A stretch of DNA of 12,748 nucleotides from positions 1-12,748 of the forward strand of contig JAITJC010000010.1 in NCBI GenBank assembly GCA_031279125.1. Reading direction: 5' to 3'. Position numbers and translations under genes: made by a program. Positions 1-12,748 of this stretch are shown one piece after another. This DNA comes from Oscillospiraceae bacterium. Its GTDB lineage: Bacteria; Bacillota; Clostridia; Oscillospirales; Oscillospiraceae. Each line of letters starts with the position of its first letter. The first letter of the stretch is position 1. The notes under the pieces are model-generated. The model ran no database searches. It saw nothing but the letters and a program-made list of their open reading frames with translations, and was not told the DNA's origin.

Positions 1-2481
1 ACTTGGACCCAGAACGGTAAGTTCCTTGTCGGGGAATACCTCGCCGAGACCGTTATCGATGAGTTCGTTACCGAGAAAAAGTGGTCCGGTGGCGATCTCG
101 CCCTCGCTTATGAGTGGGACGATTTTGTCGAGGTTTGGATCAATGGTGTGGAGTACCAGCTCCCGTCGTCTTCTTCGTTCAATGTCACGGGGATCGGCTA
201 TGTGACCGAGACTTCTCCCGCTATCAAGCGCGGCAGCACGGTCAGCATCTTCCCGGAGATCGGTCTCAAGGTTCAGCTCTTCGATTCCGGCGAGGTTTAT
301 GAGGATACGTCTATCAAAAAATACGCCGTCGACAACGGCAAGATAGGCAAAATCGTCATCACCTATGAGCACCTCGCCGAGGTCACAAAGGTCGACAGCG
401 CGCGCGGCACCATAGATCTCAAGTTCTGGCACTACGCTGACCCCACCGCCGCCGCCGCCGCGACCATCACCACATACGAAATCACGGATTATCCCACCGA
501 CGAGACCTTCGCGCTCAAAGATTACGTCGTCGTCACACTCCAGGAAGGCTACACGCGCGGCTATCCCGGCAGTTACTGGGATGACAGTAACCAAAATAAC
601 ACCGTTGACTCCGGCGAAATTAAGTACGACGGCACCATCCTCGCCGCCGCTGTGCTTCGTGTCGCGCCCGTGGAACAGGTTTCCGTCAAGGCGGCGAGCT
701 ACACGCGCGGCGTGAACGCCGGTTCTTCGACGTCGAACTATAAGACTACGCTCGCCACGCTCACAACCGACACGTCGGACAAATACATCTTCGACTCCTT
801 CTACCGCTTCGGCGTCGGAGACACGCCGAACTTCGACGGCTCGGCGCTCCTCATCCTCGATTCCAACGGGCGCGTCATCGGCTTTACGGGCGATGTCGCA
901 GGCCCCGCCGCGCTGAAATATGTCTACGTTGAGGACATTGAAGTGCCGCAGTACAGCCTCGGCACGCCGCGCGTCCGCGCCAGCGCGTACTATCCCCTCA
1001 CCGGGGAGACGAAAGTAATCGACCTGCCTGTGAAATACAAGGATGCGAACACCGGCTACGTCGTGACGATCAACAGCGTCGATCTGGCGGTGGCGAGCAT
1101 CGATGTGGGCAACCAGTACCTCGTGAGCCAAGGCACCAGTTGCAAAGGGCTGCTCGGCTGGTACTGGTACACCTCCGCCGACGATGCCTCGACCATTACC
1201 CTCCGCAGCAGTCTCACCGGCAATGAGGGCGTTCTCGGTACAAAAGCGGGCTCGATAAAAACCGTGCCGGGAGACGACACCGTCTACGGCGTGGGGACAA
1301 TCACCGCCGGATCATTCTTCGTGCGGACCAACCCGATTGAGGCGGGCTTCTCGGTAGCCGGGAACGCCTTCGGCCCTATCTACACTGACTCCAAGACGCT
1401 CTTCTATTACAGAGGCGTGAAATACACCGGCTACACGGCATTCCCGTGGAACGCGTCCACGGCGGCGGGCGGTTCCGCCCTCGCGGTACGCGGCTCCGAC
1501 AAGATCATCGACGCGCTCTTTATCTACAAGGGCGAAAACATTGACGCCGCGCTCACCACGTTCGCAATCATCAAGGCCATGCCCTACGACTGGGTGACGA
1601 ACGACAGCAAGATTGATTACACCGTAGTTGGCTCGACCGCCGCCATCACGAACGCCGGCGTCTACGAACTGACGGACACGCAGATCCCGACATACAGCAT
1701 CGGCGATATCGTGCTCGTCAAGCAGACCTCCGAAGGCTGGGAGATCGACGACTACATCTCCGCGAACAACACTTACACCGACGGGAAGTACATCGTGGAC
1801 TTCTCCCACCCCGACTACGAGTATTTCACCGTGCCTGACGCGACCGTCAAGGCCGCCATCTGGACGAACTCCATCCCCTACCTTGACGGCGTGGCCGCCT
1901 TAGACAACCAGAGCGGCGGGACGCTCAAGCCCAAGACAAAACCCGACATCGGGGACGAGGTTCGCATCATCATAGGGACGCCCGTAGGGGCTTTCTCTCC
2001 CGCGGCACTCGCCGTCGTCATCGTGAAATACAGCGACCAAGTTAAACAAGACGCGGCGGCAGCTTATGCGGCGGCGGCCGGTGGCACGACTGACAGCAAC
2101 ACGTGGGTTATCAGCAATATCGGCACTCCCGGACTGAGCGATGTTATTATTGACGTCGCCATAGGAGGCACCCCCATCAGCGCCACCGGCTCATTTAGCT
2201 GGTCGAGCTCGGGCGCACAGATAACCGCCGTAATCAAGAATGACGTGACATACGGGGGCGGCTACTTCGCCACCCAAGGCAACATAAAGCAGATCGTGAC
2301 GAACAATTCCGCAATCCGCGTCGTCGTGAACTCCGTCAACGCATATGACGGAGACAGCAACAGCACTCTGGACGACGACGGAGACGAAAAAATAGATATC
2401 GGCGTGACCATCACGGATACCGTGAACGGATCGTCTAAAACAATCACAATCAGCTTGCGGGGGATGAATATAAGCGCGTAG
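1..2481 (+). CDS. Large secreted/cell-surface protein, C-terminal 826 codons (5'-truncated by window edge); function unknown
   Basis: Frame 1 is open from nt 1 (TWTQNGKFLVGEYL...), so the GTG at 148 in the ORF track is probably internal. The stop is TAG at 2479-2481. The protein is Thr/Gly/Val/Asp-rich and Cys-poor, with Ala runs (PTAAAAATITTYE; DAAAAYAAAAGG) and a beta-strand-like C-terminus (IDIGVTITDTVNGSSKTITISL). It strongly prefers C-ending codons and is followed by a strong terminator. I recognised no catalytic motif. An S-layer or adhesin role is a guess. Confidence 0.75.
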   Translation, partial: TWTQNGKFLVGEYLAETVIDEFVTEKKWSGGDLALAYEWDDFVEVWINGVEYQLPSSSSFNVTGIGYVTETSPAIKRGSTVSIFPEIGLKVQLFDSGEVYEDTSIKKYAVDNGKIGKIVITYEHLAEVTKVDSARGTIDLKFWHYADPTAAAAATITTYEITDYPTDETFALKDYVVVTLQEGYTRGYPGSYWDDSNQNNTVDSGEIKYDGTILAAAVLRVAPVEQVSVKAASYTRGVNAGSSTSNYKTTLATLTTDTSDKYIFDSFYRFGVGDTPNFDGSALLILDSNGRVIGFTGDVAGPAALKYVYVEDIEVPQYSLGTPRVRASAYYPLTGETKVIDLPVKYKDANTGYVVTINSVDLAVASIDVGNQYLVSQGTSCKGLLGWYWYTSADDASTITLRSSLTGNEGVLGTKAGSIKTVPGDDTVYGVGTITAGSFFVRTNPIEAGFSVAGNAFGPIYTDSKTLFYYRGVKYTGYTAFPWNASTAAGGSALAVRGSDKIIDALFIYKGENIDAALTTFAIIKAMPYDWVTNDSKIDYTVVGSTAAITNAGVYELTDTQIPTYSIGDIVLVKQTSEGWEIDDYISANNTYTDGKYIVDFSHPDYEYFTVPDATVKAAIWTNSIPYLDGVAALDNQSGGTLKPKTKPDIGDEVRIIIGTPVGAFSPAALAVVIVKYSDQVKQDAAAAYAAAAGGTTDSNTWVISNIGTPGLSDVIIDVAIGGTPISATGSFSWSSSGAQITAVIKNDVTYGGGYFATQGNIKQIVTNNSAIRVVVNSVNAYDGDSNSTLDDDGDEKIDIGVTITDTVNGSSKTITISLRGMNISA

Positions 2482-2504
2482 CCCCCCCGCTTTTGCTTGA
2501 CGCA

Positions 2505-2544
2505 AAACAACCCCCCGCCCGGAAACGGGCGGGGGGTTGTTTGT
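2505..2544 (+). terminator. Rho-independent terminator of the upstream surface-protein gene
   Basis: A perfect 17-bp stem pairs 2505-2521 (AAACAACCCCCCGCCCG) with 2526-2542 (CGGGCGGGGGGTTGTTT) around a GAAA loop (2522-2525). The T-rich tail TTGTTTGT partly lies within the 3' arm. The A-tract on the 5' side gives it a bidirectional look. Confidence 0.85.
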
Positions 2545-2567
2545 AAAACGCGGGAAAAATTTTATTG

Positions 2568-2596
2568 TTGACAACAGCGCCGGAACAGCATATACT
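2568..2596 (+). promoter_or_regulatory. Sigma-A/sigma-70-type promoter for the three-gene operon
   Basis: TTGACA lies at 2568-2573 and TATACT at 2591-2596, separated by an exact 17-nt spacer. It sits directly after the terminator and about 12-27 nt upstream of the candidate start codons. A G-rich SD-like element GGGGGAAGGTG follows at 2610-2620. Confidence 0.6.
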
Positions 2597-2607
2597 CTTT
2601 ATTCTGA

Positions 2608-4542
2608 TTGGGGGAAGGTGTTGTGTTTGAGCCGGACACGGCGGTTAAGCCGAAACGTCTGATGGTCTACGCGCCCGATGCCGCAAGCGACATCTGCGCC
2701 AGCATGTTGAAAGATCGCAAGGTCATACTGTACGGCGCCGACGGCGTCGGGAGGACGGAACTGATGGTTCGCGTCCTTGATCGTTTGTTGCGTATGGGGA
2801 AAATGCGCGCCGGCGATTATCGCGTCCTCAACTACGTCGAAAGCTTCACGGAGACCGCCAAAGCCAACGCGCCGCCGGAGATTGCCGAAGAGAACGCCAT
2901 AAGCACCCTGTATGACCTGTTCGCGCGCGAGGGCAAATTTGTTTTCGCCGATAACATAGACAAGACAGTGCTTGAAGACTCGTCCCTGTGCTATCTGCTC
3001 GGGCTCAAAAACGTCCTGATCACGGCATCGGGCGCCGACGTTCTGGGCAAACACGACGGCGATTTCGTGAAGTACGAAATCGCGCTCCCGGACGAGCGGG
3101 AGTGCCGTCATCTGTTCGACGACCCCGACTCAACGGGCGGCGCGTACAATCCGTTCAGGCGTTTCGCCGCCCGCTCCAAAGACGAAAAGGAATTCGGCGA
3201 CTATGTTTTTGATACACTTTACCGGAAAACCGCCGGACACCCGATGGCTCTGCGCTTGGCTGATAAATTCGGCGAGGCGATGGGATACTATAATATAATA
3301 GACAGGATAAGCGAACTCGACATCGATATGCGGGGCGCGATATCTTCGCGTGAGGCGTTCGGGAAGATAATCGACCTGTATCTCGAATCGGACGCCTGCG
3401 ACGACGAGCAGCGGCGGATTTTGCGCCTTTTCTCACTTATGCCTTACCGTATGCTCCGCGAGGCCGATATCGCTTCGGTCACGGGCGGGAAATGCTCCTG
3501 CGCTTTGTCGAGGCTGGCCTCGGTATCGCTTATCCAAAGCCACCAAAGCCGCGGCGGCGGCATGTATTACGCCATCCATCCGATAATCGCGGAGGCGATC
3601 CGCGCGAACGGCATCGACATTGAGCTCTGCCGCGAGATTATTTACGATAAGCTCCAGACAAAGCTGTCGGAATTGCCGGGGGATGGGCTTTGCCGCTACG
3701 CGTGGATGACGCAGCTCGTCAAGTCGGCGGCGATGTACTATATGCACGACGCGCTCGGGCGGACGTATGACGATTCGCTCAGGGCGGCGCTGTTTTCGTG
3801 CCTCGGGACCATTTTTCGCAAACGCGGGAGCGCCGATAAGAACCATTACGAACGCGCCAAGACCTGGCTCAACCGCGCGCTCGACATACAAGAGAGGCTC
3901 GCGGAGGGTAAAACGCCCCCCCGCGCCCGGTTCGACCTCGCGGTCACGCTTTGCAATCTCGGGGAAATATACCTCGACGGCGAGCCCGAACGCGCGCGGG
4001 ACTTGCAGGAGTGGGCGCTGGAGCTGAAACGCGGGATACGCGACCCGAGCATCGAGAACATTGCGCTGCATGTCGCGAAAAGCTGCGCCATACTTGCTGA
4101 AACCCTGCGCAGATTATATCGCAGGACAGAGGACGACGAGGATTTGAAAAAGGCGTTCAAGCTACAAGCGGAAGCCGTTTCCCTGCTGGAGCGGTACGGC
4201 GGCGCGGAGGCGGGTATCGAACTGGCGGACATATATGAGAAGAAAGCCGAAGAGGCGCGTGACAACGGCAATATGAAACTCGCCATATATCATCAGCTTA
4301 CGGCGCGCGACTGCGTTATGAGGACTCTGGAAGCGGCTGAACCCGAAAAACCCGTAACCGCGGAACGCGCGAAACCGAGGAACGCCGGCTTTGAATGTGC
4401 CGTTCTGAATCACAGGCTGGTGAATGTGTGCGAACAGCTGTCCGATTTTTACTTTGACGCGGACGAATACGGACTGGCGCGTTTTTACAAGGAATTCGTT
4501 AACCGTGAACGCTCGGGAAGGGAGCGCGTGTATGGCGTCTGA
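2608..4542 (+). CDS. NB-ARC-like STAND NTPase-fold protein with C-terminal TPR-like repeats; Walker A/B degenerate (predicted pseudo-ATPase sensor/scaffold)
   Basis: The order of motifs matches AP-ATPase/NB-ARC. The P-loop-like ILYGADGVGRTEL lies at nt 2734-2757, with Arg49 (AGG 2752-2754) where the Walker A Lys belongs. The Walker B-like KFVFADNID lies at 2938-2961 and reads D-N instead of D-D/E. A 'TTR'-like VLITASG lies at 3013-3033 and a 'GxP/GLPLAL'-like TAGHPMALRLA at 3235-3252. Winged-helix-like motifs are LRLFSLMP, LASVSLIQ and YYAIHPIIAEAIR (MHD-like position). Helical TPR-like repeats span about 3770-4330 (e.g. YERAKTWLNRALDIQERL, DLAVTLCNLGEIYLDGEPERARDLQEWALEL). The start is uncertain: TTG 2608 is the longest ORF and GTG 2623 sits just after the SD-like element. 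The stop is TGA at 4540-4542. There is no N-terminal effector domain. Confidence 0.65.
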   Translation: MGEGVVFEPDTAVKPKRLMVYAPDAASDICASMLKDRKVILYGADGVGRTELMVRVLDRLLRMGKMRAGDYRVLNYVESFTETAKANAPPEIAEENAISTLYDLFAREGKFVFADNIDKTVLEDSSLCYLLGLKNVLITASGADVLGKHDGDFVKYEIALPDERECRHLFDDPDSTGGAYNPFRRFAARSKDEKEFGDYVFDTLYRKTAGHPMALRLADKFGEAMGYYNIIDRISELDIDMRGAISSREAFGKIIDLYLESDACDDEQRRILRLFSLMPYRMLREADIASVTGGKCSCALSRLASVSLIQSHQSRGGGMYYAIHPIIAEAIRANGIDIELCREIIYDKLQTKLSELPGDGLCRYAWMTQLVKSAAMYYMHDALGRTYDDSLRAALFSCLGTIFRKRGSADKNHYERAKTWLNRALDIQERLAEGKTPPRARFDLAVTLCNLGEIYLDGEPERARDLQEWALELKRGIRDPSIENIALHVAKSCAILAETLRRLYRRTEDDEDLKKAFKLQAEAVSLLERYGGAEAGIELADIYEKKAEEARDNGNMKLAIYHQLTARDCVMRTLEAAEPEKPVTAERAKPRNAGFECAVLNHRLVNVCEQLSDFYFDADEYGLARFYKEFVNRERSGRERVYGV

Positions 4543-6745
4543 CAAGTCTTACAAACAAATCCTGAGAATACAGGCCGGAAAGGAGTCTTCACTGTACCTT
4601 CCGGAAGGGGAGGAGTTGGAAGAAAGCCTTTTTTGGCCGTTGTTCCAACGCGCGAACGTACAATTAAATGAAATAATCGCCGCGTCGACGGACTATATCG
4701 GAAAGCATCCCGTTCAGCCGTCCTCCGTCCGGGATGGGGCGTATGAATCGCCGCTCGCAATCCCTCGCGTTCCTCACATTGCGAGCTATGCCGCGAACGT
4801 GATTGCCTTTTGCGGGGATCGCGGGCAGGGCAAAAGCTCCGCGATGCTGACTTACGCGAAGTATCTGAAAGCATTCTCGGAGAAGCCTTCGGAATACCGC
4901 GCCCCCGGCACGAATCCGCGCGGGGCGTCGTATTGCGTCCTCGACCGCATAAATCCGCAGCAATTGGAAGAGCATGAGGACATCCTGACAGAGGTCATGT
5001 CGATGATGCTTCAAAAACTGGAGCGAAAGATTGAACGCGACAATCTTTCCCCGGACTATTACGACGAGTTTTTGACGCTGCTGCGCGAGTGCGTGATGCT
5101 CATAAACTCGAAAAAATCTAAAAAAGACGTTGTGTCAGAACGCTTTGAGGACGAAATAACGGGGTTGCTTCACCGCGCCAGAAGCGCCGATCTGCGTTCG
5201 ATTTTCGCGGAGCTTGTCCATCTGTTTTTACTGTTGTTCTTCGGCAGAAAGACCGACGATAATGGCGCGGCGCTCGTCGTGCCTATCGACGACGTGGATC
5301 TCGACGTAAAGCGCGCGTACTCTGTGGCGCAGGAAATCCGCAAATATCTGGCGGTGCCGCGCGTTGTGGTGCTGATGGCTGTAAAGCCCGAACAGCTGCA
5401 GTGGGTCGTCAAGCAGCAGTACATAAGCGAGTGTATGGACATTCTGAAGTATGACAAAGAATTTGACGAGCATACGATCCGGGATATGGCCGCTAAGTAT
5501 ATGGACAAGTTTCTGCCCGACAGGCGCCGGGTGTATCTTTTAGATTTGTCTGTTTCCGGCACGGACATAACCTTTGAATATTTGGACGGCGACGGCAAAA
5601 CGCTTCTTTCTGCGCACGACGGCGTGGGTTACCGCAAAGCCGTCTGCGACTACGTATATCGTAAGACGGGGGTGAGGTTCTCTCACGCGGAAGAGCACTC
5701 GTCGTCGATTGTGCCGCGCAATATGCGGGATCTCGTCGAGTTCATGGGCTTTTTACATTCGATGAAGGACTTTCAAGCGGACGCGCCCGGACAGGGCGGG
5801 GCGGATACCGGTAAAAAGCCTGACAGAGCCGTGTGGCTATCGAACCTTCAGCGCTTGGAGGATTACATCACGAATTCCTACGCGCCTCGGCATTTGCGAA
5901 GCGTCGATCTGGATACGGTCAAGCGTATCGCGAAAGAGCCGCGTTTTGAAAAACACGAAATCGCGATAAGAGGGCTGATTAAGGTCTCTGAAAGCATCGT
6001 TGCCGACTCGGACGGGTTCAAACTGTGGCGAATAGCCTCAGGTGAAGCCGACCGTTCCGTATGGCAGGTGGCATCCAACGCGGCGTATTGTGAAAGCGTG
6101 CTTTGCAATGATTACATGTACTGTCTGTCGTTTGCCGTTTGCGCGCTGTACACTATTGAGGCGCTGCGGTTGCTGATAGCCGGTGAACGCCCGGCTTTTG
6201 ACGATTACAAGGCTTTTGTCGGAAAGTTTGATTTTAAAACGACATTCGCCGAAACGTCGACGAACTCGAATATGGTCGCGGAGATGTTTGAAGATTTGTT
6301 CGGCGAACGATTGGTTGATGCGGTGCGCGGCAATATTGAGAATAACGTGTTTTCGGACAGTACATTGCTGCTGTGCAACACGAATTTCGTGCTGGAATTG
6401 TTCCGCGAGCTTCAGAAAGAAATAAAATCGCTCAGCGATTTGGCTGAGGAGCCCGGTAAACTCGTTGACGAGATAAGATGCCGAGCAAAGAAAATCGCAA
6501 AGGACTTTGCGTATCCAAGGGATGAAAAAGAAAGCGGAGATCATATCTTCGACAGGCTGTTCGGCGACAAGGCAAAAGCATCCTTAGAGGACATACGGAA
6601 GAAAGCGCAGAAAGCGAAAGAGCAGAAAGCGAAGGAAGAAGGGGTGTCGCAGGCAGCTAAGGATGAGGTCGAGAAAAAGATAAAAACTCAGCAATCGGAA
6701 AATGTTTCAGGAGGCACAGAATCCCCGGGCGGCTCTCGGGAATGA
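4532..6745 (+). CDS. KAP-family P-loop NTPase (737 aa), positional equivalent of a RADAR RdrA-type ATPase
   Basis: ATG 4532 is preceded by AAGGGAG (4518-4524, 7-nt spacer) and overlaps the upstream stop by 11 nt. The ORF-track start at 4424 lies inside the previous gene and is unlikely. Walker A is intact as FCGDRGQGKSS (nt 4814-4837, Lys101). About 150 residues later comes a KAP-style Walker B block, ALVVPIDDVDLDVKRAYSVAQEIRKYLAVPRVVVLMAVKPEQLQWVVKQQY (from nt 5273, Asp253/254). This corresponds to the KAP consensus 'IDDLDR...vvfvla.d.e.l'. AAKYMDKFLPDRRRVYL follows it. The long insertion between Walker A and B is a KAP hallmark. The C-terminus is a Lys/Glu-rich low-complexity tail. Confidence 0.72.
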   Translation: MASDKSYKQILRIQAGKESSLYLPEGEELEESLFWPLFQRANVQLNEIIAASTDYIGKHPVQPSSVRDGAYESPLAIPRVPHIASYAANVIAFCGDRGQGKSSAMLTYAKYLKAFSEKPSEYRAPGTNPRGASYCVLDRINPQQLEEHEDILTEVMSMMLQKLERKIERDNLSPDYYDEFLTLLRECVMLINSKKSKKDVVSERFEDEITGLLHRARSADLRSIFAELVHLFLLLFFGRKTDDNGAALVVPIDDVDLDVKRAYSVAQEIRKYLAVPRVVVLMAVKPEQLQWVVKQQYISECMDILKYDKEFDEHTIRDMAAKYMDKFLPDRRRVYLLDLSVSGTDITFEYLDGDGKTLLSAHDGVGYRKAVCDYVYRKTGVRFSHAEEHSSSIVPRNMRDLVEFMGFLHSMKDFQADAPGQGGADTGKKPDRAVWLSNLQRLEDYITNSYAPRHLRSVDLDTVKRIAKEPRFEKHEIAIRGLIKVSESIVADSDGFKLWRIASGEADRSVWQVASNAAYCESVLCNDYMYCLSFAVCALYTIEALRLLIAGERPAFDDYKAFVGKFDFKTTFAETSTNSNMVAEMFEDLFGERLVDAVRGNIENNVFSDSTLLLCNTNFVLELFRELQKEIKSLSDLAEEPGKLVDEIRCRAKKIAKDFAYPRDEKESGDHIFDRLFGDKAKASLEDIRKKAQKAKEQKAKEEGVSQAAKDEVEKKIKTQQSENVSGGTESPGGSRE
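6607..6636 (+). repeat. Tandem 15-nt direct repeat inside the KE-rich tail of the KAP NTPase
   Basis: GCAGAAAGCGAAAGA (6607-6621) is followed directly by GCAGAAAGCGAAGGA (6622-6636), a 14/15 match. The pair encodes AQKAKEQKAKE. Confidence 0.8.
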
Positions 6746-6751
6746 GGCGTA

Positions 6752-9394
6752 ATGGGCGTACGGCGGAATAATCTGTTCGCTTATTTCAGGCGCGCGTCGG
6801 CGCCGGAGGCGTACAAATATCTCATGCTCCTTCTGCCCGGCGGGACGTCCTTTCCCGAATACGCGGCCGATAAAGAATATCTGACGTACAAGGGCGCGCC
6901 GTTCCGCCTTTTCCGCGAGTGGGCGCGCCGGGACGCCGCCCCGCTGACCACGGATTCGGAGCTTGCGACTTATCATCAGCGCGCCGAAGAGGATATGCGG
7001 GCGGAGAACGGGGACGGAACGCTGTTTCAGCTCCTGCTCGATTACGCGAGGCACAATCTGCGCTTTGACGACGGAACCCCGATGGTGAGGCACGACGATT
7101 TGCTCGGCTGGCAGGATATTACGACGCTGCTGGGGCAGGATTTGCTTGTATGCGCCTTTTTGGCGAAAAAGGACACGACAGGCACGCCCCGCGTATACGA
7201 TTTCACCTGGCCGGCGATTATCCCGAGCGACAACGCCGCGCTTCGCCGCGTGCTTGAAAAAGGGCTCGCCGAGAATCACGCGCATCTTTTCGCCGCGGCT
7301 CAGTATTTTGATTTGACGTGGAGCGCGCTGACGAACTTTTATGAGGAGATCGACGGCATCGCCGCGAAAATCACGGAAAATCTCAACGACGATCCGCAGG
7401 ATCTGTCCGCGAAGGACTGGCGGCTGTGGCTCCGGCGCGCCGCGCTTCTGCGCTGCGCGCTTTTCGGCGGGCCGGCGGGGCGGGACGCGGGGTATGGTCT
7501 GCTGCGGAGCGAGCTCAAAGCCCCCGATGCCGCGCGCGAATATCCGAACCGCATAGGGATGCTCCGGAATAAGTTCGGCTTCAGGTTCCCGGAATACAAT
7601 CAGCCGTACGATTACGCGTTTACGGCCTCGCTCGCGCGGGATAATATCGGGCATCCGAACCGCGCCCTCGCGGGGGAGCGGCATTTCCTCTATATGTGCT
7701 TCCGGGGAGTTTTCACCGGCGCGTTCGGCGGCGCGCAGCGCCAGATGTTCTATTTATATCTGCTGATAAAGTCCCGGTTTCGGGGAGAGCTCGTGCACTC
7801 CAACCGGCGCGCCGGCTTCGACAACTTCGCGCGATTTCACAATCGCAACGCCATCATTCCCGATAATTCGATGTACGGCGGGGAGCGGATATGCCTCGCA
7901 ATCAATTCCACGTTGCGGGACGGGAGCATAAAATCGCTTGAGCTGCGGGTCTCCCCGCGCGCGAAGGCGTCCGAAAACATTATAAACCTGGAAAAAATCG
8001 TGAGCGCCCAAGACAGCTTAGGCCGTTCGGGCAAGCGGCGCGGCAGCCCGTTTAACGTCCGCCCGGCGAACGGCGCGCCGGTTCCGAAGAATCCGGAGCA
8101 AGAATTCTTTTTCGTATATCATCTGCCGAAGGGCAAAGAGACGCCCCCGAAGCTTTCCGACACACTCGGCGGAGGGCTTTGCCTCACGCCGCGCAACTGC
8201 CGCGAGCGCTCCGCGAGCCGCGACAAGGTGCTCGCAATCGCCGAAATGCTGAATAGGTACAGGCGCGCATGGACGTGGATACGCGGGATTGACGGTTGCT
8301 CGGCGGAAATAGGCTGCCGCCCGGAGGTCATGGCGCACGCCATACGCTTTATCTCGAATTTCGCGCCGAACCCTCCGGTAAAGAGCGTCCTTTTCGTGGA
8401 AAAGCGCCGCCCGCCGCGAATAGGTAAGACGTTTCACGCCGGGGAGGATTTCCTCGACCTCGTTGACGGTCTCCGCGCGGTTGACGAGGCCATGCTGTTT
8501 TTAAATCTCGGGCGCGGGGACAGACTGGGGCACGCCGTCGCGCTCGGGCTTGACGCGGAGGAATACTACAGGCGCAAAGCGTCAAAAATCACGCTGCGGA
8601 AGCAGGACACTCTCGACAACCTCACGTGGATGCTGTGCCGCTCGGCGGAGCTTGGCGTGCGGGTCAAGCAGGATCTGGACAGCCGCCTGCGAGGCATCGC
8701 CGGGCGCATAGCGCAGGAGCTTTACGGCGGCACGGAAATGTCTCCGGAGAAGTTCGACCTCCACAATTATTTCCGCGCTTGGAAGCTCCGGGGGGACGAC
8801 CCTTACGCCTATTTTTCCGGCGGTTACAAAAGCGCGGAAAAACAAAACCGGGGCATTTTGAAGCACGCGCAGGAGTATATGGACTACGCGCTGAACGGCG
8901 ACGGCGAGATAACGTTCTGCCGGAACGACGAGGTCGCGGCAAGGCTCTGCAAGGCGTACCATTTTTTCGGCAAGGTTCGGACAGAGGGAAACAAAATCTG
9001 CTCGTTCGCCGTAGCCGAGGATTTCGTCGCGCTGGCGCGGGAGCTTCAGGCGGCCATGCGCCGCCGCGTATCCGACAAGGATATAGCGGTGGAGACGAAC
9101 CCGACATCAAACAAGCTGATTTCCACGTTCGGCAGGTATGACAAGCACCCCATATTCACGTTTTACAGCCGGCATCTTGACAAGGCGGCAGGGCCGCAGC
9201 TTTACGTGTCCGTGAATACGGACGACCAGGGGGTGTTTTCCACGTCGCTCAGGAATGAATACGCCCTTCTGAGCCGCGCTCTGGAGCTCGTCCCGGACGC
9301 CGGCGGCGCGGAGCGCTATTCCCGTCCGCAAATCCGCGACTGGATCGACGACGTCCGCGAGATGGGGATGTCGCAGACATTCCCCGCCACGTAA
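6752..9394 (+). CDS. Giant adenosine/AMP deaminase-fold protein (880 aa), RdrB-like candidate nucleotide deaminase effector
   Basis: All amidohydrolase/ADA signature elements are present in the right order. The HxH motif is in LAENHAHLF (His176/His178, nt 7277-7285). HAGE is in KTFHAGEDF (His562/Glu565, nt 8435-8446). The GH motif is in RLGHAVALG (His594, nt 8531-8533). VSVNTDDQGVF (Asp824/825, nt 9212-9226) matches the ADA/AMPD signature [SA]-[LIVM]-[NGS]-[STA]-D-D-P except for P to Q. The ATG at 6752 lies 6 nt after the upstream stop, with a GAGG at 6744-6747. The stop is TAA at 9392-9394. Confidence 0.85.
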   Translation: MGVRRNNLFAYFRRASAPEAYKYLMLLLPGGTSFPEYAADKEYLTYKGAPFRLFREWARRDAAPLTTDSELATYHQRAEEDMRAENGDGTLFQLLLDYARHNLRFDDGTPMVRHDDLLGWQDITTLLGQDLLVCAFLAKKDTTGTPRVYDFTWPAIIPSDNAALRRVLEKGLAENHAHLFAAAQYFDLTWSALTNFYEEIDGIAAKITENLNDDPQDLSAKDWRLWLRRAALLRCALFGGPAGRDAGYGLLRSELKAPDAAREYPNRIGMLRNKFGFRFPEYNQPYDYAFTASLARDNIGHPNRALAGERHFLYMCFRGVFTGAFGGAQRQMFYLYLLIKSRFRGELVHSNRRAGFDNFARFHNRNAIIPDNSMYGGERICLAINSTLRDGSIKSLELRVSPRAKASENIINLEKIVSAQDSLGRSGKRRGSPFNVRPANGAPVPKNPEQEFFFVYHLPKGKETPPKLSDTLGGGLCLTPRNCRERSASRDKVLAIAEMLNRYRRAWTWIRGIDGCSAEIGCRPEVMAHAIRFISNFAPNPPVKSVLFVEKRRPPRIGKTFHAGEDFLDLVDGLRAVDEAMLFLNLGRGDRLGHAVALGLDAEEYYRRKASKITLRKQDTLDNLTWMLCRSAELGVRVKQDLDSRLRGIAGRIAQELYGGTEMSPEKFDLHNYFRAWKLRGDDPYAYFSGGYKSAEKQNRGILKHAQEYMDYALNGDGEITFCRNDEVAARLCKAYHFFGKVRTEGNKICSFAVAEDFVALARELQAAMRRRVSDKDIAVETNPTSNKLISTFGRYDKHPIFTFYSRHLDKAAGPQLYVSVNTDDQGVFSTSLRNEYALLSRALELVPDAGGAERYSRPQIRDWIDDVREMGMSQTFPAT

Positions 9395-9445
9395 TTGTTA
9401 CACACACAATCGGCATAGCTTACACGCGGGGGAGGCGGGAGACGG

Positions 9446-10609
9446 ATGCGGGAACCGAGGAAAAACGGAAGCGGCGCGGGCGGCGACGGCACAGGCGGAT
9501 GGATAGCGACTATTGTGATGCTCCTTCTGTTCTGGCCGGTCGGGCTGATAATGCTGATAAACAGGCTTCACACCGCCGCGCGCACCGCATACGTCCGGCC
9601 CCCCGTCCGCGCCCCGGGAAAGACGGAGGGCGCGAAGGACGCGGGTGAACGGAAGCCGGGGGCGGGGGAACCCGCGCCCGTGACGGCGTCTGCTCGCCTT
9701 GAAAAGGAACTGCGGACCGCCAAGAGATATTCGCGCTTGCTCGCCGTCGCGGCGGCGCTCGCGCTGGCGGGAGGGGGGTATACGCTCGCGTCCTCCGTCC
9801 GCGAGCTCGCGATGGGCGGGGCGTGGCTGCGCGATATGCTCACCGGCGCGTTTTACGGCGTCGGCGGGGCGGTCGTCCTCGGCGCGCGCGGGCTTTTGCC
9901 GGGCAGAGCGCGTCTGCGCCGCCGCTATCTCGCAAAGCTCGGCGCGAGCCGCGTCATGCGCGTTTCGGAATTCGCGTCCGCGCTCGGCAGGAGCGAAAGG
10001 AACGTCCGGCGGGAGCTTCAGGCGATGATAGACGACGGGTATTTCGGCGGCGGGGCGTACATAGATTCGCGTCTCGGCGCGCTCGTGCTCAACGCCTCGG
10101 ATGTCCCCGCCGCGGAGGCGGGCGCGGACACGGCGCCCGCCTCCGCGGCGCCCCGGCGGACGGAACTTTCGGAGTACGACCGCGTTCTGACCGAACTGAG
10201 AAGCTTGAACGAAAAAATATCCGACCCGGGGATATCGCGTAAAATCGAGCGCGTGGAATCCGCCTCGGCGAAAATTTTCGCCGCCGTGCGGGAGAATCCG
10301 GACAAGCTGCCGCAGATACGCCGTTTTATGAGCTATTACCTCCCGACGGCGCTGAAACTCCTGCGCTCCTACGCCACGCTGGAGCGGCAGGGCATCCGGG
10401 GGGAGAACATCACCTCGGCGAAGGAGAGCATAGACCGCGTGCTCGGGACGCTGGCGGCGGGTTTCGAGCGCCAGCTTGACAGGCTGTTCCGCTCGGATGT
10501 CATCGACATAAGCTCTGATATAGACGTGCTTGAGGGTATGCTGGCGCGCGACGGGCTATCGGAGGCCTCGCCGTTCAGAAGCCGGACATCCTCCGGGGAG
10601 ATAGTATAA
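9446..10609 (+). CDS. Membrane protein with wHTH-like segment and XpaC-like (5-bromo-4-chloroindolyl phosphate hydrolysis family, PF10112-like) C-terminal helical domain
   Basis: GGAGG at 9431-9435 lies upstream of ATG 9446. Hydrophobic segments are WIATIVMLLLFWPVGLIMLI, LLAVAAALALAGGGYTL and AFYGVGGAVVLGARGLL. An HTH-like stretch reads MRVSEFASALGRSERNVRRELQAMIDDGYF. The C-terminal LPQIRRFMSYYLPTALKLLRSYATLERQG resembles, from memory, the conserved YYLP..LKLL..Y core of the XpaC family. The gene is very GC-rich compared with the upstream operon. Confidence 0.5.
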   Translation: MREPRKNGSGAGGDGTGGWIATIVMLLLFWPVGLIMLINRLHTAARTAYVRPPVRAPGKTEGAKDAGERKPGAGEPAPVTASARLEKELRTAKRYSRLLAVAAALALAGGGYTLASSVRELAMGGAWLRDMLTGAFYGVGGAVVLGARGLLPGRARLRRRYLAKLGASRVMRVSEFASALGRSERNVRRELQAMIDDGYFGGGAYIDSRLGALVLNASDVPAAEAGADTAPASAAPRRTELSEYDRVLTELRSLNEKISDPGISRKIERVESASAKIFAAVRENPDKLPQIRRFMSYYLPTALKLLRSYATLERQGIRGENITSAKESIDRVLGTLAAGFERQLDRLFRSDVIDISSDIDVLEGMLARDGLSEASPFRSRTSSGEIV

Positions 10610-10623
10610 TTTTATAGCATGCC

Positions 10624-11082
10624 TTAAAGCGCGGAAAACCGGGCGGCAAGGTACCAGACGGCGCCGAGAACGGCGGACGACGTCACCCCGAAGACGAGCA
10701 CAGGCCCCGCGATCACGAACATCTTGGCCGCGGTGCCCGTAATAAAGCCCTCGCTTTTGAACTCGATTGCCGCCGCCGCTATGGAATTGGCGAAGCCCGT
10801 AACCGGCACGAGCGTCCCCGCGCCGGCGTGCCTCGCGAGTCTGTCGTATACGTGCAGGGCGGTCAGCAGGGCGCCGAGGAACACGAGGCTCACGCTCATC
10901 GCCGAGCGCGAGGTCTCCTCGTCAAGGCCGAGCCGCCTGTACGCGAAAAAAATCGCCTGCCCCGCGCAGCAGAGCAGGCCTCCCGTCACAAAAGCCATGA
11001 CCATATTGCGAGGCGCGCGAGATTTCGGCGCGAGTTTCGCGGCGCGTTCCGCGTATTCTTTTTTCGATATGCTCATTTCCAC
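10624..11082 (-). CDS. spoVAC: Stage V sporulation protein AC (SpoVAC/SpoVAEB family membrane protein)
   Basis: The 152-aa product has the typical SpoVAC size and motifs: FVTGGLLCCAGQAIF, GAGTLVPVTGFANSIAAAAIEFKSEGF and GTAAKMFVIAGPVLVFG. The start is GTG at 11082, with GGGAGGA (11095-11089) 6 nt upstream. An in-frame ATG at 11076 is an alternative start. Confidence 0.85.
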   Translation of the reverse strand: MEMSISKKEYAERAAKLAPKSRAPRNMVMAFVTGGLLCCAGQAIFFAYRRLGLDEETSRSAMSVSLVFLGALLTALHVYDRLARHAGAGTLVPVTGFANSIAAAAIEFKSEGFITGTAAKMFVIAGPVLVFGVTSSAVLGAVWYLAARFSAL

Positions 11083-11085
11083 AGA

Positions 11086-11150
11086 AAATCCTCCCGCGGG
11101 CGGCCGCCCGGATTTTTTATGTCTGTAGGATAACCGGAAAGGGAGGATTT
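11086..11150 (-). promoter_or_regulatory. Inverted repeat able to pair an anti-SD with the spoVAC Shine-Dalgarno; encloses a GC palindrome with a T-run
   Basis: The arms are a perfect 10-bp inverted repeat: 11086-11095 (AAATCCTCCC on +) and 11141-11150 (GGGAGGATTT on +), separated by 45 nt. On the - strand mRNA this places AAAUCCUCCC upstream of the spoVAC SD GGGAGGAUUU. Inside lies the 14-nt palindrome CGGGCGGCCGCCCG (11097-11110), followed on the + strand by GATTTTTT (11111-11118). That arrangement looks like a + strand intrinsic terminator. Confidence 0.4.
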
Positions 11151-11164
11151 ATGACTGCCGATTC

Positions 11165-12748
11165 TCAGTATATATCGATCATAAGCGTCGATCTGCCGGC
11201 GCGGGTTTCGAGCGCGAACGAAACCTCAATGTCGAACAGCGAGTTGTAATAGACCGTATCGGCGCCCTCCCACGGGGCGTCCGCCTCCGCCCGGACGCCA
11301 TCCTCGCCGTACCGGGCGAAGCCGTATTCCTCCAGCCGCTTGCCGTAGCCCGCGATTAAAGCCTCGGCATCCTTGCCCGTAATATCGTACACGACGCTGA
11401 GCGTCCCCGCGAACTCCGTCCTGCGGGACGGCTCCATCCCGGCGTAGTCGCCGAAGTCCGGAACGGGGAAATAGCCCTCGTACAGCTTATGTTTTTCGGG
11501 GTACTCGCCGAGCGGGTACGCCTTGTCGCGGGAAATGGAGCTTATCGCGCCTATGGGCATCGCGAGGTTCAAACTCTGCCCGCCGCTCATCCCGGCGCTC
11601 GTGATCCCGATGACGCGCCCGGCGGCGTCGAGCAGGGCGCCGCCGCTGCTTCCGGCTGAAATCGCCGCGTCGATTTGAATATAGCGCACGCCGTCCAGTT
11701 CCCGCTTCGCCGTGGATACGATACCGCGCGAGAACGAATTTATAAGCCCTATCGGGTTGCCGATCGTGAACGCCTCCGCGCCCGTCTTCGGCTCGTAATC
11801 CCCGACCTCAAGCGTCGGGAAGCTATCGCCGCCATCGCCGACTTGGATCAAGGCGCAGTCGGCGAGCATATCGTAGCCGTAAATGCCCGTGATCCCGTAC
11901 TTCTCGCCCGTTGAAAGCGTCGCCTCCGCGCGCTCCGCGCCCGCTATAACGTGGCAGTTCGTGACCGCAAGGCCGCCCTCCCCGATGAAAAAGCCGCTGC
12001 CCTGCTTCACGGACTCCTCGCCCTCAAAGACCTCTATGTAAAATACGGCGGGGGCGCATTGCTCATATATCTGCTCCGCCGTCGGCGCGCCCGCCTTTTG
12101 GATCATGACGCGCCGCGCGGGATCCGCCGCGCGCAGAACCGCCGCCGCCGCCTCCGCGCGCGTGACGGGCATATTCGGATAGAACTCCCCTTCGGCGCCG
12201 CCGCCCGTCACTATTCCGGCGCGATACAGCGCGTAGACCGCCCCGCCGTAAGAATACCGCTCCGCGACATCGGGCACAGCCCCGTCCGGAACGTCGTTCA
12301 CGGGCGTCACGGCCTCCTCCGGCAACGCGCGGGCGAGGATTTTCGCGAAGTCGGAACGCGCCGCGCGAGCCTCATAATTTGAGTACTCGTCCCGCCCGAT
12401 TATGCCGTAGGCCACGGCGCTGTCCGCGTAAACGTCGTACCAGGTTCCGCCGCCGGGCGAGACGGGCTTGCCCGTTTCGTATACAGAGCGCAGGTTGGCG
12501 GCGAGCTTCACGCTGTCGGCAATCGTCAGATAGCCGCCGGGGTTGAAAGCGCCGTCCCCGTCGCCGTCTATGAGTCCCAGCTCGAAACAGCCGGCAACGC
12601 CCTCTGAAAACCAGTCGGAAGCCCGGACATCCGTGAAAAGCCCGTCCCTGTAATCCCGCGAGGGGGTGAAATTCGACAGCGACGCCGCCAGGGCGGCGCC
12701 CGACGCGAGCGAAACGCATATAAGAACCGCGAGTATCCGTTTTTTCAT
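11165..12748 (-). CDS. Secreted SLH-domain trypsin-like serine protease (S1C/HtrA-like fold) with uncharacterised C-terminal domain
   Basis: The ATG sits exactly at the window edge (12748-12746), followed by a signal peptide, MKKRILAVLICVSLASGAALA. Three SLH-like repeats follow (FTDVRASDWFSEGVAGCFELGLIDGDGDGAFNPGGYLT; WYDVYADSAVAYGII; VPDVAERYSYGGAVYALYRAGIVTGGGAEGEFYPNMPVTRAEAAAAV). The catalytic triad contexts are LAVTNCHVI (His), DCALIQV (Asp) and SAGSSGGALLD (Ser). The last ~110 aa have no motif I recognise. The stop is TGA at 11167-11165. Confidence 0.85.
   Translation of the reverse strand: MKKRILAVLICVSLASGAALAASLSNFTPSRDYRDGLFTDVRASDWFSEGVAGCFELGLIDGDGDGAFNPGGYLTIADSVKLAANLRSVYETGKPVSPGGGTWYDVYADSAVAYGIIGRDEYSNYEARAARSDFAKILARALPEEAVTPVNDVPDGAVPDVAERYSYGGAVYALYRAGIVTGGGAEGEFYPNMPVTRAEAAAAVLRAADPARRVMIQKAGAPTAEQIYEQCAPAVFYIEVFEGEESVKQGSGFFIGEGGLAVTNCHVIAGAERAEATLSTGEKYGITGIYGYDMLADCALIQVGDGGDSFPTLEVGDYEPKTGAEAFTIGNPIGLINSFSRGIVSTAKRELDGVRYIQIDAAISAGSSGGALLDAAGRVIGITSAGMSGGQSLNLAMPIGAISSISRDKAYPLGEYPEKHKLYEGYFPVPDFGDYAGMEPSRRTEFAGTLSVVYDITGKDAEALIAGYGKRLEEYGFARYGEDGVRAEADAPWEGADTVYYNSLFDIEVSFALETRAGRSTLMIDIY

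Follow-up and report, generated by a model that had tools for sequence, protein, structure and literature searches.

The question raised by this locus is whether three adjacent genes, encoding a STAND/TPR protein, a P-loop ATPase, and a giant adenosine deaminase, form a single defense system, and, if so, what the first of them contributes. The window (the whole 12,748-nucleotide stretch of Oscillospiraceae DNA that was analyzed) contains the following features:

2505 to 2541, no strand assigned: terminator hairpin with a 17-bp perfect G+C-rich stem and a GAAA loop, bordered by runs of A and T on opposite sides
2568 to 2596, plus strand: sigma-70-type promoter-like site, TTGACA-17-TATACT, matching the consensus at 11 of 12 positions
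2623 to 4542, plus strand: gene 1 (G1), 639 aa, with a TPR array C-terminal to its NB-ARC-type STAND NTPase module
4532 to 6745, plus strand: gene 2, which by NCBIfam, PADLOC, and PDB profile matches encodes a diverged RdrA of 737 aa, the KAP/AAA+-type ATPase of RADAR
6752 to 9394, plus strand: gene 3, which by NCBIfam, PADLOC, and PDB matches encodes a diverged RdrB of 880 aa, the adenosine deaminase of RADAR

The hairpin lies between an upstream 777-aa ORF and the three genes. Its predicted fold energy was −40.3 kcal/mol (z = −6.25), and none of 200 shuffled sequences was equally stable. The promoter-like site was the top match anywhere in the window; a match with one mismatch or fewer is expected by chance 0.01 times per window. 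The stop codon of gene 1 at 4542 and the ATG of gene 2 at 4532 give an 11-nt overlap (4532−4542), with GGGAAGGGAG preceding that ATG, and the stop codon of gene 2 at 6745 is separated by a 6-nt gap (6746−6751) from the ATG of gene 3 at 6752. Sequence scans found one promoter for the three-gene unit and no terminator within it. The terminator, the near-consensus promoter, and both junctions were therefore as the first-pass annotation had described them, and the motifs that it had named were also all present (gene 1, GADGVGRT; gene 2, Lys101; gene 3, His176/His178/Glu565). This sequence layout supports the view that genes 1 through 3 form a tightly coupled plus-strand operon with its own promoter.

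The likeliest start of gene 1 is the GTG at 2623 (the JGI call), rather than the TTG at 2608, with its ribosome binding site, GGGGGAAGG, at 2610−2618. Homologues of gene 2 align from residue 4 of the product that starts at 4532; a longer ORF starting at the ATG at 4424 and a shorter, 648-aa product called by NCBI conflict with this alignment. The genes flanking the operon encode the sporulation protein SpoVAC, a protease of SLH-trypsin type, and a membrane protein resembling XpaC (PF10112). Because neither the 777-aa ORF upstream nor the XpaC-like gene downstream was conserved in the related loci L001 and L002, both were placed outside the unit. No defense-island context was present on this contig, which is short (12.7 kb), and we counted this against the reading favored below.

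Genes 2 and 3 had been regarded as a KAP NTPase and a giant deaminase in a novel RADAR-like pairing. Profile searches gave a different answer. Gene 2 matched the RdrA models of NCBIfam (NF041743; 5.4e-16) and PADLOC (1.8e-8), and gene 3 matched the RdrB models of NCBIfam (NF041744; 2.3e-42) and PADLOC (1.5e-24) and the PDB structures of RdrB 8fnv/8fnw (3.8e-19). When searched against PDB, the clade profile of gene 2 matched 8fnu_A at 8.5e-36 over positions 67−845, nearly its whole length, and E. coli RdrA (8fnt/8hr7) at approximately 1e-16; the PDB entry of 8fnu_A names it a KAP NTPase domain-containing protein, and we take it to be an RdrA. A single-sequence PDB search with gene 2 found nothing, and its match to Pfam KAP_NTPase (PF07693) had E = 0.0069 and 16.1 bits versus a gathering cut-off of 20. 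The NCBIfam scores, 58 bits for gene 2 and 145 bits for gene 3, did not reach the equivalog cut-offs of 600 and 800. The whole Bacillota/Bacteroidota clade scores just 160−200 bits on NCBIfam RdrB; therefore, it is a diverged branch and not the curated core RADAR family. Judged by these matches, genes 2 and 3 are a diverged RdrA/RdrB pair of this large clade. Because of this assignment, the three-part novelty claimed for the operon no longer extends to genes 2 and 3 and is confined to gene 1 as a putative third partner.

The catalytic motifs of both proteins are preserved. In gene 2, the Walker A sequence is GDRGQGK101S and the Walker B sequence is IDDVD (D253/D254/D256), and K101, D253, D254, and D256 are invariant in the clade alignment. 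In gene 3, H176, H178, H562, E565, H594, D824, and D825 (HxH, HAGE, H594, and DD) are unchanged in all of 34 relatives, supporting its predicted identity as an ADA-fold deaminase with a complete set of metal and catalytic residues, as the first-pass annotation had proposed. Gene 3 also matched Pfam A_deaminase, and the flanking genes listed above are non-defense genes, both of which could be taken to mean that the operon serves purine metabolism or regulation and has a housekeeping deaminase of adenosine or AMP at its center. We consider this highly improbable. The 880-aa deaminase matched housekeeping ADA models at only about 1e-8, versus 2.3e-42 for RdrB; in the clade, the RdrB-type deaminase is always paired with an RdrA-type ATPase; and clade relatives adjoin recombinases, PD-(D/E)XK nucleases, Schlafen-type helicases, and SIR2 proteins, some of them on IMG/VR viral contigs. 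The C-terminal end of gene 3 matched PADLOC CARF_ADA at 1.2e-6, and a search of a phage collection gave no RdrB match.

In characterized RADAR, RdrA forms a heptamer and RdrB a dodecamer, defense needs both the RdrA ATPase and the RdrB deaminase, and ATP and dATP are converted to ITP and dITP. Canonical RADAR has no need for a third protein, a point that we counted against G1 as a partner. Structures of RADAR have been published, the published systems share just 22−28% identity, and this only within the ATPase and C-terminal deaminase regions, and E. coli was protected by each of the three systems tested, one of them from Streptococcus suis (PMC9994260). The window resembles these systems in placing the gene for an RdrA-type P-loop ATPase immediately before that for an RdrB-type adenosine deaminase of about 880 aa, in the identical gene order, in its intact Walker A and B motifs and full deaminase residue set, in the lengths of its proteins (about 740−880 aa versus a published average of about 900 aa), and in a divergence comparable to that among the experimentally validated systems. 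It differs from them in its low NCBIfam scores and in its shortened RdrA, which is among the shortest of the clade and lacks about 170 aligned positions in the C-terminal half; the RdrA proteins of the G1 lineage are the clade's shortest. It also has no Csx27 (rdrC) or SLATT (rdrD) accessory gene, for which there was no PADLOC or Pfam match in the neighboring ORFs, in agreement with the earlier remark that the usual RADAR accessory genes were not evident. Finally, it has the coupled upstream 639-aa NB-ARC/TPR STAND gene, which is absent from the three subtypes (standalone, Csx27-associated, and SLATT-associated) of Gao et al. 2020, as these are summarized in PMC7699616.

G1 consists of an NBD (residues ~10−155), a helical domain with the motif GHPMAL, a winged-helix domain with IHP (MHD-type), and TPRs (residues ~384−638). 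Pfam recognized TPR_12, and there was no match of the window protein to NB-ARC (PF00931) at E < 0.01. Through the P-loop domain, the G1 profile reached the NB-ARC-positive NTPase-TPR proteins P0138 (2.5e-16), P0181, and P0225, which score 36−40 bits on PF00931 with its cut-off of 23.5; the G1 Walker B sequence FVFADNID, GHPMAL, and IHP line up with the equivalent motifs in NB-ARC-positive relatives. An AF2 model made with an 8-sequence alignment that included such relatives had a pLDDT of 81 and a pTM of 0.75; a 2-sequence alignment gave an unusable pLDDT of 57. Foldseek matched the model best to the STAND-TPR structure 6mfv (1.9e-10), followed by CED-4 (2.4e-7), SAMD9, Avs3, Apaf-1, NRC2, and Avs5, a result that is partly circular because the model alignment included NB-ARC-positive relatives. 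Searches of PDB found only TPR structures with a G1-only profile and nothing with the single gene 1 sequence. Neither Pfam nor the AF2 model showed a domain besides NBD-HD-WHD-TPR, so that no effector domain was found, and the P-loop strand starts at about residue 33; the nearest NB-ARC-TPR relatives are extended at the N terminus, for example by SMEK or by a TM segment. Gene 1 had been described as an effector-less NB-ARC/TPR STAND protein with the Walker A Lys changed to Arg, and the TPR_12 match, the profile links, and the fold matches all agree with that description.

The Walker A sequence of G1, GADGVGRT, departs from the consensus GxxxxGK[ST] in having Arg (R44) in place of Lys. L001 G1 has GTDGAGRT, and a more distant member, P0122 of locus L005, has GPSGCGKT with the Lys intact. 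The sensor-1 Arg (ITxR after strand β4) is also lost: the site reads ITASG in the window and VTATS or VSAAD elsewhere in the G1 family, versus ITAR, ITSR, or ITGR in relatives. Because both the Walker A Lys and the sensor-1 Arg are lost, an ATP-dependent switch in G1 is doubtful, and the sequence argues against ATP hydrolysis by G1. The first-pass annotation had called this a dead STAND protein. The loss of both residues upholds part of that term, which is otherwise too strong: the NBD is as conserved as the remainder of G1 (59%), and therefore nucleotide binding may be retained.

A change of the Walker A Lys to Arg usually inactivates STAND proteins, and G1 could therefore be a decaying relic: an unrelated or vestigial neighbor, the effector-less leftover of an Avs-like STAND gene, simply co-transcribed with an ordinary two-gene RADAR. 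The degenerate ATPase motifs are in keeping with this, as are the ability of RADAR to function as a two-gene system (PMC9994260) and the extreme rarity of the G1 family. Only four sequences of the family are known (the window, L001, L093, and L005), all metagenomic. A search of 5.8 billion proteins returned only G1 itself and one 55% relative, and HMMER, run exhaustively over 1.84 billion representatives, contributed a fragment and a relative at 32%, its other matches being generic TPR or NB-ARC-TPR proteins. Metagenome scans with the G1 profile and with a G1-lineage RdrA profile gave no confirmed locus, and there was no G1 match in plasmids or viral contigs.

The linked lineages nevertheless make a relic quite unlikely. 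In three lineages about 55% identical to one another, G1 is directly upstream of rdrA with a stop/start overlap of 8−11 nt, so that the overlap has been retained despite sequence turnover; these lineages form one sub-clade, and therefore shared ancestry adds to the synteny. L001 has G1, RdrA, and RdrB, all at 55−70% identity to the window, and keeps the 11-nt overlap. It has its own terminator hairpin at 404−435, equivalent to that of the window, and a correspondingly placed promoter with an extended −10, TTGACT-17-TACAAT; its upstream gene, the sole comparable flank, is unrelated to that of the window. L093, the third lineage (~56% identical), has the G1/rdrA junction with an 8-nt overlap. 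Synteny beyond the window, on which the earlier proposal of a three-gene unit depended, is thus provided by L001 for all three genes and by L093 for the first junction. In L005, the contig ends before the gene that follows G1, and a separate promoter is present downstream of G1. An intact ORF of 639−653 codons across lineages merely 55% identical, and an NBD conserved to the same degree as the rest of G1, also speak against decay, and P0122, with its Lys intact, likewise has no effector domain.

The position that G1 occupies is used by other genes in sister clades. In nearly all of about 80 clade genome loci, rdrA is directly upstream of rdrB, and the two are co-oriented in the window. Family X (~610 aa) was found at 22 distinct genome loci and family Y (a ~440-aa TPR protein) at six or seven, both exclusively directly upstream of rdrA, and both families follow the RdrB phylogeny. 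Family X had no match in Pfam, PADLOC, NCBIfam, or PDB. Families X and Y were tried as distant homologues of G1 and rejected, because the hhalign probabilities were 0.3% and 1.1%. As judged from these gene neighborhoods, the slot upstream of rdrA is a dedicated accessory position, filled by clade-specific genes in sister RADAR clades.

A further alternative is that G1 belongs to the system as a brake or an assembly factor and not as a sensor: an ATPase-dead scaffold that would keep RdrA-RdrB inactive or chaperone the giant complex. As a brake, it would be displaced or degraded by phage to trigger RADAR, in the manner of a guard or an antitoxin. The loss of the Walker A Lys and sensor-1 Arg argues against an oligomerization switch driven by ATP as in Avs, and the position of G1 as the first, translationally coupled gene would favor a fixed stoichiometry. 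By analogy to characterized RADAR, unrestrained RdrB would be toxic, and a gene encoding an ITPase (Ham1)-SIR2 protein between rdrB and rdrA in an outgroup locus (L024) hints at a need for self-protection. We nonetheless think a brake or assembly role unlikely. A partner of this kind is missing from most of the clade's RADAR loci, and about 25 of the 66 assessable loci have no co-oriented gene upstream of rdrA at all. Moreover, the TPR array is the most variable and fastest-evolving part of G1 (51% identity versus 59−61% elsewhere), as expected for target recognition.

We therefore lean, with modest confidence, toward reading the locus as a RADAR variant of three genes, to which the STAND/TPR protein has been added as a sensor or regulator, probably a dedicated input module. 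At the level of sequence, this partnership is supported by the homology of the three proteins, the operon architecture, the G1-rdrA coupling in three diverged lineages, and the slot genes in sister clades. We infer an anti-phage function for the locus, with ITP production and sensing by G1, as follows. G1 would be made from the rdrAB transcript and be translationally coupled to rdrA. Its TPR array would bind a phage protein or an infection-induced protein, and a conformational or oligomeric change in G1 would license the RdrA-RdrB complex. By homology to characterized RADAR, RdrB would then deaminate ATP and dATP to ITP and dITP upon infection, dependent on the RdrA ATPase, and this production of ITP and dITP would halt phage replication via abortive infection. 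A broader version is more tentative: that the upstream genes of Bacillota/Bacteroidota RADAR are exchangeable clade-specific inputs, and that G1 serves this operon as a pattern-recognition receptor acting in trans, from which activation passes to RdrA-RdrB.

Three known kinds of system offer partial parallels. Avs TPR arrays bind phage proteins directly. G1 shares the NBD-helical domain-winged helix-TPR architecture of Avs/AVAST and of the archaeal STAND-TPR protein PH0952 (PDB 6mfv), and 6mfv, Avs3, and Avs5 were among its best fold matches. It differs from Avs in having no fused effector (nuclease, protease, TIR, SIR2, etc.), in the two lost residues, and in not being recognized by any PADLOC Avs model. 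In paired plant NLRs, such as RRS1/RPS4, sensor and executor or helper genes are adjacent, and the sensor NB-ARC can dispense with a functional P-loop. The proposed division of labor, with adjacent genes and a partner supplying the ATPase-dependent output, would be analogous, whereas the partner of G1 is a RADAR ATPase-deaminase complex, not an NLR, and no homology outside the NB-ARC module is implied. Cad1/CARF-adenosine deaminase of type III CRISPR makes ITP from ATP, and its fused CARF sensor binds cyclic oligoadenylate. The likeness would be an ADA-fold enzyme whose conversion of ATP to ITP is governed by a dedicated sensor module; in the window, a separate STAND/TPR protein is the candidate for this sensor, and there is an RdrA ATPase in addition. 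A 2026 preprint surveying STAND families made no mention of deaminase or RADAR partners of STAND proteins.

In practice, the G1 family is rare, with three linked metagenomic instances. A RADAR lineage with a receptor-type NB-ARC and TPR protein provides a concrete experimental way into how RADAR couples infection by phage to the activation of RdrA-RdrB, and the sister lineages with other dedicated upstream genes offer a similar entry point. If the proposed role of G1 is true, it would be a bacterial STAND protein that depends for its output on a separate enzyme complex acting in trans and whose P-loop is apparently dispensable. The operon would then parallel, in bacteria, the sensor/helper NLR pairs and would give a first handle on how RADAR senses infection.

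The window covers nearly all of a 12.9-kb contig of an Oscillospiraceae MAG. All of the features quoted in the first-pass annotation (the terminator, the promoter, the gene junctions, and the motifs) were found again in the window. The features are as follows:

148-2481, + strand: 777-aa ORF with no match in Pfam, NCBIfam, or PADLOC
about 2505-2541, between the 777-aa ORF and gene 1: hairpin with a 17-bp G+C stem (-40.3 kcal/mol, z = -6.25)
2568-2596, + strand: promoter-like TTGACA-17-TATACT (0.01 equally good matches expected per window)
2623-4542, + strand: gene 1, STAND/TPR
4532-6745, + strand: gene 2, rdrA
6752-9394, + strand: gene 3, rdrB
9446-10609, + strand, 51 nt past rdrB: 387-aa membrane protein with a C-terminal PF10112 (XpaC/'Halogen_Hydrol') domain

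Three long + strand ORFs lie directly 3' of the promoter-like site. The gene 1 stop (4542) and the gene 2 ATG (4532) overlap by 11 nt, the ribosome-binding site GGGAAGGGAG precedes this ATG, and the gene 3 ATG (6752) follows the gene 2 stop after a 6-nt gap. Gene 1 probably starts at GTG 2623 and encodes 639 aa, matching the JGI call. The gene 2 start was placed at 4532, not at ATG 4424, the start further upstream in a mechanical ORF list, or at the NCBI GTG, because homologs align from its residue 4. The NCBI rdrA call (LBD49_00560, 648 aa) begins at an internal GTG just 5' of the Walker A motif and drops 89 N-terminal residues (window 4532-4798) that are conserved in the metagenomic loci L001 and L093.

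Gene 3 (880 aa) matched the NCBIfam RdrB model at 2.3e-42, compared with about 1e-8 for housekeeping adenosine deaminase models; we regard a metabolic role for the operon as highly improbable. It also matched PADLOC RdrB (1.5e-24) and the solved RdrB structures 8fnv and 8fnw (3.8e-19). Gene 2 (737 aa) matched the RdrA models of NCBIfam (5.4e-16) and PADLOC (1.8e-8), and its KAP_NTPase match was sub-threshold. When gene 2 was combined with 28 relatives, the resulting profile matched chain 8fnu_A at 8.5e-36 over nearly full length; the PDB entry labels this chain a KAP NTPase domain-containing protein, and we take it to be an RdrA. The same profile matched RdrA of E. coli at about 1e-16. The catalytic residues of both RdrA and RdrB are invariant among the relatives and kept in the window. 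Scores were far below the NCBI equivalog cut-offs for RdrA (58 against 600 bits) and RdrB (145 against 800 bits), and the whole surrounding clade is also far below the RdrB cut-off (160-200 bits). Validated RADAR systems share 22-25% identity in the RdrA ATPase domain and 24-28% in the C-terminal part of RdrB, and those of E. coli, C. rodentium, and Streptococcus suis each protect E. coli (PMC9994260). Because these systems are all protective at 22-28% identity, the divergence of genes 2 and 3 is no argument against RADAR function. We conclude from the sequence matches that genes 2 and 3 encode a divergent RdrA and RdrB, the two proteins of RADAR. The combination of a KAP NTPase with a deaminase, which the first-pass annotation had described as RADAR-like, is RADAR by its NCBIfam, PADLOC, and PDB matches, and the system is therefore of a known kind; the first-pass interpretation is supported in part.

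The gene 1 protein alone matched only TPR models, a profile from its family alone found only TPR structures in the PDB, and an exhaustive profile search yielded three close family members. Via the P-loop domain, the gene 1 profile extended to NTPase-TPR proteins (for example P0138, 2.5e-16, best stretch residues 26-166), and these proteins pass Pfam NB-ARC with 36-40 bits. In a joint alignment of gene 1 and its NB-ARC relatives, Walker A, Walker B (FVFADNID), GxP (GHPMAL), and the MHD-type His (IHP) matched up. The best PDB matches of an AlphaFold model made on this alignment (pLDDT 81, pTM 0.75) were the STAND-TPR protein PH0952 (6mfv, 1.9e-10), CED-4, SAMD9, Avs3, Apaf-1, NRC2, and Avs5; this support is partly circular because the alignment contains NB-ARC-positive sequences. 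In the window and L001, Arg replaces the Walker A Lys, which the more distant P0122 (locus L005) retains; the sensor-1 Arg (ITxR) is missing in all three. No effector domain was found in gene 1, in which the P-loop strand begins near residue 33; its nearest NB-ARC-TPR relatives have N-terminal extensions, for example SMEK or a transmembrane segment. These results agree with the earlier description of a STAND protein that has no fused effector and has lost the Walker A Lys, and gene 1 is predicted to encode a STAND protein of the NB-ARC type that carries a TPR array and whose ATPase site is degenerate.

The order gene 1-rdrA-rdrB was also found in L001, a JGI metagenome locus, and the gene 1-rdrA junction in L093, which represents a third lineage with about 56% identity to both the window and L001; the proposed synteny therefore holds. 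Identity of L001 to the window is 55% for gene 1, 55% for RdrA, and 70% for the RdrB start. L001 repeats the 11-nt overlap and has a terminator hairpin and a promoter-like site of its own; its upstream gene, in place of the 777-aa ORF, is unrelated. In L093 the end of gene 1 and the rdrA start overlap by 8 nt, and the rdrA start is 57% identical to that of the window. Within gene 1, variability is highest in the TPR part (51% identity vs 59-61% elsewhere). L005 is uninformative about the neighbor because its sequence stops 70 nt past the P0122 gene; a perfect TTGACA-17-TATAAT promoter lies immediately 3' of this gene (L005:3164-3234), and the next gene may be transcribed separately. The gene 1 family is tiny, and it is rdrA-coupled wherever the downstream neighbor is visible (window, L001, and L093). 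That the ORF of about 640 codons stays intact and the stop/start overlap is kept at such divergence argues for selection on the gene 1-rdrA unit; that gene 1 is a vestigial neighbor is quite unlikely.

The clade of genes 2 and 3 is large: a genome scan found at least 558 genome stretches encoding a relative among the 600 matches listed, with hosts among these matches mainly in Clostridia, Lachnospiraceae, Oscillospiraceae, and Bacteroidota. In the 80 fetched loci the RdrA-like gene is directly upstream of the RdrB-like gene with almost no exception, and none of the 80 has a gene 1 homolog. RdrA of the gene 1 lineage is the shortest of the clade (707-737 aa vs 789-1065 aa), with about 170 aligned positions missing in the C-terminal half, where the alignment is weak; this fits a function moved to gene 1. 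Related loci adjoin recombinases, PD-(D/E)XK nucleases, Schlafen-type helicases, and SIR2 proteins, and a few are located on IMG/VR viral contigs. One system (L087:5510-11749, UViG_3300006217_000118), comprising rdrA, rdrB, and an upstream partner gene of family X, is at the end of a 44-kb viral-classed IMG/VR contig and may be prophage-borne or mis-binned; six further UViGs carry RdrB-like genes. An outgroup RADAR-like locus in an uncultured Clostridiaceae MAG (L024:5171-6754, + strand, CALNYT010000002.1) has the order rdrB, a 334-aa gene, a 527-aa gene, and rdrA. Its 527-aa protein is a Ham1-type ITP/dITP pyrophosphatase (7e-33) fused to SIR2_2 (2e-27). Encoded within a system that presumably kills by producing ITP, such an ITPase could serve in self-protection or control.

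The neighbors of the operon in the window are the XpaC-like membrane protein, SpoVAC, and an SLH-trypsin protease; no defense genes were found among them. The G+C content of rdrA (0.50-0.54 vs 0.63-0.70 in the downstream flank) is mild evidence of foreign origin. Because no terminator-like hairpin was found between rdrB and the XpaC-like gene, the latter may be co-transcribed with the operon; its G+C content is 0.65-0.70 vs about 0.56 for the operon. It was rejected as a RADAR member because it has no counterpart after rdrB of the related locus L002.

The operon has homology to RADAR, intact active sites, and coupled genes, and our best reading, which we somewhat favor, is a RADAR system with an RdrA-gated deaminase output and gene 1 as an added input module. 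RdrB would convert ATP/dATP to ITP/dITP, gated by RdrA as in characterized RADAR, the TPR array of gene 1 would recognize a phage or infection-induced protein and feed this input to RADAR, and the locus would act in phage defense. Gene 1 might instead be an ATPase-dead scaffold serving as a brake or assembly factor, which is possible but unlikely; the Walker A Lys to Arg change does not discriminate between a sensor and a brake. As an input module, gene 1 may by analogy be likened to the sensor NLR of plant NLR pairs, which can act P-loop-independently.

Sister RADAR-like clades have other partners upstream of rdrA. Family X (about 610 aa) lies directly upstream of rdrA in 22 distinct genome loci (L003:5235-7304, L018:5505-7349, L062:5313-7136, and 19 others; alignment A3) and is confined to this slot, within one RADAR-like clade that is monophyletic. 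Its N-terminus carries the conserved motif FPxILxxDDxxxHGR, and searches of Pfam, PADLOC, NCBIfam, and the PDB gave no match; the family seems to be a RADAR accessory gene not described before, and it is much commoner than gene 1. Family Y, a TPR protein of about 440 aa belonging to a second RADAR-like clade, is directly upstream of rdrA in 6-7 loci (L060:5959-7293, L069, L070, L076, L078, L083, and the distant L080:5520-7076; alignment A4). Its distance from rdrA ranges from -44 to +14 nt across the six core members and is +84 nt in L080. With family Y, RADAR has independently recruited a TPR protein for a second time. The X and Y HMMs had no other match within the loci examined, and no relationship was detectable among X, Y, and gene 1. 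In a neighbor-joining RdrB tree, systems with X, systems with Y, and those lacking a partner each grouped into coherent clades, and the lineage of the window and L002 formed a separate branch.

The RADAR subtypes described in PMC7699616 are standalone, Csx27-associated, and SLATT-associated; relative to these, the window adds a STAND/TPR gene upstream of rdrA. The literature searched, the primary 2020 paper aside, contained no description of STAND, TPR, or family X partners of RADAR. We conclude that sister RADAR clades use the slot upstream of rdrA for accessory genes. The novelty lies in an NB-ARC/TPR gene that is translationally coupled, lacks an effector, and has a degenerate P-loop, and in a wider pattern of clade-specific upstream partners.

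Follow-up and report, generated by a model that had tools for sequence, protein, structure and literature searches.

A STAND protein with a Walker A Lys-to-Arg change and no effector domain, encoded ahead of putative rdrA and rdrB genes in an Oscillospiraceae bacterium

What can a STAND protein contribute to its operon when it carries Arg in place of the P-loop Lys, has no effector domain and is encoded directly ahead of an ATPase and a deaminase? This question is raised by a 12,748-nucleotide stretch of DNA from an Oscillospiraceae bacterium (GenBank assembly GCA_031279125.1, contig JAITJC010000010.1, positions 1 to 12,748 of the forward strand), here called the window. The open reading frame at 2608-4542 on the plus strand is present and its translation is as the first-pass annotation described. 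The true start is most likely GTG at 2623 and not TTG at 2608, because a Shine-Dalgarno-like sequence, GGGGGAAGG, lies at 2610-2618, the JGI gene call (P0001, 639 aa) begins at this GTG, and the ATG of the orthologue aligns with it. Residue numbers used here are those of the first-pass annotation minus 5, so that its Arg49 becomes Arg44. The gene and its landmarks are as follows.

2623-4542, plus strand: gene for an effector-less STAND (NB-ARC-type) protein with TPRs, 639 aa (the mechanical open reading frame runs from TTG at 2608)
2734-2757, plus strand: Walker A motif (P-loop) GADGVGRT, with Arg44 (AGG, 2752-2754) at the canonical Lys; aligned with GxGGxGKT of 14 NB-ARC-type relatives and GPSGCGKT of P0003
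2935-2979, plus strand: Walker B strand KFVFADN (2935-2955) followed by IDKTVLED, placed by alignment
3013-3033, plus strand: sensor-1 strand VLITASG, with Ser136 at the position of the outgroup's invariant sensor-1 Arg (TSR/TAR)
3235-3252, plus strand: GHPMAL in the helical domain, corresponding to the GLPL motif of NB-ARC proteins; His206 is nearly invariant and the motif aligns with GHPLAL
3421-3444, plus strand: LRLFSLMP, read directly
3574-3582, plus strand: IHP, the MHD equivalent in the winged-helix domain, aligning with MHP; His319 is invariant (17/17)
3685-4539, plus strand: C-terminal TPR-like alpha-solenoid, about residues 355-639 (Pfam TPR_12 and TPR_10; all-helical in the AF2 model; Foldseek matches to the TPRs of KLC, LGN and Rap proteins)

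The window protein is a STAND NTPase of the NB-ARC type, built from a nucleotide-binding domain (NBD), a helical domain (HD), a winged-helix domain (WHD) and TPRs, and its homology is secure. The assignment was made via intermediate sequences because direct scans with Pfam, NCBIfam and PADLOC returned TPR matches alone. No direct NB-ARC match appeared in the Pfam scan at E <= 0.1, phmmer against PDB sequences returned nothing, and the curated Avs models of PADLOC gave no match, the weak generic TPR model PDLC01169 (E 0.0027) standing alone. An exhaustive search of 1.84 billion representative proteins with a profile of the N-terminal 345 residues returned 14 proteins (E 3e-7 to 9e-4), all with GxGGxGKT. 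Nine of these relatives were scanned with Pfam, and TPR and/or NB-ARC was found in 9/9, with PF00931 above its gathering score in 7/9. When the protein was aligned with the 14 relatives by hhalign, a probability of 100 and an E of 4.7e-44 were obtained over 559 columns, and both MAFFT and hhalign paired GVGRT with GIGKT, FADN with IDN, GHPMAL with GHPLAL and IHP with MHP. Because the profile search and the two alignments agree, these motifs occupy homologous positions and are not chance look-alikes. Seven columns are invariant across the resulting 17-sequence family, namely G38, G41, G43, T45, D110, L125 and H319.

The predicted fold leads to the same assignment. An AF2 model built on the 17-sequence alignment reached a pLDDT of 83.7 and a pTM of 0.80, as against a pLDDT of 54.6 with a two-sequence alignment. 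The top Foldseek matches in the PDB were CED-4, NRC2, EfAvs5, AVAST5, Avs3, Apaf-1 and ZAR1 (E 9e-8 to 7e-5), with TPR proteins next; the global TM-scores of these matches reach only 0.17-0.37, a low range that is expected when multi-domain proteins are compared in differing conformations. Both the NB-ARC-type STAND NTPase with a TPR array proposed in the first-pass annotation and its reading of GVGRT as a P-loop with Arg at the Walker A Lys are thereby borne out. The TPR-like solenoid is presumed to be the ligand-sensing domain. The annotation had also argued that there is no N-terminal effector, and this agrees with the model: the P-loop begins at residue 38, and of the approximately 37 residues before it, those from 11 on (residues 11-38) are already taken up by the opening strand-helix-strand of the NBD. 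Pfam, PADLOC and NCBIfam scans detected no effector family in the protein, and no DNA-binding domain was found in it.

The family is small. A word-indexed homologue search with the STAND protein returned the protein itself and one orthologue, and scans of genome contigs and metagenome contigs with the STAND alignment yielded no relative. Among approximately 15 billion proteins, the family comprises three members (P0001, P0002 and P0003), all from uncultured carriers. P0002, encoded at locus L001, has 653 aa and 55% identity and is the only orthologue found, and P0003 is the next relative at 32% identity. The closest sequence relatives outside this clade are P0004-P0017, bacterial NB-ARC and TPR proteins with an IDNhxKTxxED Walker B and 15-22% identity.

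These relatives allow the substitutions in the NTPase site to be placed. The Walker A Lys is replaced by Arg in both P0001 (GADGVGRT, AGG) and its orthologue P0002 (GTDGAGRT, AGA), and it is invariant in the 15 other family members. Because P0003, the next relative, has the canonical GPSGCGKT, the alignment dates the Lys-to-Arg change as young within the lineage. In the first-pass annotation, much turned on whether orthologues share the Arg, and the only one available does. The second acidic residue of Walker B is a different matter. The same annotation had taken the D-N pair for a selective loss, a view that we abandon because Asn is the residue here in at least 90% of the 17 aligned sequences (13 of the 14 distant ones among them), and all 14 distant members retain GKT and the sensor-1 Arg. 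In the alignment, Asp110 is invariant, Asn111 is nearly so, and a conserved E-D (Glu118-Asp119) follows 7-8 residues downstream across the subfamily. Some catalysis might still be possible with Arg44, and since D-N is found in Walker B across the subfamily, the catalytic chemistry of this clade is already atypical.

A second substitution was overlooked in the first-pass annotation, which had described the remaining landmarks as recognisable. GHPMAL and IHP are indeed homologous to their counterparts, but VLITASG is without the sensor-1 Arg. Where this Arg stands in 14/14 of the outgroup, P0001 has Ser136, P0002 has Thr and P0003 has Ala, and by this comparison none of the three clade members retains it. 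Otherwise the nucleotide pocket is conserved, with its Gly residues, Thr45, Asp110 and His319 of the MHD type in place. Replacement of the Walker A Lys by Arg is a classical hydrolysis-null, loss-of-function mutation in P-loop NTPases and NLRs. A protein that is impaired in hydrolysis and probably still binds nucleotide fits better than a nucleotide-free pseudo-ATPase.

Selection on the gene was estimated from P0001 and its orthologue. With dS saturated, dN/dS is 0.19 overall, 0.12-0.13 for the NBD and HD-WHD, and 0.275 for the TPR region. The protein thus evolves fastest in its TPR region and is most constrained in the NBD, on which purifying selection acts. The Lys-to-Arg change is not a strain-specific decay, since an orthologue at 55% identity keeps Arg by another codon and dN/dS in the NBD is approximately 0.12.

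The setting of the gene provides the next part of the answer, and the following features surround it.

2505-2542, both strands: bidirectional intrinsic terminator-like hairpin with a G+C-rich stem of approximately 16 bp, an A-tract before it and a T-tract after it
2568-2596, plus strand: sigma-70-type promoter-like site TTGACA-17-TATACT, assigned to the three-gene operon, the window's best match at 11/12 positions, a consensus match only
4532-6745, plus strand: rdrA-like AAA+/KAP-type ATPase gene, 737 aa, with Walker A GDRGQGKSS and Walker B IDDVD, both canonical
6752-9394, plus strand: rdrB-like adenosine deaminase gene, 880 aa, with NCBIfam, PADLOC and PDB matches

The hairpin, whose minus-strand core was listed at 2529-2514 by the terminator scan, sits between an upstream surface-protein gene (gene 1) and the operon. 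In both known loci, those of the window and L001, the end of the STAND gene and the start of rdrA share 11 nt, and in the window the rdrB start lies 6 nt past the rdrA stop. Neither a terminator nor a strong promoter was found between the operon genes in the scan. At L001, the same STAND-rdrA-rdrB order and 11-nt overlap are preceded by a terminator and then by promoter-like sites. The first-pass annotation had proposed a functional link to the downstream gene products, and this recurrence makes such a link plausible; the synteny rests on n=2 loci, both on short metagenomic contigs from uncultured bacteria. Two neighbours were considered as further parts of the system and rejected. Gene 5, a downstream PF10112 membrane protein gene, has no counterpart in 86 other RADAR loci and a higher G+C content; gene 1 has no homologue in the same 86 loci and is separated from the operon by the terminator. 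An Rfam scan and a repeat search of the window returned nothing relevant.

RADAR, reportedly described by Gao et al. in 2020, combines an RdrA ATPase with an RdrB adenosine deaminase, and its output is the deamination of ATP and dATP to ITP and dITP. The downstream genes, which the first-pass annotation had called a KAP NTPase and a deaminase without recognising the system, match RdrA and RdrB. The RdrA protein is recovered by the NCBIfam RdrA model at E 5.7e-16 (58 bits vs an equivalog cut-off of 600) and by PADLOC RdrA at E 2e-8, and the RdrB protein by NCBIfam RdrB at E 2.3e-42 (145 bits vs a cut-off of 800) and by PADLOC RdrB at E 1.5e-24. RdrB also matches the solved E. coli RdrB structures (8fnv, 8fnw, 8hr7 and 8hrc) at E 3.8e-19, with HAGEDF, GDRLGH, PTSN and DDQGVF aligned. 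For RdrA, 42 homologues were found at 25-33% identity, and in 5/5 distinct contexts inspected these homologues have an RdrB homologue encoded with them; G98, G100, K101, D253 and D254 of RdrA are invariant. In GTDB genomes, 75 of 80 RADAR loci carry an RdrB homologue, directly downstream in 74, and the other five are truncated contigs or broken ORFs. Because its downstream genes are a divergent RdrA and RdrB, the three-gene operon is, as judged from these matches, a divergent RADAR variant. PADLOC returned no RdrC or RdrD match in the window.

The STAND partner itself was found in 0/85 other RADAR loci examined (80 genome loci and five further metagenomic rdrA contigs). Weak matches to the NBD profile in L033 and L085 proved to be an AbiEii/ABC-type ATPase and a Clp ATPase and were rejected as STANDs, and a metagenome scan with the alignment of the RdrA pair returned nothing. 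The two STAND-linked loci also share a shortened RdrA: 196 and 165 residues follow the aligned column I542, as against 288-463 (median 371) in 31 other RdrAs, so that the C-terminal region has approximately half its usual length in both. This shorter C-terminus could be unrelated to the presence of a STAND partner.

With this, we lean modestly towards the reading that the STAND protein is a sensor or adaptor added to RADAR, one that relays a signal to RdrA and RdrB without hydrolysis of its own. The TPR domain would bind a phage-derived protein or peptide, and this ligand would switch the STAND protein through conformational change and/or oligomerisation. Given the conserved P-loop glycines, Thr45, Asp110 and MHD-type His319, the protein probably continues to bind nucleotide as a cofactor; given Arg at the Walker A Lys and the missing sensor-1 Arg, it probably does not need to hydrolyse it. 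As it has no effector of its own, the protein would pass the signal by direct contact with the RdrA ring, and this contact would then license RdrB. Sensing appears in this case to have moved from RdrA, with its half-length C-terminal lobe, to a dedicated NLR-like partner.

It is also possible, if unlikely, that the STAND-TPR protein acts as a brake, an antitoxin-like hold on RdrA-RdrB that is released by infection, or as an assembly chaperone of the large complex. RdrB alone deaminates ATP in vitro, which makes a restraining partner plausible, and its expression in cells has been assayed by growth curves against the active-site mutant E501A (PMC9994260). The promoter-proximal position and translational coupling of the gene would fit a stoichiometric partner, and a hydrolysis-dead NBD would suit a static scaffold. 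However, 85/85 other RADAR loci examined are without such a partner, which indicates that RADAR can usually do without a brake. Evolution is faster at the TPR end than in the NBD, as expected of a domain that tracks a variable ligand, and the architecture matches that of known sensor STANDs in Foldseek.

We regard it as improbable that the STAND protein is independent of RADAR and merely co-transcribed with rdrA-rdrB, whether as a regulator or as a defence gene that recruits an unlinked effector. Defence genes do cluster in islands, and some distant relatives with a short N-terminus, P0004 in L006 for example, are encoded away from RADAR genes. The contig of P0003 stops 70 nt past its stop codon, with a promoter-like site after the stop and no overlapping gene. 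Contrarily, the 11-nt overlap and gene order persist at 55% protein identity and saturated synonymous divergence, the genes are uninterrupted by a terminator or strong promoter, and RdrA is co-modified in exactly the two STAND-linked loci. The protein also carries neither a DNA-binding nor an effector domain.

Somewhat more doubtful still is the suggestion, drawn from the sequence comparison, that the NBD may remain a working NTPase or nucleotide switch in which Arg44 would substitute for Lys and Glu118-Asp119 would support catalysis. Conservation of G38, G41, G43, T45, D110 and H319 in the most constrained part of the protein is consistent with this, and the D-N pair and downstream E-D also occur in relatives whose GKT and sensor-1 Arg are retained and which are thus presumably active. 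Yet the Lys-to-Arg change is generally known as hydrolysis-null, the sensor-1 Arg is missing as well, and both residues are invariant in 14/14 of the outgroup. Finally, the family is extremely rare and the window's contig is the sole source of the P0001 sequence, but a decaying relic (a pseudogene in progress) or an Arg created by sequencing or assembly error is scarcely credible, with intact ORFs of 639 and 653 aa in two independent samples and a confident AF2 model, and is effectively refuted by dN/dS values of 0.12-0.28 and the differing Arg codons of the two loci.

If the STAND protein is a sensor or adaptor, a broader proposal can be made, and we advance it tentatively. The operon may exemplify a third type of RADAR architecture. 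In it, the task of sensing would have passed from the C-terminal lobe of RdrA to a distinct NLR-like protein, effector-less and non-hydrolysing, whose TPRs would recognise a phage protein and which would switch on the RdrA ring and RdrB without ATP use of its own, as a bacterial parallel to the sensor/helper NLR pairs of plants. The proposal, if true, would offer the first direct route to the trigger of a RADAR system. STAND sensors would then also prove to be modules that can be coupled to multi-protein effectors of unrelated kinds. The hypothesis of an RdrA C-terminal sensor becomes testable here because the variant combines a separate TPR sensor of the NLR type with an RdrA whose C-terminus is shortened. 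For the TPR sensors of Avs proteins, screens for triggers and prediction of complexes already work (PMC13581612), and both could be applied to the STAND-RADAR variant. Moreover, this is a natural bacterial STAND in which the Walker A Lys and sensor-1 Arg are gone and purifying selection persists, a case relevant to whether hydrolysis is required by NLR-like switches at all.

Compared with known RADAR systems, the window shares the order of rdrA then rdrB, the canonical Walker motifs of RdrA and the retained deaminase motifs of RdrB. It differs in that both proteins score far below the NCBIfam equivalog cut-offs, in that its RdrA shares no more than 31% identity with any other RdrA found, in that the RdrA C-terminal region has about half the length, and in its extra gene, which encodes a soluble STAND-TPR protein and is placed upstream. 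RdrC, a small membrane protein, and RdrD are not STANDs. RdrD is a RADAR auxiliary and a putative membrane pore former (PMC11482910). The paper with the cryo-EM of RADAR describes its trigger as unknown and hypothesises that the C-terminal domain of RdrA is the sensor (PMC9994260).

The Avs/AVAST proteins have the same STAND NBD-HD-WHD core and TPR-like sensor, and Avs5 and Avs3 are among the best structural matches. Their TPR-like sensors bind phage proteins directly, and SeAvs7 is activated by conformational change and not by hydrolysis (PMC13581612). The Avs families as described are single-chain, and mutation or deletion of the effector domain abolishes cell death (PMC13581612). In contrast, the window protein has no N-terminal effector and no PADLOC Avs match, its Walker A Lys and sensor-1 Arg are replaced, and it lies inside the operon of another defence system and not in a single-gene system. 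KpAvs8, with its degenerate Walker A/B motifs (PMC13581612, Extended Data Fig. 11 legend), is likened to it by description: both are immune STANDs of bacteria whose NTPase site has degenerated naturally, which suggests that they work without ATP hydrolysis, although the Avs families as described there are single chains with an effector domain and the window protein has none.

P0004-P0017 share the D-N, GHP and MHP motifs and the TPR tails, and several have short N-termini. However, all keep GKT and the sensor-1 Arg, some have N-terminal domains (SMEK_N in P0008), and P0004 in L006, the one context inspected, is without a RADAR link. Among plant NLRs, both natural P-loop degeneration and sensor/helper pairs are known (Pb1, ADR1-L2; review PMC3478704). 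Here too, an NB-ARC without a canonical P-loop belongs to a multi-protein immune module in which a partner supplies the executing activity. These proteins are eukaryotic and have LRRs in place of TPRs, and their partner is an NLR and not an AAA+ ATPase-deaminase, so that the likeness is one of analogy only, with no specific orthology.

The STAND gene (gene 2) stands first in an operon and is translationally coupled to a RADAR pair, the genes for the RdrA ATPase and the RdrB adenosine deaminase of that anti-phage system. The window contains five complete large ORFs on the plus strand and one on the minus strand that is incomplete at the window end, and NCBI names the window's proteins, which come from an Oscillospiraceae MAG, only as 'hypothetical protein' or 'tetratricopeptide repeat protein'. 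The features are as follows.

148-2481, plus strand: gene 1, a 777-aa Thr/Ser/Gly/Val-rich protein, ending at a bidirectional terminator
About 2505-2542, after gene 1: strong G+C-rich hairpin with A-/T-tract flanks, from the sequence
2568-2596, upstream of the STAND gene: sigma-70-like site TTGACA-17-TATACT, the best match in the window
2623-4542, plus strand: gene 2, the STAND gene (ORF call, JGI gene call)
4532-6745, plus strand, start ATG 4532: gene 3, rdrA-like, 737 aa (NCBIfam RdrA, E 5.7e-16; PADLOC, E 2e-8)
6752-9394, plus strand: gene 4, rdrB-like (NCBIfam RdrB, E 2.3e-42; PADLOC, E 1.5e-24)
9446-10609, plus strand: gene 5, a 387-aa predicted membrane protein, PF10112 ('5-bromo-4-chloroindolyl phosphate hydrolysis protein')
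11165-12748, minus strand: partial gene; product with SLH and trypsin-like protease domains

The mechanical ORF start of the STAND gene is the TTG at 2608. We number it from the GTG at 2623 because GGGGGAAGG precedes this codon, because it is the start in the JGI gene call (P0001, the window STAND protein, 639 aa), and because the ATG of P0002, the orthologue, is aligned to it; thus, Arg49 of the first-pass annotation becomes Arg44. An 11-nt overlap (…GTGTATGGCGTCTGA…) joins the stop codon of the STAND gene to the start of rdrA. L001, the contig carrying P0002, has the same gene order (STAND, rdrA, rdrB) and likewise an 11-nt overlap; its STAND gene is preceded by a strong terminator and by promoter-like sites. 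Gene 1, whose product matched nothing in Pfam, PADLOC, or NCBIfam, seems to encode a secreted or surface-located protein. The protease part of the minus-strand product matches PADLOC RT-Protease_XI models (E 1e-16), probably because of the generic protease domain alone. Gene 5 starts 51 nt past rdrB with no terminator between them, has a much higher G+C content (0.65-0.70 vs 0.50-0.62), contains a perfect 18-nt inverted repeat (10108-10150), and lacks a counterpart in other RADAR loci.

Both RdrA and RdrB of the window score far below equivalog cut-offs and therefore represent a divergent RADAR; no RdrA homologue from elsewhere exceeds 31% identity to the window RdrA. The RdrA Walker A and B motifs are canonical and invariant across a 33-sequence alignment, and the gene 4 product also matches E. 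coli RdrB, whose structure is solved (E 3.8e-19), in an alignment that includes the HxGEDF, GDRLGH, TSN, and DDxGxF segments. No STAND-profile match was found among the ORFs of five distinct protein-collection contexts (six loci, including one near-duplicate pair) and 80 GTDB RADAR loci, two weak matches having turned out to be other ATPases. RADAR is not adjacent to the distant STAND relative P0004, and the contig of the next relative, P0003, ends 70 nt past the gene. Thus, the STAND-RADAR association is confined to a very small lineage, of which two loci are known. Right after the P0003 stop (L002:3164-3234), a near-consensus promoter-like sequence (TTGACA, 17 nt, TATAAT) precedes the contig end, so the region downstream of P0003 is probably transcribed separately.

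Direct scans of P0001 against Pfam, PADLOC, and NCBIfam returned TPR repeats alone and neither an effector nor an adaptor family; a phmmer search of PDB sequences gave no match. HMMER, run exhaustively on 1.84 billion representative proteins with the first 345 residues of the window protein and its orthologue, yielded 16 proteins: the query, the clear relative P0003 (E 1.6e-51), and 14 others (E 3e-7 to 9e-4), which form our outgroup and all carry GxGGxGKT. Nine outgroup proteins scanned with Pfam gave TPR and/or NB-ARC matches, NB-ARC exceeding the gathering score in seven. Aligned by hhalign with these relatives (probability 100, E 4.7e-44, 559 columns) and by MAFFT, GADGVGRT of P0001 falls on GMGGIGKT, FADN on IDN, VLITAS on VVITAR/IIITSR, GHPMAL on GHPLAL, and IHP on MHP. 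The AlphaFold2 model (17-sequence alignment) is confident (pLDDT 83.7, pTM 0.80) and has a beta-alpha-beta NBD, then helical and winged-helix domains, and finally an extended solenoid of helices. Its top Foldseek matches in the PDB were CED-4, tomato NRC2, EfAvs5/AVAST5, Avs3, Apaf-1, and ZAR1, followed by TPR proteins. Together, these searches, alignments, and structural comparisons show that the observation is real and the motif positions homologous, and our confidence in the STAND identity, motif homology, and operon structure is high. The first-pass annotation had read an NB-ARC-type STAND NTPase with GVGRT as its P-loop, and both readings hold; translation recovers all of its motifs in place. 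It was also right that an N-terminal effector is lacking, as the P-loop starts at residue 38 and the model places the opening strand-helix-strand elements of the NBD at residues 11-38.

Across the 17 sequences, G38, G41, G43, T45, D110, L125, and H319 are invariant and Asn111, Asp119, and His206 nearly so, while the Walker A Lys, sensor-1 Arg, and MHD-type His are invariant in the outgroup (14/14). A selective loss of catalytic residues had been proposed for both Walker motifs. The Walker A Lys is indeed replaced by Arg in P0001 and P0002. The D-N Walker B is not a loss in this protein: the second residue is Asn in 13 of the 14 outgroup proteins, with the Walker A Lys intact, and the D-N pair thus reads in the alignment as an ancestral trait of an NB-ARC subfamily with the motif hhhIDNhxKTxxED. 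VLITASG had been listed among the landmarks still recognisable, and one change there was overlooked: another residue stands in place of the sensor-1 Arg in each of the three clade members (TAS, TAT, SAA). P0003 retains GPSGCGKT, so the K->R change is shared by P0002 and not by P0003; it is likely that the sensor-1 Arg was lost first and the Lys later, in the lineage whose STAND gene lies in front of rdrA. As the other nucleotide-pocket residues are intact, the most economical reading is that the NBD may bind nucleotide with impaired hydrolysis.

Decay of the STAND gene is ruled out by its orthologue (55-56% identity over the full length), by dN/dS, and by the differing Arg codons, AGG in the window and AGA in P0002, so K->R is not strain-specific decay. 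The gene is under purifying selection: Nei-Gojobori dN/dS between the two, for which dS is saturated, is 0.19 overall and 0.12, 0.13, and 0.28 in the NBD, HD-WHD, and TPR parts, respectively. The TPR end changes most quickly, which would be expected of a domain that recognises ligands.

The two STAND-linked RdrAs are the shortest seen (737 and 707 aa vs 789-1065 aa), and the difference lies past the ATPase core (window C-terminal part about 6158-6742). Counted after the last well-aligned column, I542 of the window RdrA, they have 196 and 165 residues vs 288-463 (median 371) in 31 other RdrAs. BLASTP alignment with a typical RdrA is confined to residues 8-547 of the window RdrA, and the C-terminus ends in a Lys/Glu/Ala-rich low-complexity tail. 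A RADAR cryo-EM study proposed the alpha-helical C-terminal lobe of RdrA as the pathogen sensor and stated the trigger to be unknown (PMC9994260). We hold with moderate confidence that the STAND protein is a sensor or adaptor of RADAR: a phage product would be recognised by the TPR domain, the nucleotide-bound STAND core would shift conformation or oligomerise without hydrolysis, and contact with RdrA would license RdrB deamination of ATP and dATP. A brake or assembly factor, encoded in the same operon, is an unlikely alternative role. Independence from RADAR, for a gene overlapping rdrA by 11 nt in both loci, seems quite improbable, and a still-active NTPase is very doubtful for an NBD with Arg at the Walker A Lys.

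Other RADAR loci carry further genes. In four loci (L022:3842-5896, L031:3724-5886, L049:374-2386, L068:3907-5925; genomes of Oscillibacter, Oscillospiraceae, and Lachnospiraceae), the gene immediately before rdrA, in the same orientation, is a conserved one other than the STAND gene, and its products (about 670-720 aa) are homologous to one another (24-67% identity). These have a phosphoribosyltransferase-like motif (ILLADDMIYHGRG / LLVDDIMLHGRG) and no Pfam match or P-loop, and the gene looks like another undescribed RADAR accessory gene. In four distinct Acutalibacteraceae loci, rdrB is followed on the same strand, at most about 85 nt past its ORF end, by a gene whose product (about 320 aa) combines the Pfam domains TIR (CAP12-PCTIR_TIR) and prok_STING (L003:13325-14266 = L015:11136-12092, L062:11109-12068, L028:11345-12304, L063:4954-5895); no cyclase gene is evident among the listed genes of L003. 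One lineage (L007:414-2942, L008:411-2939) has RdrA split into 651-aa and 179-aa ORFs before rdrB, with a HEPN_AbiV gene after rdrB in L007. In a Longibaculum MAG (L009:6922-15353), a phage-type integrase precedes rdrA-rdrB and a cytidine/dCMP deaminase domain protein of 791 aa follows, placing two deaminases side by side.

Among auxiliary RADAR proteins, the literature covered names only RdrD, which putatively forms membrane pores (PMC11482910), and RdrA was not found mentioned together with TPR in a relevant context in the literature searched. Both components are of known kinds; what is new is their combination, together with the conserved changes at the catalytic site, and the variant, from two metagenomic loci, gives a concrete way into the problem of the RADAR trigger. 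P0001 lacks the N-terminal effector that we take as a mark of Avs proteins, so we do not class it as an Avs member. Precedents for STAND action independent of hydrolysis are SeAvs7, activated by conformational change, not hydrolysis (PMC13581612), KpAvs8, with degenerate Walker motifs (PMC13581612), and some plant NLRs, with an absent or degenerate P-loop (PMC3478704). Beside these, P0001 would be a natural bacterial NLR-like protein that is predicted to be hydrolysis-dead.

Follow-up and report, generated by a model that had tools for sequence, protein, structure and literature searches.

The window, a stretch of 12,748 nucleotides from an Oscillospiraceae bacterium, very likely contains the rdrA and rdrB genes of a RADAR anti-phage system (genes C and D, respectively). 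Gene D encodes a divergent RdrB, the RADAR effector that deaminates ATP. Its zinc-binding and catalytic site is intact and it has the RdrB-type insertions; the adjacent rdrA has an intact ATPase site, and the genes show tight operon coupling. The assembly, substrate, trigger and defence phenotype of the pair would be those of the characterised homologues. The earlier note, made from the sequence alone, had placed two NTPase genes 5' of the deaminase, and these are the KAP/AAA+ RdrA-type ATPase of gene C and a STAND NTPase upstream of it (gene B):

2608..4542, + strand: gene B, NB-ARC-like STAND NTPase with TPR repeats, 644 aa when read from the TTG at 2608
4532..6745, + strand: gene C (rdrA), RADAR AAA+/KAP-type ATPase, 737 aa, ATG start at 4532
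6752..9394, + strand: gene D (rdrB), 880 aa, ATG start 6 nt past the rdrA stop

The deaminase and its catalytic site

An ORF scan gives gene D as the longest open reading frame at its position on the + strand. The motifs of an adenosine deaminase (ADA)-type active site are distributed along it as follows:

7277..7285, + strand: codons of H176-A-H178, the first two zinc ligands, equivalent to H152/H154 of E. coli RdrB (ETHQHLNGST in the profile alignment)
8435..8446, + strand: codons of H562-A-G-E565, the third zinc ligand and the catalytic glutamate, equivalent to H498/E501 of E. coli RdrB
8528..8533, + strand: codons of G593-H594, the last catalytic histidine, equivalent to H530 of E. coli RdrB
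9218..9226, + strand: codons of T823-D824-D825, the C-terminal Asp-Asp motif of the ADA fold, aligned with GSDDPGIF of E. coli RdrB

The roles of H152, H154, H498, H530 and E501 in the E. coli protein have been described (PMC9994260). Every motif (HxH, HAGE, GH and TDD) lies where the earlier note had read it, and the spacings that it had called unusual (about 175, 385 and 230 residues) come on counting to 175 residues ahead of HxH, 384 separating H178 from H562, and 229 separating H594 from T823. No substitution occurs at H176, H178, H562, G564, E565, G593, H594, T823, D824 or D825 across 34 aligned homologues, which are only 28-51% identical to D, so the motifs are conserved and are not chance matches. 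By motif position and alignment, the ADA-type active site, with its four zinc histidines and the catalytic glutamate, is complete.

Several kinds of search connect D to RdrB. RdrB (NF041744) is the top NCBIfam family (E = 2.3e-42, with the best ADA model at 1.5e-8), PADLOC makes the same assignment (E = 1.5e-24), and phmmer matches D to the RdrB chains of PDB entries 8fnv, 8fnw, 8hr7 and 8hrc (E = 3.8e-19). The single-sequence matches are confined to the C-terminal half, so for the N-terminal part the correspondence depends on the profile of the family and on the fold prediction. A collinear alignment of the D family profile with E. coli RdrB (8fnv, E = 4.5e-65) spans chain residues 49-228 and 288-771 of 798 and takes in the HxH region and all three insertions. 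The AlphaFold (AF2) monomer model of D has a pLDDT of 86.6 and a pTM of 0.89, and Foldseek aligns it with RdrB over 870-929 alignment columns (E = 1e-25; TM 0.64-0.69 when normalised to the query and 0.73-0.78 when normalised to the target). The TM is about 0.25 for ADAL, Cad1 and ADA (~350 aa) and 0.10 for AMPD2. By the same Foldseek comparison, the model also contains the insertions responsible for the interfaces of E. coli RdrB.

The score of D is far below the equivalog cut-off of NF041744 (145.5 vs 800 bits), the match covering residues 506-875 only. Validated RADAR systems are mutually 24-28% identical, in the C-terminal part only (PMC9994260); since they are equally distant from each other, the shortfall indicates that the model is narrow, not that D falls outside the family. 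The PGAP-annotated rdrB of Aliivibrio pVSAL840 is likewise 27% identical to D over the C-terminal part of D. The family assignments, the collinear profile alignment, the fold comparison and the adjoining RdrA gene bear out the earlier proposal of an RdrB-like RADAR deaminase.

Other activities for D have been considered. Pfam A_deaminase and several NCBIfam adenosine deaminase models match D at residues 768-848, as might be expected of a housekeeping enzyme of purine salvage (an adenosine, adenine or AMP deaminase) that has NTPase neighbours by chance. These matches, however, cover ~80 residues with E-values of 1e-8 or worse and 20-34 bits, against cut-offs of 216-530, and D has neither the compact ~330-370-aa catalytic domain of an ADA nor the architecture of an AMPD. 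A D-type gene is, moreover, always paired with rdrA, in unrelated neighbourhoods across genomes. Structural alignment with RdrB, ADA and AMPD does not group D with the AMP deaminases: its best family and its whole-chain fold are those of RdrB (TM 0.64-0.78, with the others at about 0.25 or less). The rejection of a metabolic ADA or AMPD in the earlier note therefore stands, and a housekeeping role is scarcely credible. A-to-I editing of RNA in host or phage transcripts, instead of deamination of free nucleotides, was the first mechanism proposed for C. rodentium RADAR (the model of Gao et al. 2020, summarised in PMC7699616 and PMC9994260), and that system did give a minor A-to-G signature. For D this activity is unlikely, because the protein is an ADA/AMPD-type TIM-barrel whose deaminase-fold matches in Foldseek at E <= 0.1 are all mononucleotide or nucleoside deaminases, with no ADAR- or TadA-type RNA deaminase among them.

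Anti-phage immune signalling through nucleobase modification is reported in a preprint (bioRxiv 10.1101/2024.12.20.629578). If D acted in this way, a modified nucleotide (e.g., dITP) would be a second messenger for a separate effector. The enzyme of that signalling system is reportedly an adenosine deaminase. No downstream effector candidate is conserved beside the rdrA-rdrB pair, where the flanking genes vary in every locus examined, and D carries the RdrB-specific insertions and has an RdrA partner; a signalling role is thus very improbable.

As the RdrB of a RADAR system, D would be an active deaminase whose three insertions mediate assembly of a hollow multimer, dodecameric in E. coli, onto which rings of the RdrA ATPase would dock. 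In the E. coli homologue, RdrB forms a hollow dodecameric shell that docks RdrA heptamers (PMC9994260). Poisoning of the nucleotide pool would then abort the infection. The biochemical activity and the phenotype of RADAR are known for the E. coli and C. rodentium systems (PMC9994260). The activity, oligomeric state and defence function of D would follow those of the characterised homologues, and gene B may serve as an added sensor or regulator.

The partner ATPase and the clade of the pair

Gene C is, as far as its sequence tells, an RdrA ATPase with Walker A and Walker B intact:

4814-4837, + strand: conserved Walker A motif GDRGQGKS, residues 95-102
5288-5293, + strand: conserved Walker B aspartates, D253/D254
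5726-5728, + strand: invariant Arg399, the sensor-2 arginine

GDRGQGKS (with K101), D253-D254 and R399 are invariant among the 26-61 homologues compared, giving the AAA+ core of an RdrA; the counterparts in E. coli RdrA are K82, D221/D222 and R377 (PMC9994260). NCBIfam RdrA matches gene C with E = 5.7e-16 and a score below its equivalog cut-off (58.1 vs 600 bits), and PADLOC also calls it RdrA. The family profile of gene C aligns with residues 56-842 of the 907 of Streptococcus suis RdrA (8fnu, E = 9.7e-40) and with E. coli RdrA (8hr7_A/8fnt, E = 1.7e-23). RADAR RdrA typically has a large alpha-helical C-terminal domain. Compared with most relatives, the RdrA of the window is without ~100-190 majority columns after residue 600, in a poorly conserved region where the alignment is uncertain. 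Because its C-terminal region is shorter by this amount, the sensing or regulatory part of this RdrA may work differently.

The database entry identical to D is the hypothetical protein LBD49_00565 of an Oscillospiraceae metagenome-assembled genome. At E <= 1e-5 D has 73 relatives, 70 of them full-length (860-953 aa). With one close relative (P0002, 49% identical) it forms an isolated sub-lineage that is at most 38% identical to all else. In every related locus with enough upstream DNA, an rdrA-like gene lies directly 5' of the rdrB-like gene, and these rdrA-like genes form one cluster of 82 sequences, which includes a few split genes. The genes flanking the pair differ between the loci examined.

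One clade member is already catalogued. The locus of Flavobacterium sinopsychrotolerans CGMCC 1.8704 (L055), whose 870-aa RdrB is 33% identical to D, is itself entered as RADAR in Table S1 of Duncan-Lowey et al. 2023 (PMC9994260), so the pair in the window adds a divergent member to a system already known. Plasmid pAT1 of Aureibacter tunicatorum, another member, has a SLATT gene that overlaps the rdrB stop and thus represents the known SLATT-associated subtype (PMC7699616). It is also the one annotated clade member examined, and PGAP labels its rdrA/rdrB-like pair 'hypothetical protein'. Over ~800 residues the RdrB proteins of these two members are 32-33% identical to D (E ~1e-135). Searches with D returned zero matches in phages and eight in plasmids, of which one is annotated rdrB and one has a SLATT neighbour.

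Of 600 pattern-matching stretches examined in a collection with one genome per species, at least 558 encode a relative from the clade of D. The best 80 of these loci come mainly from gut Lachnospiraceae and Oscillospiraceae, with Bacteroidota in addition. The C-D pair belongs to a divergent clade of Clostridia, Bacteroidota and Fusobacteria, which is nearer to S. suis RADAR than to E. coli RADAR.

The gene upstream of rdrA

Gene B is 639 aa long if its start is the GTG at 2623 (the JGI call). The features of the gene and of the region before it are the following:

2505..2542, + strand: hairpin (inverted repeat I8, 100% complementary) with a perfect 17-bp stem, a 4-nt loop and a T-rich tract after it
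2568..2596, + strand: sigma-70-like promoter sequence TTGACA-17-TATACT, 11/12 consensus matches, the best site in the region
2734-2757, + strand: Walker A motif GADGVGRT of gene B, where Arg replaces the canonical Lys
2950-2955, + strand: Walker B-like DN of gene B
3235-3252, + strand: GxP motif GHPMAL of gene B, from alignment with relatives

The hairpin is probably the terminator of the upstream gene A, which it would set apart from the B-C-D cassette, and the promoter sequence is, by its consensus match, a candidate for the promoter of the B-C-D operon. A terminator scan flagged the hairpin on the minus strand. The stop of gene B overlaps the start of rdrA by 11 nt. The scan gave no convincing + strand terminator inside the cassette, the weak stem-loops at 3775-3787 and 5514-5533 not exceeding chance expectation. 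Gene B is very probably on the same transcript as C and D.

The organisation of gene B is that of an NB-ARC-type STAND protein with TPR repeats, comprising a P-loop, a helical and winged-helix ARC region with a GxP motif, and C-terminal repeats. It matches Pfam TPR_12 and aligns with relatives that bear Pfam NB-ARC, AAA_16 or AAA_22. Its AF2 model is moderately good (pLDDT 74), and the top Foldseek matches are CED-4, SAMD9, EfAvs5, AVAST5, RPP1 and KLC TPR domains, at a low global TM of ~0.26. The closest known proteins are those of the Avs/AVAST and CED-4/Apaf-1 NB-ARC family. Gene B shares with Avs and CED-4 the P-loop NTPase, the helical and winged-helix modules, the GxP motif and a sensor-like C-terminal TPR array. 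Unlike Avs/AVAST proteins, in which an effector is fused to the STAND module, it has no effector domain: the P-loop starts as early as residue 43, the chain ends with the TPR array, and searches of Pfam, PADLOC and NCBIfam hit no effector family. It would therefore need a partner in order to act. It also differs from the stand-alone Avs/AVAST genes in being translationally coupled to rdrA, and from their products in the Walker A substitution of Arg for Lys, by which its NTPase may be crippled. Gene B is a candidate accessory or sensor gene.

It is plausible, if somewhat short of probable, that B is an obligatory component of a three-component RADAR, in which its TPR array recognises a phage protein and acts on the shortened RdrA, leading to activation of RdrB. 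This extends the explanation of C and D as a RADAR pair and does not contradict it. The overlap with rdrA, the promoter-like site and hairpin just 5' of B, and the lack of a convincing terminator in the cassette all point this way, as does the dependence of an effector-less B on a partner. Gene order and the 11-nt overlap recur at L088, which alone among the other loci combines a full-length close homologue of B with DNA beyond it; its B and C are each 55% identical to those of the window, and the start of its D is 70% identical. It is these two loci that have a short RdrA (737 and 707 aa, compared with 789-1002 aa in the other aligned members), and many other loci of the clade have an extra gene in the same slot. 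The association of B with rdrA is, however, limited to two loci, and the more distant relatives of B (L091, L092 and L095) do not adjoin RADAR. At L090, where the B relative is 34% identical, a promoter-like sequence and no overlapping rdrA follows the B-like gene, on a contig that stops 71 nt past it. The possibly crippled NTPase, the unrelatedness to B of the extra genes in other loci, and the ability of all characterised RADAR systems to function with RdrA and RdrB alone (PMC9994260) also argue against an obligatory role.

The slot 5' of rdrA is variable across the clade. About a quarter of the species loci have there an unrelated and uncharacterised gene of ~610 aa, and some have a TPR protein of ~440 aa. 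Membership of B in one family with the upstream genes of other loci was rejected, as phmmer, a family HMM and hhalign show no similarity; at least three unrelated families occupy the slot. The ~610-aa family has no Pfam or PADLOC match, and its sole PDB match is a SAVED-domain chain (E = 0.17). For B itself, a word-indexed search returned one relative and an exhaustive HMMER search among 1.84 billion representatives 3-4 full-length ones, and a metagenome scan for B-C-D loci gave one distant, unlinked locus. Our literature search found no description of STAND- or TPR-associated RADAR and, for 'RdrC/RdrD', unrelated acronyms only. Our proposal, a tentative one, is a three-gene RADAR subtype in which phage sensing would come from an effector-less NB-ARC/TPR protein coupled to a shortened RdrA, the slot 5' of rdrA being a swappable sensor position in the Clostridia/Bacteroidota clade.

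Known RADAR subtypes include an accessory gene, Csx27 (rdrC) or SLATT (rdrD), which encodes a small membrane protein beside rdrAB (PMC7699616). Genes A, B and E have no PADLOC match to the RADAR accessory models and no Pfam match to SLATT or Csx27. The downstream gene E was rejected as a membrane accessory, since it is a membrane protein of another family, PF10112 (XpaC-like), and is not kept beside the closest relative of D. The neighbours of the cassette are sporulation and envelope genes, with no recognisable defence island in the window, and no tRNA genes or convincing flanking direct repeats were found around it. Only the G+C content, which is lower in gene C (0.52) than in the downstream flank (0.63-0.66), hints at an integrated element.

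Known RADAR systems and implications

In the RADAR system of E. coli P0304799.3 (RdrB: PDB 8fnv, 8fnw, 8hr7 and 8hrc; RdrA: 8fnt and 8hr7), RdrB shares with D the ADA-type barrel, the four-histidine zinc site, the catalytic glutamate and three insertions, of which one extends the N terminus, one interrupts the core and one comes after the last catalytic histidine. In both loci rdrA is directly upstream and has intact Walker A and B motifs. The structure-based identity of D to E. coli RdrB is 16-17%, D is longer (880 vs ~800 aa), the similarity of the two RdrA proteins is confined to the AAA+ domain, and the upstream STAND-TPR gene is an addition in the window.

S. suis SS993 RADAR (RdrA 8fnu) protects E. 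coli from T2, T4 and T6. Its RdrA aligns with the family of gene C over nearly the full length, and both are from Firmicutes, whereas the RdrA of the window is shorter (737 vs 907 aa), its C-terminal region being both reduced and divergent. The F. sinopsychrotolerans and Aureibacter pAT1 loci have the same order, rdrA then rdrB; in place of the upstream STAND-TPR gene they have SLATT downstream or no accessory at all. Cad1, a CARF-fused adenosine deaminase of type III CRISPR systems that converts ATP to ITP, is like RdrB an ADA-fold defence enzyme acting on ATP. D has a weak PADLOC match to it at residues 768-842 and the low fold similarity given above; D is without a CARF domain and CRISPR linkage, and Cad1 is without the RdrB insertions.

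Standard pipelines miss this RADAR system: the database entry for D reads 'hypothetical', and RdrA and RdrB score about one-tenth and one-fifth of the NCBIfam cut-offs. As the clade is common, RADAR may be less rare than the reported <1% of genomes. An effector-less STAND-TPR gene 5' of rdrA, which is neither Csx27 nor SLATT, may be new. If they are part of the system, this gene and the other conserved upstream genes would be testable candidates for the sensing step of RADAR.

The RdrB and RdrA genes

The genes and the elements between them are as follows:

148-2481, + strand: gene A, an ORF of 777 aa with abundant Thr, Ser, Gly, Val and Tyr
2505-2542: perfect 17-bp hairpin between genes A and B
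2568-2596: strong promoter-like site, TTGACA-17-TATACT, 5' of gene B
2608 or 2623 to 4542, + strand: gene B, upstream of rdrA
2734-2757: Walker A of B, GADGVGRT, with Arg replacing the canonical Lys
4532-6745, + strand: gene C (rdrA), best start ATG 4532, ending 6 nt ahead of D
6752-9394, + strand: gene D (rdrB), the window's longest ORF, 880 residues
9446-10609, + strand: gene E, starting 51 nt past rdrB

A motif search of D finds HAH at residues 176-178, HAGE at 562-565, GH at 593-594 and TDD at 823-825, with 175 residues ahead of HxH, 384 from HxH to HAGE and 229 from GH to TDD, in exact agreement with the positions read in this ORF by the earlier note and bearing out its spacings. H176, H178, H562, G564, E565, G593, H594, T823, D824 and D825 are invariant in an alignment of 34 homologues, which have only 28-51% identity to D; the motif pattern is not due to chance. 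Public databases contain the identical protein, annotated as hypothetical, from an Oscillospiraceae metagenome-assembled genome (12,877-bp contig).

D matches RdrB in NCBIfam (NF041744, E 2.3e-42; 145.5 bits, far below the equivalog cut-off of 800) and in PADLOC (E 1.5e-24); ordinary adenosine-deaminase models of NCBIfam reach ~1e-8 at best, over an 80-residue stretch. As a single sequence it finds E. coli RdrB among PDB chains (8fnv, 8fnw, 8hr7, 8hrc; E 3.8e-19) over the C-terminal half only; with the profile built from the 34 family members E improves to 4.5e-65, the alignment is collinear across E. coli RdrB residues 49-228 and 288-771 (chain length 798), and the HxH strand falls on 'ETHQHLNGST' of RdrB. 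The AlphaFold2 model from the same alignment is confident (mean pLDDT 86.6, pTM 0.89). Its top eight Foldseek matches in the PDB are all RdrB chains (E ~1e-25; TM 0.64-0.69 query-normalised, 0.73-0.78 target-normalised), followed by human ADAL, Cad1, and Plasmodium and bacterial ADA (TM ~0.25); AMP deaminase 2 has a TM of ~0.10. RdrB builds on an ADA core to which three insertions are added: one extends the N terminus, one splits the core and one follows the last catalytic histidine. Its zinc ligands are H152, H154, H498 and H530, and its catalytic residue is E501 (Duncan-Lowey et al., PMC9994260). The three spacings earlier called unusual are these insertions. Family and profile matches, whole-chain fold and adjacent rdrA all support the earlier RdrB-like reading: D is a genuine, though divergent, RdrB, adjoining RdrA.

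The junction sequence and the homologous gene call in L088, another B-rdrA-rdrB locus, support the start given for gene C. C matches RdrA in PADLOC and NCBIfam (E 5.7e-16; 58.1 bits, far below the equivalog cut-off of 600), and KAP_NTPase weakly. A profile of 26 homologues aligns with residues 56-842 of S. suis RdrA (8fnu, E 9.7e-40) and with the AAA+ domain of E. coli RdrA (8hr7_A, 8fnt; E 1.7e-23). The Walker A motif GDRGQGKS with K101, D253 and D254 of Walker B, and R399 are all invariant. In 80 species-level loci (the best 80 of at least 558, fetched with the RdrB family) and in metagenome loci, each RdrB-like gene that has DNA upstream of it is directly preceded by an RdrA-like gene, and the genes surrounding the pair vary from locus to locus. 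At 0.52, the G+C content of rdrA is markedly below the 0.61 of rdrB and the 0.63-0.66 of the genes downstream, as would fit a cassette gained by horizontal transfer; neither tRNA genes nor convincing flanking direct repeats were found around it.

A clade already catalogued as RADAR

The clade of D is already catalogued as RADAR. RdrB of Flavobacterium sinopsychrotolerans (locus L055) has 870 aa and is 33% identical to D across ~800 residues; Table S1 of PMC9994260 lists precisely this locus (74077-79098; genes of 317 and 870 aa), with the 317-aa piece given as RdrA. In this species rdrA consists of two neighbouring ORFs (317 + 486 aa; L055 5376-7792), as in related loci L063 (5522-7906), L035 (4812-7737) and L076 (191-3282); these may be frameshifts, pseudogenes or genuine two-part RdrA proteins. 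In a plasmid-borne clade member of Aureibacter tunicatorum a SLATT gene overlaps the rdrB stop, which identifies the SLATT-associated RADAR subtype (Gao et al., 2020, as summarised in PMC7699616). One annotated member of the clade was examined, Aureibacter pAT1, and there both genes carry the name 'hypothetical protein'.

On Aliivibrio plasmid pVSAL840, PGAP annotates an rdrB whose product shares 27% identity with D across residues 510-873; similarity among the experimentally validated systems of E. coli, C. rodentium and S. suis is of the same degree and reach (24-28%, C-terminal only; PMC9994260). On this conjugative A. salmonicida plasmid (L093 7250-11451), rdrAB has as neighbours an IS30 transposase and a cluster of a GTPase with a 'GTPase-associated system all-helical protein GASH', together a small defence island. 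The clade of D is common: of 600 pattern-matching stretches examined from a collection with one genome per species, at least 558 encode a relative.

Function of the pair

Both active sites are intact, the architecture is of RdrB type and the genes are coupled in an operon. By homology, RdrB would multimerise via its insertions and RdrA rings would dock on the multimer; assembly, substrate, trigger and phenotype of the window's system are inferred in the same way. A housekeeping role of D is ruled out by its fold, its scores and its invariable pairing with rdrA, and the TM values, far higher for RdrB than for ADA or AMP deaminase 2, uphold the earlier rejection of a metabolic ADA or AMPD. The older model, in which RADAR edits RNA, is disfavoured by the deaminase fold of D, on which all Foldseek matches at E <= 0.1 are mononucleotide or nucleoside deaminases; published RADAR data also speak against it.

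Neighbouring genes and the slot 5' of rdrA

Searches of Pfam, NCBIfam, PADLOC and PHROGs gave no match for gene A, which is closed by the hairpin, a strong and probable terminator. Lying apart from the RADAR cassette, the gene may encode a surface or adhesin-like protein. Gene E, apparently a membrane protein from hydrophobic N-terminal stretches seen by eye, has a PF10112 domain (XpaC / 5-bromo-4-chloroindolyl phosphate hydrolysis; E 1.8e-19) and is neither SLATT nor Csx27. The gene is missing from the neighbourhood of the closest RdrB relative (L089), and is probably a housekeeping neighbour.

Gene B is set off from gene A by the hairpin and the promoter-like site, and its stop overlaps the rdrA ATG by 11 nt (junction sequence). 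It contains TPR repeats (Pfam), and its alignment has the P-loop, the GxP motif GHPMAL and, past the Walker B strand, a conserved 'DN'. Its AlphaFold model (pLDDT 74) is closest to CED-4, SAMD9, EfAvs5, AVAST5 and RPP1, with a C-terminal half resembling kinesin-light-chain TPR domains. B has no effector domain and matches neither known RADAR accessory family in PADLOC. An exhaustive HMMER search found only three or four full-length relatives, the more distant of which have NB-ARC, AAA_16 or AAA_22 domains. The L088 relative has the same Arg for the Walker A Lys (GTDGAGRT), and more distant relatives retain GKT; the Arg in this RADAR-linked pair suggests that NTP hydrolysis may be altered or lost in the lineage. 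A distant relative of B (NB-ARC + TPR, 847 aa; 1918-4461) in L092, a locus without RADAR, lies beside a ToxN toxin gene (4566-5195) and several RelB/YafQ toxin-antitoxin pairs, a defence- or TA-island context.

The B-rdrA overlap, the L088 arrangement, the short RdrA and the effector-less B suggest a possible three-gene RADAR variant with B as sensor or regulator. L088, the only other locus where a close full-length B homologue (55% identity) is followed by further DNA, has the identical gene order and 11-nt overlap, and RdrA is unusually short in both (737 aa in the window, 707 aa in L088, 789-1002 aa in other members of the family alignment). There are, however, two examples only, distant B relatives occur without RADAR linkage, the Walker A of B is degenerate, and two-gene RADAR systems suffice for defence.

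An uncharacterised conserved gene of 590-730 aa (family A4) lies directly 5' of rdrA in about a quarter of related RADAR loci (21 of the 80 species loci L008-L087, the best 80 of at least 558), with a gap of 9-243 nt, in Lachnospiraceae, Oscillospiraceae, Bacteroides and Muribaculaceae (L001 5523-7346 and L007 5506-7452, and among the 80 for example L020 3505-5349, L024 2988-4892 and L041 535-2370). It has no match in Pfam or PADLOC and is unrelated to B; its N-terminal consensus, '...G.FP.ILLCDD...HGR', may resemble a phosphoribosyltransferase PRPP loop. A second family of ~420-480 aa, unrelated to A4, occupies the same slot in 6-7 loci (L004 6036-7382; L062, L071, L072, L078, L080, L085), its C-terminal half looking TPR-like (weak TPR_7 match, and by eye). 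The only possible novelty could lie in the coupled STAND-TPR gene and this variable slot 5' of rdrA in related loci.
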